DNA of 64,000 nt from an uncultured bacterium (GTDB lineage Bacteria; Krumholzibacteriota; Krumholzibacteriia; LZORAL124-64-63). The notes below the pieces were generated by a model. That model did no database searches. It was not told the DNA's origin and saw only the letters and a program-made list of their open reading frames with translations. Shown one piece after another: positions 1 to 64,000 of this stretch. Positions within the stretch are counted from its first letter, which is position 1; each line of letters begins with the position of its first letter. The stretch spans positions 832,001 to 896,000 of the forward strand of contig CAVSZB010000007.1 of NCBI GenBank assembly GCA_963732385.1, read 5' to 3'. The position numbers were made by a program, and so were the translations under genes.

Positions 1-568
1 CGAGCCGGGCCGGACGCACCCCCGGCGCGACGATCCAGTCGGCCGACACGCGGGGGAACCGGTCGACCGCCAGCGCCAGCGCCTTCCGCGCCGCCACCGC
101 GTCGGCCCGCCGTCCCAGCCAGCGCAGCACACGGTCGTCAAGGCTCTGCACGCCGAGGCTGACCCGATTCAGTCCGGTCTCCCGCCAGGCGGCCGCGATC
201 GCCGGCGTAAAGCTCTCGGGGTTCGCCTCCACCGTCGCTTCGAGGTCGGGCGCGGCCGGCAGACGGCCGGCGGTCGCGGCGAGCAGCTCCGCCAGCAACT
301 CCGGCTCGAGCAACGACGGCGTGCCGCCACCGACGTAGAGCGTGCGCAGCACGGCCCGTCCCTCCCGCAGCGTGGCGCAACGGTCGCGCCGCAGCGCGAA
401 CTCGCCCGCGATCGCCGCGGCCACGCGTCGGCGCAACGCCGCATCGTGCGTCGCCGTCCGGGCGAAGTGGCAGTAGGGACAGATCGTCCCGCAGAACGGA
501 ATGTGCAGATAGAGCCCCCCCCCGCGGCGGGCGGGGACGATGCCGGAGACAGGCGGCGGAACGGGCAT
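1..568 (-). CDS. hemW: Radical SAM heme chaperone HemW (HemN-like), 3'-truncated by window edge
   Basis: Manual translation from ATG 568: MPVPPP...GLYLHIPFCGTICPYCHFART (CxxxCxxC), TLYVGGGTPS, EANPES, RVSLGVQS; lepA-lepB-hemW order. Confidence 0.9.
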   Translation of the reverse strand, partial: MPVPPPVSGIVPARRGGGLYLHIPFCGTICPYCHFARTATHDAALRRRVAAAIAGEFALRRDRCATLREGRAVLRTLYVGGGTPSLLEPELLAELLAATAGRLPAAPDLEATVEANPESFTPAIAAAWRETGLNRVSLGVQSLDDRVLRWLGRRADAVAARKALALAVDRFPRVSADWIVAPGVRPARL

Positions 569-576
569 GCAAGCCC

Positions 577-1275
577 TCAGCGGATGATGTCCCCGAGGCG
601 CGACAGGCGCGGCCGCATCCGATCCTTGTCCCAGGACCAGTAGATGAACAGCGCGCGTCCCTTCACCAGCTTGACGTCGAGCGGGCCCCAGAAGCGGCTG
701 TCGGCGCTGTTGTAGCGGTTGTCACCCATCATGAACAGATGGCCCGGCGGCACGACATAGGGACCGAAGGCGCGGTTGAGTTCACTCCCGCGGAGCAGTT
801 TGTCCTGATCGTGCCAACTGTGCGGTTCATACAGCCGGCTGTCCACGTACAGCAGCCCGTCGCGCACCTGCACCGTGTCGCCCGCCACGGCGACGCAGCG
901 TTTGATGTAGTCCTGGTTCAGGTCCCGCGGGTACTGGAAGACGATGATGTCGCCCTGACGGGGCTGCCGCAACGCCGGCAGTTTCAGGACCGGCAGATCC
1001 TCGGCGAGCGTGCGGCCGAGAATCCGGATCCGGTCGGGAGTGCGGGCGCCGTAGACGAATTTATCCACGAACAGGAAGTCGCCCACGAGCAGCGTCTTCT
1101 CCATCGAGCCGGTCGGGATGCGAAAGGCCTGGAACAGGAACTGCCTGATGCAGAGAGCGAAGAGGACGGCCACGCCGATCGCCCGCACATACTCCAGGAA
1201 CACCCGGCGCACGGACGAGGGGGCGGTGACGCGGGGAACGGATCGGCCCTTGGGAGCGGCGGCGACGTCGGACAT
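577..1275 (-). CDS. lepB: Signal peptidase I
   Basis: TM segment, then IPTGSMEKTL (catalytic Ser), YIKRC (Lys), GDNRYNSADSRFWG. Confidence 0.97.
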   Translation of the reverse strand: MSDVAAAPKGRSVPRVTAPSSVRRVFLEYVRAIGVAVLFALCIRQFLFQAFRIPTGSMEKTLLVGDFLFVDKFVYGARTPDRIRILGRTLAEDLPVLKLPALRQPRQGDIIVFQYPRDLNQDYIKRCVAVAGDTVQVRDGLLYVDSRLYEPHSWHDQDKLLRGSELNRAFGPYVVPPGHLFMMGDNRYNSADSRFWGPLDVKLVKGRALFIYWSWDKDRMRPRLSRLGDIIR

Positions 1276-1364
1276 GAACAGGCGACCTCTCTGTCACGCC
1301 GCGCGGCGCAACGACCGGCTGATACGTGGAAAGCGTCCGGGTGGTTCCCCCATCCCGTGAAAAA

Positions 1365-3158
1365 CTAGCGCTCGATTTTCAGGACCGCCAGGAAAGCCTC
1401 CTGGGGAATCTCCACGGCGCCGATCTGCTTCATGCGCCGCTTGCCCTCCTTCTGCTTCTCAAGCAGCTTCCGCTTGCGCGAGATATCGCCGCCGTAGCAC
1501 TTGGCCGTGACGTTCTTGCGGAACGCCTTGACTGTGGTCCGGGCGATCACGCGCGTGCCGATTGCGGCCTGGATCGCGACTTCGAACATCTGCCGGGGGA
1601 TCAGTTCCTTGAGCTTGCGGCAGAGGCTGACGCCCCAATTGTAGGCCCCCTCGCGGTGCACGATGCAGGCGAGCGCATCCACGGGATCGCCATTGATCAG
1701 GATGTCGAGCCGGATCAGGTCGCCCTTTTCGTGCGCCTTGTACTCGTAGTCGAGCGAGGCGTAGCCCTTGGACACCGACTTGAGCTTGTCGTAATAGTCC
1801 ACGACCAGTTCGGCGAGCGGGATGTCGAACACGAGATTCACCCGCTCGGTGTCGAGGTACTCCAGCTTGCGCTGGATGCCGCGCCGCTCGAGCGAGATCT
1901 GCAGGACATTGCCGACATACTCCTTCGGCGTGATGATCGACGCCCGCACGATCGGTTCGCGGACCTCGGCCAGTTCGTGAGGCGGCGGCATCAGGGCCGG
2001 ATTCTCGCAGCGCATCGTCACGCCATCCTCGCGCGTGACCTCGTACTCCACGTTGGGCAGGGTGGCGATCAGATTCAGATCGTACTCGCGCTCCAGCCTG
2101 GCCTGCACGATCTCCATGTGCAACAGGCCGAGGAACCCGCAGCGGAACCCGAAACCGAGGGCGGCGCTCGTTTCCGGCTCGAAGGTGAGGGAGGCGTCGT
2201 TGAGCTGCAGCTTCTGCAGGGCATCCCTGAGATCGCTGTAGCCGTCGGTGTCAGTCGGGTAGAATCCGCTGAAGACCATCGGCTTCGCCTCGCGGTAGCC
2301 GGGCAGCGCAGTGGCGCCGGTCTGCGACACGAGGGTGACCGTATCGCCCACCCGCACCTCGCGCACGTCCTTGGCGCCGGTTGCGAGATAGCCGACCTCT
2401 CCGGCCGTCAGCCCCGGCTGCGCCAGACGCTGGAGACGGAACCAGCCCGCCTCCTGCACGTCGAAATCGCGCGAGCTGCGGAACAGCCGGATCTGCTGCC
2501 CCTTGCGCACCGCGCCATCGACCACGCGGACGTAGGCGATGGCGCCGAGGTAGCTGTCGAAAACCGAATCGAAAATGAGCGCCTGCAGCGGGGCGGCAGG
2601 ATCCCCGCGCGGCGGCGGCACGCGATGGAGGATCGCCTCCAGCAGCTCCGGCACGCCCTCGCCGGTCTTCGCGCTGACCCGCAGCACCTCGGCCGGATCG
2701 CAGCCGATCAGATCGACGAACTGGCCGGTCACATAGTCGGGCCGGGCCGCCTGCAGATCGATCTTGTTGATGACCGGGATGATCGCGAGATCGTGCTCGA
2801 CGGCAAGATAGAGATTGTTGATGGTCTGCGCCTGCACCCCCTGCACGGCGTCGACGACCAGAATCGCCCCCTCGCACGCCGCAAGACTACGACTGACCTC
2901 GTAGTGGAAATCAACATGGCCCGGGGTATCGATGAGGTTCAGGACGTAGGTGACACCGTCGCTCGCCCGCCAGTCCATCCGGATCGGGTGGCTCTTGATC
3001 GTGATGCCGCGCTCACGTTCCAGATCCATCGAATCGAGAACCTGGGCGGCCATATCCTTGCCGATGACCGTGCCCGTCTGTTCGAGCAGGCGATCCGCGA
3101 GCGTGGACTTCCCATGATCGATGTGTGCAATGATGCAAAAATTCCGGATGTTCTGCAT
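1365..3158 (-). CDS. lepA: Elongation factor 4
   Basis: [38 protein letters not shown]-terminal [21 protein letters not shown]. Confidence 0.99.
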
Positions 3159-3178
3159 AAGCCCGTCGGTCGTGCGGT

Positions 3179-3790
3179 TCAAAAGCCGGCCCGGAACAGG
3201 ACGACCGCGAAGTCGGCGTCCGGCGTCGAGGTGACTGCCGCGCCCCCGGACACCGCGTCCCAGCGATCGGGCACCGGGACAGGATCCTGGTCGAAGCCGT
3301 ACAGGTTGGCATCGACGTACGCGTCGAGAGTGATGATAAGCAGTGCACCGAGGGACCACCAGGCAAAATCGCGCACCCTCTCGCGGTACTCGGTCACCCG
3401 CAGCGTGTAGAAATCGCGAATGCGCGGGGCGTCCAGGGGGTCGACGAGCTGTTCCATCGTGCGCCAGCGCTCCGCTTTGCGATCATTCTTGATCAGCTGT
3501 GTCCAGTACATGGTTTCGGCGCCGAACGCCAGCGCCGCCCGCCAGCCGCTGCGGGCGTAGAGCTGGCCCCAACCGGGAAAGAGCGGGGTGACGAGCATCG
3601 CCCGTGTCGGACTGATCCCGAGTCCGACCGCCGGCAGTGCCGCGGAGGGCCCTGCGGCGGCCCGGTCCGGAGACGCCGCCACGTCCGGCAACTGAGCAGG
3701 TGTCGGGATCTCGGACGGGTCGCCGCAGACGGCCGGCGCAGCGACCGCCACGCATCCCAGCGTCAAGAGGAGGGCCGTCAGGCGCCGCAT
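3179..3790 (-). CDS. DUF5683-like membrane/secreted protein
   Basis: Signal-like N-terminus [30 protein letters not shown] and [10 protein letters not shown] motifs. Confidence 0.65.
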
Positions 3791-3813
3791 CCGCGCCGCT
3801 GGGGAACTCTTCG

Positions 3814-4740
3814 TCACGCCGCGCCTCCCCGCGCCTGGGCCGCGGAGAGAACGGCGGAGGTCTCGCCGGCCAGCACACGCAACCGTCCCGCCAGCAGCCG
3901 CACCGCATGGTCGCCTGCCGCCAGAAGTTCCGGTTCGCCGTCGAGGTGGATCCACGCCGGTTCCTCCAGACGCAGCCTGGCGCCCGCGGCGCGCGGGCAG
4001 TTCACCTGGCGATGGCGCAGGTGAGTGCCGTGGCGGGCGGCCCGGAACAGGCCGAACATCTCGCCGGGCGACAACGGCCCCACCAGGCAGAAATCGAGCA
4101 GGCCATCGGTCGGGTCGGCGCCCGGCGTGAGGCGGAAGCCGCCCCCGCAGAGGGGGCCATTGCCCAGTTCCGCCAGAGTCCAGGCGCCGGACCTTCCTTC
4201 CGCCTCTCCGTCCAGCTCCCAGCACGCGCGCACCGGCCGCTGCGCCAGCATGGCGGCAAGGGCGCCCAGAGCGTACCGCAACGGGCCGGCCTGGCGGGGA
4301 ATTCGCCCCGCGCGCCGCGAAACGTCACCGCTGAGGAACAGCCCGGCCGAGTTCACGAACGGCCGCCCCGCGAGGTAGCCGACATCGAGTTGACGCGTCG
4401 CGCGGCGACCGGCCGCCGCGGCGCCGGCCGGCGCATCCCGGATGCCGAGTCCGCGGGCGAAATCGTTGCCGCTGCCGGTCGGCAGGACCGCCAGGGCCGC
4501 ACCGGTCTGCAGCAGGCCGATCGCCACTTCGCGGCAGGTGCCATCCCCCCCCGCGGCCGCCACGACCGGATGGCGCTCGGCCGCCCGCGCGGCAAGTTCG
4601 ATCGCTTCACCCCGGCGCGAGGTGAGACACACCTCGACGGCGAACCCCTCCCGACGCAGCAGCGCCCCGGCGCTGGACGCGTCGAGACGCCGCCGAGGCG
4701 GCCCGGCTGTCGGATTGAGAATCACCGCCGCAGAATCCAT
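3814..4740 (-). CDS. Diacylglycerol/lipid kinase family (YegS/BmrU-like)
   Basis: ILNPTAG, AAGGDGT, LPTGSGNDFARGLG, GNGPLCGGG, HLDGE. Confidence 0.92.
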   Translation of the reverse strand: MDSAAVILNPTAGPPRRRLDASSAGALLRREGFAVEVCLTSRRGEAIELAARAAERHPVVAAAGGDGTCREVAIGLLQTGAALAVLPTGSGNDFARGLGIRDAPAGAAAAGRRATRQLDVGYLAGRPFVNSAGLFLSGDVSRRAGRIPRQAGPLRYALGALAAMLAQRPVRACWELDGEAEGRSGAWTLAELGNGPLCGGGFRLTPGADPTDGLLDFCLVGPLSPGEMFGLFRAARHGTHLRHRQVNCPRAAGARLRLEEPAWIHLDGEPELLAAGDHAVRLLAGRLRVLAGETSAVLSAAQARGGAA

Positions 4741-4761
4741 GGGCGGGCCTTCCGGGAAGGG

Positions 4762-4859
4762 TGGCGGGAATGTGTGGGAATCGAACCCACCCCGGACACG
4801 AAACGTGCCCGACACAGGGATTTGAAGTCCCGGGAGCCCACCAGGACCCAGCCATTCCC
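4762..4859 (-). tRNA. selC: tRNA-Sec (anticodon UCA)
   Basis: 98 nt: GGGAATGG CT GGGTCC-TGGT-GGGCTC (6-bp D stem, 4-nt loop), anticodon loop CTTCAAA, long variable arm CGGGCACG-TTT-CGTGTCCG, GTGGG-TTCGATT-CCCAC, G73 and CCA. Confidence 0.95.
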
Positions 4860-4869
4860 ATCCCGGCGA

Positions 4870-5262
4870 TCAGCGCGCGGTCGGTGCCCGCGCGATCATT
4901 TCCACGGCGACTAGCGCCTCCTTGGGCAGCCGCGACACCTCGACGAGCGAACGGGCCGGCGGCGCCTCGGCGAAGAAACCGCGGTACACCTCGTTGACCG
5001 CCCCGAACTCCCCGAGATCGCGCAGGAACACCGTAACCTTCACCACGTCCGCCAGGGTCAGGCCGGCCGCGGCCACAATCGCGCGCGCGTTCTCGAGGGC
5101 GCGGCGCGCCTGCTCGGCAGCGGACTGTCCGACCATTTCGCCGGAGCGTGGGTCGAGCGCGATCTGGCCCGCGGTAAAGAGCCAGCCGTCCGCGAGAACG
5201 CCCTGGCTGTAGGGGCCGATGGCGGCCGGCGCCTCGCCGGTCGCGACGATGGAGCGGGGCAT
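4870..5262 (-). CDS. ridA: RidA family enamine/imine deaminase
   Basis: APAAIGPYSQG, TAGQI, VVKVTVFL, PPARS, LPK. Confidence 0.93.
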   Translation of the reverse strand: MPRSIVATGEAPAAIGPYSQGVLADGWLFTAGQIALDPRSGEMVGQSAAEQARRALENARAIVAAAGLTLADVVKVTVFLRDLGEFGAVNEVYRGFFAEAPPARSLVEVSRLPKEALVAVEMIARAPTAR

Positions 5263-5308
5263 CGGAATTCCTCTCCGCGCGCCGGTCGGCGCGCTGACGC
5301 CTCTCTTC

Positions 5309-7135
5309 TTACTCCACGGTCACCGCTTTGGCAAGATTTCGCGGCTGGTCCACATCCTCGCCACGGAGCACGGCGATGTGGTAGGCGAGCAGCTGGAGCG
5401 GCACCACCGAGAGCAGCGGCGTCAGCATGTCGAGGCTCTCAGGGATCGTGATGACATGATCGCTCAGGCGGCAGATCTCCTCCTCCCCCTCGGTCACGAC
5501 GGAGATGATCTTGCCCTTGCGAGCCCGCACCTCCTGCACGTTCCCCTTGATCTTCTCGTAGCTGCCGTCACGCGCGCAGATCACGACGACCGGCATCTGG
5601 GGATCGATCAGGGCAATGGGGCCGTGCTTCATCTCGGCGGCCGGGTACCCCTCGGCGTGGATGTAGCTGATCTCCTTCAGCTTGAGCGCCCCCTCGAGCG
5701 CGATCGGGAAATTGTAGCCGCGCCCGAGGTACAGGAAGTTGGTGTGGTCCTTGTAGGCCAGCGCGATCTCCCGGATGCTGTCCGAGGTCTCGAGGATGCG
5801 ACGCACCTTGCCGGGGATCGCCTGCAGTTCGCGGATGACGCGCATGCCGAAGTCGGAGCTGATGTTCGAGCGCCGGCCGAGCAGGATCGTCAGCAGCGTC
5901 AGGATCGTGACCTGGCTCGTGAACGCCTTCGTCGAGGCTACCCCGATCTCCGGGCCAGCGTGCGTATAGACGCCCCCGTCCGATTCGCGGGCGATCGTCG
6001 AACCGACCACGTTCGTGATGCCGAGCACCTTGGCGCCCTTGCGCTTCGCTTCGCGCATCGCCTCGAGCGTGTCGATCGTCTCGCCGCTCTGGCTGATGGT
6101 CAGGCAGAGCGTGCCCGGCTCGATGATCGGCGAGCGGTACCGGAACTCCGACGCATACTCCACCTCCACCGGGATGCGCGCGTACTCCTCGATGAGATAC
6201 TCGCCGATCAGCCCGGCATGATAGGACGTGCCGCAGGCCAGGATGATGATGCGGCGGATGTTGCGCACTTCCCAGTCGGTAAGGCTCAGGCCGCCCAGCT
6301 TCACGTCGCCCGACTCCGGCAGGATGCGGCCGCGGAACGCATTCTCGATCGTCTCGGGCTGCTCCAGGATCTCCTTGAGCATGTAGTGCGGGTGGCCGCC
6401 CTTCTGGATCTGATCCAGATCCCAGGTGATCTCCTCGATCTCCTTGGTGATCTCGCGATTGTCGATCGTGGTGGTGACCACGTTGTCGGGCGTGAGGACG
6501 ACCATTTCGCCGTCATCCAGGTAGATCACCTGCCGGGTCTGGCCCAGGATCGCCGCCACATCGCTCGCCAGGAAATTCGTCCCCTGTCCCACGCCCACGA
6601 CCAGCGGCGATCCGCGCCGCGCGCCGACGATCTTGCCCGGCTCGTCGGCGTGCACCACCGCGATGCCGTAGGTGCCCACGCACAGCTTCAGGGCGCTCTG
6701 CACCGCCTGCTCGAGATTGCCGCGGTAGAAGTCGCTGATCAGGTGCGCCAGCACTTCGGTATCGGTATCCGAAAGAAAGACGCGGCCCCGCTTCTGCAGC
6801 TGGGTGCGCAGGGCGGAGAAGTTTTCGATGATGCCGTTGTGCACGACCGCCACCCGGCCGGCCGTGTCGAGGTGGGGATGCGCGTTGACGCGGTTCGGCT
6901 CGCCGTGCGTGGCCCAGCGGGTGTGGGCGATGCCGCACTTGCCCCGCAGGCTGTCCCACGGGAGGTCCGCCTCCAGATTGCGGATCTTGCCCTCCCGCTT
7001 GTGGACCACCAGGCGGCCCCCGTCGACCACGGCGATGCCCGCGCTGTCGTAGCCGCGGTATTCCAGCCGGCGCAGCCCCTCGAGCAGGGTGCCCACGACC
7101 TCATGCTGCCCGGTGATCCCCACGATCCCGCACAT
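5309..7135 (-). CDS. glmS: Glutamine--fructose-6-phosphate aminotransferase
   Basis: MCGIVG, LEYRGYDSAG, HTRWATHG, SQSGET, C-terminal PRNLAKAVTVE. Confidence 0.99.
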   Translation of the reverse strand: MCGIVGITGQHEVVGTLLEGLRRLEYRGYDSAGIAVVDGGRLVVHKREGKIRNLEADLPWDSLRGKCGIAHTRWATHGEPNRVNAHPHLDTAGRVAVVHNGIIENFSALRTQLQKRGRVFLSDTDTEVLAHLISDFYRGNLEQAVQSALKLCVGTYGIAVVHADEPGKIVGARRGSPLVVGVGQGTNFLASDVAAILGQTRQVIYLDDGEMVVLTPDNVVTTTIDNREITKEIEEITWDLDQIQKGGHPHYMLKEILEQPETIENAFRGRILPESGDVKLGGLSLTDWEVRNIRRIIILACGTSYHAGLIGEYLIEEYARIPVEVEYASEFRYRSPIIEPGTLCLTISQSGETIDTLEAMREAKRKGAKVLGITNVVGSTIARESDGGVYTHAGPEIGVASTKAFTSQVTILTLLTILLGRRSNISSDFGMRVIRELQAIPGKVRRILETSDSIREIALAYKDHTNFLYLGRGYNFPIALEGALKLKEISYIHAEGYPAAEMKHGPIALIDPQMPVVVICARDGSYEKIKGNVQEVRARKGKIISVVTEGEEEICRLSDHVITIPESLDMLTPLLSVVPLQLLAYHIAVLRGEDVDQPRNLAKAVTVE

Positions 7136-7150
7136 GTCTGCCTCCCTGGT

Positions 7151-8503
7151 TCAGACCCCGGCCCGGCGGCCGTGGTGCCCGCGGAGCTCGTCCACGAGCG
7201 CGCGTGCGGCGCGCGCATCGCGGGCCTCGGCGATCACCCGCACGATCGGTTCGGTGTTGGATGGGCGCACGTGGACCCACGCTTCGGCCCCGGTCCACTT
7301 CAGGCCGTCGCGCTTGTCGATCACGCCCGGCCCCAGCGCCTCCAGCGCCGCCTCCCAGTGCACGCGATCGAAGGCGCCGGTCAGCGCCAGCTTCTCCTTG
7401 AGCATGACCACCGGCGGAAAGGCCGCCGTCAGGTCGCGCAGCGAGCCGCCCCCCTGCGCCAGCGCCTGCAGGATCATGGCGATGCCGACCAGGGCGTCCC
7501 GCCCCGGATGCAGGGCCGGATAGATGACCCCGCCGTTCCCTTCGCCGCCGATCACGGCCCCGCCCGACAGCATCGCCTCCACCACGTTGGCCTCGCCGAC
7601 CGGCGCCCGCGTCACCGACGCCCCGTGGCGCGCGGCCGCCACCTCGATCAGGCGGGTCGTGGAGAGGTTGACCACGACCGGGCCCGTCTCCCGGGCGAGC
7701 AGGAAGTCCAGCGCCAGCACGAGCGTCAGTTCCTCGCTGAGCGGTTCGCCGTCGGCCGCCACGAGCGCCAGGCGATCGCCGTCGGGGTCGACCGCGAAGC
7801 CGAGGTCCGCGCCGGCCTCACCGACCGCCGCCCCCAACTCCGCCAGGTGCGCGGGTGTCGGCTCGGGATCGTGCGGGAACCGCCCGCTCAGGCCGCAGTG
7901 CAGCGGCACGCACTCGACGCCGAGGGCTGCCAAAAGCTCCGGTACGATGGCGCCGCCAGCCCCTTCGACCGCATCCACGACCGCCCGCAGCCGGCGCGCC
8001 GCCACCGCCTGCCGGTCCAGCCACGGCAGGGCGAGGATCGCCGCCACGTGCCGCGTGCCCCAGCCTGGCGCCGGTGCCACCGCACCCAGCCGGTCGGAGG
8101 CCACATGCCCGCCACCCGCGTCGAGACGCGCCTGCAGTTCCCGGTTCTGCGCGGCCGTCAGGAACAGCCCGCGACCCTCGAGGAATTTGAGCGCATTCCA
8201 GGGCTGGGGATTGTGGCTCGCGGTGATAATGATGCCGCCCACGGCATCCGTCTCCTGCACCGCCAACTCCGTGGTCGGAGTGGTGGCGATACCGAGATCG
8301 CGCACATCATGGCCGGTCGAAGTGAGGGCGGCCGCCACGGCGTGGAAGACCATGGCTCCGGAAGGGCGCGTGTCCCGGCCGACCACCACCGGCCCGGGCG
8401 GCAGCCACGCGCCGAACGCCGAAGCCCAGCGGGTGACCACCAGCGCGTCGAGGTCGTCCCCCACGACGCCGCGCACACCCGAGACACTCACCTGGAGCGG
8501 CAA
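7151..8503 (-). CDS. glmM: Phosphoglucosamine mutase (alpha-D-phosphohexomutase family)
   Basis: TASHNP, DPDGDR, GGEGNGG, RPSNTEP; adjacent to glmS. Confidence 0.88.
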   Translation of the reverse strand: MPLQVSVSGVRGVVGDDLDALVVTRWASAFGAWLPPGPVVVGRDTRPSGAMVFHAVAAALTSTGHDVRDLGIATTPTTELAVQETDAVGGIIITASHNPQPWNALKFLEGRGLFLTAAQNRELQARLDAGGGHVASDRLGAVAPAPGWGTRHVAAILALPWLDRQAVAARRLRAVVDAVEGAGGAIVPELLAALGVECVPLHCGLSGRFPHDPEPTPAHLAELGAAVGEAGADLGFAVDPDGDRLALVAADGEPLSEELTLVLALDFLLARETGPVVVNLSTTRLIEVAAARHGASVTRAPVGEANVVEAMLSGGAVIGGEGNGGVIYPALHPGRDALVGIAMILQALAQGGGSLRDLTAAFPPVVMLKEKLALTGAFDRVHWEAALEALGPGVIDKRDGLKWTGAEAWVHVRPSNTEPIVRVIAEARDARAARALVDELRGHHGRRAGV

Positions 8504-8635
8504 TGTGCAGGCTCCCCTCTACCGCGCCCGACGGCGGGCGCCGGATCGGGTCGACGCGCGCGGCCAGGGCCGGCCAACGGCCCCGACGCGGGGCCACGTG
8601 ATGCCAACCGGGCACGGGGGACGAGTGAGGCGGGA

Positions 8636-8711
8636 TGGAGCTGGTGTGCGGGATCGAACCGCAGACCTGCGCATTACGAGTGCGCTGCTCTACCAGCTGA
8701 GCTACACCAGC
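8636..8711 (-). tRNA. tRNA-Thr (CGU)
   Basis: GCTGGTGTAGCTCAGCTGGTAGAGCAGCGCA-CTCGTAA-TGCGCAGGTCTGCGGTTCGATCCCGCACACCAGCTCCA. Confidence 0.97.
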
Positions 8712-8766
8712 TCCGGAATCCCCAGCCTCGGCCGCGGGGCAGCCGGCTCGTGGCCTTGTGGAAGGG

Positions 8767-8842
8767 TGGTGCCTGGGGGCGGAGTTGAACCACCGACACC
8801 GTGATTTTCAGTCACGTGCTCTACCAGCTGAGCTACCCAGGC
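8767..8842 (-). tRNA. tRNA-Phe (GAA)
   Basis: GCCTGGGTAGCTCAGCTGGTAGAGCACGTGA-CTGAAAA-TCACGGTGTCGGTGGTTCAACTCCGCCCCCAGGCACCA. Confidence 0.97.
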
Positions 8843-8945
8843 ACCCGTCGCCGCCCCCCACACAGGAGGCGGTGAAGGGCGCAAAGAAGCACCCGCCGCG
8901 CCCTCCTGTCAAGGCCCCCGCCCATGGGACGGATCAGCCCGCACA

Positions 8946-9356
8946 CTATACAGCAACGGCACCCTGGGCGGCCAGCTCCTCGATTCTGGCCAGCACGGTG
9001 TCCAATTCGAACGGTTTGTAGATGCAGGCGTCCGCACGCGACCAGGTCGCGATGAACTTCTCCCGTTCGGGGCTGTTCACGCGCCGAGCCGTCAGGAGGA
9101 GTATCGGAAACCTCGCGCCGCCCGGCGTCGATTCCATCCACTCCTTCAGGAGTCGGCTCACCTCGTAACCGTTGCAGCCCGGCAACATCACGTCAAGCAG
9201 CAGGACATCGGGAGGGGTCTGTTTGGCCCGTTCCAGCGCGTCCAACCCGTCGAAAGCGGTGGCCACCTGGTAGCCCCTCATCTCCAGGCTGTACTCCAGC
9301 GTCTCGACGATGTCGGGCTCGTCGTCCACCACCATGACCTTGATCGGATCGGCCAT
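8946..9356 (-). CDS. Single-domain response regulator (REC)
   Basis: VMVVDDE, LLLDVMLPG, LLLTA, KPF; no output domain. Confidence 0.92.
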   Translation of the reverse strand: MADPIKVMVVDDEPDIVETLEYSLEMRGYQVATAFDGLDALERAKQTPPDVLLLDVMLPGCNGYEVSRLLKEWMESTPGGARFPILLLTARRVNSPEREKFIATWSRADACIYKPFELDTVLARIEELAAQGAVAV

Positions 9357-11470
9357 CAGATTCCCTCCGTTTCCGGGGCGACCTCGCCCGCCGCCACCAC
9401 AACCACCCCGTGGGGCGCCCCGCCCGCGGCAGGCACACCCTCGAGTTCAGGCAAATCCCAGGTCGCGTGCTGCAACAACTGGGGCGCTCCGGGCCGCGCC
9501 CGCTCAACCTCCCAGGCCGTGGCCAGGCGGGGCCAGTCGGCCACTACGGCCGCCCACAATCCCGGCGCCGGCTCCTCGACGCCATCGGAACCGGCATCCG
9601 CGGCGATGGCGAACGCCCCCCCCGCCGAGGCGGGCGAAGCGAGCACCGCCTCCCCCTTCCGGTCGAGGCGGGTCATGAAATCGCGCACCACGCGCGCCGC
9701 ACGGCGCAGTTCGGCCGGTTCCGGCTCGCTGCCCGGCCGACGCGTGTCCAGACAGGCGAGCCGGGAGCGCGGCGCCGCCTCGCAACCCCGACGCAGCCGG
9801 CGCACGGCCACCAGCACCCGTTCCGATTCCGGATCACGGGGCATGACGATCCAGACGGTGGTGCCGGCCCCCGGGCTGCTCTCCACCGAGATGACTCCCC
9901 CGTGCGCCTCCACCAGCGTGCGGGTGATGTGCAGGCCGAGCCCACTGCCGGGCGCCGTGCCGTCATCGGCACCGCGTCCGCGCGCAAACGGCTGGAACAG
10001 GGTACGCCGCAACTCTTCGTCCATCCCGATCCCGTTGTCCTCGACCACCAGGGCGAACGTGCGTAGCGGCAGGAAATAGCGCCCCGCCACGGCGCGTGCG
10101 TCGGCCGGCGCTCCGCTGCCCGAACGGGGGTTCAGCCAGACCCGGACGCGCCCCCCCTCCGGGGTGTACTTCAAGGCATTCCCGACCGTGTTGTGCAGCA
10201 TCTGGACGACCTTGTCCGGATCGATGTGCGCCGGGAAGTGCTCGGCCCCGCAATCGCAACCGAGGTCGATACGCCGCTGGCGCGCGGTCGCCGCGAACAG
10301 TTCCAGCGCCTCACGCAGCAACGGCACGAGGTCCACCGTCTGACGGTGCAGGTCCAGCCGGCCCGCGCCGGCCCGCGACACGTCGAGCAGATCGCCGATG
10401 AGACGGTTCAACCGGTCGATATTCCGCATCGTCATGCCCAGGAAGTGCTGCGACTGCAGCGTGAGCGCACCCGCGTCGCCGCGCAGCAGGAGACCGACAG
10501 AGCTTTTCATCGAAGTCAGGGGGGTGCGCAACTCGTGGCTGATGGTCGAGATCGCCTCGGCGCTGCGGCTGTCGGCCTGCACCTCGGCCGTGGCGTCACG
10601 CACGGCGATCACGCGCCCCGCACGCACGCCGCGTCCGGTCACCCGCCCGCCGATAGCCACCTCCAGCGTCAGATCGCGCGCCTGCGAGGCCAGCAGCTTT
10701 TCGCGCTCGCAGCCGGCGTCATCGAGCCGGCGCACTGCGGCCGCCAGCCAGAGCGGCCAGGTCCGCCCCTCGGCGCCGAAGGAGGCGTGCAGCAACTGCT
10801 CCGCCGCGGCGTTGGCGGCGGTCACTTCGTCCCCGTCGATCAGCACCAGCGCCGCCGGCGCGGCGTCCCAGACCCCTTCCATCGTCAGCCCGCCCGCCGC
10901 CGGGTCCAGGCCAGCCACCCGCGCCGCACTCCCGGCGGCCATCGCCACGCCATACAGCGACCACGCGGCGAGCACCTGCTGCACCAGCGCCCCATCGCGC
11001 GACAGCGGCACCGGGGCCGCCAGCAGGAGGGCGGCATACTCCCCCTCGGCCACCCCCTCCGGCGGAAGCGGCAGTACGAGCGCACAGCCAAGATCGGCCT
11101 TGCGCAGGAAAGCCACGCCGGGCCGGAACGGATCATCGGTCACGGCGGCCCAGAAAGGCGCCAGGAGCGGTTCCGCGCGCAGCGGACTCAGCCGTGACGC
11201 GAGCGCCTCGCGCAACCGGACGCGCTCGGCATCGCGCAACTCGCCGGCCAACACGCGCGTCTGCGGCGCGCCCCCTCTGTCGACGCGGGTCGCGACCACG
11301 AGCGCCACCGGAAAACCGCCGCGCCGCAACGCCCGCACGGCGAGGCGGTAGCGACGCGACGGGTTGGTCTGGCGCAGCAGCGCCTCCACCAGACGCAGCC
11401 CGGTCACCCCGTCCAGCGTCTGTGCGGCGGGATTGCGTCCCCGGAAAAATCTGCTCAGCGCGGTGGGCAA
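9356..11470 (-). CDS. Sensor histidine kinase (HisKA + HATPase_c), no obvious TM segments
   Basis: SHELRTPL H-box, NTVGNALKYT N-box, EDNGIG, GSGLGL; TTG start at 11470 with GGGGGA SD inferred; stop overlaps the REC ATG. Confidence 0.88.
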   Translation of the reverse strand: MPTALSRFFRGRNPAAQTLDGVTGLRLVEALLRQTNPSRRYRLAVRALRRGGFPVALVVATRVDRGGAPQTRVLAGELRDAERVRLREALASRLSPLRAEPLLAPFWAAVTDDPFRPGVAFLRKADLGCALVLPLPPEGVAEGEYAALLLAAPVPLSRDGALVQQVLAAWSLYGVAMAAGSAARVAGLDPAAGGLTMEGVWDAAPAALVLIDGDEVTAANAAAEQLLHASFGAEGRTWPLWLAAAVRRLDDAGCEREKLLASQARDLTLEVAIGGRVTGRGVRAGRVIAVRDATAEVQADSRSAEAISTISHELRTPLTSMKSSVGLLLRGDAGALTLQSQHFLGMTMRNIDRLNRLIGDLLDVSRAGAGRLDLHRQTVDLVPLLREALELFAATARQRRIDLGCDCGAEHFPAHIDPDKVVQMLHNTVGNALKYTPEGGRVRVWLNPRSGSGAPADARAVAGRYFLPLRTFALVVEDNGIGMDEELRRTLFQPFARGRGADDGTAPGSGLGLHITRTLVEAHGGVISVESSPGAGTTVWIVMPRDPESERVLVAVRRLRRGCEAAPRSRLACLDTRRPGSEPEPAELRRAARVVRDFMTRLDRKGEAVLASPASAGGAFAIAADAGSDGVEEPAPGLWAAVVADWPRLATAWEVERARPGAPQLLQHATWDLPELEGVPAAGGAPHGVVVVAAGEVAPETEGI

Positions 11471-11610
11471 GGTATTCCCCCGGCAGCGGCCATCGCACGC
11501 GACCGCCGGTCGCGGCGGCCTCTTTGCGCGCCGGTCGCGGCCATCCCCGCGCACCGACACGCCCGGTGCCGCGAGGCTGCAACGATCGTGCCAGGGGGTG
11601 CCGGGACCGC

Positions 11611-12588
11611 TCAGCGGGGGTAGCCACCGGGGTTGGCGCGATGCCAGGCCCAGGCGTCCGCCAGAATGCGGTCCGGCTCGCTGCGCGTCGGGACCCAGCC
11701 CAGCAGCGCGCGCGCGCGACCGGTCGCAGCCACGAGCCGCGCCGGGTCGCCGGGGCGCCTGGGAACGACCGGAGGGTCAACGGCGATTCCGGCCACGCGG
11801 GCGGCGGCAACGACGATTTCGCGCACCGAGTGCCCCGTGCCATGGCCGAGGTTGATCGCCGTGAAACCGGGGCGCTCCGCCCACTCGAGCGCGAGTGCGT
11901 GAGCCTCGGCAAGGTCGGCCACGTGCACATAGTCGCGGATGCAGGTGCCGTCGGGCGTGGGGTAGTCCTCGCCGAAGAGGGCGAAGGTCACGGCGGGATC
12001 GAGCAGCGAGCGCAGCAGGCGCGGGATCAGGTGCGTCTCCGGTTCGTGGTCTTCGCCACGACCGGCTTCGGCCCCGGCCGCGTTGAAGTACCGCAGCGCC
12101 ACGGCGGCGAAGCCGTGGGCGCGCGCGGCGTCGGCGATCGCCCACTCCATGGCGGCCTTCGTGCGCCCGTACGCGTTGACCGGCGCCAGCAGCGCCTCCT
12201 CGGGAATCGGCAATTCGACCGGTTCACCATAGACCGCAGCGCTCGAGGAGAAGATGCACCGCCGCGCCCCACCGGCGGCGATCCGTTCGAGCAGCGCCAC
12301 GGTCCCCCCCACGTTGTGCCGGTAGTAGGGAAGTGGGCGCACCATCGACTCGCCCACGAGGCTGCGCGCGGCGAAGTGCACCACCGCGTCGAACGGCCGC
12401 GCGAACACCCGCGCCAGCCCCTCCGTGTCAGCCAGCGCAAGCTCGTGGAAGACCGCCGCCTCCGGCACGGCCGCGCGGTGCCCGGTGCTCAGGTCGTCGA
12501 GCACCTCCACCGCATGCCCGCGCGCGAGCAGACACTGCGCCGTCACCGAGCCGATATATCCGGCGCCGCCGGTCACCAGAACTCTCAC
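11611..12588 (-). CDS. galE: UDP-glucose 4-epimerase
   Basis: VLVTGGAGYIGS, YGRTK, LRYFNAAGA, DGTCIRDYVHV; GTG start overlapping the uvrA stop. Confidence 0.96.
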   Translation of the reverse strand: MRVLVTGGAGYIGSVTAQCLLARGHAVEVLDDLSTGHRAAVPEAAVFHELALADTEGLARVFARPFDAVVHFAARSLVGESMVRPLPYYRHNVGGTVALLERIAAGGARRCIFSSSAAVYGEPVELPIPEEALLAPVNAYGRTKAAMEWAIADAARAHGFAAVALRYFNAAGAEAGRGEDHEPETHLIPRLLRSLLDPAVTFALFGEDYPTPDGTCIRDYVHVADLAEAHALALEWAERPGFTAINLGHGTGHSVREIVVAAARVAGIAVDPPVVPRRPGDPARLVAATGRARALLGWVPTRSEPDRILADAWAWHRANPGGYPR

Positions 12589-15389
12589 GGTCGCGTCTCC
12601 TTCCGTCGTCCGGCACCGTTGCGACGGCGCGCGAGAAACCGTCCCGTCACCGAGGCCGGGCAGGCCGCCACCTCCGCGGGCGTCCCCTCGGCCACCAGTT
12701 GCCCCCCCGCCTCGCCGCCGCCCGGTCCGAGGTCGATGATCCAATCCGCCTGCTCGACCAACTCGAGGTTGTGCTCGATCACCACGACACCGTGTCCCTG
12801 GTCCACCAGTTCGTGCAGCACCCGCGCGAGCGCGGCGATATCGTCCACGTGCAGACCGGTCGTCGGTTCGTCAAGAAGATAGAGGTTGCGACGCCCCGAG
12901 GGAACCGCCAGCTCGCGGGCGATCTTCAGCCGCTGGCTCTCGCCTCCGGAAAGCGTCGGCGCGGCCTGGCCGAGTTGCAGATAACCCAGCCCCACCTTCC
13001 TGAGGATCCAGAGCCGGTCGGTCACGCCCGCCTGCCCGGCAAAAAAGGCTAGCGACTCCTCCACAGTCAGCCCGAGCACCTGCGCGATATTCAGACCGCG
13101 GTAGCGCACCTCGAGGGTGGCCGGATTGAAGCGACTGCCACCGCACTCCTCGCACGGCACGCTGATATCAGCCATGAAGTGCATTTCCACCCGGTGCTCA
13201 CCCAGCCCCTGGCAGGCCGGGCAACGCCCTCCGGCGGTGTTGAAACTGAAGCGACCGGCCGGCCAGGCCCGGACCCGCGCTTCGGGCGTGGCGGCGAACA
13301 GCTCCCGAATCGGCCCGAGAACCTGGAGGAACGTGGCCGGATTGGAGCGACTGGTGCGGCCGATCGGCGCCTGATCCACCCGCACGACCTTATCCACCGC
13401 CTCGGCCCCCTGCAGCGCCGTGAAGGCATGGTCCCGGCCGGCCCCCCCGGTCGCCCGCCCGGTCAGGCCGTCGTAGAGACAGCCGTTGAGCAGGCTGCTC
13501 TTGCCCGAGCCCGACACGCCGGTCAGACAGACGAAGCGGCCGAGCGGGATCCGCACGTCGAGACCGCGCAGGTTGTGCCGGCGCGCGCCGCGCACCTGGA
13601 TCTGCCGCGGCGGGTCGCCGCGCCGGGCCCGCGGCCGCTCCAGACGCTTCTCCCCCCGCAGCCAGGCGGCCGTGAGGGTGGTCCCGTCGGCGAGCAGATC
13701 GGTCAGCGCGCCCTGGAAGACCACCTCGCCGCCGAGTCGTCCCGCGCCCGGACCTAGTTCGACGAAGTGATCCGCCGCCCGCAGGACATCCAGATCGTGC
13801 TCCACCACGACGACCGTATTGCCCCCGGCGACCAAATCGCCGAGCGTGGCGATGAGGCGCTCCACATCGGCCGCGTGCAGACCGCTCGTCGGCTCATCCA
13901 GCACGTACAGCGTATCGACCAGACGCGATCCGAGCGCGTTCGCGAGGTGGATCCGCTGCGCCTCGCCGCCCGACAGCGTGCGGGTCAGGCGATCGAGCGT
14001 GAGGTAGCCGAGGCCGACGCGCTCGAGGAACCGCAGCCGGTGAAGCACTTCCTCCCGCACTTCCCCGGCCGCCGCGAGCGCCCCCTTCGACAGACGCAGG
14101 CCCTCCACCCTGGCCAGGGCGGTCACGACCGGCAGCCGTCCGATCTGGCCGATGTCCAGGCCGTTGATGCGCACGGCCAGCGCCTCCGGTCGCAGACGGG
14201 AGCCGCCACAGGCGCGGCACGCCGTGTCGCCCAGGTAGCGCCGCGTGTAGAAGCGGTGATGCTCCTTCTCTATCTTCCGCCGCATCTCCTCCAGGAACGG
14301 AATGACGCCGACGTACTCGCCGTCGGTCGCCTCGAGCACGAGGCGCTGCTGCGACGGTGACAACTGGCGCCACGGCGTGTCGGTCGGGATGCGGCGGCGG
14401 CGGCACCAACGCACCAGCACGGAGAACTGCCGGGCGAAACTGGGCGTGCGCCAGGGCTTGATCGCGCCGTCCATGATTGTCAGGGCCGGCTCGGGCACGA
14501 TCTTCGCCTCGTCGAACTCCAGCCGGTTGCCGAAGCCGCGGCAGGCGGGGCAGGCCCCCTGGGGGGAGTTGAACGAGAACAGGTGGGGTGTCGACTCCGG
14601 GAAGACCCGCTCGCAGCCGGCGCAGGCGAGTTGCGCGGACCAGACCCGCCGCTCCGCAAGCGCCACATCGCGCAGCACCACGCGCCCCTCGCCCAGGCGC
14701 ATCGCCAGCGTGACCGCCTCCGCGAACCGCGAGCGGTCGGCGGGCGCCAGCGTGAGCCGGTCCACCACCACCTCCACCGCCTCGCCGGCCGCCGGCCGCG
14801 GCGCCCCCGCGTCAGCCGCCGCCTCGAGCCGCAGCAGCACGCCCCCCACGAGCGCCCGCTGCCAGCCCTGCGCCAGCAGCGGCGCCGCCCAACCCTCGCG
14901 CGCGGCAGTGGCGGTTATGGTGAGCGGCCAGGCGACCAGCAACGGCGTCTCCTCCGTCCATCGCTGCCGCGCCTTGCGCCAGATCGAGGCCGGCGTTTCC
15001 CGTTCCACCTTCTCGCCGCAGGTCGGACAGACCAGCACCCCCACGCGCGCGAACAGCACGCGCAGGTAGTCGTTGATCTCGGTCACCGTGCCGACGGTGC
15101 TGCGGCCGCTGCGCGCGGCGTTGCGCTGCCCGATCGCGATGGCGGGGCTGATGCCGTCGATCCAGTCGACCTCCGGCTTGGGCATGCGTTCGAGGAACTG
15201 CCGCGCGTATGTGGAGAGCGATTCGACGTAGCAGCGCTGTCCCTCGGCATAGAGGGTGTCGAACACGAGCGACGACTTGCCCGAGCCCGAGACGCCGGAA
15301 ACGGCCGTCAGCCGCCCGCGCGGAAAGTCTACGTCGCACCCCTTCAGATTGTGCTGGCGGGCGCCACGGATGCGGATCTGGTCGCTCAA
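12585..15389 (-). CDS. uvrA: Excinuclease ABC subunit UvrA (UvrA2-like paralog)
   Basis: Two ABC cassettes (GVSGSGKSS x2, LSGGE x2, DEPT x2), zinc-finger CxxC pairs, FSFNSPQGAC. Confidence 0.96.
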   Translation of the reverse strand: MSDQIRIRGARQHNLKGCDVDFPRGRLTAVSGVSGSGKSSLVFDTLYAEGQRCYVESLSTYARQFLERMPKPEVDWIDGISPAIAIGQRNAARSGRSTVGTVTEINDYLRVLFARVGVLVCPTCGEKVERETPASIWRKARQRWTEETPLLVAWPLTITATAAREGWAAPLLAQGWQRALVGGVLLRLEAAADAGAPRPAAGEAVEVVVDRLTLAPADRSRFAEAVTLAMRLGEGRVVLRDVALAERRVWSAQLACAGCERVFPESTPHLFSFNSPQGACPACRGFGNRLEFDEAKIVPEPALTIMDGAIKPWRTPSFARQFSVLVRWCRRRRIPTDTPWRQLSPSQQRLVLEATDGEYVGVIPFLEEMRRKIEKEHHRFYTRRYLGDTACRACGGSRLRPEALAVRINGLDIGQIGRLPVVTALARVEGLRLSKGALAAAGEVREEVLHRLRFLERVGLGYLTLDRLTRTLSGGEAQRIHLANALGSRLVDTLYVLDEPTSGLHAADVERLIATLGDLVAGGNTVVVVEHDLDVLRAADHFVELGPGAGRLGGEVVFQGALTDLLADGTTLTAAWLRGEKRLERPRARRGDPPRQIQVRGARRHNLRGLDVRIPLGRFVCLTGVSGSGKSSLLNGCLYDGLTGRATGGAGRDHAFTALQGAEAVDKVVRVDQAPIGRTSRSNPATFLQVLGPIRELFAATPEARVRAWPAGRFSFNTAGGRCPACQGLGEHRVEMHFMADISVPCEECGGSRFNPATLEVRYRGLNIAQVLGLTVEESLAFFAGQAGVTDRLWILRKVGLGYLQLGQAAPTLSGGESQRLKIARELAVPSGRRNLYLLDEPTTGLHVDDIAALARVLHELVDQGHGVVVIEHNLELVEQADWIIDLGPGGGEAGGQLVAEGTPAEVAACPASVTGRFLARRRNGAGRRKETRP

Positions 15390-15528
15390 ACAGTGGCTCC
15401 TCGCGCCGGCCTCATCCCGGTGTTATTCTGGCGCCGCGCCGGCCGCGCGGCGAACCTTGGATGATAGTGCCGTCCCGGGCAGGCCGCCAAAGTTTTTACC
15501 CGGGCCACCCTCAGCGAACGGACCTGCC

Positions 15529-16368
15529 ATGCCGCTGCCCCGCACCGCAGAGCTCCTCGAGACCATCCGCCTCCTGCGCGCCCCCGGTGGCTGTCCCTGG
15601 GACCGCCGCCAGACGCTGCCGGACGCCGCGCGCTTCCTGATGGACGAGGCGGGCGAGCTGCTCGAAGCCGCCCTCGCCGGCGACCACGACCACGCCGCCG
15701 AGGAGCTGGCCGACCTGCTCTACATGGTCTGCTTCTGCCGGGAGATCATGGGTGAGGCGCATTCCATCTCGTTCGAGGATATCGCGAGTCTGGGCAACGA
15801 AAAGCTGCTGCGGCGCCACCCGCACGTCTTCGGCGAGGATCCGGCCGCCGACCACCACGAGAGCCAGGACCGCTGGAACGCGGTCAAGGCGGAGGAAAAA
15901 CAGGCGCGCGGCCTCGACACGACGCGGGAGTCGGTGCTCAAGGACCTGCCCGCTTCGTCCTCGCCGCTCACGCAGGCTTACCAGTACCAGGAGAACGCCG
16001 CGTCGGTCGGATTCACGTTCGCCGACACCGCCCAGGCCTGGGCGAAGCTGGCCGAAGAGCTGGAGGAGCTGCGGTGCGCCGCGGCCGCCGCGGCGACGGC
16101 GGGTGGCCCGGCCGACTCCACGCCGACTGACGCCGTGCGTCACGAACTGGGCGATGTCCTGTTCGCGACCGTGAATCTCGCGCGCCTGCTCGGCGTGGCG
16201 CCCGACGACGCGCTGCGCCTGGCGAATCGTCGCTTCCGCGCCCGCTTCCGCGCCGTCGAAGCGCGGCACGACTGGTCGCGCGAGAGCCTGCGCGCCGCCG
16301 ACCCGGCGGCCCTGCTGGCCGCCTGGCGGGAAACCCGAGCCGAGGGCGAGACACCTCCCTCGCGCTGA
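15529..16368 (+). CDS. mazG: MazG nucleoside triphosphate pyrophosphohydrolase
   Basis: LRAPGGCPWDRRQT, EELADLL, KLLRRHPHVF, second domain ELGDVLF. Confidence 0.93.
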   Translation: MPLPRTAELLETIRLLRAPGGCPWDRRQTLPDAARFLMDEAGELLEAALAGDHDHAAEELADLLYMVCFCREIMGEAHSISFEDIASLGNEKLLRRHPHVFGEDPAADHHESQDRWNAVKAEEKQARGLDTTRESVLKDLPASSSPLTQAYQYQENAASVGFTFADTAQAWAKLAEELEELRCAAAAAATAGGPADSTPTDAVRHELGDVLFATVNLARLLGVAPDDALRLANRRFRARFRAVEARHDWSRESLRAADPAALLAAWRETRAEGETPPSR

Positions 16369-16410
16369 CCCGCGAAGCGAACAGCGGCCAGACGCGGCGC
16401 GCCCGGTCCC

Positions 16411-17877
16411 TCACTCCGGGCAGCCGTCGTCGTCCGCCACGCCGTCGTAGTCTTCCGGCTCATTCGGACAAAGATCGCGAGCGTCGTCAATGCCGTCGAA
16501 GTCGTTGTCGGGATCGGGACAGCCATCATCGTCCTCGAAGCCGTCACGATCCTCCGCGGTGCCGGGACAGTGGTCGCGCTCGTCGGCAATGCCGTCGCCG
16601 TCGCGGTCGCGCAGCTCTTCCGGGCAGCCGTCACCGTCGCGATCGCCGTCGAAATCCTCGGCGAGGTCCGGACAGACATCGCGCGCGTCGGGGATACCGT
16701 CGCCATCGTTGTCGGGGTCGGGGATACCGTCCTCGTCCTGGAATCCGTCGCGATCCTCGGCGGCGTCGGGGGCTCCGTCGACCGTGTCCTCGATACCGTC
16801 GCCGTCGTTGTCGGGATCGGGACAGCCGTCCGCGTCACGCCAGCCATCGCGATCCTCCGCCGCGTTCGGGCAGCCGTCGCGGCGATCGGGCACGCCGTCA
16901 CCGTCGCGATCGCGACCGCCCAGGGCGAATCCGCGCGACAGCATCACGTGCCAGACGAGGTCGGGCGCGGCGGGCAGGTACGGCGTGGCCGGATCGTCCA
17001 GCGCGAGATTCACATCGTAGGCGACGGACAGGCCCCAGCCGTCATCGCGCCCCCAGTGCAGCCCCGGCGTGAAGTGGCGCGGGAATTCCCCCACCGCGGC
17101 GCCGGCGGCGAGCGGCAGTCGCGCCTCGCTGTACTCGAAGAACAACGCGACATCCTCGCGACGCACCTCCACCGCGGCGGCCAGCTGCAGAAAATCATTG
17201 TCACCGCCGGCGCCGTCGGGCGGCACGGCCGGGTACACCGGCGGCCAGGGCAGGAAGAGGGCGTCGCCTCCCCCCGGGCCGCGTCCGGCATCGGGATTCC
17301 AGCGCCGGGCGGCGGCCAGGTGCAACCGCAACTCCGGATATGCCGAGGCCCGCCAGAGACGCAGCGCCACCGCGACACCAGCCTGAGGGACCGTCCGCCC
17401 CTCCCCCGTGCCGTCCTCCCGCGCACCGGTGGGCAGCGTCAGCCTGGCCGTGGCGGCCCAGGCCAGCGCGGGGCGCGGCGAGGGCAGGCCGAGCGTCAGA
17501 CCGAGCCGCGCGTCCCCCAGCCCGCCACCGCTCGCGGGCAGCAGCCCCTCCGGACCGGTCCAACTGCGACTCGTCGCGTCGAACGTCAGCCTCGTGCGCG
17601 GCAGCGGGCCGTATTCCAGACGCAGCCGGAGATCGCGCAGGCTCGCCTCGTACGGCGCGTATCCCCGCCGCAAATATTCAATGCCGTACGATTCCCCCCC
17701 GAAGCCGAGCAGCAGCACGCCGTCGGGCGGCAGGATGGCGCCGTCGAGTCGGTAGAGCGTCGCCGTGCGAGCGTTCGTGAGGACCGCCGGTCCTTCCGGT
17801 CCGTCCGCGCGCGCCCCGGGCGCCGCCAGCAGCCCGCACAGCAGCGGCAGAGCCGCGCGGCACAGAGCACGGCTCAC
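16411..17877 (-). CDS. Secreted, probable outer-membrane beta-rich protein with C-terminal thrombospondin type-3 (TSP3) Ca-binding repeats
   Basis: Signal peptide; amphipathic beta-strand-like body (GLGDARLGL); five DxDGDGxxDxxDxCP...EDxDGxxDxDGCP repeats. Confidence 0.8.
   Translation of the reverse strand: MSRALCRAALPLLCGLLAAPGARADGPEGPAVLTNARTATLYRLDGAILPPDGVLLLGFGGESYGIEYLRRGYAPYEASLRDLRLRLEYGPLPRTRLTFDATSRSWTGPEGLLPASGGGLGDARLGLTLGLPSPRPALAWAATARLTLPTGAREDGTGEGRTVPQAGVAVALRLWRASAYPELRLHLAAARRWNPDAGRGPGGGDALFLPWPPVYPAVPPDGAGGDNDFLQLAAAVEVRREDVALFFEYSEARLPLAAGAAVGEFPRHFTPGLHWGRDDGWGLSVAYDVNLALDDPATPYLPAAPDLVWHVMLSRGFALGGRDRDGDGVPDRRDGCPNAAEDRDGWRDADGCPDPDNDGDGIEDTVDGAPDAAEDRDGFQDEDGIPDPDNDGDGIPDARDVCPDLAEDFDGDRDGDGCPEELRDRDGDGIADERDHCPGTAEDRDGFEDDDGCPDPDNDFDGIDDARDLCPNEPEDYDGVADDDGCPE
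16414..16911 (-). repeat. Five coding tandem TSP3 repeats (~33 aa, ~99 nt)
   Basis: Repeats read directly from the translation. Confidence 0.9.
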
Positions 17878-18233
17878 GCGGACGCTGCCGCGGGATCTTC
17901 GCCGGAGGGGGCCCCCTCAGCTGCGACGGCTTCCGCAGGCGGGTCGGCGGGGCTTTCGGACGCCCGCTTCGACTCGTCCAGCCAGTTCATCCGCAGCTCG
18001 AAGATCGCCGTATCGAGCCCCCGCATAACCGCCGGCGGTGTATTGGCGCGGCACTTCGCCTGCAGCATCTCGAGGACCTCGATGGTCGCCCGCGCGCTGT
18101 CCAGATCACGCTCCGGTTTCCCGGTCAGCGGATGGGCCAGCTTGCCGAGTTGCCGCATGCCGGCGTCCTGGAACATCGCCACCAGCGAAAGCAACACGGC
18201 GTCATGCCGGGTCAGATCCTCCCTGTCCGTCAT
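17874..18233 (-). CDS. DUF1844-like protein
   Basis: QLGKLAHPLTGKPERDLDSARATIEVLEMLQAK...ELRMNW. Confidence 0.75.
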   Translation of the reverse strand: MTDREDLTRHDAVLLSLVAMFQDAGMRQLGKLAHPLTGKPERDLDSARATIEVLEMLQAKCRANTPPAVMRGLDTAIFELRMNWLDESKRASESPADPPAEAVAAEGAPSGEDPAAASA

Positions 18234-18296
18234 TTGCCAATCCCTCCCGGCGCGCCTGGCACGCCCGTTTGTCCCGGGTCAACCATCATCCAACAA

Positions 18297-19382
18297 TCAC
18301 GTGGGCAATTCGCTCCCGCCCGCATCCCTTTCGGCGTCCGCCGCCACACCGCCGACGACCGGGTCGTCGAATTCGTCCGCGATCCGGCCCACGACCGCCT
18401 CCACCAGATTCTCCAGCGTGACCAGGCCGAGCACGCGGCCATCCCGATCGACCACGATCGCCATCTGCTGGTGCTGCCACTGCATCTCCTCGAACAGCTC
18501 GTACGGCGTCAGCCCGGCATCGACGAACAGACAGTCGCGCAGCAGGGCTGGCGGAATCGCCTCATCGCCAACCGGGCCGCGCGGCACCTCGAGCAGCAGA
18601 TCGCGCGCGAGGATCCAGCCGGCCATGCCGCCGTCCGCGTCCGCCACCGGCAGCCGGCTGTAACCGGTCCGGACCGCGAGCGCCGCGGCGCCGGCCAGCC
18701 CGGCCCCCGGCGGCACGGCGACCACGCGGGCGAGAGGCACCATGATCTCGTCCAGCCGGCGGCCGCCCAGCGCCAGGAAGCGCTGCAGGACGTCGCCGAA
18801 GCGCTCGTCCTGGCCCGCCAGTTCAGGGTGTCCCAGCAGCAGCGCCGCCACCGCCTCCCGGCTCAGGGTCGAGGCGCCGGGGGCCGCCCCTCCCGGCAGG
18901 ACACGCGACCACAACGCCACCCAGGCCCGCAACACGATCCGCGCCGGCGCCAGCGCGATCATCACCCCGCCGATGGCCGGGGTCACCGCCAGGGTGAGAC
19001 GCTCGGGATATTCACGGAAGACAACCTTGGGCACGATCTCGCCAAGCGTAATCACCAGCAACGCGGTCACGGCCCCGGCCAGCCACTCGCCATGCCCCCC
19101 CCAGCGCGCGCCGAAAGTGGCGGTCAGAACGACGCCGAGAAGCACATTGACCAGGTTGTTGCCGATCAGAAACGTGAGGATCGGCTCCTCCACGTGGTTC
19201 AACAGCCGTTCCAGCCGCGGCAGGTGCGGCACCGGTCCGCGACGCGCGAGCTGCCGCAGCCGCACGCGGCTGATGCTCATCAGCCCGGTCTCGCTCCCCG
19301 CGAAAAAGGCGCTGGCCAGCAGGCACGCCACCGTAACCGCGATCAGGACATCCCAGCCGGGAAACGCGGCCTCCGGCTTCAC
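18297..19382 (-). CDS. CNNM (DUF21) + CBS domain protein
   Basis: SAFFAGSETG, LIGNNLVN, GEIVPK, GYSRLPV, VTLENLVEAVVG; no CorC C-terminal domain. Confidence 0.9.
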   Translation of the reverse strand: MKPEAAFPGWDVLIAVTVACLLASAFFAGSETGLMSISRVRLRQLARRGPVPHLPRLERLLNHVEEPILTFLIGNNLVNVLLGVVLTATFGARWGGHGEWLAGAVTALLVITLGEIVPKVVFREYPERLTLAVTPAIGGVMIALAPARIVLRAWVALWSRVLPGGAAPGASTLSREAVAALLLGHPELAGQDERFGDVLQRFLALGGRRLDEIMVPLARVVAVPPGAGLAGAAALAVRTGYSRLPVADADGGMAGWILARDLLLEVPRGPVGDEAIPPALLRDCLFVDAGLTPYELFEEMQWQHQQMAIVVDRDGRVLGLVTLENLVEAVVGRIADEFDDPVVGGVAADAERDAGGSELPT

Positions 19383-20623
19383 GCGCGTCCTCCCGCGCTG
19401 AACTCCGGCAGGTCGACCCGCACGCGAGTGATGCCCGGACCGTTCATGTCGACGACCGTGAAGCGGGCACCGCCCGCTTCGACCCGATCGCCACGCCGCG
19501 CGATGCGCCCGAGACGGGACATCAACAGGCCGGCGATGGTCACGTACTCCGGCGACAATTCGAGGGTCGTGCCGCAGGCATCGTTTACCGCGCGCAGGTC
19601 GAGTCTTCCCGACACGATCCAGGCCGCTTCGCCAATCTGGAACGCCTCGGGATCGACGCGGTCAGACTCGCCGCCGATCGCTCCGGTCAGGGCCCGCAGA
19701 CAGTCATCGAGTGTGACGATGCCGGTGAAGTCGCCATGCTCATCCACGATCATCGCCAGATGCACCCCCCCGGTGCGCAATTCCGTCAGCAGCGCCACCA
19801 CCTGCTTGCTTTCCGGCGCGAACAGCGGCGGACGCAGTCCCGTCTCGAGCGGCCGCGCCGCTTCAGCGTCCGCGAGCAGATCCTTGAGGTGGAAGAAGCC
19901 GAGCGGGTGGGCGCGCCCCAGCTCCGTCACCGGGAAGCGGTTGAAACCGGTGACGCGGGCCACGCGCAGGATCTCCGCCCGGTCGAGCCCGCGGTCCAGA
20001 GCCACGACAGCGGTCCGCGGCGTCATTATCTGACGCACCTCGAGCCGCTGCAGGACAAGCAGACGGGCCAGAAAATGCCCCTCCGTCTCGCTCAGCGCGC
20101 CGTCCTCCACCGCGATTTCGCAAGCTGTCTCCAACTCGGCCGGCGTGAAGGGGCGCGAGCCGGGCCCCACGCCGGGCAACAGATCGAGGAGGCGGGCGGT
20201 GCCGCCCGCGATCACGTCGAGCACCGGCTTGATCACGATCAGCCACCCCGCCAGGACCGGCCGCAGAGTGAGCGCCACGGGGCGGCGATAACGCATGGCG
20301 ATCAGCTTGGGGGTGATTTCGCAGCCGAGCAGCAGGAGCAGGGTGATGGTCGGGACAGCCAGCACCACGCCGGACGGTCCGAAGCGGTCAATCAGCGCCA
20401 CGGTGCCAACCACGCTCGCCCCGGTGTTCACGAGAAGATTGCCGATCAGGAGCGCCGGCAACAACCGCCGCGGCTGGTGCACGAGCGACACCACGCCGCG
20501 GCCGTCGGCGCCATGGCGCACGAGCTCGGCCAGTTCGGTCTGACGCAGGGAGAAAAAAGCCGTCTCGGCGGCCGAGAAAAGCGCGGACAACAGCAGCAGG
20601 ACAACCAGCAGCAGAAGATCCAC
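19379..20623 (-). CDS. CNNM (DUF21) + CBS + CorC_HlyC domain protein (hemolysin/Mg-efflux family)
   Basis: SALFSAAETAFFSL, LLIGNLLVN, EITPK, IMTPR, VDEHG, YVTIAG. Confidence 0.92.
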   Translation of the reverse strand: MDLLLLVVLLLLSALFSAAETAFFSLRQTELAELVRHGADGRGVVSLVHQPRRLLPALLIGNLLVNTGASVVGTVALIDRFGPSGVVLAVPTITLLLLLGCEITPKLIAMRYRRPVALTLRPVLAGWLIVIKPVLDVIAGGTARLLDLLPGVGPGSRPFTPAELETACEIAVEDGALSETEGHFLARLLVLQRLEVRQIMTPRTAVVALDRGLDRAEILRVARVTGFNRFPVTELGRAHPLGFFHLKDLLADAEAARPLETGLRPPLFAPESKQVVALLTELRTGGVHLAMIVDEHGDFTGIVTLDDCLRALTGAIGGESDRVDPEAFQIGEAAWIVSGRLDLRAVNDACGTTLELSPEYVTIAGLLMSRLGRIARRGDRVEAGGARFTVVDMNGPGITRVRVDLPEFSAGGRA

Positions 20624-20685
20624 TGACTCTCGCCGCTCCCCTCGCGCGATGCCCGCGCCGTTCACAGCGGAGCATAGCCGGTTCC

Positions 20686-20715
20686 TTGACACCCCGCAAG
20701 CGCCCCCGCTAAGAT
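20686..20715 (+). promoter_or_regulatory. Sigma70-like promoter of the GT9-waaA operon
   Basis: TTGACA-18nt-TAAGAT. Confidence 0.6.
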
Positions 20716-20750
20716 GACGCGGCCGCCCGATCATGCTGCGAAGGAGCCCG

Positions 20751-21863
20751 TTGTCCCGCACCCTCATCATCCGCTTCGGTTCCCTGGGCGACCTCTGCCT
20801 GCTCGCCTGGTCCCTCAGCGGGCAGGACGCCGTTGCCCGCGCTGACGGCACGCCGCGCCCGCGGATCACCCTGGCGGTGAAAGCCGCCTTCGCCCCGCTC
20901 ATGGCCACCGTGCCGGGGGTGGACGTCGTGGCGCCGCTGGACGGGCCGGGGTGGCGCGACCTCTGGCAGCTCGCCCGCTGTCTGCGGCGCGAACGCTTCG
21001 ACACCGTGCTCGACGCGCACGGCGTCCTGCGCAGCCGGTTGCTCTGTCTGCTGCTGGGCCGATGGCCGGCGCGCCGGATCGTCAAGGACACCGTTGCGCG
21101 GCTGGCGCTGCTGCGCTCCAGCCAGGCCGGCGGCGCCCGCCTCGCGCCACCGCCGCCCGCGCTGCGTCGCACCATGTTGCGGCGCTTCGACGAAGTCGTG
21201 TCGCCCATCGGGAGCGTCGCTCTGGAGACCACGCCGCACGGCGTCGGCCCCGGCGCCGCCCTGCTGGCGGCGGGACGCGGCGGCGCCCTGCGGCCGCGTG
21301 GGCCGGCGGACGGCGCCCGGAAAGCGCGGATCGGTTTCGCGCCCGGCGCGCGGTGGGACACCAAGCGCTGGCCGTCCGGGCACTGGGCGGATCTGCTGCG
21401 CCGCCTGCGGGAGGTCACGGATCTGCCGGTGGAGATCTTCCTCGGCGCGCGGGAGCGGGCCTGGTTCGCCGACGGACCGCTGGCGGACGCGGTCGCCACG
21501 GCCGGCAACGTGGCCGTAGCGACGGATCTGCCGCTGCCTGAGCTGGCGCAGCGCCTCGGCGCCTGCCGGGTGGTCGTCACCAATGACAGCGGCCTGCTCC
21601 ACCTGGCCGAAGCGGCCGGCACGCCGGTGCTCGCCCTCTTCGGACCAACGGTGCGCGCTTTCGGCTACTTCCCGCTGCTGCCGGGCAGCCGGGTGCTGGA
21701 GCGCGAACTGGCCTGCCGTCCCTGCTCCCGCAACGGTCGCCGTCCCTGCTGGCGCGGGGACCTGGCCTGTTTGGCGGAGATCAGCCCCGATGCGGTCCTG
21801 GCCGCGCTGCTCGCCCTGCCCGCTCTTGCGGACGCCGGCGCGCCGGGGGGGCCTCATGGCTGA
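20751..21863 (+). CDS. Glycosyltransferase family 9 (heptosyltransferase WaaF/RfaF-like)
   Basis: IRFGSLGDL, APGARWDTKRWP, NDSGLLHLA, LFGPT, CRPCS; TTG start after AAGGAG. Confidence 0.9.
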   Translation: MSRTLIIRFGSLGDLCLLAWSLSGQDAVARADGTPRPRITLAVKAAFAPLMATVPGVDVVAPLDGPGWRDLWQLARCLRRERFDTVLDAHGVLRSRLLCLLLGRWPARRIVKDTVARLALLRSSQAGGARLAPPPPALRRTMLRRFDEVVSPIGSVALETTPHGVGPGAALLAAGRGGALRPRGPADGARKARIGFAPGARWDTKRWPSGHWADLLRRLREVTDLPVEIFLGARERAWFADGPLADAVATAGNVAVATDLPLPELAQRLGACRVVVTNDSGLLHLAEAAGTPVLALFGPTVRAFGYFPLLPGSRVLERELACRPCSRNGRRPCWRGDLACLAEISPDAVLAALLALPALADAGAPGGPHG

Positions 21864-23157
21864 CCGTGCGTGCGCGCTGCCGCTGCTGCCCTACCGGCTG
21901 CTCGCCCCGGCGATCGCCGCGGCCCTGCCGCTGGGACGCCCCTGCTCCGCCAAGCTGCGCGACGGTCTGGACGGCCGGCAGGGCCTGTCGGCGCGGGTCG
22001 CCGCAGCCGCGCCGCGGGTGCGCGGCGCCGTCTGGTTCCACGCCGCCTCGGTCGGAGAGTACGAGCAGGCGCGCCCGGTGATCGCCGCGCTCAAGGCGCT
22101 CCCCGACGCGCCACCGATCGTCATGACGCATTTCTCCCCCTCCGGCTGGCACTACGCGATGCGGCGACCGTGCGCCGACCTGCACGAATGGCTGCCATTG
22201 GACACGCCGCGCGCCATGGCCCGCCTGCTCGAAGCGTGGCGCCCGCGCGCCCTCGTCTTCATCAAGTTCGACTGCTGGCCCAACCTCGTGCTCGAGGCGG
22301 CGCGGCGCGGGGTGCCGGTGCTGCTGCTGGCCGGCACGCTACAGCCGCGGTCGTGGCGATTGCGCTCCCCGCTGCGTCCCTTTTTCCGGGCGCTGTTCGA
22401 CCGCTTCACCGCGCTGGGCGTCTGCACGGATGACGACCGCCGCCGCTTCACGGAGCAGTTGGGGGTGCGCGCTGCGGTCACGGTCACGGGCGACACTCGC
22501 GCCGAACAGGTGATCCTGCGTTTCGAGGCGGCCGCGGGCGGCGACGCGGTCGCCCGGCTGTCGGCGCGGCCGGGGCGCCGTCTCGTGCTCGGCAGCACCT
22601 GGCCGGCTGACGAGACGCTCTGGCTGCCGGTTCTGCCCGACCTGCTCACCCGCTTCCCGGACCTGACGGTCGTGCTGGCCCCGCACGAGCCATCCTCGTC
22701 CCGACTGGACGACCTCGAGCGCCGGCTGGCGACGTGCGGCGTGGAGACGGCGCGCCTCTCGAGCCTCCCCCCGACCGCCGACGCCGGCCGGGCGGAGACC
22801 GCGCGCTGCGTGCTGGTCGACTCGGTCGGAGTGCTGGCGGAGATCTACCGCACCGGCACCCTGGCCTATGTCGGCGGCAGCTTCACGACCGGAGTCCACA
22901 ACACCCTCGAGCCGGCCGTGGCCTCCCTGCCGGTGCTGTTCGGACCGGTCATACACAACGCGGTCGAGGCGGAAATCCTCGTCGCGCAGGGCGCGGGGCG
23001 GATCGTGCGCCGCCCGGCGGAGGCGGCTGCGGCCACCGCGGAACTGCTCGCCGATCCGGCCCGGCTGACCGCCGCAGGCGCCGCGGCGCGCGCCATCGTG
23101 CTGGCCCAGCGGGGCGCCACCGGGCGCTCGCTGGCCCTGCTCCGTTCCTGCATGTAA
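21856..23157 (+). CDS. waaA: 3-deoxy-D-manno-octulosonic acid (Kdo) transferase
   Basis: WFHAASVGE, LPLD, GSTW, YVGGSF, HNTLEPA, PVLFGP. Confidence 0.93.
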   Translation: MADRACALPLLPYRLLAPAIAAALPLGRPCSAKLRDGLDGRQGLSARVAAAAPRVRGAVWFHAASVGEYEQARPVIAALKALPDAPPIVMTHFSPSGWHYAMRRPCADLHEWLPLDTPRAMARLLEAWRPRALVFIKFDCWPNLVLEAARRGVPVLLLAGTLQPRSWRLRSPLRPFFRALFDRFTALGVCTDDDRRRFTEQLGVRAAVTVTGDTRAEQVILRFEAAAGGDAVARLSARPGRRLVLGSTWPADETLWLPVLPDLLTRFPDLTVVLAPHEPSSSRLDDLERRLATCGVETARLSSLPPTADAGRAETARCVLVDSVGVLAEIYRTGTLAYVGGSFTTGVHNTLEPAVASLPVLFGPVIHNAVEAEILVAQGAGRIVRRPAEAAAATAELLADPARLTAAGAAARAIVLAQRGATGRSLALLRSCM

Positions 23158-23191
23158 GTTGCCCGGCAACCCCGCCGCACCAGGAGGAAAC

Positions 23192-24178
23192 GTGCGTCCA
23201 CAAAACGCCCAGCGGATCGTCGGGAAACCGGCCGACCTCCCTGCCCCGACCGTCACCGGCCCGCGCTGGCGCCTGCCGTATGCCGCGCGTCCGCGCTTCA
23301 TCCAGATGGAGACCGTCACCGCCTGCCCGGCACACTGCCCGTTCTGCCCGCAGCACGAGATCAACCGCGATCCACCGCGCATGCCCGACGCCACCTGGCG
23401 GAAGATCGTCGATCAGACCCGCGGCCTCGGCATCACCTACCGGCCGTTCCTGACGAACGAGCCGTTCGTGGACAAACGTCAGCCGGAGATCACGGCCTAC
23501 ATCAAGCGCGGCGATCCCACCGCCCGCGTCGAGTACAACACGAATGCCTCGCTCCTGACCGCGGACCTCGGTGAGCGGCTGCTCGACGCGGGCGTCGACA
23601 TCATGCGTTTTTCCATCGACGGCTTCTCGCCCGCCACGTACGGCCCGTCGCGCGTCGGGCTCGACTATGCGCAGGTCGTGGCGAACGCCACCCGTTTCCT
23701 GGATCTGTGGGACAGGGGGGGGCACCGCGCCTCCACCTTCGCCGAGATGCGGATGATCGAGGTTCCGGAGAACGCGCACGAAGTCGAGGCCTACCGCGCT
23801 TTCTGGAAACCGCGTTGCAGCGAGGTCGTCGTCACCCAACTCTACCAGTGGCCCTGGACCGGGCAGAGGCGGGAAGACGTGGTGCGCAAGCCGTGTCTGA
23901 AGGTGCTCGACGAGATGTTCTTCTACACCGACGGCGACGCCACGCTCTGCTGCTGGGACGTGCACGGCCGCGCCATCGTGGGGAACGTGCACGAGCGGGG
24001 CGTGCTCGAGATCTGGGACGGCCACGTGACGGGACATCTGCGCGCGCTGCTCGACGACGGCCGGCGGGACCTGATCACCCTCTGTTCCCGGTGCAACGCC
24101 TACGCCGGTTTCGATTTTTCGCCATTCGCCGTAACGCCAGGGAATCGGCCCGCAACTGACGATTCCACAACGCTATAA
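23192..24178 (+). CDS. Radical SAM protein with SPASM/twitch domain
   Basis: CPAHCPFC; NEP, TNA, SIDG; C-terminal PC...LCCWD...VGNV...EIW...CSRC; GTG after AGGAGG. Confidence 0.9.
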   Translation: MRPQNAQRIVGKPADLPAPTVTGPRWRLPYAARPRFIQMETVTACPAHCPFCPQHEINRDPPRMPDATWRKIVDQTRGLGITYRPFLTNEPFVDKRQPEITAYIKRGDPTARVEYNTNASLLTADLGERLLDAGVDIMRFSIDGFSPATYGPSRVGLDYAQVVANATRFLDLWDRGGHRASTFAEMRMIEVPENAHEVEAYRAFWKPRCSEVVVTQLYQWPWTGQRREDVVRKPCLKVLDEMFFYTDGDATLCCWDVHGRAIVGNVHERGVLEIWDGHVTGHLRALLDDGRRDLITLCSRCNAYAGFDFSPFAVTPGNRPATDDSTTL

Positions 24179-24188
24179 CTATCGCGGA

Positions 24189-24896
24189 TTAACCCTGTTT
24201 CGAAGCCCCGTCTGCCGTGGCGTACGGCAACGGATCGGTCACGCCGGCGGCCGCGAACCCTCGCAGACGCAGCAGACAACTCTCGCACCGGCCGCAGGCC
24301 AGCTCCTGGCCGCTGTAGCAGGACCAGGTGAGGTGCAGGGGAGCGCCGAGTTCCCGGCCCCGCCGCACGATGTCCCGCTTGGCAAGATGGATCAGGGGGG
24401 TGCGGATCGTGATCCGGGTTTCGGGACGGGTGCCGGCGTCGACCGCGGCCTGGAACGTCTGGTAAAACGTCTCCCGACAGTCGGGGTAGCCGCTGGAGTC
24501 CTCCTCGACCGCGCCGATGAAAAGCGCGCGCGCGCCCAGGATTTCGGCCCACGATACGCCGATCGCCAGAAAGTGCGCGTTGCGGAACGGCACGTAGGTT
24601 GACGGCACGCCGCCACCGGCCGGCAGCCCCTCCTCAACCGGCAGGTCGGGATCGATCAGGCTCGAACCGCCGATCCTCCGCAGGGTGTCGAGGCTCGTCA
24701 CCAGCCGGCGGGTCACGCCATAATGATCGGCGATCGCGTGGAAGGCCCGCTCCTCGCGCGCGGCCGTGCGCTGGCCGTAGCCGACATGCAGCAGGGCCGG
24801 CGTGAACTCGCGCGCCGCCTCCGCCGCGCAGACGCAGGAATCCATGCCGCCGCTCACCAGCACCACGGCCAGTGGCCGTTGATCCGCTGACGTCAT
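24189..24896 (-). CDS. queC: 7-cyano-7-deazaguanine synthase
   Basis: SGGMDS, YGQR, TYVPFRN, GYPDCR, TWSCY...CGRCESC. Confidence 0.97.
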   Translation of the reverse strand: MTSADQRPLAVVLVSGGMDSCVCAAEAAREFTPALLHVGYGQRTAAREERAFHAIADHYGVTRRLVTSLDTLRRIGGSSLIDPDLPVEEGLPAGGGVPSTYVPFRNAHFLAIGVSWAEILGARALFIGAVEEDSSGYPDCRETFYQTFQAAVDAGTRPETRITIRTPLIHLAKRDIVRRGRELGAPLHLTWSCYSGQELACGRCESCLLRLRGFAAAGVTDPLPYATADGASKQG

Positions 24897-24940
24897 CGCA
24901 GTTCCGTTCCTCCGGCCCGGCCGTGCCGGCCGCTTCCGGT

Positions 24941-25597
24941 TCACCTGCCCCGTTCACGCCCCGGCCAGAGCACCTTGTGCAACTGGATTTGGAATCGCAC
25001 GTCCAGCCGGTCGGCCAGAATCCACTCCGCCAGTTCAGACGGCGCGACCCCTGGCGCGGCGGGCGAGAACAGGACGTCCGTCGCGGCCGGCAGCCGCCCG
25101 CCCCCCCTCACCAGATCGCGGGCCCAGAGGTAGTCGGCCCGGTCGCAGATGACGAACTTCACTTCGTCGCCGGGGCCGAGGTCGCGCAGTCCCTCCCAGT
25201 CGATGACGGCAGGGTCGAGCCCGCTGCCGGGGGTCTTCACATCCACCACGCGCCGCACGCCTGCCGGAACCGCGGCCAGACCGACCGTACCGACGGTGCC
25301 GCTCGTCTCGAGCACGACCCGGTGCCCGGCGGCCAGGAGCGCGGCCAGGAACGCCGGCGCGCCGGGCTGCAGGAGCGGCTCGCCGCCGGTCACGAGCACG
25401 GTGCGGCAGCCGTATCCGGCCACCTCGGCCAGCAGCGAGGGCAGGTCGCGACGGATCCCGCCGTGAAACGCGTGGGCAGAATCGCAATAGACACAGCGAC
25501 GGTGGCAGCCGATCAGCCTCACGATCACGCAGAGTCGGCCGCTCTCGCTGGACTCACCCAGAATCGCACTGTAGATTTCACCCACCAGCAGCGCCAT
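24941..25597 (-). CDS. queE: 7-carboxy-7-deazaguanine synthase (radical SAM)
   Basis: EIYSAILGES, GCHRRCVYCDS, TGGEPL, DVKTPGSG, QLHK; adjacent to queC. Confidence 0.93.
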   Translation of the reverse strand: MALLVGEIYSAILGESSESGRLCVIVRLIGCHRRCVYCDSAHAFHGGIRRDLPSLLAEVAGYGCRTVLVTGGEPLLQPGAPAFLAALLAAGHRVVLETSGTVGTVGLAAVPAGVRRVVDVKTPGSGLDPAVIDWEGLRDLGPGDEVKFVICDRADYLWARDLVRGGGRLPAATDVLFSPAAPGVAPSELAEWILADRLDVRFQIQLHKVLWPGRERGR

Positions 25598-25684
25598 ACG
25601 CCTCGCTCCAGCGCAGGGTTGGGTTTCTCCCGGGCCCGGGCGAGCATGGCAGGTGTCACCGGGACTTCAGGGGGAGCGGAAAAC

Positions 25685-26995
25685 ATGCTTAAGATAGCGC
25701 GTGCCTGTCGGGCTCACAAACCGACGGCGGAAACCGCCAGCGCCGCCGCGCGTCTGGCGATTCTCTGGCTGGCCCTGCCGGCCCTGCTCGCCGGCGGTTG
25801 CGGCCGTCGCGACGCGCCGGACCGCACTCCTGCCGTGCAGCCGGCCGGCGGGACCGTGGCCGGCCTCCCGGCGACCGACTGCGCCGTGCGCGTCGATCGC
25901 ACGGCTTTCACCGCCTATCGGAACCTGGTCGCCCGCCTGATGCGCGGCGAGCGGGTGCCGCAGGAGGCATTTGACCGGGTCTGGGCGATGCCGGCCTACA
26001 CCGCCCTGTTCGACGCCACCAGTCCCCGGCTCGTCAACACCCACATCCTCACCAACGTGACGCGGTACGTCCACGGCGGCGCCACCGCCGCGACAGCGAC
26101 GCACGACGCGCCGGACGGACGGAAGTCGCGGGCTGGCGCCGTGCCGAAGCGGAAAGACCTCGTCGATGCCCTGACCTGGGCGCGCGATAACGGGACAGCG
26201 CTCGACTCGCTGGTGAACGCGGTTTCGACCTCACCGCTCACCTGTGGCGTGCTGCCGAAGATCGCCGGCTATCTCCGGCCCGGACTGCTTCCCGACACCC
26301 TGCGCGTCCTCTTCCTCGTCGCCGGCCCCGACCTGCGCTGGACCGGCAGCGAGGTGCTCGTCGATGCCGGCGTGGCCGCTGCGGCCGGTCCCACGCGCCT
26401 GCCCAACCTGCTCGCCGCACAGCTCTACCGCGCGCTCGCGCCGCGGGACGGCCCCGAGCCGTACAAGGCCCGCAACGGCGCCGCGGCGCTGGTCGCCACC
26501 TTCGCTCAACTGCGCCGCGACGGGGTGGCGGGATGGCTCGAAGATTTTCCAGAGGTGGAGTTCGACCCCACGCACCCCCTAGTGGGCCGCTCCGATAAGG
26601 AGCGTCGCAGCTGGCACAGTCTCGCCACCCGCTCCCTCTCGGCTCTTCAGGAGATGCTGCCGGCCCTGCTGGACGATCCCGCCGTTCTTGACACGAAAGG
26701 GACGGTTATTGACGATCTGCTGCGCGGCAACCGTTCGTACAGCGCCACCGGCTACGCCATGGCGGCGCTCATCGCCACACGTCTGGGCGAGCCGCGCCTG
26801 CAGGCGGCGGCCCGCGGCACGCCGGGCGACTTCCTCGCTGCCTACCAGGAGGCCGCCACGAAAGGCGATGTTCCCGCCCTGGCCGAGCGGGCGTGGATCG
26901 CGCCGGAGAAACTGTCCGACCTCCCCCCCTTCCCGGCACCGATCTACCGCTCCCTGATGGCCATGCTTGCGCCGCCGACCGGCATAGCCCGCTGA
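25685..26995 (+). CDS. Putative lipoprotein, DUF5700/DUF2268-like zincin fold with degenerate metal motif
   Basis: Hydrophobic stretch + LAGGC lipobox-like site; LAAQLYR ... QLRRDGVA ... YSATGYAMA pattern; start uncertain. Confidence 0.5.
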   Translation: MLKIARACRAHKPTAETASAAARLAILWLALPALLAGGCGRRDAPDRTPAVQPAGGTVAGLPATDCAVRVDRTAFTAYRNLVARLMRGERVPQEAFDRVWAMPAYTALFDATSPRLVNTHILTNVTRYVHGGATAATATHDAPDGRKSRAGAVPKRKDLVDALTWARDNGTALDSLVNAVSTSPLTCGVLPKIAGYLRPGLLPDTLRVLFLVAGPDLRWTGSEVLVDAGVAAAAGPTRLPNLLAAQLYRALAPRDGPEPYKARNGAAALVATFAQLRRDGVAGWLEDFPEVEFDPTHPLVGRSDKERRSWHSLATRSLSALQEMLPALLDDPAVLDTKGTVIDDLLRGNRSYSATGYAMAALIATRLGEPRLQAAARGTPGDFLAAYQEAATKGDVPALAERAWIAPEKLSDLPPFPAPIYRSLMAMLAPPTGIAR

Positions 26996-27022
26996 CGCAG
27001 CGCGCCCGGGCCACGACAGACG

Positions 27023-27055
27023 ACGGGGGCCGCGCCGGTGCGCGGCCCCCGTTTA
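27023..27055 (+). terminator. Hairpin between convergent genes (probable terminator)
   Basis: 13-bp stem ACGGGGGCCGCGC-CGGT-GCGCGGCCCCCGT followed by a short T run. Confidence 0.6.
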
Positions 27056-27099
27056 CTGTCTCCCGTCCTCCGGCCCCCGGTGGCCGGTGAGCGTTCCGT

Positions 27100-28809
27100 C
27101 TACTGCTCGGCCAGCGTGAACCGGGGCCGGATATCGACCGGCACCCGCTCGAGACGCGACAGCGCAGCCTGCAGCTCCGGCGGCAGGACAGCGTAACGAC
27201 GGATCAGCTCCTGCGCCGCGGCATAGTCGCCCGCCGCCTGCAGGACAAGGATGCGCCGCAACAACTCCTCCGCCGCGATCCAGAACTTCGCCTTGTCGAC
27301 CCGGAAGCGACCGGTGGCGGCGTCGAAGTCGATCGCCCCCTGCTCCCGCAGGAAATTGAACTGGATGGCATTCGCCTGGCCGTGAGCCTCGGCGATCCCG
27401 AAACGGACCGAACGGAAGAGGCCGGCGAGATAGGTCACCGCCTGCCGGTCCAGATGCTCCGGTGTGAAAAATCCCTTCCCCTGCAGCTTGTAGACATCCC
27501 AGGTGCCCATCAGGTCGGCCTTGGCCTCCTCGATGGTCGCATAGGTGTCCTTCAGCTCCAGGCGGACTTCGGTGGGCCGGCCCTCCCTGACGAGGCGCCC
27601 CGGTCCGAGACCGTGGCTCATCTCATGCCACAGTGTGTGGAGGAAAAACGCCTCCGCCGAGAGATCGCCGAGCTGGTCCGCGGCGACCAGTTCCCGCGCG
27701 ATCGGCGTGAGGATCTGCGTGAACTTCGCGTTCATGACATTGCGCAGCAGCACCTTCTTGCTTCCCTTCGCCTCGCGCACCCGCTCGTCGTTGGGAAGGT
27801 TGAAGGCGATGGTCTGGATACCGGCGCGCGTATCGCCGGCGCTGAACACCTCATCGACGACGCGGATCGGAGACTCGCTGCCGCGGTGCGGATTCTTGTC
27901 GGCGTCGGGGATCGGCAACTGGCTCTCCAGCCACGGCAGTTCCTGCTTGAACGATTCCAGCCGCGCCGACTCGGCCGGATCCACCACGGTGACGAACGCC
28001 TCGAAGGCCGCCTTGAAACCGAACAGTCCGTCCTCGTAGGTCTCGTACGGGCCGATCGTGATCTCGACCGGGCTGTCGAGATCCATCCACAGCACGTCCG
28101 AGCGATAAGTATCGTCCGTCAGCAGCGCCTCTGCGCGCGCCTCGAGGAAGAGACGCAGGCTGGCGTTGTCCGTCAGGGCGGCCGCCTCGCGCAGCAGCCC
28201 GGCGCACCGCTGCAACGGCTCGCGGAAGAACTGCCCGTACGCAATGGCGATCAGCTGACCCGACCGGTCGCGACGCACCATGCTCTGCAGGCCGTTCAGG
28301 CCCGCCCCCCCCATCTGGATGCGTCCCTTCTCCGCGTCGGTCAGATCGAGCGGATAGAAGCTGGCGCCGGCCGGATGCGGCCATCCGCCCAGGAACGGCT
28401 CGCGATCCACCCGGCGATCCCACGGACCGGCGTTGAGCCAAAGGTAGTCGCGCAGCGGCCCCGCCAGCGGTCCGCCCACCAGGTCCGCGCGCGCTTCGAT
28501 GGCGGCGCGACAGGGACAGGCCTGTTCATAGAACAGATCGTCCATGATGCGCGCGGCGGCGATCAGCTTGTGCAGGACCGCCTGCTCGGTGGGCGACAGA
28601 TGCCCGATGTTCGCCGTGATCTCCGTCGGCGCATAGGCTGCCAGCCGCTCGCTCAGATCGGGCACCACCGTCGGCGCCGCGCGGCCGACCCAGCCACAGT
28701 CGAGCGGGGCCAGTTCGGGAGCGCCGGCCGGCTCCGCGCTCCCGGCGTGCGGGGCGAGCAAAAACAGGGCGGCGAGCGGGCCACACAGGCGCGGCAAAAC
28801 CGAATTCAT
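27100..28809 (-). CDS. Secreted peptidase family M49 (dipeptidyl peptidase III-like)
   Basis: IGPYETYED, AFNLPNDE, KGSKKV, HEMSHGLGP, EEAKAD; N-terminal signal peptide. Confidence 0.9.
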   Translation of the reverse strand: MNSVLPRLCGPLAALFLLAPHAGSAEPAGAPELAPLDCGWVGRAAPTVVPDLSERLAAYAPTEITANIGHLSPTEQAVLHKLIAAARIMDDLFYEQACPCRAAIEARADLVGGPLAGPLRDYLWLNAGPWDRRVDREPFLGGWPHPAGASFYPLDLTDAEKGRIQMGGAGLNGLQSMVRRDRSGQLIAIAYGQFFREPLQRCAGLLREAAALTDNASLRLFLEARAEALLTDDTYRSDVLWMDLDSPVEITIGPYETYEDGLFGFKAAFEAFVTVVDPAESARLESFKQELPWLESQLPIPDADKNPHRGSESPIRVVDEVFSAGDTRAGIQTIAFNLPNDERVREAKGSKKVLLRNVMNAKFTQILTPIARELVAADQLGDLSAEAFFLHTLWHEMSHGLGPGRLVREGRPTEVRLELKDTYATIEEAKADLMGTWDVYKLQGKGFFTPEHLDRQAVTYLAGLFRSVRFGIAEAHGQANAIQFNFLREQGAIDFDAATGRFRVDKAKFWIAAEELLRRILVLQAAGDYAAAQELIRRYAVLPPELQAALSRLERVPVDIRPRFTLAEQ

Positions 28810-28930
28810 GATCGTGACTCCCTGGCTGATGTTCGGGGAGAGGGGCGCCCCGGCTGCGAACGGGCAGCTTAAACCCGTCATCGCCGCGGGACAAGCTCCG
28901 CCGTCGTGCCGACGTTACCCTTCAAAGACA

Positions 28931-28960
28931 AAGGCCCGCCCTCGAACGAGGGCGGGCCTT
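28931..28960 (-). terminator. Terminator hairpin after tRNA-Asp
   Basis: AAGGCCCGCCCTCG-AA-CGAGGGCGGGCCTT inverted repeat; T-rich tail on the minus strand. Confidence 0.75.
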
Positions 28961-28966
28961 GAATAC

Positions 28967-29043
28967 TGGCGGGAGCGACGAGACTCGAACTCGCGACCTC
29001 CGGCTTGACAGGCCGGCGTTCTAACCAGCTGAACTACGCCCCC
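28967..29043 (-). tRNA. tRNA-Asp (GUC)
   Basis: GGGGGCGTAGTTCAGCTGGTTAGAACGCCGGC-CTGTCAA-GCCGGAGGTCGCGAGTTCGAGTCTCGTCGCTCCCGCCA. Confidence 0.97.
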
Positions 29044-29073
29044 GTGGCCTCGCCTGCGCGCGACGCGGCGAAA

Positions 29074-29102
29074 AATATAGCCGTCCCCCCGCGGCATGTC
29101 AA
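29074..29102 (-). promoter_or_regulatory. Sigma70-like promoter of tRNA-Asp
   Basis: TTGACA-17nt-TATATT. Confidence 0.75.
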
Positions 29103-29115
29103 CCGGCCCACCGCC

Positions 29116-30603
29116 TCAGGCCGGATCGCCGGTCAGGGCGTTCAGCAATTCTCCGTCCAGATCGGGAGCGAACGTCAGCCGCCACCCCTCGGGCAGCACC
29201 TCCCGCAGGTCGTCAGGCAGGGAGGGATGACCCAGGGCAAGACAGCCGCCCGACGGCCCGAGGAAATCGGCACGCCGCAGGCAGGCCAGGCGATCCGGAG
29301 CCAGAGGTCGATGTGAGGTGACCAGCAGCGCCTCCGAGGCCGCCGCGAGAGTGCCGTCGACGATCGCCTCAAGCGTGAAACGGCTCCGCAGACTCGCCAC
29401 GCAAGGCGCTGCCTCCCCCCAGCGATCACCCGCCGTGACGTCGAGCCAGAGTATTCTCCGTGCGCCGCCAGGGAACGGATTCCCGCCCACAGACGCCGCA
29501 ATTCTTTGCCAGACTTCACGGTAGATTGGCGAGCCAGGCAGGCGATCCGGTCCGGTCCCGGCCTTGTCCATTTCCGGCGCCGGTCCCTCGGACGGACCGT
29601 CGTCCGGAAAAGCCTCCCACGGGATGCCCCGGCAGAGCAGGCGGTCGCAGCCAGCCTGCGCGATGGCCGCCAGCCAGGCGCGGGACAGCGACGCCGGATC
29701 GAACATTCCGTGGACGTCGGACACGGGCGGAGCCACGCCGCGAGCCGCCAGCGCCGGTCCGAGCGCGGCCATGGTCACATCATCGGCGTAGAGGCGCAGG
29801 GCGCGGCCCGTGGCCAGAGCGCGCAGCCGCGCCAACGCGCCGGGATCGAGCGTGGCGGGAGGCCGCGAAGCAGCGTTCACCTCCGCCACGCCGGGCGCCC
29901 GGGGATCCGCCAGATGACCGACCATGACCGCGTCGGCCCCCACCGCGAACCCGGCCACGAAAGGCGCGTCGAGCGCGCCGGCGGCCGTATCAACGGCGGC
30001 GAGGTGGCTGTCGCCCGTGGTGCCCCCGTGTCCGGGCCAGTGTTTCAGGCAGACCTCCATTCCCCCCTCGCGCAGGCCGGTCACCGCGGCCGCCACCTGG
30101 GTCGCCACCAGGTCGCTTGCGGCCCCGAAGGCCCGCACGCCGATCACCGGATTGCGGCGCTCGACCAGCACGTCCGCGCAGGGAGCCAGCACGCGCGTGG
30201 CGCCGGCCGTCCGCAGACGAGCGGCGCTTTCGGCATGCACCCGGCGGGTCAGGTCGGCGTCGGCGAGCAATCCCAGTCCCCACGGCGCGGGCGGCCGACC
30301 CGCAGCAGCGGCCAGGACCGAAATCGGCCCCCCCTCGTGATCGACCGCGATCTCGGCGTGGCCGCCCAGGCAGGAGCGCACGGCGGCGCCCAGCGCCTGC
30401 ACCTGCGCCAGATTCAACACGTTGCGGGCGAACAGGATCACGCCGGCGGGGCGCCAGCGTTCCAGCCAGGCCGCTTCGCGAGCGCTCAAACCAGGCCCGG
30501 CCAGACCGACGACCAGACGTCCGGCCAGCGCCGCCGGAGCAACGGGAAATCGCGGCGGCCGCGGGGCCTCGCCGCCCCGGGCGGAATTCCCGGCCTCGCT
30601 CAC
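29116..30603 (-). CDS. Glycoside hydrolase family 3, NagZ-like beta-N-acetylglucosaminidase
   Basis: GVILFARN, VDHEGG, APCADV, KHWPGHG...DSH, VMVGH, ADDVTM; GTG overlaps the upstream stop. Confidence 0.85.
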   Translation of the reverse strand: MSEAGNSARGGEAPRPPRFPVAPAALAGRLVVGLAGPGLSAREAAWLERWRPAGVILFARNVLNLAQVQALGAAVRSCLGGHAEIAVDHEGGPISVLAAAAGRPPAPWGLGLLADADLTRRVHAESAARLRTAGATRVLAPCADVLVERRNPVIGVRAFGAASDLVATQVAAAVTGLREGGMEVCLKHWPGHGGTTGDSHLAAVDTAAGALDAPFVAGFAVGADAVMVGHLADPRAPGVAEVNAASRPPATLDPGALARLRALATGRALRLYADDVTMAALGPALAARGVAPPVSDVHGMFDPASLSRAWLAAIAQAGCDRLLCRGIPWEAFPDDGPSEGPAPEMDKAGTGPDRLPGSPIYREVWQRIAASVGGNPFPGGARRILWLDVTAGDRWGEAAPCVASLRSRFTLEAIVDGTLAAASEALLVTSHRPLAPDRLACLRRADFLGPSGGCLALGHPSLPDDLREVLPEGWRLTFAPDLDGELLNALTGDPA

Positions 30604-32126
30604 GGGTGCGCCGCTCCTGACGCCGGGTCGACCGCGATCGCCGGCAACGGGGCCAGCTCCGCACCCGGATAGTAGTGGGCCAGGATCTGGCCGGCCGTGA
30701 AACCGCGACGCGACATGCCGATCGCGCCGGTCTGACACATGCCGACCCCGTGACCGAAGCCGCGACCGTACGCTGCGATCCGCCGCGGGCGCCCATCACG
30801 ATCGGTTTCGACATGCAGACGGAAGAGGGCGCTCCAGAGCGAGCCGCGGTTTCCGGGCAGACGCAGCACGGAGCGCACCCGATCGCCCCGCACGTGGTAG
30901 ACGCCGGCGTCGGTGCTTACCTCGAGTTGCGCCACGCGACCGCAGGAGGTGCGCGCGCGCACGGCCAGCCCCAGCAACCGCCCCGGCCGGGACGGACCGG
31001 CACCGCCGGCGCGTGGCGTGAAGACGACGCCGGCCCAGGCGGCGCGGCGCGGATCGCCCATGTCTTTCACATATTCCGGGAGCGTGCGCTGCAGGATCTG
31101 CTCCAGGTCGCCGGCGCTCCACTGCTCCCGCCAGGCGAAGCGGGGCGCGGCGGCGCAGAAAGAGTTCGCGCCGTCGCGCGGCGCGTCCCGGAGGCCGCGC
31201 AGGTAGGGACGTGCATCGCGCGCCCACACCTCTTCGCAGGCGGCGGTGCGTCCGCCGCAGGTGGACGAATAATACGCCTCGATTTCCCGGCCACCGTACC
31301 GCAGCACCAGCCCGGCGGTGCGGGCGATGGCGGCGTCGCAGGTGGCGTCCTCGCCCGCCAGCCCTTCGTAGAGCTGATCGCGAATGTCCCCCCAGAGATC
31401 GAAACCGAGATCCGCGTGCTGCCCGCGGTGGAAAACCGTGTAGGTGCGCGCCGCAATCGCCTGCGCCTCGATCGCCGCCGCGGCCTGGGGGCCGAGCCGC
31501 CCGATTTCCCCCGGCACGACGCCCCGCAGGTACTCCTCCAGATCGATCGCGTTGATCATCAGCATCCCGCCCGGACGCCCGCGCACCACCAGAGCCCCGC
31601 GATAGCGCGCCTTGCCCCAGGCCACCACCTCCGCGGCGGCGTCCGCACGCAGCATCACCGCATCGGCATTGCCGACGGTCCCGCCGACCTGCCACCGCAC
31701 CCCGCGTCCGGCGGCGAACAGTTCTGCCCCCGCCCCTCCATCGAGCCGTGCCAGACGCGTGGTCCCGTCACCGTCCAGCAGCCAGGCACCGCCGCGGCAC
31801 GACAGCGTCGCGCGTGGCACCCCGTCGGCCAGACCGATCCGGACCAGCGGGGTCTCCTGCCGTGACGCCACGGGGCGAGGCGGCAGGGCCGCCTCGAGAT
31901 CGGGCCACTCCGGGCCGGGCGTATCGGGGTATTCCGGCTCGCCGGCCGGCGAGGTGATCGGCTCCAGGTCGGGCCAGGACGGTCCCGGCTCGGCGACCAC
32001 GGCGGGCGATTCCCCCGCCGGCCGCGGCCGCGGCCCCGGCGCGCAACCGCCGAGCGCAATCAGCAGCGCCAGCGCGGTCACGCCCGCGGCCCGCCACCCG
32101 CCAGACGCGCGCGCGGGCCCCTTCAC
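30600..32126 (-). CDS. SpoIID/LytB-domain lipoprotein (lytic transglycosylase-like)
   Basis: Lipobox LGGC; LEEYLRGVVPGE, AQAIAARTY, YSSTCGG, GFGHGVGMCQ, ILAHYYPG. Confidence 0.93.
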   Translation of the reverse strand: MKGPARASGGWRAAGVTALALLIALGGCAPGPRPRPAGESPAVVAEPGPSWPDLEPITSPAGEPEYPDTPGPEWPDLEAALPPRPVASRQETPLVRIGLADGVPRATLSCRGGAWLLDGDGTTRLARLDGGAGAELFAAGRGVRWQVGGTVGNADAVMLRADAAAEVVAWGKARYRGALVVRGRPGGMLMINAIDLEEYLRGVVPGEIGRLGPQAAAAIEAQAIAARTYTVFHRGQHADLGFDLWGDIRDQLYEGLAGEDATCDAAIARTAGLVLRYGGREIEAYYSSTCGGRTAACEEVWARDARPYLRGLRDAPRDGANSFCAAAPRFAWREQWSAGDLEQILQRTLPEYVKDMGDPRRAAWAGVVFTPRAGGAGPSRPGRLLGLAVRARTSCGRVAQLEVSTDAGVYHVRGDRVRSVLRLPGNRGSLWSALFRLHVETDRDGRPRRIAAYGRGFGHGVGMCQTGAIGMSRRGFTAGQILAHYYPGAELAPLPAIAVDPASGAAHP

Positions 32127-35100
32127 CGCATCACCACCAGCCTCTGCATGCCGCTGCGCAGACCGCCGCCCGGCGCCTCGAGTTCGACGCGGTACAGGTA
32201 GACACCGTTGGCCACCACGTCCCCCTCACCGTCGCGACCGTCCCAGGTCAGCAGCCCCTGGCCATCGTCCACCCGCTCGGCCCCGAACGGCACCACCGCC
32301 ACGCGCCGTCCGCCCACCGTGTAGATCACGATCCGCCCGGGCGACGCCGGAGCTGTCGTGCGGAACAGGATCCGCACCGGCCCTGACGCCGGATTCGGGA
32401 ACGCCAGCACATCGCTGACCGTGTACGCCGCGAGGGGCGCTTCGCCCTGCTGCAGCACGAAGGTCGTGGGATAGCCGGACACGGCGAGCGTGACCGCCCG
32501 TACGGTGGCGGCGGCGTCGGGTGCGGTGGCGGTGAAGGCGAGATCAAGCGTGCGGCCGTCACGCCGGGCGAGATGGATGTTGCTCAGCGTCAGCCCGTCG
32601 CCGGTCAGCAGCAGCGGCGTTTCGGCAGCCACGAAGGCAGGCATGGCGACCACCGCGGTGAAGTCGAGCGGCACCCCGGAGGCGAACCGCACGGCGCCTG
32701 ACTCGAGCGGCTCCGGAGAGCCGGCCAAAAACAGCGTGCCGGTCAGCGGCAGGCGCACGGTGAGCGTGGCGTGGTTGTCAGTCGGCAGGCGGTCCGCGGT
32801 GTCGTAGACATGCAGCGTGACGGCATGGTCGAACGGCCGCACCGGCAGCGCGATCTCGTACCCGGCGCGCTGGTTCGTGGCCGGGTCCGGCGGCGGCAGC
32901 TCGGTCACGGCGGCCGACAGGTCGTTTCCTGCCGAATCGAGCACCACCAGGCGATCGACCCCCGCCTCGTCCACGGCCGTCAGTCGGATACGCCGCACGT
33001 TGGTCGTATCGAGCGCCGCCATCTCCATCCCCTCGGTCAAGGGGGTGTCGCCAGCGTCCGTCAGGACGGCGACGATGGCCGGCGGGCCGCAGTCGAGCAC
33101 CAGCAGCGGATCGCCGAGCAGGCAGTACTGCGCCGCCAGCGCACGGTATTCGGAATCGTAGTAACCCGTGTAGTGCGCCAGCACCGCCGCCTCCCCCGCC
33201 AGCAGCAGGTCTCCGAGCCGCCACCCGGTGCGCGCGCCACCGAACAGCCGCGGCGGGGTGAACAGCCAGTTATCGAGCTGCAGCAGCGCGAAATCGGCGT
33301 TGGAGCCGAGGTACTCAAACCCACTGCTGGCGTAGGAGGCGCAGGCCCCGGAGGTGTGCGTGAGCAGTTTCTCCGCCAGCGACGAATGCTCCGGCCCGTT
33401 GCGGTCCGCCGTGTTCTGAGCCCACTCCGCGATGTGGCAGCCGAGCCCCACGAACACCCACGGCTTGCCGGCATTGGTCAGGCTGTTGACATCCTGGCGC
33501 AGATACGGCGAGGGGAAAGCCCGTTCGTCCTGGAACAGGATCTCATGGCACAGGAGCTTGGCGTTGGCGTGCCCCTGATAATGCACCAGGAGCGCGCCCT
33601 GCGACAGGGAGGGCAGCAGGGCCGGCACCGCCAGATTCGCCGTGTACTCCTTGACCAGGGCCAGGCTGCGGAACGTGTCTCCGGGCGGGAACTGCGGGTC
33701 GAGATAGGTCGACAGGAAGAACCGGTCCGCCGTCTGCTCCCCGCCCGCGAAGCGGTCCCAGCGGGCGGCGAGACTGTCCTGGCACACCCGGAAGCGCTGC
33801 TCATCCAAATTCCGCACCAGCGTGGACGAGGTCACATCGCCGTAGCCGTAGGAAAAATCATCGTCGGCGATGAAAAGCGCGCGGCGGCGCCAGGCCTGGC
33901 CGGCCTGGTCCGTCTCCACCTGCAGGGTCTTGGCGATCATGGTGGACAGTTCCGCCCCGTTGTTGCACGGGAAGCGCCCCACGACCATCTCCGCCGGCGT
34001 GCGGGTGCCGCTGGGATAGTTTAAGCCGGCTGCGGGAGTGGCGTACCATTTGTCGGCCGCCAGTGCTTCGGGCGGTTCCAGCACGTGCTGCGCGTGCAAA
34101 TGCGTCGGCACCCAATCATAGGTGCCGTCGACGACGTTCAGGGCGCGCGCGTTCTCGTTGGCGTCGCCCACGAGCAGCAGCCCCCAGCTACCCCAGCGGT
34201 CCATGGCGTACTCGCAGAAGCGCCGGATCGCCCAGGGGTCCTTCAGACCGCCGCTGAACCAGTCGTAGACATCCTGCACGTTGACCACCTGCAGGGCATG
34301 GCCGCCGCCGGCGGTGCTGCTGCGGTAGTCGATCCACGGCTGCAGGGCGGAGCGAAACGCGCCGTGCGTGATCACCAGCACTTTGGGCGAGCCGGTGGCC
34401 ACGGTCGGATCGACCGGATTGACGATCCGCCGCGAATTGAAGGTGGTGAACTCCGGCACGCCGCTGCCCGCCAGGTCCGCCAGCGCGGCGAACCGCCGGG
34501 GCGAACCGTCCGGCTGGATCGCCCGCAGCGAGAGCGTGTAGGAACCGCCGGCGTCGACGACGTTGCCGGCGCCAAGCGCGATCCAGGCCGGCCGGCGGGG
34601 ATCGGTGATGTCGATCACGCCGAGGTCGGCGCGGCTGAAACCGGTCACCTCGAAATCCCGGGCGCCGACGACCGCGTCGCCAGGGAAAACCAGCGCATCA
34701 TCGACGGCGCGGTAGAGCGCAGCGTAGGAAATCTCCGCCCAGTCCAGGTACGACATCAGGGCGGTGGGCGGATTGTTGAGCGAATCGATGCGCAGCGTGG
34801 CGGTCGGGTTGGCGAGCAGATTCCCACCGATCGGATCCGCGGAGAAAGCGAGGACCTCGGTCAGGGTGTTCAGATTGTGGGTGCCCAGATCCACGGTGTT
34901 AGCGCCGCAAACCAGCGAGGCCCGCACGAAGCGATCGAAGTTGCTGATACTCCAGCCCATCAGCCCGGCGCGCGCCTGCCCGTCAGTGCCGGCCGGATCG
35001 GGCGACCAGAGCGGAATCGACAACGTCGCCGCGGTATCGGTGTGGCGGTTGTAATGATTGCGATCACTGTCGGCGTTGAGCGTGAACTCCCGGTACGCGC

Positions 35101-36529
35101 TGTCCTCCTCGAGGTAATCGACACGCCGGTAACGCGGCAACGGCGCGCCGGCCGAAGGGGGCAGCGTCACCTCGGACATGCGCGCCCACGGCGCCCCCAC
35201 GACAGCGTCGGCGAAGGCGAGCCAGTAGACGTTGCCGGTGCGCAGTCCGGGATCGGCGGCGCCGCTGGGGCCGTTGTTCAGTTCGTAAGGATCGCCGCAG
35301 CCCGGCAGATCGACCGGCGAGTCGCCCGAGTCGTCGGTCCAGGCGTTGTCGTCGCGGGAACGCAGCGCGTAGAAAAGCAGCGCCTCGCCGTCGCTGAAGT
35401 CGCCACCGTCGCCGAGCAGCCGGATCGGCACTTCGCTGGTGAGATAATGCGCCGGGTCCGCCGCGTTGTAGCGGCGCTGGTAGAGACGGATCTGGTCCTC
35501 GCGCACGCCCCCCGCCGGCAGCCAGCCGAGCAGGCGCAGCTTGCTCGCGGTCAAACGGTAGAGCTGCGTTTTCGGCACGAGCAGTTGCACTTCCGGCGCC
35601 AGCGGCACGACCTCGCTCCGCGCGGCCGCGGCTCTGGCAGGCGCCGCGACGGCCGGCGCCGCAGCTTCGGCCGGCCAACGGCGCAACCCGTCCGGATTGA
35701 GAAACAGGAAGCCGAAGCGATCGTCACCGCGTCCACTGCGCGCCCCGGAAGTGCCGACACCGGCCCCCTTCGCCACCGGCACGAAGCGGATCTCCCAACG
35801 CCCTTCCCGCAACAGCCGGGAAGCGAGCCCGTCGGCATCCGCGGTCAACGGCGCCACGTTCACGCTGGCGATGCGGCGCCCCCGCCAGACGGTCGGCTCG
35901 CCGACGATCAGCGGCGCCTGCCCGGACGGCGCTTCGGCCGCCGTCCGCGCCGCCCACAGGGCCGGCTGCGAGCCTGCCGTAAGCGGCCGGCCGCGGCGCG
36001 GCGATTCGCCCGGCAGCAGCAGTTCCGCCCCCAGATCCTCCTCGCCGGTTTCGGGATCGCGCAGCGCCACCGGCGTGGACCCGACCAGCAGACGCCGCGG
36101 CGGGACCGCTTCCCAGCGCTCCGTCAACGGCGTCACCACGGGCCGCATCCCGGGCGGCACCACGATCCAGGCGCCCCACACCGGCAGCACCGGACGCGTC
36201 GGCGCGCCGCGGCCGCTGAAGCCGGGCAATTGCAGCTCCCACAACGGCGCGCCGCCATCGGGGCTCGCCGTCGCGCGCCACGCAGTATCGGCGGCGCTGA
36301 AAGCGAGCAACAAACCGGCATCGTCGCTGCGTTCCACCCGCACCGGGCGGTCACGACCACCATCCGGGATCGGCGTCGCCCCCCCTTCTGCCCGGGACTG
36401 GGCCGGCAGTCGCTCGACCGCGAACAGGCTCAGCAGCGCAACAACCGCCGGGATGGCGGAACCGGAGCGGCTCCACCGCGCCACGCGACGGCGCGCGCGT
36501 TCGTGAATCGGGACAGACGCGTGGATCAT
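32123..36529 (-). CDS. Large secreted C25 (gingipain/PorU-like) cysteine peptidase with C-terminal FlgD-Ig/CTD-like domain
   Basis: Signal peptide; propeptide-like region; VQDVYDWFSGG, LLLVGDA, VGRFP, HYQGHA (His), GCH (Cys), YCLLGDP; C-terminus FPNP...IYTVGGRRV...WDGRDGEG..VANGVYLYRV. Confidence 0.85.
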   Translation of the reverse strand: MIHASVPIHERARRRVARWSRSGSAIPAVVALLSLFAVERLPAQSRAEGGATPIPDGGRDRPVRVERSDDAGLLLAFSAADTAWRATASPDGGAPLWELQLPGFSGRGAPTRPVLPVWGAWIVVPPGMRPVVTPLTERWEAVPPRRLLVGSTPVALRDPETGEEDLGAELLLPGESPRRGRPLTAGSQPALWAARTAAEAPSGQAPLIVGEPTVWRGRRIASVNVAPLTADADGLASRLLREGRWEIRFVPVAKGAGVGTSGARSGRGDDRFGFLFLNPDGLRRWPAEAAAPAVAAPARAAAARSEVVPLAPEVQLLVPKTQLYRLTASKLRLLGWLPAGGVREDQIRLYQRRYNAADPAHYLTSEVPIRLLGDGGDFSDGEALLFYALRSRDDNAWTDDSGDSPVDLPGCGDPYELNNGPSGAADPGLRTGNVYWLAFADAVVGAPWARMSEVTLPPSAGAPLPRYRRVDYLEEDSAYREFTLNADSDRNHYNRHTDTAATLSIPLWSPDPAGTDGQARAGLMGWSISNFDRFVRASLVCGANTVDLGTHNLNTLTEVLAFSADPIGGNLLANPTATLRIDSLNNPPTALMSYLDWAEISYAALYRAVDDALVFPGDAVVGARDFEVTGFSRADLGVIDITDPRRPAWIALGAGNVVDAGGSYTLSLRAIQPDGSPRRFAALADLAGSGVPEFTTFNSRRIVNPVDPTVATGSPKVLVITHGAFRSALQPWIDYRSSTAGGGHALQVVNVQDVYDWFSGGLKDPWAIRRFCEYAMDRWGSWGLLLVGDANENARALNVVDGTYDWVPTHLHAQHVLEPPEALAADKWYATPAAGLNYPSGTRTPAEMVVGRFPCNNGAELSTMIAKTLQVETDQAGQAWRRRALFIADDDFSYGYGDVTSSTLVRNLDEQRFRVCQDSLAARWDRFAGGEQTADRFFLSTYLDPQFPPGDTFRSLALVKEYTANLAVPALLPSLSQGALLVHYQGHANAKLLCHEILFQDERAFPSPYLRQDVNSLTNAGKPWVFVGLGCHIAEWAQNTADRNGPEHSSLAEKLLTHTSGACASYASSGFEYLGSNADFALLQLDNWLFTPPRLFGGARTGWRLGDLLLAGEAAVLAHYTGYYDSEYRALAAQYCLLGDPLLVLDCGPPAIVAVLTDAGDTPLTEGMEMAALDTTNVRRIRLTAVDEAGVDRLVVLDSAGNDLSAAVTELPPPDPATNQRAGYEIALPVRPFDHAVTLHVYDTADRLPTDNHATLTVRLPLTGTLFLAGSPEPLESGAVRFASGVPLDFTAVVAMPAFVAAETPLLLTGDGLTLSNIHLARRDGRTLDLAFTATAPDAAATVRAVTLAVSGYPTTFVLQQGEAPLAAYTVSDVLAFPNPASGPVRILFRTTAPASPGRIVIYTVGGRRVAVVPFGAERVDDGQGLLTWDGRDGEGDVVANGVYLYRVELEAPGGGLRSGMQRLVVMR

Positions 36530-36591
36530 GGTGCAGACGCTCCTCGAAGCCGGGGCGTGGGGAGGGGCTCAGGGGGGCAACTCACCTGGTC

Positions 36592-36621
36592 AGTATAGGT
36601 TCGGTCGCCGGGAGGGGTCAA
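36592..36621 (-). promoter_or_regulatory. Sigma70-like promoter of the C25-SpoIID-NagZ operon
   Basis: TTGACC-18nt-TATACT. Confidence 0.6.
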
Positions 36622-36647
36622 CTGCCGGCGCCCAGACCGACGCACAC

Positions 36648-36679
36648 AAAAAAACCCGGGTGGCGAAGCCACCCGGGTT
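36648..36679 (-). terminator. Rho-independent terminator
   Basis: AACCCGGGTGGC-TTC-GCCACCCGGGTT running into a T-tract on the minus strand, just downstream of the 36702 stop. Confidence 0.9.
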
Positions 36680-36701
36680 GGAATCAGGCAGGCTGAAAAA
36701 A

Positions 36702-37328
36702 CTACTGGTACAGGCTCTTCACACTGCTCCAGCTGTTGTTCTCAGTGGGAACCACCGTGGGAATCTCCGGCGCCGGCAACGTCCAGAACCCAGCCATGAT
36801 GTAGAAGTAATCACGGCCCTCCAGCGGCATGCTGGTGGCCACCGGGAACAAGGGGAACTTCGCGTGGGATTGGCACCGTCGACATCGCCGGGGGTATGCA
36901 ACACGGGGAAGGACGTCGACGTGCAGGGACCAAGCCGAAACCTGCGCCGCCACGCCCATGCATAGAACCACTTCATGGTGAGCAGAAGCATCGCCGGCGT
37001 ACGGCATCGAAGGAGCAACGCCGACCTGGTAGTTCGGCGCGTCCAGAACAGTTGGTGCCGCCGCCAGCCATGGTATAGGTAACTCCGGCCACGGGGAACG
37101 CGATTGATCGCGACCTCAGCCTCCCAGGCGCGACAGGTGGCCGACTGGGTGATGTTCGTCGCCACCAGATAGGCGTAGACATCCACGTAGCATGGGAGCG
37201 GTGCGGCAGAGTAATTGTTGATGCCCATTCTGATCGAAGTAGACTCCGATGCCGTTGGGCATATTGCTCGTCTGCGCAAACGCGCTCGCAGACACCAGAA
37301 TCAGCGCCAAAACTAGCAACTTCTTCAT
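36702..37328 (-). pseudogene. Frameshifted gene A (~205 aa when repaired): secreted beta-rich protein with C-terminal VVPTENNSWSSVKSLYQ tail; true pseudogene or uncorrected read errors
   Basis: AAGGAG RBS, signal MKKLLVLALILVSASAFAQ; coding sense can be followed across at least 5 frame jumps (near 37226, 37102, 37050, 36994, 36862) to TAG 36702. Confidence 0.75.
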
Positions 37329-37365
37329 GATATTAACTCCTTAAAACCACGTTACGGACACCCTG

Positions 37366-38025
37366 TTACTGGCAACCCTGAAGAGCCGACTTCAGCGCCG
37401 TCACGTAGACCGACCGTGTCGGAAATGTTGATCACGCCGTCATAGACAAAATTCGGCATAGTAGTTGTCCGCCGCGAAACCCTTGAGGGCCGACACGTAC
37501 GACGCACCGTGTCCGAAACGTTGATTACGTTATCGCCAGTTGATGTCCGTGCTGTTGAACAGGATGTCGAGCTGGCTGCCGGACAGCGGCGTGCCGGCGA
37601 TCATGACCACGGTCTTCTCGCCACCGTTGCGGTTCGAGTGACCCTTCGCCAGATACCGCGTCGGTGAAGGTCGTGACACCGAGCGCATTGGTGTTGACGG
37701 CAGGAATGCTGGGCGTGCAGATGACCAAGCCACCCAGGCTGGTCGCGAGCCACAGATCCTCGCGGGGATACCCAAAGATCGGGTCTCCGTTGCCGTCTCT
37801 CAGGGTCAGGGTGATCGTCGCGTTGACCACAACGCCGCCGACCGTCTTCGCCTGGAGCAGGGTCTGCCCGGCTCCGGGGATCGGGGAGCAGTAAACCGAA
37901 ACCTGAGTCCCTGCAGCCGTCGTGGCCGTGGAAAGCGTATAATCCGGGATTCCTGCCACAGCCATGGAAACGGTTCCCATGACCAGACTGCATACGAACA
38001 GACTCACAAGTTTCCTTCTAACCAT
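37366..38025 (-). pseudogene. Frameshifted gene B (~215 aa when repaired): secreted protein with C-terminal dockerin-like duplicated Ca-binding motif; true pseudogene or uncorrected read errors
   Basis: AGGAGG RBS, signal peptide; repaired C-terminus DINGDNVINVSDTVxYVSALK...YADFVYDGVINISDTVVYVTALKSALQGCQ*; 5 frame jumps near 37650, 37538, 37503, 37452, 37411. Confidence 0.75.
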
Positions 38026-38145
38026 TAGGACACCTCCTAAAGGACATTCCCAAGCGAGGGTGTTTAACCCAGGCGACCACGTTTGGCAACCGCGCTAACC
38101 CCTCCTCTCCACTCCTCAGAGCGTTGTCCGACACTTGACTTGCAT

Positions 38146-38175
38146 AGAATACCACAAGCGCCTCCAGGGCCACAA
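38146..38175 (-). promoter_or_regulatory. Putative extended -10 promoter of genes B-A
   Basis: TTGTGG-18nt-TATTCT with TG at -15/-14; AT-rich upstream tract; GCTTGTGG direct repeat. Confidence 0.5.
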
Positions 38176-38287
38176 GCCCTATTTTTAGTTTTTCGGGGGA
38201 TTTGAAGGATCCTGATTAAGGACGATCAAATTCTGCCAGGGCGGTGCGAGATCGGGCTCCGCCACCGCGCCCCATCACCTAGAGGTT

Positions 38288-38364
38288 TGGTGGGCGAAAC
38301 AGGGCTCGAACCTGTGACCTCCTGCTTGTAAGGCAGGCGCTCTGACCAGCTGAGCTATTCGCCC
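38288..38364 (-). tRNA. tRNA-Val (UAC)
   Basis: GGGCGAATAGCTCAGCTGGTCAGAGCGCCTGC-CTTACAA-GCAGGAGGTCACAGGTTCGAGCCCTGTTTCGCCCACCA. Confidence 0.97.
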
Positions 38365-38543
38365 GACCGCGGGGCGTCCTGACGGTAGGACCGATAAAGA
38401 TGCAGGGGAATGAACACGCAGTACCCGGCCACGAGCAGCAGCGGCGCGGCGCTGATATCACCCGCCGCGAGCAGGATGTAGCCAAGCAGCAGCGATGTCC
38501 CGCCGGCCACCAGCCAGGCGTGGGTGCGGAGCCGTTGCATCAT
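38355..38543 (-). CDS. Small two-TM membrane protein (DUF3098-like)
   Basis: GGAGG RBS; GYILLAAGDISAAPLLLVAGYCVFIP; stop lies inside tRNA-Val. Confidence 0.65.
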   Translation of the reverse strand: MMQRLRTHAWLVAGGTSLLLGYILLAAGDISAAPLLLVAGYCVFIPLHLYRSYRQDAPRSGE

Positions 38544-38602
38544 CAGTTGCCTCCCCGGTCGGCGCGACCCGCCACGCGCGTGCCGCCGCCGTCCGGCTCA
38601 TG

Positions 38603-38631
38603 ACATTAGCGACGGGCGGTCGGAGCGTCAA
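38603..38631 (-). promoter_or_regulatory. Sigma70-like promoter for the small ORF + tRNA-Val
   Basis: TTGACG-17nt-TAATGT. Confidence 0.6.
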
Positions 38632-38643
38632 GTGCCGCCCTGC

Positions 38644-39786
38644 TCAGCGGGACGGCGCCACGCCCGCCGCTCGCTCCCGCTGCGCCCGCCAGGCGCGCAC
38701 GCCCCGCTCGTGCGCCTCGAGCGTGCGCGAGAAGACATGCCCCCCGTCGCCCCGCGCCACGAAAAAAAGCGCCTCGCACGCGGAGTCGGGGCTGACCGCG
38801 GCGCGCACCGCGGCGGCACCGGGGCTGCCGATCGGACCGGGAGGCAGTCCGGGGCACGTGTAGGTATTGAACGGCGAGTCGACCGTGAGATCGCGGGTGA
38901 ACAGCCGCTCGCCCCGCTTGCGCAGCGCGTAGGCGACCGTCGGATCCGCCTCCAGCCGCCAGCCCAGACGCAGGCGGTTCAGGTAGACCGCCGCAATCCG
39001 CGGACGGTCGTCCGGCAGGCGCGCCTCCGCCTCCACGAGCGAGGCGAGGGTGAGCAGGTCGTGCGGCGCCAGACCGGTCACGCGGGGCAGCGAATCGGCC
39101 CGCGCCACGCCTGCCGTCACGATCACCCTGGCCGCGGCGACCGCCGACAGGCCGGGCGGCAGGAAGTAGGTGTCGGGCGCGAGGTAACCCTCGCACCAGT
39201 GGAAGGGGCGCAACGTCGCGGCCGCGCCGGCCCGCGCCCCCGCGGCCGCGAGGGCGTCGAGCCGGGCCAGACGGGCGGCGTCACCGGCCAGTCCGCGGGC
39301 GACGATCCCGGCCCGCGCCAGCGAGTCGGCGGCCGCGAGGAAGCGCGCCGCATCGCCGCCGGTGGCATCGGCCACCCGGCGCGCCGCCTCCTCCGCCTCG
39401 ATTCCCTCAGGCAACAGCACCCGCGCCAGCACGACCCGCCCCGTGGCCAGCAGCGCGAGCAGGTCACGCGGCGCCAGGCCGCGCGGCAGGGTGTAGACAC
39501 CGGCCCTCAACTGTCGATCCCGGCCGGTGACCCGCGCCACCAGACGCAGCAGTCGGCGCTGGCGGACCAGGCCACGCCGGGCGAGGGTGTCGATGACCGC
39601 GCCATAGGGAGCACCGACCGGCACCCGCACCGTCTGGTACGGCGGCCCGGGCGGACGGCCGCCCGCGGGGCGGCTCCAGGCGCGCCAGCCAAGTCCCACA
39701 CCGCTCGCCAGCAACGCGGCCGCCAGGAGCAGCCGCGCGCTCACGCGCGCGAGCCGTACGCCGGGCCACGGTAACGCGCGCCTCAC
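38644..39786 (-). CDS. mltG: Endolytic transglycosylase MltG
   Basis: N-terminal TM; EGYLAPDTY, LASLVEAE, LEADPTV, SPFNTY, GLPPGPI. Confidence 0.93.
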   Translation of the reverse strand: MRRALPWPGVRLARVSARLLLAAALLASGVGLGWRAWSRPAGGRPPGPPYQTVRVPVGAPYGAVIDTLARRGLVRQRRLLRLVARVTGRDRQLRAGVYTLPRGLAPRDLLALLATGRVVLARVLLPEGIEAEEAARRVADATGGDAARFLAAADSLARAGIVARGLAGDAARLARLDALAAAGARAGAAATLRPFHWCEGYLAPDTYFLPPGLSAVAAARVIVTAGVARADSLPRVTGLAPHDLLTLASLVEAEARLPDDRPRIAAVYLNRLRLGWRLEADPTVAYALRKRGERLFTRDLTVDSPFNTYTCPGLPPGPIGSPGAAAVRAAVSPDSACEALFFVARGDGGHVFSRTLEAHERGVRAWRAQRERAAGVAPSR

Positions 39787-40232
39787 CGCGCCCCCTCAGG
39801 AGCTCCGTCGTCCGGTCGCGACGAACGCGACTGGTCGAGATACTGCTGAAGGATTATCTCGGCGGCGAGCGCATCGACCTCGCCCCGCGGCCGGCGCCGA
39901 CGACCGCCGGCCCGCAGAAACGCAGTCGCCTCACGTGAACTGTAGCGCTCGTCGAGCAGGACGACGGGGAGTCCGAGCGCCGTGGCGATCCTGGCGGCGA
40001 AGGCGCGCGCGCGAGCCGCCGTCTCCCCCTCCCGCCCGCTCTCCTCGAGCGGCAGTCCGACCACCACGGCACGCACGCCGCGCTCGGCAACGAGACGGCG
40101 TAACCGATCGAGCAGGGAACCGTCGCCGGGAGTGGTGTGGGTGCCGACCGCGAAGGCCACGGTCTCGGTCTCGTCGCTCACGGCCATGCCGACGCGGCGC
40201 GCACCGTAATCGAGGCCGAGCAGGGCGCACAT
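39783..40232 (-). CDS. ruvX: YqgF/RuvX pre-16S rRNA nuclease
   Basis: LGLDYGARRVGMAVSD, VVGLP, DERYSS, VDALAAEIILQQYLD. Confidence 0.93.
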   Translation of the reverse strand: MCALLGLDYGARRVGMAVSDETETVAFAVGTHTTPGDGSLLDRLRRLVAERGVRAVVVGLPLEESGREGETAARARAFAARIATALGLPVVLLDERYSSREATAFLRAGGRRRRPRGEVDALAAEIILQQYLDQSRSSRPDDGAPEGAR

Positions 40233-40237
40233 GGGGA

Positions 40238-40651
40238 TCAGGCGCCGGGGTGGAAGCGCTTGCGGAGCCGGGCGCAGAAGCGACCGTCGGGTGCACGCGA
40301 GAATTCGAGATCATCGGTGAATTCGCGCATGATCAGGATGCCGCGGCCGCGCTCCTGCATCAGATCGACGGGCGGCGTCCAGACGCTGTAGTCGAAGCCG
40401 GCGCCATGGTCGAAGACCGCGACTTCGATTTCGGCATCGCCGAATTCGAAGTGGATTTCGATCTCCTGGTCCTCGCGCAGACCGTTGCCGTGCTCCATGG
40501 CATTGGTGCAGGCCTCGATGACCGAAGTGCTCAGTTCGTCGATCTCGCGGCGCTCGAACGGCAGATCACCGGCCAGCTCCATGAGCACCGCATCGGGCAC
40601 CCCCAGGAACACCAGCTGGCTCGGGATCTTCAACTCGATGCGCGGCTTCAC
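40238..40651 (-). CDS. Anti-sigma factor Ser/Thr kinase (RsbW/SpoIIAB-like)
   Basis: EACTNAMEHGN, DHGAGFD, ERGRGILIM. Confidence 0.88.
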   Translation of the reverse strand: MKPRIELKIPSQLVFLGVPDAVLMELAGDLPFERREIDELSTSVIEACTNAMEHGNGLREDQEIEIHFEFGDAEIEVAVFDHGAGFDYSVWTPPVDLMQERGRGILIMREFTDDLEFSRAPDGRFCARLRKRFHPGA

Positions 40652-40673
40652 GGGATCGCGACCTCGCGTCGGT

Positions 40674-41012
40674 TCAGGAGAAGCTCCGGATGGCCGCCTC
40701 TTCGTCCTCGAAGGAGGCGAAGACCGTGTGCAGCTTCGTGACCATGAAAATGCTCTCGATACGGCCCGAAACCCGCAACAGTTTCAGGTCGCCGCCGTTG
40801 TTTTTCAGCGTGGAGTAGCCGGAGATCAGGATCCCGAGGCCGCTGCTGTTGATCCAGGAGACCCGCTCGAGACTGATGACGACGTTGCGGTAGCCCTCGT
40901 GGATGAGCGTCTTGAGCGTGCTGTCGAACATGCCCGCATCGTCGCCGCCCATGATCTTGCCCGACAATTCGAGAATCGCCACACCGTCGCGCTTGCGTTC
41001 CTTGATCTTCAT
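40674..41012 (-). CDS. STAS-domain anti-sigma factor antagonist
   Basis: WINSSGLGILI phospho-Ser motif, GDLKL. Confidence 0.92.
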   Translation of the reverse strand: MKIKERKRDGVAILELSGKIMGGDDAGMFDSTLKTLIHEGYRNVVISLERVSWINSSGLGILISGYSTLKNNGGDLKLLRVSGRIESIFMVTKLHTVFASFEDEEAAIRSFS

Positions 41013-41077
41013 CCCGCGCCTCCCGCGCAACCGCGCCGCACGGCCGAATCCCCGGCGCCACCGGACCGATTGTCGTC

Positions 41078-41106
41078 AAAATAGGAGCCGCTCCCGGTCC
41101 TGTCTA
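41078..41106 (-). promoter_or_regulatory. Sigma70-like promoter of the STAS gene
   Basis: TAGACA-17nt-TATTTT. Confidence 0.5.
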
Positions 41107-41114
41107 GGCGCAAT

Positions 41115-42092
41115 TCACCTCGCCGGACCGCGCAGGAGCGCCAGCGCACGCGCGAAGTCCGCCGGCACCGGGGCGTTCAGCACGAGACGCTCGCCGGTGG
41201 CCGGATGCGTCAGCGACAGTTCCGCGGCGTGCAGCATCTGGCGTCCACCCGCCAGCTTCACCAGCAGCAGCGCTTTTTCGCGATCGAGATTATGCACGTT
41301 TTTGGCGCGGCCGTCGTCGCCGTACACCGGATCGCCCACCACGGGATGACCGTGGTGCGCGCAGTGGACCCGAATCTGGTGCGTGCGCCCGGTATCCAGA
41401 CGCGCACGGGTAAGTTGCACGAAACCGAAATCCTCCGCCACCTCGTAGTGCGTGCGCGCCGTCCGTCCCCCGGTCGGCAGCACCGCCATCCGCTGCCGAT
41501 GCAGCGGGCTGCGCCCGATATTCCCCTCCAGCGTACCCTCACGGTCGCGCCAGAAGGCCCAGGTCAGGGCCAGATAGACCCGCCCGAGTTCGCGACGGCG
41601 GAGTTGGGCCGTCAGCGCGCGCATCGCCTCGTCCGTGAGCGCCACGACCAGCAGCCCGGAGGTGTCGCGGTCGAGCCGGTGCACGATGCCGGGGCGGGTC
41701 GCCGGACCGGCCAGTTCACGGCAGTGATGCAGCAGAGCGTTGACGAGGGTGCCGTCGCGGTGGCCGGGCGCCGGATGCACCACCTGTCCCGGCTCCTTGT
41801 CGATGACCAGCAGATGAGCGTCCGCGTGGACGATCCGCAGCGGCAGATCCTGCGCCACGGCATGCGGCGGCGGCGGCGCCGCCGGCGTCAGCACTACGCT
41901 CGCCTGCGCGCGCAGGCGGTAGGACTTCGGACGGGAACGCCCGTCCACGGTGACCCCGCCGGCGGCGAGCGCCTGCTGGACCTGGTGCCGCGACAGGTCG
42001 GGACAGCGGGCGACGAGGAAAAGATCGAGCCGGGCGGAGTCTTCCTCCGGCGTGACCGTGAAAACGCGCACGGTGACGGCGGGTTCAGACAT
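41115..42092 (-). CDS. rluD: RluA/RluD family 23S rRNA pseudouridine synthase
   Basis: S4 domain; VHPAPG, HRLDRDTSG, TGRTHQIRVH, GDPVY, QMLHA. Confidence 0.9.
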   Translation of the reverse strand: MSEPAVTVRVFTVTPEEDSARLDLFLVARCPDLSRHQVQQALAAGGVTVDGRSRPKSYRLRAQASVVLTPAAPPPPHAVAQDLPLRIVHADAHLLVIDKEPGQVVHPAPGHRDGTLVNALLHHCRELAGPATRPGIVHRLDRDTSGLLVVALTDEAMRALTAQLRRRELGRVYLALTWAFWRDREGTLEGNIGRSPLHRQRMAVLPTGGRTARTHYEVAEDFGFVQLTRARLDTGRTHQIRVHCAHHGHPVVGDPVYGDDGRAKNVHNLDREKALLLVKLAGGRQMLHAAELSLTHPATGERLVLNAPVPADFARALALLRGPAR

Positions 42093-42669
42093 GGTCCGCG
42101 TCCTGCGGCGGCGTTTCCGGTGCAGCGGCGGGCCCCGGCACGACGGCGGGCGGCGACGGCGGCAACGGCTCTGCGGCAGCGGCCGGCGACCGCCGCTGGG
42201 CGCGGTTCTCGGTCAGCACCGCCAGGAACAGCGCGGCGCCGCCGAGCGTCACCCCCATGTCGGCGACATTGAAGGTGTAGAAACGATGGGCTCCCACGCC
42301 GAGGTCGATGAAATCGACGACGAGGCCGTGGTAGAAGATCCGGTCGACGAGATTGCCGAGCGCGCCGCCGAGAATCGCGGCCAGCGCGCCCAGGCGCAGG
42401 CGCTGGTCGCGAGGGCCGCGCGTGTAGAGCCAGATCAGCAGCAGGGAGGTCGCGAGGCTGACCCCGATCAGCAGCCAGCGCCCGCCGTGGAACAGGCCCA
42501 TAGCGGCGCCGGGGTTGCGCACGTAGCCGAAGCGGATGAAGTCGCCAAGAACGGGCACACCAGCCCGCAGGACGTCGGCCTGGCCCAGTACGACCCGCTT
42601 GGAGCAGAAATCCGTCACGAGGACGGCGGGCGCCCAGAGCCACGCGGGGAGGGAACGAAGAGGGCTCAA
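42085..42669 (-). CDS. lspA: Lipoprotein signal peptidase II
   Basis: NPGAAMG, GGALGNLVDR, VVDFID, FNVAD; TTG overlapping the upstream stop. Confidence 0.95.
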   Translation of the reverse strand: MSPLRSLPAWLWAPAVLVTDFCSKRVVLGQADVLRAGVPVLGDFIRFGYVRNPGAAMGLFHGGRWLLIGVSLATSLLLIWLYTRGPRDQRLRLGALAAILGGALGNLVDRIFYHGLVVDFIDLGVGAHRFYTFNVADMGVTLGGAALFLAVLTENRAQRRSPAAAAEPLPPSPPAVVPGPAAAPETPPQDADHV

Positions 42670-43043
42670 TCGGCCTCCTTCTCCTCCTTCTCCTTGCAGG
42701 CGATGCAGAGCCGGGTGTACGGCAGCGCCTTGATGCGCTCGATCGCGATCTGGCCGTTGCATGATTCGCACCTGCCGTAGGTGCCATCCTCGATGCGCGT
42801 GAGGGCTTCCATAATATGGTAGAGGTAGCGGCCCTCGGTGGTGGCGAACTGGATGGTGGCCTCATACTGGTACTCGTCCGTGCCCTGATCGGCCATGTGG
42901 TTCGAATGCGCCTTGGACAGGTCCGGACCAGGGCCATCGCCTTCGTGCTTGATGATGTTCGAATGTTTGGCGAGGGACTTGCCCACCCGATCCCTTTCCG
43001 CCTCGAGCACGCGTCGAAAACGCTCCAGGTCGGTCTTCCTCAT
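42666..43043 (-). CDS. TraR/DksA C4-type zinc finger protein
   Basis: HMADQGTD, ALTRIEDGTYGRCESC...ERIKALP..RLCIAC. Confidence 0.93.
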   Translation of the reverse strand: MRKTDLERFRRVLEAERDRVGKSLAKHSNIIKHEGDGPGPDLSKAHSNHMADQGTDEYQYEATIQFATTEGRYLYHIMEALTRIEDGTYGRCESCNGQIAIERIKALPYTRLCIACKEKEEKEAD

Positions 43044-46000
43044 GATCCGCCTCCCGGCTCGGCCGACCGTCGGGCCAGTGCCACCACGATCCGCACGTCA
43101 TCCACCGTGAACTCTTCGCGATGGGGCAAATCTTCCTCCGTCGCGACCGATTCCGCCAGCGTCTCACCCGTGATCCGCGCCCCGTGGGCCGCCATGATCC
43201 GCCCCACGCGCGGCGCGCCGGCCACGGCCAGCCGGATGCGGTCCGAGACCGCCAGGCCGCTCTTCTTGCGCAGGTTCTGCACCCGGTTGATGATCTCGCG
43301 CGCGAGACCTTCGTCCACCAGTTCGTCGGTAAGAGTCGTATCGAGCGCCACTGTAAAGCCGTTTCCGCTGACCGCAATATACGGCGTCACGCCGGCTTCG
43401 GTCACCCCCGCTTCCGCGGAGGTGATCTCCAGGCGTTCCCCCTCCAGATCGACCTCCACCCGCCCCGCGGCGCGCAGAATGGCCGCTTCGGCCGGAGACA
43501 TCGCCGTGATGCGCCGCGCCGCCAAAGGCGCGCGCGGGCCGAAGCGCGGACCGAGCGCCCGGAAGTTGGGGCGCACGGCGAGCGTCAGCACCCTCAGGGG
43601 GTCATCCAGCGCCACGACCTCCCGCACGTTGAGTTCCTCGGCGACCAGCGCGGCCACGGCCACGTTGCCCGTCAGCCGCGCAGCCCGCCCGTCGGCGCCA
43701 TGCACCAGCAGGCGTGCGAGCGGTTGCCGGGTGCGCAGCCCGGCATCCTGACGCAGGGCGCGGCCAAGGCCGACCACTTCCTGGGCGGCGGTCATCTGCG
43801 CCTCGAGCGACTCGTCGCGCCGCGCCGCGTCGGGCAGCGGGTAGTCGGTCAGATGCACCGAAACGTCCGGATCGGCGTGCGCGCGCAGGCCGCGGTACAG
43901 CTCCTCGGCGACGAACGGCACGAACGGCGCCAGCAGGCGCAGCGATGTCTCGAGCACGGTGTACAAAGTGGTGTAGGCGGCGCGCTTGTCGGGCGTGGCC
44001 TCGCCCTTCCAGAAACGGCGCCGGCAGAGCCGCACGTACCAGTTGCTGACATCGTCGACGAGGAACGCCCCGACCGCCTTGGCGGCGCGGGTGAAATTGA
44101 GCTCGTCGAGCGCCGCGCGTGCCTCGACGACGACGGTCTGCAGGCGGCTCAGCACCCAGCGGTCGAGCAGCGCCAGCGCCGTGTCGTCCGCCGCCGCGCC
44201 GACCGCCGGCGCCACGAAGCCGTCGAGATTCGCGTAGAGCGTGAAGAAGGTGTACGTGTTCTCCAGCGTGGCCAGCAGCTTGCGCTGCGCCTCCTTCACC
44301 CCCTCGCGGTCGAAGCGGGTCGGCACCCAGGCCGGCGAGGCGGTCAACAGGTACCAGCGCAGCGGGTCGGCCCCCTCGACGCGCAGGATGTCGCGCGGAT
44401 CGACCGCGTTGCCCTGCGATTTCGACATCTTCCGCCCGTCGCGGTCGAGGATCAGCTCGTGCACGAGACACGACCGGTAGGAGCTGCGACCGGTCAGGAA
44501 GGTGGAGATGACCAGCATCGTGTAGAACCAGCCGCGGGTCTGGTCGATCCCCTCGCTGATGAAATCGGCCGGGAACTGCGAATCGAACAGCTCGCGGTTG
44601 GCGAAGGGATAGTGGTACTGGGCGAACGGCATCGCGCCCGAATCGAACCAGCAGTCGATCACCTCCGGCGTGCGGCGCATCGTGCCGCCGCAGCCGGCGC
44701 GGCAGGCGAACGTGACCTCGTCGACGAAGGGGCGGTGCGGATCGAGCTGCCCGCAATCGCGTCCGCTCCAGGCGGTGAGGTCGGCGCGGCAGGTCGGCAT
44801 GGCCTGCGCGTCGCAGCCGTCGCAGATCCAGACGTTGAGCGGCGTGCCCCAGTAGCGGTTGCGGCTGAGCGACCAGTCGACATTGCCGGCCAGCCAGTTG
44901 CCGAAGCGTGCCTGCCCGACCTCGGGCGGCATCCAGCGGATGTCGGCGTTGGCCGCCGCGAGCTGCTGCCGGAGCTCGCTCGTGCGGATGAACCACGCCG
45001 GCGTGGCGTAGTAGATCAGCGGGGAATCGCAGCGGTCGTGGAACGGGTAATCGTGCGTGTAAGGGGTGTCGGCGAGCAGCTGGCCGCCGTCGCGCAGGTC
45101 GGCGATGATCCGTTGGTCGGCCGCCTTGACGTGCGTGCCGGCGTACGGCGGCACCTCGTCCGTGAACTTCCCCTCGGCATCGACCGGACAGAAGACCGGC
45201 AGGCCGTGCGCCTGGCCGGTCTGGAAGTCATCCTCGCCGAACGCCGGCGCGAGATGGACAATGCCGCTGCCGGTATCAAGGGTGACGTAGTCGGCCGGCA
45301 CGACGCGGAAAGCCGCGGCGCGCAGGCTCTCGGGCAGGAACGGGAAGAGCGGCAGGTAGCGCCGCCCGACCAGTTCGGCCCCCTTCAGCTTGTCCAGTAC
45401 TTCGACCGCGTCGGCGCCGCCGAGCAGATCGAGACGGGCCTCGGCCAGGATCAGCGTCTCGCCGTGGTGGCGCACGCGCACGTAATCGAATTCCGGGCCG
45501 ACCGCGAGACCGACATTCGCCGGCAGGGTCCAGGGGGTGGTGGTCCAGGTGACGAAGTGCTCGTCGGCGTCGGCCGCGCGCAGCCGCACCGCGATCGCCG
45601 GATCGGTGACCTGACGGTAACCGTTGGCCATTTCGTGGCTCGACAGCGGCGTGCCGCACTGCGTGCAGTAGGGCACCACCTTCTGCCCGCGGGTGAGCAG
45701 ACCGGCCTCGCCGAAGCGCGACAGGATCCACCAGACCGACTCGATGTACTCCGGATCATAGGTGACGTAGGGATCGTCGAGATCGACCCAGTAGCCGATC
45801 GCGGCGGTGAACTCGTCCCAGTCGCTCTTGCAGGACCAGACGCTCTCGCGGCAGGCGGCGTTGAAGCGCTCGATTCCGTAGGCTTCGATCGCGCGGCGTC
45901 CCTGGATGCCGAGCCGCTTCTCGACCGCGCGCTCGACCGGCAGCCCGTGCGTGTCCCACCCCGCCTTGCGCAGCACGCGGTGGCCGGTCATGGTCCGGTA

Positions 46001-46237
46001 GCGACACATGACGTCCTTGCACAGGCGGGCCATCACATGGTGCACGCCGGGCAGGCCGTTGGCCGTGGGCGGGCCCTCGTAGAAGACGAAGTCCGCCGCC
46101 CCCTCCCGCTGCGCGATGCTGCGGCGGAAGACATCGTGGTCGCGCCAGAAGGCGCTGATGAGTTGCTCCGACTCCGCGTCGTGGAACTTGCGCGCCAGCG
46201 GCGGGTAGAGCGGGGCGTCCTTGTCCATCATCCTCAT
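43040..46237 (-). CDS. ileS: Isoleucine--tRNA ligase, type 2
   Basis: FYEGPPTANGLPGVHH, GWDTHGLP, WTTTPWTLP, SRNRYWG, DQTRGWF, KMSKS. Confidence 0.98.
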   Translation of the reverse strand: MRMMDKDAPLYPPLARKFHDAESEQLISAFWRDHDVFRRSIAQREGAADFVFYEGPPTANGLPGVHHVMARLCKDVMCRYRTMTGHRVLRKAGWDTHGLPVERAVEKRLGIQGRRAIEAYGIERFNAACRESVWSCKSDWDEFTAAIGYWVDLDDPYVTYDPEYIESVWWILSRFGEAGLLTRGQKVVPYCTQCGTPLSSHEMANGYRQVTDPAIAVRLRAADADEHFVTWTTTPWTLPANVGLAVGPEFDYVRVRHHGETLILAEARLDLLGGADAVEVLDKLKGAELVGRRYLPLFPFLPESLRAAAFRVVPADYVTLDTGSGIVHLAPAFGEDDFQTGQAHGLPVFCPVDAEGKFTDEVPPYAGTHVKAADQRIIADLRDGGQLLADTPYTHDYPFHDRCDSPLIYYATPAWFIRTSELRQQLAAANADIRWMPPEVGQARFGNWLAGNVDWSLSRNRYWGTPLNVWICDGCDAQAMPTCRADLTAWSGRDCGQLDPHRPFVDEVTFACRAGCGGTMRRTPEVIDCWFDSGAMPFAQYHYPFANRELFDSQFPADFISEGIDQTRGWFYTMLVISTFLTGRSSYRSCLVHELILDRDGRKMSKSQGNAVDPRDILRVEGADPLRWYLLTASPAWVPTRFDREGVKEAQRKLLATLENTYTFFTLYANLDGFVAPAVGAAADDTALALLDRWVLSRLQTVVVEARAALDELNFTRAAKAVGAFLVDDVSNWYVRLCRRRFWKGEATPDKRAAYTTLYTVLETSLRLLAPFVPFVAEELYRGLRAHADPDVSVHLTDYPLPDAARRDESLEAQMTAAQEVVGLGRALRQDAGLRTRQPLARLLVHGADGRAARLTGNVAVAALVAEELNVREVVALDDPLRVLTLAVRPNFRALGPRFGPRAPLAARRITAMSPAEAAILRAAGRVEVDLEGERLEITSAEAGVTEAGVTPYIAVSGNGFTVALDTTLTDELVDEGLAREIINRVQNLRKKSGLAVSDRIRLAVAGAPRVGRIMAAHGARITGETLAESVATEEDLPHREEFTVDDVRIVVALARRSAEPGGGS

Positions 46238-46281
46238 GATCCCGTGACGGCCGGCGCGGGCGGAGCGACAGCCGGCGTGGT

Positions 46282-47112
46282 TCAGGCGGCCGGCAGCCGC
46301 CGCAGGAAACCGGTCATCAGCGCCTCCAGATGCGGCGTCGCCGCGCTCGCGGTGCGGATGATCTCCTCCACGTTGGCCGGGTGCAGGGCATCGGGGAAGC
46401 AGGCGTCGGTGACGACCGAGACGCCCAGCACCTTCAGCCCCGCGTGAACCGCCACCAGGCACTCCGGCACGATCGACATGCCGACGGTATCGGCGCCCAC
46501 CGCGCGCAGAAAGCGGTATTCCGCGGCCGTTTCCAGGTTCGGACCGGCCACGGCCACGTAGACGGCGCGCCGCAGTTGCAGGCCCGCCGCCAGCGCCACC
46601 GACTCGATCAGCTCGACATGGGCCCGACAATACGGTTCCGACATGTCGGGAAAGCGCGGTCCGAGGCGGTCGTCGTTCGGCCCGATGAGAGGATTGTCGC
46701 CCATCAGGTTGATGTGGTCGGTGATAACCGTCAGGTCGCCCGGGCGCAGCTGCGGATTCATCCCTCCGACGGCGTTCGACATGATCAGTGTCGACACACC
46801 GAGCGCCTTCATCACCCTGACCGGCAGGGTGATCTGCTGCATCGAATAGCCCTCGTAGTAGTGGACCCGCCCCTGCATCGCCATGACCGGCTGCCCGCCG
46901 AGGGTGCCCAGCACCAGGTTGCCGGCGTGGCTCTCCGCCGTGGAGGCGGCGAAATGCGGGATCTCCGCGAAGGGGACGGTCAGCACAGCGTCGATCTGGG
47001 CGGCCAGATCGCCCAGCCCGGTCCCGAGGATCAGACCGACCCGCGGACCGAAATCCGTGCGCGCCCGCAGGTACGCCACGGCCGCTTCGATCTGGTTCCA
47101 GATGCCGCTCAA
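46282..47112 (-). CDS. Purine-nucleoside phosphorylase (trimeric type)
   Basis: ILGTGLG, GRVHYYEG, DHIN, GPRFPDM, GPNLET.AE, VGMS; TTG start after GGGAGG. Confidence 0.95.
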   Translation of the reverse strand: MSGIWNQIEAAVAYLRARTDFGPRVGLILGTGLGDLAAQIDAVLTVPFAEIPHFAASTAESHAGNLVLGTLGGQPVMAMQGRVHYYEGYSMQQITLPVRVMKALGVSTLIMSNAVGGMNPQLRPGDLTVITDHINLMGDNPLIGPNDDRLGPRFPDMSEPYCRAHVELIESVALAAGLQLRRAVYVAVAGPNLETAAEYRFLRAVGADTVGMSIVPECLVAVHAGLKVLGVSVVTDACFPDALHPANVEEIIRTASAATPHLEALMTGFLRRLPAA

Positions 47113-47282
47113 GGCGTGCCTCCCAGGCAATGAACGGGTCAAAATAGCATGGTCGCGTCCGGTGCGACAGGAAAATGAAAGTTGGCCGCAGCGCGGCGCC
47201 GCGCCCCCAGGACCGGCCCCGGAACGGTCGCGGGCGGCCCGCAAGGGACCGCCCGTGCCGTGAAGCCGAGGTTGCCCGCGGC

Positions 47283-48215
47283 CTAGAGGTCGTTCAGTCC
47301 GCGGGTGAAAGAGTCCATGTTCCAGGTACCGACGTTCGCGCGCGCCCCGGACTCGGCCGGTGCCGGGTCGGCCGCCTCCGCCTCGCGGTCGAGCGCGGCG
47401 ACCTCCTCCTGCACCGCGTGCAATGGCTCGAGCAGTTCATCCACGTCCTCGGGCTCCAGATCGGCGCCCGGGCGGTGCGCGGCGGCCGGGGGGGGCGCCG
47501 CCGGCTCGGCCGGGCGGGGCGCCGGCGTGTCGCTCCACGCCTCGGCGCCGGGCGCCGCCTCGGCCCGCCACGGATCAGCGACCGGCCGCTCCGGCGCGCG
47601 TTCCGGCCCGGCCGCGGCGCGGCCCGGTTCGTAATCGCGCCACTCGTCACGCACGCCCTCGTCACGCGGCCGCTCCGACGCGACGGGGATCTCGCCGGCG
47701 GGACGCTGGGGCGCGGACGCCTGGCGCGGGGCCTGCCCCATCAACCGGCGGTCAAGCTCATCGAAGTCGGTCCGGTGGTTCTCGATGAACTGGATCTGCG
47801 CCTCGGCCAGTCCCTTCACACGCGCCAGGAAGGCCTCCTTCTCCTTGTGGAGATCGATGACTTCGCGCCGCAGCTCCGCCGCCTGGCGGCGGTAGTTCTC
47901 GGTCGCCTGCTGCGCCTTCATCTCGGCGTCCTTCAGGATCAGGTCCGCCTCCTTGCGCGCGTTGTCGCGCGCCTCGGCGAGCACGCGCTCGGCGGTCATC
48001 AACGTATCGCGCAGGGTCTTTTCCATGTGGCGGTACTCCTGGATCTTCTCGTCGAGTTCCAGGATCCGCTCGCGCAACTGCTTGTTGTCCAGCAGGACGG
48101 CCTCGTACTCATCGGCCACGGTGGTCAGAAAGGCCTGGACCTCCTCAGCGTCGTAGCCGCGCATGCCCTTCTTGAATTCCTGCTTGCGGACGTCCAGAGG
48201 AGTGATCCTCATCAT
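47283..48215 (-). CDS. DivIVA-domain coiled-coil protein
   Basis: ITPLDVRKQEFKKGMRGYDAEEV, long coiled coil, Pro/Ala/Glu-rich disordered tail. Confidence 0.92.
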   Translation of the reverse strand: MMRITPLDVRKQEFKKGMRGYDAEEVQAFLTTVADEYEAVLLDNKQLRERILELDEKIQEYRHMEKTLRDTLMTAERVLAEARDNARKEADLILKDAEMKAQQATENYRRQAAELRREVIDLHKEKEAFLARVKGLAEAQIQFIENHRTDFDELDRRLMGQAPRQASAPQRPAGEIPVASERPRDEGVRDEWRDYEPGRAAAGPERAPERPVADPWRAEAAPGAEAWSDTPAPRPAEPAAPPPAAAHRPGADLEPEDVDELLEPLHAVQEEVAALDREAEAADPAPAESGARANVGTWNMDSFTRGLNDL

Positions 48216-48299
48216 CTGACCTCCCGGGTTGGGCCCGGCCCTTGGGGACACCGCGCGTCAAACCGCGCGGCCCGGGGTCGCACGCTTTCGCGACCCTTT

Positions 48300-48542
48300 T
48301 CAGCCCCCGGCCAGGAGCCGGCTGGCGAACTGTATCAAAAGGAATGCCAAAAGAGGAGACAGATCAAAACCCGGGATCGGCACCAGGGGGCGCAGCAGCC
48401 GCAGCACCGGCTCGGTCACCCGGATCACCATGATCAGCGAGGGATGCCGCGGCTGCGGGTTGATCCAGCTCAGGATCACGCGGGCCAGGATCAGCCAGGA
48501 ATACACTTTCAGCAGCGCCAGCAGCAGACGGATCAGGAACAT
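48300..48542 (-). CDS. yggT: YggT family membrane protein
   Basis: ARVILSWINP, TEPVL, FDLSPL. Confidence 0.93.
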   Translation of the reverse strand: MFLIRLLLALLKVYSWLILARVILSWINPQPRHPSLIMVIRVTEPVLRLLRPLVPIPGFDLSPLLAFLLIQFASRLLAGG

Positions 48543-48644
48543 CGTGCCGCCTCCCGGCATGGCCTTCCTCCGCGCAGAGGTGGCCGGAAAATTGCCGGCG
48601 CCATCCGCCCCCGGCCGGCAGCGCCTGCCGGAACCGTGCGCCGC

Positions 48645-49373
48645 TCAGGCCCGGGGCCCGAAAATGGCGGTGCCGACCCGCACCAGCGTGGCCCCCTCCT
48701 CCACCGCGATCCCGTAGTCATCCGACATCCCCATGCTCAAGGCGGGCAGCGGCAGCCGCGTGGCCGCGCGGGCCGCTTCGGCCAGGCCTCGCAGGGTGCC
48801 GAAGGTCGCCCGCAACTCCGCCTCGCCGGCGCCGAAACGCGCCATCGTCATCAGTCCCCGCAATTCGAGGTGGGGGCACGATTCGACCAGTCGCGCCGCG
48901 CCTTCGCCGGCTGCCTCCGGCATCACGCCCGCCTTCTGCGGTTCGCGCGTCACGTTCACCTCCAGCAACACCGCCTGGCGCAGTCCCGCCGCCGCGGCCG
49001 CCTGATCGAGGCGTCCGGCGAGCACCAGGTCGTCCACCGCGTGCAGCAGGGCGAAGGGGCCGATCGCCCGGCGCGCCTTGTTGCTCTGGAGATGCCCGAT
49101 GAAGTGCCAGCGCGGCGTCGCCTCCGGCGGCAGTCCGGCCGCGGCCAACAGCGCCGGCAGCGCTTCGGCGCGGGGCAGGGCGTCCTGCACACGATTCTCG
49201 CCGAAATCGCGGTGGCCCGCGCGGCAGGCAGCCACGACCGCCGTCAACGGCGCGGTCTTCGAGACCGCCACGAGCGTGACCGGATCACGCCGACCGGCGC
49301 GGTCACGCGCCCGTTCGATTTGCTCGCGAACGACCGCCAGCCTCGCCTCGATATCACGGGCGGAAGGCTCCAT
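48645..49373 (-). CDS. yggS: PLP homeostasis protein YggS
   Basis: LVAVSK, FGENRVQD, WHFIGHLQSNK, LSMGMSDD, VRVGTAIFG. Confidence 0.97.
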   Translation of the reverse strand: MEPSARDIEARLAVVREQIERARDRAGRRDPVTLVAVSKTAPLTAVVAACRAGHRDFGENRVQDALPRAEALPALLAAAGLPPEATPRWHFIGHLQSNKARRAIGPFALLHAVDDLVLAGRLDQAAAAAGLRQAVLLEVNVTREPQKAGVMPEAAGEGAARLVESCPHLELRGLMTMARFGAGEAELRATFGTLRGLAEAARAATRLPLPALSMGMSDDYGIAVEEGATLVRVGTAIFGPRA

Positions 49374-49404
49374 GACGGCTCCCCGGGGCCGACGGCCCGG
49401 ACCG

Positions 49405-50112
49405 CTACCGCCAGCGCAGCAGCAGCGTGGAAGGGTCGAGTTCCAGATGCAGGTCCGCCACCTCGCGGTGCTCGTGGTCCTTGAGAATGCGCACGCGCAC
49501 ATGGTCGGCCTGGGAGTCCAGCAGCACCACGACCGACACGTAGGCATCGTGCCGCGCCACCTCGAACGGGATGCCACGTTCGTCGCACTGCTGTCCCTCT
49601 CGATGCACCAGCGACGAGGTCCAGATCTCGGCATCCCACTCGCGGGCCAGCCGCTGCACTCCCTGCATCTCCCACTCTTCGGTCTGCTCGAAACGCGGCG
49701 TGCCGTCCATGATCACGAACGAAGGCTCGAAGTGCGCGGCCTGACGCAGGAAGCCCACCGACTGCTCGAGCTTTTCGAGCGAGAACGACTTGCGATTGTA
49801 GGCCAGGATATGGCGGTTGCGCTCCAGTTCGAGCAGCTTCTGCACCCGGTCATCGAGCTGTAGATCCTCGGCGAGCGCGTGGAACAGCTGATCGTAGAAG
49901 CGACGCACCGCCTCGACCGATTCCTGCGTGGAGATGTGGAGCACCTTGCGCCCCTGCAGCAGCGCATCGAGCGCCAGGCCGATCAGGAACGCGGTCTTGC
50001 CGACGCCCGCGCGCGACAGCGCCACGCCGATCCGGCCGCGGCCGAGTCCGCCGGCAATGGCCCGCTCGAAAACACGCACCGGGTTCCGCTCCCAGACGTC
50101 CTTCTGCGGCAT
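49405..50112 (-). CDS. Single-domain KaiC/RecA-like P-loop ATPase of unknown function
   Basis: GGLGRG, SRAGVGKT (Walker A), VLHIS.QES, FVIMDG (Walker B). Confidence 0.75.
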   Translation of the reverse strand: MPQKDVWERNPVRVFERAIAGGLGRGRIGVALSRAGVGKTAFLIGLALDALLQGRKVLHISTQESVEAVRRFYDQLFHALAEDLQLDDRVQKLLELERNRHILAYNRKSFSLEKLEQSVGFLRQAAHFEPSFVIMDGTPRFEQTEEWEMQGVQRLAREWDAEIWTSSLVHREGQQCDERGIPFEVARHDAYVSVVVLLDSQADHVRVRILKDHEHREVADLHLELDPSTLLLRWR

Positions 50113-50125
50113 CCTGGTCCCCTCC

Positions 50126-52213
<2,088 letters not shown>

Positions 52214-52332
52214 GGCAGGCTCCGCGCCACGCGGCCTCCCGCGCGGCGTCTCGGTGACAGGGCATCCGGGGGTCGGCCGCCGACGCGCCGGTCGCGAACG
52301 CGACCCGCCCCCCCGGCCGGCAAGCCGGGGCC

Positions 52333-52361
52333 ATAGTAGGGCCCGGCAGGCCGCACCGCAA
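52333..52361 (-). promoter_or_regulatory. Sigma70-like promoter upstream of fusA
   Basis: TTGCGG-17nt-TACTAT. Confidence 0.5.
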
Positions 52362-52398
52362 CCCCGGGCAGCGGCGCGGACCCGCCGCCGTCGCCTTA

Positions 52399-53598
52399 TC
52401 AGTCGATCACGCCGAGCCGGCGGCCGACCGCCGCGAACGCCTCGAGGCACCGGTCCACCTGCTCCGAGGTGTGAGCCGCGGACGCCTGCAAACGGATCCG
52501 GGCCTGTCCCCGCGGCACGACCGGATAGCTGAATCCGATCGCGTAGACCCCCTCCGCCAGCAGTTCGCGTGAGAAGCGCTGGGCCACGACGGCGTCGTCG
52601 GCCTGCCGACGGAAGTGCACCGGCACGATCGGGTGGTCGCCCGGATCGACGTCGAAACCGAGGGCGCGCAGCCCGCCGCGCAGGTGCGTCTGGTTGGCCG
52701 CGAGCCGGGCCCGCGGCGTGGGATCCTCCACCAGGATCCGCAGCACCTCGAGCGCCGCCGCGCAGATCATGGGGGGCAGCGAATTGGAGAAGAGATAGGG
52801 GCGGCTTTTCTGACGCAGCCAGGCGATGACCTCCCGGCGACCGCTCGTGCAACCGCCGAGCGCGCCACCAAGCGCCTTGCCCAGGGTGGTGGTGACGAGA
52901 TCGATCCGCGGCGCGACGCCGAAGCGTTCGCCGGTGCCGCGACCCCCGGGGCCGACGAATCCGGTGGCGTGGCTGTCGTCCACCAGCAGCAGCGCACCGT
53001 GCCGGTCCGCCAGTTCGCAGATCTCCGGCAGGCGGGCGTAGTCTCCGTCCATCGAGAAGACGCCGTCCGTGACGATCAGCCGCCGGCGCGCCCCGGCGCA
53101 GGCGCACAGGGCCTGATCGAGTGCGTCGAGATCGCTGTGCTCGTAGATGTGGCGCGACGCCTTTGCCAGGCGCACCCCGTCGATGATGGAGGCGTGGTTG
53201 AGCCGGTCGGCCACGATCGCGCAGTCCTCGCCCAGCAGCGGCTCGAACACGCCGCCGTTGGCGTCGAAACAGGCGGCATAGAGGAGCGTGTCTTCGGTGC
53301 CGAGAAAGCGGGAGAGCGCCGCCTCCAGCTCCCGGTGCAGACGCGTGGTGCCACAGATGAAGCGCACCGAGCTGAGGCCGAACCCCCACGCGGACAACGC
53401 GCTGCGCGCCGCCTCCACCACGCGCGGATCGGACGCCAGGCCGAGATAGTTGTTCGCGCAGAAGTTGAGCAGGGTCTGCCCGTCGGCGCACACGACCGCA
53501 CCCTGCGGCCCTTCGAGGCTCCGCTCCTCCTTGAAAAGACCCTGCGCGACCAGCGCATCGAGTTCGCGCTGCAGTTCCCGTCCCAGTTCCCCGTACAC
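52399..53598 (-). CDS. kbl: Glycine C-acetyltransferase (2-amino-3-ketobutyrate CoA ligase)
   Basis: [54 protein letters not shown]. Confidence 0.96.
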
Positions 53599-53606
53599 CG
53601 TTCTCC

Positions 53607-54632
53607 CTACCGGCCCCCGTAACGGCGGGCCATCTCCTCCAGGGAGACCACCGGGATCCTGCCGGCCTGGCCCGCCTGGCCGAACGCGATCATGCGCTCG
53701 CGGACCACCTCGACCATCGCGTCGCGAGCCGGCTTCATGTAGTCGCGCGGGTCGAAGGCGCCCGGGTTCTCCTGCAGCACGCGACGGATCGCGCCGGTCA
53801 TGGCGAGCCGGTTGTCGGTGTCGACGTTGACCTTGCGGACGCCGTGCCGAATGCCGCGCTGGATCTCCTCCAGCGGTACGCCGTAGGTCTCGGGCATCTG
53901 CCCGCCGTAGCGGTTGATGATCTCGATCAGCGCCGCGGGCACCGACGAGCTGCCGTGCATGACCAGGTGCGTGTCCGGCAGCCGGCGGTGGATCTCCTCG
54001 ATGACACTCATGCGTAGCACATCGCCGGTCGGCTTGTGCTTGAACTTGTAGGCGCCGTGACTGGTACCGATGGCGACGGCCAGCGCATCGCAGCCGGTGT
54101 CGCTCACGAACTGCGCGGCCTGCTCCGGGTTGGTAAGATGGGCGAGCGCCTCCTCGCCCGTGAGCCCGGCGCCGTGGCCGTCTTCGATCCCGCCGAGACA
54201 GCCGATTTCTGCCTCCACCGTCACGCCCTGCGCGTGCGCGGCGGCCACCACCTCGCGCGTCACCCGCACGTTGTACTCGTAGGTCGAGGGGGACTTGCCG
54301 TCGGCGGTGAGGCTGCCGTCCATCATCACCGAGGTGAATCCCTGCGCGATCGCGGACAGGCAGGTTTCCGGGCTGTTGCCGTGATCCTGGTGCATGGCGA
54401 TGGGCAGACGCGGATTCAGCTCGGCCGCGGCGAGCATGAGGTGCCTCAGGTAGGCGTCGTTGGTGTAGGCGCGCGCGCCGCGCGACGCCTGCACGATGAC
54501 CGGCGATTCGGTCTCGGCGGCCGCCTGCATGATCGCCTGGATCTGCTCCATGTTGTTGACGTTGAACGCGCCGACGCCGTAACCGTGCTCGGCGGCGTGA
54601 TCCAGCATGACACGCATCGGAATCAGTGGCAT
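53607..54632 (-). CDS. fba: Fructose-bisphosphate aldolase class II
   Basis: [40 protein letters not shown]. Confidence 0.97.
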
Positions 54633-54840
54633 GGGTCTTCCTTTCGCTCGCCCCCGCCCGGGGGCGACTCCTGCCGACCCGCCGCGCATCCGCGCGGCTG
54701 GTTCCAAGCTAAGCGATCGGGCGCGGGAGTTCAACGCCGGTCGGCCGCGCGCCGGCATCCGCCCGGCAACGCGGGAGAGCGGGCTGCGCGCGCGACCGCC
54801 CCGGGGTGTGGCCCCCGGCGGGCTGCGCGCGCGGCGGGGG

Positions 54841-55302
54841 TCAGTCGTCGAGTTGCAGCCGCAGCAGCACCGGGTGCCCCTCGACCACGAAGCCGACGGC
54901 GTCAGGCGCGTCGCGCAGGGCGGTCCAGCCGGCCCCATCGAGCCGGCTGAGCTGCGGCGCATCGAGGTCGAAAACCGCCGACTCGCCGGCCACCACCGTC
55001 AGCACGTGACCGCAGGTCACGTTGAGCAGTTCCTGGAAAGCGTCGCCGGACCGGTCGAGCGCCTGCGCATCCTGAGGCTCGAGCCCGAGCACGTTGGCCG
55101 CCAGTTCCTGGCAGAGGCTGTCCGCGGCCGCCAGGGTGAGCGAGCCGCGGCGCGCGCCGCCGAAGGTCATGGCGGCCAGGACCGCGCCGCCGGCGGGCGC
55201 AGGCAGATCGGCCGGGCCGGTCGGGTCGCCGAACATGAAGGCCATGCGCGCGAGGACATCGCAGAAGACCCCTCCGACCAGTTCCATGGTCTCAACCTTC
55301 AT
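54841..55302 (-). CDS. CheX-like phosphatase
   Basis: ELAANVLG and [12 protein letters not shown] (ExxN motif). Confidence 0.75.
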
Positions 55303-55681
55303 TGGGCACCCCCACCGTGTCTTCGACGACCTGACGCAGAAGTTCGGGAGTGAACGGCTTGCGGATGTAGGCCCGCACCCCGGACGCCCGGAGCTGTTCG
55401 ATCCGGCTGACGCTCCCCTCCGTCGAGCAGATGATGACGGGGATCGTCTGCAGCAGTCCGTCCTCGCGCATCTTCTCGATCATCTCCACGCCGTTCATCA
55501 CCGGCATGTTGATGTCCGCGAAGACCAGGTCGATCCACTCTCTGCCCAGGATCGCCAGGGCCTCCCGCCCGTTGGCTGCCTGGTGGAGATTCCCCACCGG
55601 CACCCCCGCCAGCTCGAGCGAGCGGGCGATCACCGCCCGCACCGTGGTCGAGTCGTCGACCAGCAGGATATTCAGCGCCAT
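55292..55681 (-). CDS. CheY-like response regulator
   Basis: LLVDDS, ADINMPVMNG, STEG, KPF. Confidence 0.92.
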   Translation of the reverse strand: MALNILLVDDSTTVRAVIARSLELAGVPVGNLHQAANGREALAILGREWIDLVFADINMPVMNGVEMIEKMREDGLLQTIPVIICSTEGSVSRIEQLRASGVRAYIRKPFTPELLRQVVEDTVGVPNEG

Positions 55682-55738
55682 GTCCGCCTCCCCGGCGCGC
55701 GGGCCCCGTCTCACGGACGGTGCGGCGCGCCCGTTCTC

Positions 55739-56107
55739 CTACGCTCCGACCTTGGCCAGGGTCTCCTGCACCTTGACGGCCACGGTCTCCGGCTTGAACG
55801 GCTTGACGATATAGTTGTTGGCTCCCGCCTTGAGAGCCTCGATGACGCGCAGCTTCTCGGCCTCCGTCGTCACCATGATGATGGGCATCTTCTGTCCCGC
55901 CGCACGGATCGCTTTGACGGCGTCGATCCCCAGCATGTTCGGCATGTTCCAGTCCATCAGGATCAGGCCGTAGTCGCCCTCGCCCGCAGCGGCCACCGCC
56001 AGCTGGCCGTCGGCGGCCTCCCCCACTTCCGTGATACCGGCCTGCTTGAGCGCGCCGATCAGGATCTTGCGCATCACCGCGGAATCATCCACCACCAGGG
56101 CCTTCAT
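55739..56107 (-). CDS. cheY: Chemotaxis response regulator CheY
   Basis: LVVDDS, DWNMPNM, MVTTEAE, NYIVKPF. Confidence 0.9.
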   Translation of the reverse strand: MKALVVDDSAVMRKILIGALKQAGITEVGEAADGQLAVAAAGEGDYGLILMDWNMPNMLGIDAVKAIRAAGQKMPIIMVTTEAEKLRVIEALKAGANNYIVKPFKPETVAVKVQETLAKVGA

Positions 56108-56622
56108 GAGTTCCTTCCTTCCCCGGCGCCGGCGCCGATGGGCTCCGTCTGTGCTGTTGTCTGCTCGAGGGTCACCCGCAGCGTGAACGCGCCCAGCTCG
56201 CTGGCGAAAGGGACGTCCAGCCAGGTGGACTGGGTCAGTCCCTGTACGGAGTAGTCCTGTCCCCGCACCACGGTCGGCAGGCTCAGGTCGGTCACCGCGC
56301 CGTTACCAGAATTGAGCTTCGCCTTCGCCCCGCCGGCCACGATGTTGACCAGTTCGGCCAGCCCGTCGCCGAGCGAATCGGCGAGCTCCGCCTCCGGCAG
56401 CCCGGTCATGCGGCCCACCATCGCCAGCGCCGTCGAGTCCGGGAACGACAGCGCCACCGTGCCGCGCACGGGCCCGCTGAGGCCGATCAGGGCGGTGAGA
56501 TCGCCCGACGACTCGCCCGGCTTCACCAGCCCCACGCGGCCGCGTTCGGCCGCGCAGCCGAGCATGGTCGTGAACAGTTCGTTCACGCTCTCGATGAAGG
56601 GATTGATGTACGCGACGTTCAT
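56104..56622 (-). CDS. cheX: Chemotaxis phosphatase CheX
   Basis: YINPFIES, IGLSG, ELVNIVAG, SLPTVV. Confidence 0.92.
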   Translation of the reverse strand: MNVAYINPFIESVNELFTTMLGCAAERGRVGLVKPGESSGDLTALIGLSGPVRGTVALSFPDSTALAMVGRMTGLPEAELADSLGDGLAELVNIVAGGAKAKLNSGNGAVTDLSLPTVVRGQDYSVQGLTQSTWLDVPFASELGAFTLRVTLEQTTAQTEPIGAGAGEGRNS

Positions 56623-58157
56623 GACGGTTTACGCTCCGTTGGCTGCGGCTGGCCCGCCCGCTGACCGCTCGCGCGAACCGCCTCCTCCCCCCCCGACGGG
56701 ATCCCGGCCCCGCCCTCCTTGCCTGCGGACTCCTCATCCTCGCCGTCGGCGTCACGTTCGCCGGGCAACGCCATCACTTTGCCCCGCACGAAGCGGGCAC
56801 GGAACGGCCCTTCCCGCAAATCATCGAGGATCAGGCGTCCCTCCGGCAGCACGAACACGGTGTCCGCGTGGGCACGCTGCAGCACGAGCACGCGCGGTAC
56901 AGCGCGATCGCGCGAGCCGGCCGCGAACTGCGCGGCGATGCGCTTCAGTTCGTCGATCGCGGACTCCATCTCCGCGGCGCGGGCGAGCAGTTCCGTGGCC
57001 GCCTCGCGCTGCTTGGGCGTGAGAGACTTCTCCCGCTCGAGCAGCGGATGCACCATCGACTGGATACGGGTGCGGGTCTGCTCGTGCCTGCGGGCCTCCT
57101 CTTCGCGCGCCGCGACCTCGGTGTTCCAGCGATGGTCCATACCGGCGCTGATGACCGTACGCGAAAGGCCCTCGCCCCCCGCCACGCCGACGGTCACGCC
57201 GCCGAGGGCCATCACGTCGCCCGACACGATGCGTCCGCGCGGGACCTCCACAGACCCGCGGCAGCGCACCACACTGTGGGTGATCTCGCTCTCGACCAGT
57301 ATCGTCTCGCCCACTTCGACCTCGGCATCGAGCAGGTACTTGGCCTGCATCTTGCCGCCCACGATGCTTGGCGCGTCACCCCGTCCCATCACGCCGCCGT
57401 GGACGATCAGATTGCCGCCGACGTTCAGCACTGACCGTTCCACGGTGCCGCGGATCTCGCAGTCTCCGCCGGCATCGATGCGCGATCCAGGTTCCATGTC
57501 GCCCTTCACCACGACCGCGCCCCGGTGGACGATGTGCCCCGTCTGGAGGCCGACATTGCCGTTGACCAGATAAACATTGTCGACGGTGACCGCGCCCGAC
57601 GCGAGGCGCACGCGGCCGTCGAGGGTGGCGATCAGCGCGGCCCGTCCCGCCTCGCGCGGCTCGGTCCGCACGTTGGCGCCGGCGCGCAGGCGCAGCGCGG
57701 CCGGCACGGCGGCCGGCAGCTTCGTGCCGAAGACATCCAGCCCGTCGGCCCCCTTCTGCGGCTCGATCAGCGTGGCGATGACTTCGTCGGCGCCGATCGA
57801 CGGATTGCCGCGACGCTGCCAGAAATCGACGCCGCCCGCGGCATCTTCCACGAAACCGTCGGCGAAAAAGTCACGCGTCCAGATCACTTCGCCGTCAATG
57901 GACGGCTCCGGCTGGCGACCGTGCGCCACCTCAAGGTCGCACACCTCGCCACCGGGACCGGCAGCGGCCCTCACCATCCCCAGGAGCGCCTCGCCGTCGG
58001 GCAGGTTCGCCAGGCCCCGCTCGCGCAGCGCCGCGACCAGTTCGGATACGGCCGTTGCCGAGGCCTCATCCGGCAGCCGCCCCGACACGAGCACGCGCAT
58101 CGCATCGGCCGTGACCTGGAAGGTCAGCGCGCGCTCGGTGGCCAGCTCGTCGACCAT
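56619..58157 (-). CDS. FapA/DUF342 family protein
   Basis: GLDVFG, GNVGLQTGHI, beta-helix-like G-rich repeats, C-terminal coiled coil. Confidence 0.85.
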   Translation of the reverse strand: MVDELATERALTFQVTADAMRVLVSGRLPDEASATAVSELVAALRERGLANLPDGEALLGMVRAAAGPGGEVCDLEVAHGRQPEPSIDGEVIWTRDFFADGFVEDAAGGVDFWQRRGNPSIGADEVIATLIEPQKGADGLDVFGTKLPAAVPAALRLRAGANVRTEPREAGRAALIATLDGRVRLASGAVTVDNVYLVNGNVGLQTGHIVHRGAVVVKGDMEPGSRIDAGGDCEIRGTVERSVLNVGGNLIVHGGVMGRGDAPSIVGGKMQAKYLLDAEVEVGETILVESEITHSVVRCRGSVEVPRGRIVSGDVMALGGVTVGVAGGEGLSRTVISAGMDHRWNTEVAAREEEARRHEQTRTRIQSMVHPLLEREKSLTPKQREAATELLARAAEMESAIDELKRIAAQFAAGSRDRAVPRVLVLQRAHADTVFVLPEGRLILDDLREGPFRARFVRGKVMALPGERDADGEDEESAGKEGGAGIPSGGEEAVRASGQRAGQPQPTERKPS

Positions 58158-58189
58158 GATTCCCGCCTTGCGCCCGGACGGGCGCCGTG

Positions 58190-60838
58190 TCAGACCCCGG
58201 ACGCGGCTGCGGCCACGCCGCCGCTCTGCGCCAGTTTGACCAGGCCACTGGGATCGAGAATGAGTCCCACGCGTCCGTCGGGCATGATCGCACCGCCGGC
58301 GATTCCCGGCTGCGCCTGCATCGCCTTGCCCATGCTCTTGATCACGATCTGCTGCTGACCGAGCAGTTCATCGACCAGCAGGGCCGTCTGGCGGCCGTCC
58401 GCCTCGATTACCAGCGCCAGCGCGCGGGTCGGCTCGCGCTCCGCGTCCGGCACGCCGTAGAGGCGGTCGAGACGGTGCAGCGGCAGCAACTTCCCGCCCG
58501 CCGAGAGCATTTCGCCGCGGCCCAGGACCGAGGCCACGTCACCCGGCGCCGGCTGCACGGTGCGGACGATCGAGAGGGTCGGCACGATGTAGCGCTCACG
58601 GCCCACCCGCACGATCATGCCGTCGATGATGGCCAGCGTCAGCGGCAGACGGATGCTGAACGTGCTGCCGCGGCCCGCCTCGGAGCGGATCTCGACCGCC
58701 CCGCGCAGCGCCTCGATCGAACGCCGCACGACGTCCATGCCGACACCGCGCCCCGACACCTCGGTGATCTTCTTGGCCGTGGAGAAGCCGGGCTGGAAGA
58801 TGAGGTTGTAGATCTCGCGATCGGAGAGGGTCTCCCCCTCGCGCACCAGACCGCGCTCGATCGCCTTGGCCAGGATGGCGGCGCGGTCGAGGCCGCGGCC
58901 GTCGTCAGAAAGCTCGACGTAGATGTTGCCGCCGCGATGGTAGGCGCGCAGCTCGACCCGCCCCTTGTCCGGCTTGCCGGCCTGCCTGCGCGCCTCGACC
59001 GACGCCTCGAGCCCGTGGTCGACCGCGTTGCGCACCATGTGGACGAGCGGATCCCCGATCCGGTCGACAACCGTCTTGTCCAGCTCCGTATCCTCGCCCG
59101 TGACGACGAATTCGACCGGCTTGCCCGCTTTCACGGAGAGGTCGCGCGACAGGCGGGCCATCTTCTGGAACGTCGCCTTGATGGGCACCATGCGCAACGA
59201 GGTGGCCATCTCCTGCAGTTCGCGCGTGATCTTGTCGAGCAACCCGAGCTGGCGCGCCAATTCGCCGTCCACCGTTGCCCGTTCCTGCAGCGACTGGCTG
59301 ACCATCAGCTCCGCGATGACCAGCTCGCCGATCGCGTCCACCAGCCGGTCGAGCCGGTCGGTGTCGACCTTGACCGCTTCCTTCACCGTGACGGTCTGAG
59401 CTGCCGGAGGCGCCGCGCGTGTCGCCGCTGCACGGCCCTCCGCCGCCTCCGCAGCCGGCGCGACGGGGATCCGAACGTCCGTGTCAGACACGATCGCGGT
59501 GGCGACCGGCGGCGCGGCGCCGGCGTCCGAAACGGCGGCCGGCGACGCTTCCCCGGCCGACACGGCGCGCAGGCTCGCCAGCAGGCCCGGCAGTTCCGGT
59601 TCGGAGATCAGCCCGCAGCCGCTCTCGAGCGCGGCGCGCAACGCCTCCACGAGCCGTTTCATGAGGTCCACCGAGGAGAAGGTCACCTCGATCGCCGATC
59701 CCGTGAGGGTCAGCTTCCCCTTGCGCGCCCGGTCGAGCAGATTCTCCGCTTCGTGGGCGAGCTTACCGATGTCGTCGAGCCCCAGGAACCCGGCCACTCC
59801 CTTGATGGTGTGGAAGGCGCGGAAGATTCCGTTGAGCGCATCGTCCTGGCGGGGGTCGGCTTCCAGCGCCAACAGGTGGCCTTCCGCCGCATCGAGATGT
59901 TCGCACGCCTCGCTGACGAACTCGCCGAGCAGCGACGGGTCGCCGCTCAGGGGGACCGATGTCGTCGTCCCCACCGTCGCGTCCGTCACCGGCGGCTGCG
60001 CGGCGGGAGCCCCTGAGGGCTTCGCCTTCGCCTGGGGAGCGACGGGCGCGGCCGCCGTCAACGCCGTCAGCGCGCCGTCGCCTTCGCCCTGGAACATGGC
60101 AAGCAGCTCGCCGGACGGGGCCGGTTGTTCGCAGGCGCCGCGACAGAAGGCGAACATCAGTTCGAGCCAGTCGCGCGCCTCCAGAAGCGGCTGGACGAGC
60201 GTGATCGCGGGACGCGCCTGCAGGGCGTCCTCGATCGCGTGACAGAGATGTTCGACCTCGTGCAGACCGAGCAGCGCGGATTCGCCCTTCACCGTGTGCA
60301 CCTGGCGCCGCAGCAACGCCAGCTTATCGCCTTCAGCGTCGTTCCCCGCCTCGATGGCCAGAATCGCCGCCTCGATCTCCTCGAGCACGCCCCCCTGACG
60401 TCCCAGAAATTCGGCGTAGATCGCCGGCTCGACATGGGACGGCAGTGCGCCCGGGTGACGCATGCCTTCGGGCAGGGCGGGCCGGGCGGCCGCCACGCCG
60501 GCGGCGAGCCCGAGTTCGGAAGGCAACTCGACGGTGGCCGGATCACGCCCTTCGCACAACACGGCCTGCAAAGCCGATACTGTTCGTCCGACCACTTCGA
60601 GCGATGCGACCGGATCCGGAACTTCGCTCAGGATTACCTGTCCGAGCAGCGTGGCCGCGGCAGCGGCGGCGGCGACGGTCATCGCCCCCGAGGGGGGCAG
60701 TTCCTCGGCAAGTGCATCGAGCCAGCCGTGTACCTGCGCCAGGTCCTGCAGGTCGGCCGGCCCTGCGAGAACCAGGGTGCTCGCCGCCTTTTCCAGCAAC
60801 TCCTGCAGACGGGCCTCGCCAACGATCACGTCGGTCAT
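58190..60838 (-). CDS. cheA: Chemotaxis histidine kinase CheA with two Hpt domains
   Basis: HTVKG and HTIKG; LDRLVDAIGELVI; DPLVHMVRNAVDHG; DDGRG; SGRGVGMDVV; LPLTLAI; CheW-like C-terminus. Confidence 0.96.
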   Translation of the reverse strand: MTDVIVGEARLQELLEKAASTLVLAGPADLQDLAQVHGWLDALAEELPPSGAMTVAAAAAAATLLGQVILSEVPDPVASLEVVGRTVSALQAVLCEGRDPATVELPSELGLAAGVAAARPALPEGMRHPGALPSHVEPAIYAEFLGRQGGVLEEIEAAILAIEAGNDAEGDKLALLRRQVHTVKGESALLGLHEVEHLCHAIEDALQARPAITLVQPLLEARDWLELMFAFCRGACEQPAPSGELLAMFQGEGDGALTALTAAAPVAPQAKAKPSGAPAAQPPVTDATVGTTTSVPLSGDPSLLGEFVSEACEHLDAAEGHLLALEADPRQDDALNGIFRAFHTIKGVAGFLGLDDIGKLAHEAENLLDRARKGKLTLTGSAIEVTFSSVDLMKRLVEALRAALESGCGLISEPELPGLLASLRAVSAGEASPAAVSDAGAAPPVATAIVSDTDVRIPVAPAAEAAEGRAAATRAAPPAAQTVTVKEAVKVDTDRLDRLVDAIGELVIAELMVSQSLQERATVDGELARQLGLLDKITRELQEMATSLRMVPIKATFQKMARLSRDLSVKAGKPVEFVVTGEDTELDKTVVDRIGDPLVHMVRNAVDHGLEASVEARRQAGKPDKGRVELRAYHRGGNIYVELSDDGRGLDRAAILAKAIERGLVREGETLSDREIYNLIFQPGFSTAKKITEVSGRGVGMDVVRRSIEALRGAVEIRSEAGRGSTFSIRLPLTLAIIDGMIVRVGRERYIVPTLSIVRTVQPAPGDVASVLGRGEMLSAGGKLLPLHRLDRLYGVPDAEREPTRALALVIEADGRQTALLVDELLGQQQIVIKSMGKAMQAQPGIAGGAIMPDGRVGLILDPSGLVKLAQSGGVAAAASGV

Positions 60839-60912
60839 CGTTCCCCCTCGAACAGTCCGGGTCGGCAGCGCGGGATCGGCCTGGCGCACGGGTCGTGGTG
60901 CGACTTGTCATA

Positions 60913-60939
60913 GCATCGGACAGCGTGGACTTGGCTTTA
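60913..60939 (-). promoter_or_regulatory. Sigma28 (FliA)-type promoter upstream of cheA
   Basis: TAAA-15nt-TCCGATGC versus consensus TAAA-N15-GCCGATAA; ~75 nt upstream of the cheA ATG. Confidence 0.65.
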
Positions 60940-61399
60940 GGTAACAACGGCGGCGAAGAGGACCGGCGCGGCATCCGGTGGCGCACCCGACAAACTCCGA
61001 CCGCGTGGCGAGCCGGGACCTGCCGCCGCCACGGCGGCAGGGACGCCGCACCTCCCAGCCGGAATCCGACCGGTCGGCGCCCGGGCCATGCCCATAAGAG
61101 AGAATTACAAATCGTATAGGGATGGCCTGTTACAGTATTTTCCGAGAAAACGAATGAACTTCCGATAATGATGGCCTGACGCCGGCGCCGCGACAGGGCG
61201 ACCCGTGAGGCCGGCGCCCGCCGCCGCGCGCCCGGTTCGGGCAGGTTCGCAGCCGGCAGGCCGGCTGCGCGGTCAGGAGCGCAGGGTGATCGTCTGGACG
61301 CAGACCCTGGCGCAGCCAGAGCATACCCATCCTTTCACCTCGGGGCACCTGATTCCGGCGATCGTCACCCTGGACGCGATCCCGCTTCTTCTCCGGCCC

Positions 61400-61430
61400 T
61401 TGACAGGGCGGTAATACGTAGTATTAATAC
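61400..61430 (+). promoter_or_regulatory. Sigma70-like promoter overlapped by a palindromic operator
   Basis: TTGACA at 61400; TAATAC-GTA-GTATTA inverted repeat and perfect palindrome GTATTAATAC over the spacer/-10. Confidence 0.75.
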
Positions 61431-61471
61431 CGACTCGCATGTCCTCATGCTTCGACTAGAGGATAGTCGTC

Positions 61472-61765
61472 ATGCCGAACCACAAGTCGGAAATCATCAC
61501 CTTCAAAGCGGATCGTGCGCTGCTGCAGGCGATGCAGGGGCTGCCCAACCGCTCCGAATTCATCCGGTCGGCCGTGCTTGCAGCGCTCGACAGCGCCTGT
61601 CCGCTCTGCCGCGGCACCGGCATCCTGAGCGCGCAGCAGCGGCAGCACTGGTCCACCTTCGCACGCAGCCACACGGTTCAGGAGTGCACCGACTGCCACG
61701 AGTGGCACTTGGTGTGCGGTCAAGGCGAGCCCCCGGAGAAGAACAGCCATGTCGCACAGGACTGA
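61472..61765 (+). CDS. Ribbon-helix-helix (CopG-like) regulator with Cys/His metal-binding C-terminus
   Basis: IITFKAD...NRSEFIRSAV (RHH pattern); CPLC, HW, H, CTDCH, HLVC; GAGG RBS. Confidence 0.8.
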   Translation: MPNHKSEIITFKADRALLQAMQGLPNRSEFIRSAVLAALDSACPLCRGTGILSAQQRQHWSTFARSHTVQECTDCHEWHLVCGQGEPPEKNSHVAQD

Positions 61766-62687
61766 ACACTGTCTGCGACGACTCGCTGTGACGCTGCTGC
61801 TGCTGGGGATCGGTCTGGCGAGCCGGCCGGCCACGCCCGCGGGGCTCGCCGCGCCCGGACCCGCGACGCCTTCGGCGCTCATGACGTTCGTGACGATCCT
61901 GCCCCAGGCGTATCTGGTCCAGACGATCGCCGGCCCTCACGCGCGCGTGGAGGTGCTCGTGGGGCCGGGCCAGTCGGCTGAGACATACGAACCGACGCCC
62001 CGCCAGATGGCGGCGCTCGACGACGCCGTCGTCTATTTCCGGATCGGCGTCCCCTGCGAACGTTCCCTGCTGCCCAAGATCGCCAGACTCCATCCCGAAC
62101 TGCCGATCGTTGACGTGCGCCAGGGGATCCGCCTGCGCCCGTGGGAAGGCGACGACGGCCACGGCCACGACGAGGGCGACCCCCACATCTGGCTCGACCC
62201 CGCGCTGGCGCGGACCCAGGCCCGCACCATCGCCGCCACCCTCGCGCGGCTCGACCCGGCGCGCGCGGAGGCCTACGCCGCAGGGCTGGCGCGCCTCGAT
62301 GCCGAATTGTCCGCCACCGAAGCGGAGGTGGCGCGACTCCTGTCGCCATGGCGCGGCCGCTCCTTCTATGTGTTCCACCCCGCCTTCGCCTACCTCGGCG
62401 CCCCCTTCGGGCTGCGCCAGGTCGCCGTCCAGCGGGGCGGACGCGAACCGGCAGCGCGTGAACTGGCGGCGCTGATCGATCAGGCGCGGCGCGAGGGGGT
62501 ACGCGCGATCTTCATCCAGCCGCAGTACGCCCCGCGCAGCGCGCTCACGGTGGCCGAGGCGATCGGGGCGCGGCTCGTGCCGCTCGACGATCTCGCGCCC
62601 GACTATCCGGCCAACCTGCGCCGGATGGCGGCGGCCCTTGCGCAGTCGTTCACCGCCGATCCGGCCACCGCGCGAGAGCAGCCGTGA
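61749..62687 (+). CDS. znuA: Metal ABC transporter substrate-binding protein (ZnuA/cluster A-I)
   Basis: Signal peptide; TYEPTP, HGHDEGDPHIWLDP, FHPAFAY. Confidence 0.88.
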   Translation: MSHRTEHCLRRLAVTLLLLGIGLASRPATPAGLAAPGPATPSALMTFVTILPQAYLVQTIAGPHARVEVLVGPGQSAETYEPTPRQMAALDDAVVYFRIGVPCERSLLPKIARLHPELPIVDVRQGIRLRPWEGDDGHGHDEGDPHIWLDPALARTQARTIAATLARLDPARAEAYAAGLARLDAELSATEAEVARLLSPWRGRSFYVFHPAFAYLGAPFGLRQVAVQRGGREPAARELAALIDQARREGVRAIFIQPQYAPRSALTVAEAIGARLVPLDDLAPDYPANLRRMAAALAQSFTADPATAREQP

Positions 62688-63463
62688 ACGCCGTCCCGGC
62701 CATTGCCGTCGGCGACCTCGCCTTCGCCTATCCGGGCGAGCCTCCGGTGCTCGAGGAGGTGACCTTCACGATCGCCGAGGGCGATTTCGTCAGCGTGGTC
62801 GGTCCCAACGGCGGCGGCAAGACGACGCTGCTGCGGCTGCTGCTCGGACTGCTCTCACCCTCGCGCGGCCAGGTGCGTCTTTTCGGCCTGCCGCCGGAGC
62901 AGGCGCGCCGTCAGATCGGCTACATGCCGCAGCACCCACAGCTCGATCCGCACTTCCCGGTCAGCGCTCGCGACGTGGTGCTGATGGGCTGTCTCGGTCC
63001 CGGCCGGCCGCGCGGCCTGTTCGGCCGCGACGACAAGGACGCTGCGCGGCGGGCCCTGGCCGAGGTCGGGCTCGAGGAGATGGAACGGCGCCCGTTCGCC
63101 GCCCTCTCCAGCGGACAGAAGCAGCGGGTGCTCATCGCCCGCGCCCTCGCCTGCTCGCCACGCCTGCTGTTGCTCGATGAGCCGACCGCCAACCTCGATC
63201 TCCACGTCGAGGGTGAACTGTACGCACTGCTGCGCGAGCTCAACCGCCGGCTCACGGTCGTACTGGTTTCCCACGATCTCGGCTTCGTCTCACGGTACGT
63301 GCGGACGGTCGTCTGCGTGAAGCGACGGGTGGCCGTCCACCCGACCAGCGAGATCACCGGCGAAATCATCCGTGACATGTACGGCGGCGACGTGCGGGTC
63401 GTGCGCCACGATCACGACGTGCCCTGCGCGGCCGCCGAACCGCCCGGAGGGGACGGCGCGTGA
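62684..63463 (+). CDS. znuC: Metal ABC transporter ATP-binding protein
   Basis: GPNGGGKTT, IGYMPQ, LSSGQKQR, LDEPT, SHD, His-rich tail. Confidence 0.9.
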   Translation: MNAVPAIAVGDLAFAYPGEPPVLEEVTFTIAEGDFVSVVGPNGGGKTTLLRLLLGLLSPSRGQVRLFGLPPEQARRQIGYMPQHPQLDPHFPVSARDVVLMGCLGPGRPRGLFGRDDKDAARRALAEVGLEEMERRPFAALSSGQKQRVLIARALACSPRLLLLDEPTANLDLHVEGELYALLRELNRRLTVVLVSHDLGFVSRYVRTVVCVKRRVAVHPTSEITGEIIRDMYGGDVRVVRHDHDVPCAAAEPPGGDGA

Positions 63464-64000
63464 GCGAATTCCTGCACGCCCTCAACACGCACGCCTTCCT
63501 GCAGCACGCCTTTCTGACCGGACTGCTGGCCAGCGTGGCCTGCGGCGTGGTCGGCAGCTACGTCGTGGCCCGGCGCATCACCTACATCGCCGGCGCCATC
63601 GCGCACTGCGTGCTCGGCGGCATCGGCGCGGCGCGCTGGCTGAACGTGGTCGGCGGCTGGACCTGGCTGCAGCCGCTCCACGGCGCGATCGCGGCGGCGC
63701 TGCTGGCGGCGCTCGTCATCGGGGTCGTCAGCCTGCGCTCCCGGCAGCGCGAAGACACCGTGATCGGGGCGATCTGGGCGATCGGCATGGCGGCCGGCAT
63801 CCTTTTCATCGCGCGCACACCGGGCTACCAGGAGGATCTCCTCGGCTATCTCTTCGGCAACATCCTGATGGTGTCGCGCGGCGATCTCTGGCTGGTGGCC
63901 GGTCTCGACGCGCTGGTCCTCGGCCTCGGGCTCCTCTTCTACCACCAGTTCCTGGCCGTCTGCTTCGACAGCGAGTTCGCCCGGCTCCGTGGCGTTCGCG
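63460..64000 (+). CDS. znuB: Metal ABC transporter permease (ZnuB-like), truncated by window edge
   Basis: Manual translation: MSEFLHAL...ACGVVGSYVVARR...AIAHCVLGG...EDTVIG...YLFGNIL. Confidence 0.9.
   Translation, partial: MSEFLHALNTHAFLQHAFLTGLLASVACGVVGSYVVARRITYIAGAIAHCVLGGIGAARWLNVVGGWTWLQPLHGAIAAALLAALVIGVVSLRSRQREDTVIGAIWAIGMAAGILFIARTPGYQEDLLGYLFGNILMVSRGDLWLVAGLDALVLGLGLLFYHQFLAVCFDSEFARLRGVR

Follow-up and report, generated by a model that had tools for sequence, protein, structure and literature searches.

A predicted X-dockerin and cohesin gene pair beside a PorU-like C25 peptidase in an uncultured Krumholzibacteriota bacterium

Introduction

Cohesin-dockerin pairs are known chiefly from the cellulosomes of Gram-positive bacteria. 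A stretch of 64,000 nucleotides (the window) from an uncultured bacterium of the phylum Krumholzibacteriota raises the question of whether such a pair also serves a diderm that has no cellulosome. A sequence-only reading had proposed that two frame-broken genes upstream of a C25 peptidase, here called B and A, encode a dockerin-like protein and a cohesin-like partner, and that the peptidase anchors A by a short C-terminal tail while B docks on A.

Results and discussion

Layout and transcription of the locus

All parts of the unit lie on the minus strand at the positions that the sequence-only reading had given them, and its strong ribosome-binding site (of B), clean terminator and 1468-residue C25 peptidase with an FlgD-Ig tail directly downstream on the same strand are confirmed (Table 1). 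The gene after the SpoIID/LytB gene is, judging by a sequence motif, presumably NagZ-like.

Table 1. Features of the B-A locus and its flanks (positions in the window)
Feature	Position	Strand	Details
mltG	38644..39786	-	flanks the conserved block upstream
tRNA-Val(TAC)	38288..38364	-	most constant neighbour of B
B-A promoter-like site	38146..38193	-	A-rich upstream tract; -35-like TTGTGG 38175-38170; extended -10 TGGTATTCT 38154-38146
B leader	38026..38140	-	about 115 nt, conserved; RBS AGGAGG (38038-38033) at its end
Gene B	37366..38025	-	ATG 38025 to TAA 37366; about 217 aa read through
Dockerin part of B	37370..37545	-	two 12-residue Ca-loop/helix repeats, terminal Cys
Gene A	36702..37328	-	ATG 37328 to TAG 36702; about 206 aa read through
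C-terminal tail of A	36705..36755	-	VVPTENNSWSSVKSLYQ, 17 residues
Intrinsic terminator-like hairpin 3' of A	36644..36679	-	12-pair stem 36679-36653 and T run
C25 promoter-like site	36592..36621	-	TTGACC-18-TATACT; consensus scan
C25 peptidase	32123..36529	-	1468 aa; His987 (33569-33571) and Cys1031 (33437-33439) intact
SpoIID/LytB gene	30600..32126	-	overlaps the C25 stop; downstream flank

The two-gene unit had also been credited with a promoter of its own. The consensus promoter scan has no entry for B, but in 20 of 23 loci an extended -10 element (TGnTAnnnT) lies 121-136 bases upstream of the B start, which makes the site a putative promoter. The B leader has a mean column identity of 76% across 16 genomes of the family; covariation was found in 0 of 11 pairs, no Rfam family matched it, and its fold z-scores range from -0.04 to -1.41. 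Downstream of A, the C25 promoter-like site has a counterpart in 18 of 26 related loci and a terminator-like hairpin separates A from C25 in 20 of 26, both counted without a shuffle control, while 23 of 28 junctions between B and the first A gene carry no terminator. B and A look, from these signals, like a conserved and co-transcribed unit. RNA-library contigs of 1402 and 1299 nt span both genes in relatives; such bridging contigs prove neither a single transcript nor an expression level. A common operon of the last cohesin gene and C25 was considered and rejected, owing to the terminator-promoter boundary between them. Based on the conserved signals, B and A are probably read as one strongly promoted transcript apart from C25.

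Reading frames of B and A

The B and A regions were aligned to their nearest database homologues with a frameshift-aware procedure. B shares 177 of 217 residues (82%) with its nearest homologue across five breaks, near 37650, 37537, 37503, 37453 and 37410 (four of +1 base, one of +2), and no stop codon is met. For A, the number of breaks varies with the penalty (6, 7 or 14); no stop is met here either, and 113-116 identities are counted over 206 residues. The earlier estimate of about 10 frameshifts is thus fair or slightly low. Because the frames are free of stops, the read-through identity of B is 82% and relatives are intact, these breaks, some 11 or more, are most likely assembly errors, and B and A are very probably intact in nature.

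A genuine decaying pseudogene is a very improbable explanation. The breaks are dense, at least 11 in 1.3 kb against a genome average of 18 frame changes in 58,508 aligned residues (138 genes), and no read run of the exact strain was found, the best run matching 0.14 of words. Decay is nevertheless hard to reconcile with stop-free genes that keep a correct start, stop, promoter, ribosome-binding site and tail, and with breaks that are mostly single extra bases; the surplus bases at 37413, 37456 and 37653 are missing from the contigs of relatives. Moreover, the assembly also breaks ordinary genes elsewhere in patches (12 of 138, three of them adjacent in one stretch), B and C25 are both broken in a second assembly of the genus, and B is near-universal across the phylum. 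The case also shows that frameshifted long-read assemblies conceal genes such as B and A.

Domain structure of B and A

B consists of a signal peptide, an Ig-like X module and a two-repeat dockerin, so that its description as a secreted protein ending in a duplicated Ca-loop/helix holds. Loop 1 follows D-x-[ND]-x-[DN]-x-x-x-[ND]-x-x-D, and loop 2 keeps positions 1, 5, 9 and 12 with position 3 variable. Across 137 B homologues, Asp occupies loop position 12 of both repeats in all 137 and position 1 in 137 and 128, respectively, and a Cys pair is conserved in 136. The B model contains two helices (170-181 and 198-207), and B accordingly has the two Ca-loop/helix repeats by which dockerins are recognized. 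In profile searches, the best PDB match of the dockerin is the type II dockerin of 2y3n (E 9.5e-6), and further matches span the X module and dockerin of 4u3s, 2b59 and 4wi0 (E 5e-6 to 2e-5). Dockerin_1 (PF00404) matches 34 of the 137 homologues at E<=0.01 (best 5.6e-7), and most homologues score below the Pfam cut-off of 22.9 bits; one class-level orthologue passes it with 24 bits, and the nearest intact orthologue has no match. These matches bear out the dockerin assignment. The N-terminal module is Ig-like, with its best Z of 6.9 to FdeC/invasin domains, and its orientation to the dockerin is unlike that of solved dyads (rmsd 14-17 over both modules). B is a type II X-dockerin-like dyad in which an Ig-like X module is packed directly before the dockerin.

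A is composed of a signal peptide, a cohesin-fold domain, a linker and the tail. Its fold was modelled on the closest intact orthologue (pLDDT 91), and the model is predicted to form the nine-stranded jelly-roll beta-sandwich of cohesins (PF00963). The structural search lists 50 rows, of which the first 19 are all cohesins (Z up to 10.9, with an rmsd of 3.1 across 122 aligned residues; 2vo8 first, 2xdh third), and the best-ranked non-cohesin has a Z of 6.9. The Foldseek top 10 are likewise all cohesins (prob 0.99-1.0, E 0.003-0.006). The expected cohesin-like sandwich is thus what A models as. The fold search alone placed A: its sequence has zero matches in Pfam, NCBIfam and the PDB, and the PF00963 model finds 0 of 73 A members at E<=1 and nothing genome-wide. 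One Atlas cluster at 0.86 carries PF00963 on 16% of its members, which serves as a lead only. Sequence identity between A and solved cohesins is about 10%, and A is not assignable to cohesin type I, II or III because the Z values are tied. Mean column identity is 30% for A vs 52% for B; a variability of A beyond that of B is odd for a fixed partner.

Pairing of B with A

The predicted B-A complex scores 0.41, the best of three controls 0.00; the runs share 98% of contacts, and the partner pLDDT is 92. In a benchmark of this score, the mark is reached in 116 of 157 solved pairs and in 2 of 215 mismatched pairs, and the band at 0.60 or under holds 18 of the 157 solved pairs together with both mismatches, so that the support for binding is weak. 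The score may also echo solved look-alike structures. As for the claim that B docks on A, an interface is thus predicted, with weak support.

Gene architecture offers a second line of evidence. Among 22 loci chosen for long frames, an X-dockerin, an A-type cohesin and a type IX C-terminal domain (CTD) are fused in a single ORF in six, and an X-dockerin gene is followed directly by a cohesin-CTD gene in three more. The source genome holds three single A-type cohesins and one X-dockerin protein without an enzyme domain, besides two weak, unrelated Dockerin_1 matches, and no multi-cohesin protein of the A family was found in it. A cellulosome, defined by a multi-cohesin scaffoldin and dockerin-bearing plant-wall enzymes, is therefore not present in this genome, and the term display system is generous for one enzyme-less dockerin protein and three single cohesins.

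It is conceivable, and quite unlikely, that the two proteins have retained their cohesin and dockerin shapes without being partners. B would then bind multi-cohesin proteins or another target, and the A genes would form a variable adhesin-like array. The weak complex score, the hypervariability of A with its 1 to 7 copies per B, and the lack of a cohesin match at the sequence level would all agree with this. It leaves unexplained, however, the terminator-free B/first-A junctions, the occurrence of the two domains fused or as split pairs, and the retention of B in the source genome, where no multi-cohesin protein of the A family was found.

Distribution and synteny

Of 155 genomes of the phylum, 152 have B, followed by 1 to 7 A genes, and 153 have this C25 type; a search beyond the phylum returned in-family genomes only. 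B-A and C25 are adjacent in 78 of 108 genomes with both listed, so the proposed B-A-C25 synteny is widely kept, but it is split in three lineages (the f2 family and genomes G153 and G056), where C25 lies away from B-A. After the split, tRNA-Val-B-A persists, as does C25 with an SIS-domain (murQ-like) gene after it; for G056 this applies to the B-A side only. Since both halves persist where they are separated, the block is held together least firmly between A and C25.

The C25 peptidase and the secretion machinery

The C25 peptidase matches Peptidase_C25 (E 7e-56) and FlgD_ig (E 3e-6), has a PorU-like FlgD-Ig C-terminal domain, and its His987/Cys1031 dyad is conserved in 29 of 29 aligned orthologues. 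On the PorU model NF033707, whose cut-off is 420 bits, it reaches 137 bits, and it does not lie beside porV. The PorU orthologue is found elsewhere: a paralogue at G000:C7:221-226 kb scores 416 bits and has a porV-family gene directly behind it. PorU has a conserved Arg about 32 residues past the catalytic Cys, according to PMC4560394. C25 carries Ser-Gly-Phe/Tyr-Glu at this site and the porV-linked paralogue also has no Arg, so the residue does not discriminate between the two.

SprA and the PorV/PorQ family are above cut-off in the source genome and PorU is near it, so that the core of a type IX secretion system (T9SS; SprA, PorV, PorU) is present. SprA, the PorV-family genes and LpxC also agree with the diderm host that had been assumed. 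The GldM and GldN models have no match in the source genome, but none in the control genomes either.

The tail of A

A does end in a short tail, as first described. The family form of the tail is V-[AP]-[TNV]-E-x-x-[ST]-W-G-x-V-K-x-L-[YF]-R, and in the model its last 7-9 residues form a low-confidence helix behind a loose linker. Across all six frames, the genome contains the strict motif 20 times, and in 18 cases a stop lies no more than 3 residues away. Nor is the tail confined to A: it ends 21 proteins of the source genome, which do not overlap with its 46 CTD-like proteins. It lacks the characters of a type A CTD (TIGR04183/PF18962; 40-80 beta-stranded residues, motifs B, D and E), it matches nothing in the profile model libraries searched, and no description was found in the literature searched.

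Among the best 150 representatives of the A family, short proteins end in the tail in 89 of 92 cases by pattern, with the other 3 assigned by eye, and long proteins end in a CTD in 51 of 58 and in the tail in 0 of 58. The tail is found in 0 of 120 B homologues. Tail and CTD alternate on the same cohesin domain, and as B bears neither of the two, it is likely carried by A.

The tail linker was also considered as a PorU-type cut site, which is unsupported: the motif X/(GSA)(VLI) occurs in 2 of 21 tail linkers, 15 of 46 CTD linkers and 170 of 920 background stretches and is not enriched. The idea that C25 anchors A by the tail consequently stands weaker than proposed. The order of the genes is widely kept, but the PorU orthologue is a different gene, a terminator-promoter boundary sets C25 apart from A, C25 is split from B-A in some other genomes, and the linker has no cut motif.

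Proposed mechanism

After Sec export, the Ca-loaded dockerin of B would probably dock on the cohesin of A, given high-confidence folds and a weakly predicted interface. The tail would then, with reasonable likelihood, replace the type A CTD of the longer relatives. If the tail does the job of the CTD, both chains owe their address to the cohesin. The reader of the tail might be this C25, which we suggest with some reserve; if so, the cell has two PorU-like enzymes for two C-terminal signals. For the source genome this would amount to a non-enzymatic coat or spacer; in relatives, larger proteins with an X-dockerin tag could also occupy such sockets. The full sequence of events, in which X-dockerin B binds cohesin A and the PorU-like C25 cuts and anchors the tail with B riding along, is offered tentatively, at somewhat less than an even chance.

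Another reading, which we consider possible if rather doubtful, is that B docks on A and that the tail stays uncut and serves as a docking peptide. As a capped amphipathic helix it would be bound by a receptor, for instance a lipoprotein, perhaps in the periplasm; C25 would then belong with the downstream cell-wall turnover genes and have no role at the tail. The tail is indeed modelled as helical after a loose linker, with an S/T-W-G capping pattern, and its linkers are free of the PorU-type cut motif; C25 has its own promoter, overlaps spoIID and, away from B-A, still accompanies murQ-like and spoIID genes. Against this, the tail replaces, on the same cohesin domain, a signal known to be cut by a C25 sortase, and the second intact PorU-like enzyme, present in 153 of 155 genomes, lies mostly beside tailed cohesins. 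A receptor and a cutting enzyme are, besides, compatible, and the CTD is acted on by both PorV and PorU (PMC11969387).

A wider form of the cutting mechanism is rather unlikely as a whole: throughout the phylum, a major envelope layer would be made of the cohesin-dockerin pair along a second sorting route for proteins, in which a dedicated PorU paralogue reads and cuts a 17-residue tag and tag-less dockerin proteins piggy-back on tagged cohesins across the outer membrane or onto it. If true, type IX secretion would gain its shortest signal in the tail and its first hitch-hiking cargo in B.

Significance and comparison with known systems

A near-universal cohesin-dockerin core locus, as predicted here, in an uncultured diderm phylum has been missed by the Pfam cohesin model. 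The alternation of tail and CTD on one cohesin domain is a direct handle on the function of the tail and also informs whether signal-less dockerin proteins are exported or retained through their partner. Should the second PorU-like enzyme read the tail, a new sortase-signal pair would result; together with an orthogonal, disulfide-containing cohesin-dockerin pair it would, if true, provide useful tools for protein assembly. The literature search, with subscription journals mostly outside it, returned nothing on type IX secretion, dockerins or C-terminal signals in Krumholzibacteriota, on type IX secretion in Latescibacter, or on a C-terminal motif in Eisenbacteria.

The closest parallels are the type II pairs of Clostridium thermocellum and Acetivibrio cellulolyticus (2b59, 5k39, 4u3s; PMC5141474), where an X module likewise precedes a two-repeat dockerin, as in B, and a single C-terminally anchored cohesin supplies cell attachment, as A would. 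In contrast to those pairs, the present host is a diderm, B is a bare X-dockerin with a Cys pair and no scaffoldin or enzyme, and the anchor of A is a 17-residue tail. Cohesins and dockerins beyond cellulose breakdown are also represented by Archaeoglobus fulgidus 2xdh and Clostridium perfringens 2vo8/2w1n. For Candidatus Stygibacter (Cloacimonadota), PMC8542988 makes a genome-based proposal of a multi-cohesin scaffold with a CTD and dockerin enzymes including C25. Compared with that account, B-A belongs to the core of a whole phylum and encodes small, non-enzymatic proteins, with a tail that is undescribed, and multi-cohesin CTD proteins occur here only as longer relatives. With the T9SS (NF033707, NF033710, TIGR04189; 6za2), the peptidase shares the C25 fold, the His/Cys dyad and the PorU-like C-terminal domain. 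The type A CTD and the tail are alike in being C-terminal signals behind a loose linker on unrelated exported proteins; the shortest CTDs described (PMC4560394, PMC11969387) have 40-55 residues and three strands, whereas the tail has 17 residues and is modelled as a helix.

Layout of the B-A unit

On the minus strand of the window, the tRNA-Val gene is followed by gene B and then gene A. A terminator-like hairpin and a promoter-like site come next, ahead of the gene of the 1468-aa C25 peptidase. The sequence-only reading had described B and A as a two-gene unit hidden by about 10 frameshifts, and frameshift-aware read-through upholds this: B was recovered across 5 breaks, its product sharing 177 of 217 residues with the nearest homologue; for A the penalty chosen sets the number of breaks at 6 to 14, and 113-116 of 206 residues are shared. 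Neither contains a stop. The breaks are mostly single surplus bases, several of them absent from contigs of relatives, and their local density is far above the genome average. As a control, 138 genes taken from a genome of the same genus were set against the window's assembly; 12 of them changed frame, several of these adjacent. In a second assembly of the genus B and C25 are both broken. We infer that the breaks most likely stem from an unpolished patch in a long-read assembly; no sequencing run containing the exact strain was found.

At 60%, the G+C content of B and A is lower than the 70-77% of the genes around them. Of 23 loci, 20 carry an A-rich tract, a -35-like box and an extended -10 at 121-136 bases upstream of B. 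The leader of B, in which neither covariation nor an Rfam match was found, may act in an abundant mRNA as a binding site for a protein or as a determinant of stability. In relatives, B and A are spanned by contigs from RNA libraries. The promoter-like signals, leader, G+C and RNA contigs fit an abundant structural pair and are not themselves a measure of its abundance. In the locus with the closest intact orthologues (L021), the identical ends of two tandem A genes suggest that the cohesin array has recently undergone duplication or gene conversion.

Positions of the features discussed (G000, source genome; L, locus)
Feature	Position	Strand	Remark
Gene B	window 38025-37366	-	frameshift-aware read-through
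Gene A	window 37328-36702	-	frameshift-aware read-through
Gene B leader	window 38026-38140	-	76% identity over 16 genomes of the family; invariant blocks
SpoIID/LytB gene, then NagZ-like gene	window 29116-32126	-	first gene overlapped by the C25 stop
tRNA-SeC gene	window 4762-4859	-	organism probably makes selenoproteins
Likely PorU orthologue	G000:C7:221-227 kb (L063)		porV-family gene behind
Third C25	G000:C7:586-591 kb (L064)		FG-GAP repeats and CTD; His region does not align with the others' dyad
Stand-alone tailed A-family cohesin	G000:C8:281713-282507	-	no dockerin gene nearby
Stand-alone tailed A-family cohesin	G000:C1:43570-44313	+	no dockerin gene nearby
Five CTD proteins of ~1050 aa	G000:C3:187-200 kb, C4:87-90 kb, C7:172-176 kb		C-terminal ends near-identical; three in tandem
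Dockerin-ended gene without sorting signal, then cohesin-CTD gene	L083:667-6002 (-)		dockerin protein 1126 aa, no Pfam match
Dockerin-ended gene without sorting signal, then cohesin-CTD gene	L097:1361-2937 (-)		
Dockerin-ended gene without sorting signal, then cohesin-CTD gene	L098:1481-3183 (-)		
Two tandem A genes	L021:4276-5712	+	last ~150 residues identical; N-termini different
Tandem duplication of B-A-A unit	L078:2924-7441	+	two B proteins identical
B paralogue in genome G153	L126:5934-6608	-	directly downstream of C25; tRNA-Val-B-A unit 2.4 Mb off

A predicted dockerin and a predicted cohesin

Intact B orthologues measure 198-226 aa and have a signal-peptide-like start, and in the B model (137 sequences, pLDDT 95) two helices come after an all-beta module. 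A structure search finds this module Ig-like, with a middling best Z of 6.9, to invasin/FdeC and filamin domains. The best PDB sequence match of B is the type II dockerin 2y3n (E 9.5e-6), and the two structures superpose with a TM of 0.73 to the target and an rmsd of 1.8. A phylum-wide B profile matches the X-dockerin dyads 4u3s, 2b59 and 4wi0 over both modules, with calmodulin-like EF-hand proteins scoring alike, and Dockerin_1 matches 34 of 137 B homologues at E<=0.01. In line with the duplicated motif noticed earlier at the end of B, its C-terminal 57 residues are a predicted dockerin. A cysteine in the Ig module and another at the C-terminus are both present in 136/137 homologues, and this sequence pattern suggests a disulfide clasp between them.

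Gene A went unrecognised by the sequence libraries searched. With a model of its L021 orthologue (73 sequences, pLDDT 91), cohesins filled the top 19 of the best 50 rows of the structure search (Z 10.9 to 7.6; first non-cohesin Z 6.9) and the top 10 in Foldseek, where none reached E 0.001. The modelled fold thus agrees with the cohesin-like domain suggested earlier.

The predicted B-A complex scored 0.41 and the best of three controls 0.00; contact agreement was 98% and partner pLDDT 92. This mark was attained by 116 of 157 solved pairs and by 2 of 215 mismatched ones; 18 solved pairs and both mismatches attained it at 0.60 or under. The A-B interface is thus predicted at a weak grade, and its score may be driven by solved look-alikes. 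Pairing has better support from the genomes. At 23 of 28 junctions, B and the first A have no terminator-like hairpin between them. Another 22 loci were picked, for the most part because of their long frames: six of their ORFs contain X module, dockerin, A-type cohesin and CTD one after another, and in three of the loci (L083, L097 and L098) a gene that ends in a dockerin and lacks a CTD has a cohesin-CTD gene directly behind it; these dockerin-ended proteins are candidate hitch-hiking cargo. Cargo domains in these long-frame loci include S8 and M43 peptidases, most of the cargo being unknown.

The tail and the type IX signal

Named homologues and Atlas clusters assign the source genome (3.8 Mb, 9 contigs, 96% complete) to Candidatus Krumholzibacteriota. 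It contains LpxC, a SprA match above the cut-off and six PorV-like matches in model searches. This gene content indicates a diderm that has, at a minimum, the outer-membrane part of type IX secretion; the GldM and GldN models matched nothing in it, nor did they match in any control genome.

The strict motif of the 17-residue tail of A occurs 20 times in the six frames of this genome, 18 times at a stop. A looser pattern ends 21 ORFs, mostly of small unrelated proteins with signal-peptide-like starts, none of which is among the genome's 46 CTD-like proteins. Of 3315 representatives of the A family, the best 150 were compared by length and ending: the short proteins end in the tail in 89 of 92 cases by pattern and in the other three by eye (two of these also flagged by the loose CTD pattern), a count favoured by the inclusion of the tail in the query profile; the long ones end in a CTD in 51/58 by pattern and in the tail in 0/58. 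Long members mostly carry two to four cohesins with ASH-type Ig domains as spacers and are scaffoldin-like, a multi-cohesin form not found in the source genome. The listed long proteins P0161-P0305 (550-2100 aa) contain A-type cohesins, to which Pfam is blind, ASH/HYDIN-type Ig spacers and a type A CTD. The tail ends 0/120 B homologues; 119/120 have a Cys within five residues of the end, and the three flagged by the loose CTD pattern are all too short for a CTD. The cohesin therefore has tail or CTD and the dockerin protein neither, which is the basis for reading B as travelling piggy-back.

Could the tail itself be a CTD? The PorU cut site, X/(GSA)(VLI) according to PMC4560394, is matched in 2/21 tail linkers, 15/46 CTD linkers and 170/920 background stretches, and the shortest CTDs described (PMC11969387) have 40-55 residues and three strands. 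The rare cut pattern and this minimum length argue that the tail is not a CTD, and this identity was rejected. A V-x-x-E pattern, picked after the tails were seen, occurs in 8/21 tail linkers, 2/46 CTD linkers and 16/920 background stretches.

The C25 enzyme and its neighbourhood

Three C25 genes are present in the genome, and the PorU model scores the porV-adjoining one at 416 bits, that of the window at 137 and the third at 84. The window enzyme keeps His987 and Cys1031 in 29/29 orthologues and conserves residues of its own after the Cys; its C-terminal domain is PorU-like. The description of it as PorU-like therefore holds for dyad and C-terminus and is tempered by its score against the paralogue.

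Across 155 phylum genomes, each at least 85% complete, B is matched in 152 and a window-type C25 in 153, where weak C25 matches may be paralogues. In the 108 genomes common to the listed matches, B lies upstream of C25 within 12 kb in 78, far apart on one contig in 1 and on different contigs in 29, mostly fragmented assemblies. The examined loci run mltG, tRNA-Val, B, one to seven A and C25; behind these there is often a SIS-domain (murQ-like) gene, then spoIID and a NagZ-like gene. The B-A-C25 order is widely kept, but since all of this block is old synteny, the adjacency alone says little. Two findings speak against a dedicated link: the A-C25 junction has a terminator-like hairpin in 20/26 cases and a promoter-like site in 18/26, and C25 stands apart from tRNA-Val-B-A in one family (f2) and in genomes G153 and G056. 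Judged from its neighbours, C25 is the first gene of a cell-wall turnover operon throughout the phylum. The NagZ-like gene of the window is presumably that, by its sequence motif; in other families a SIS-domain (murQ-like) gene lies behind C25.

Proposed route and comparison with known systems

Based on the results presented here, B and A would most likely be produced together, exported by Sec, joined through a predicted Ca-dependent dockerin-cohesin contact and addressed to the envelope by A's tail; we consider this core, a pair plus tag, probable. That the window C25, as a second PorU-like enzyme, would cut the tail and anchor A is a tentative proposal, drawn from the two PorU-like enzymes, the two mutually exclusive C-terminal signals and the tail's replacing a signal known to be cut. 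A close rival to such cutting, itself somewhat doubtful, is that the tail stays uncut as a docking helix held by a receptor; in the model the tail forms a short helix outside the cohesin domain (pLDDT near 57).

No literature on the B-A locus or its tail was found in a search whose coverage mostly excluded subscription journals. As a pair plus tag, B-A would function in the manner of the type II X-dockerin and cohesin that serve as anchoring pair in clostridial cellulosomes (PMC5141474), but the system is not a cellulosome. Ca. Stygibacter offers a genome-based precedent for a diderm with a CTD-anchored cohesin-dockerin complex (PMC8542988). The B-A locus itself is real.
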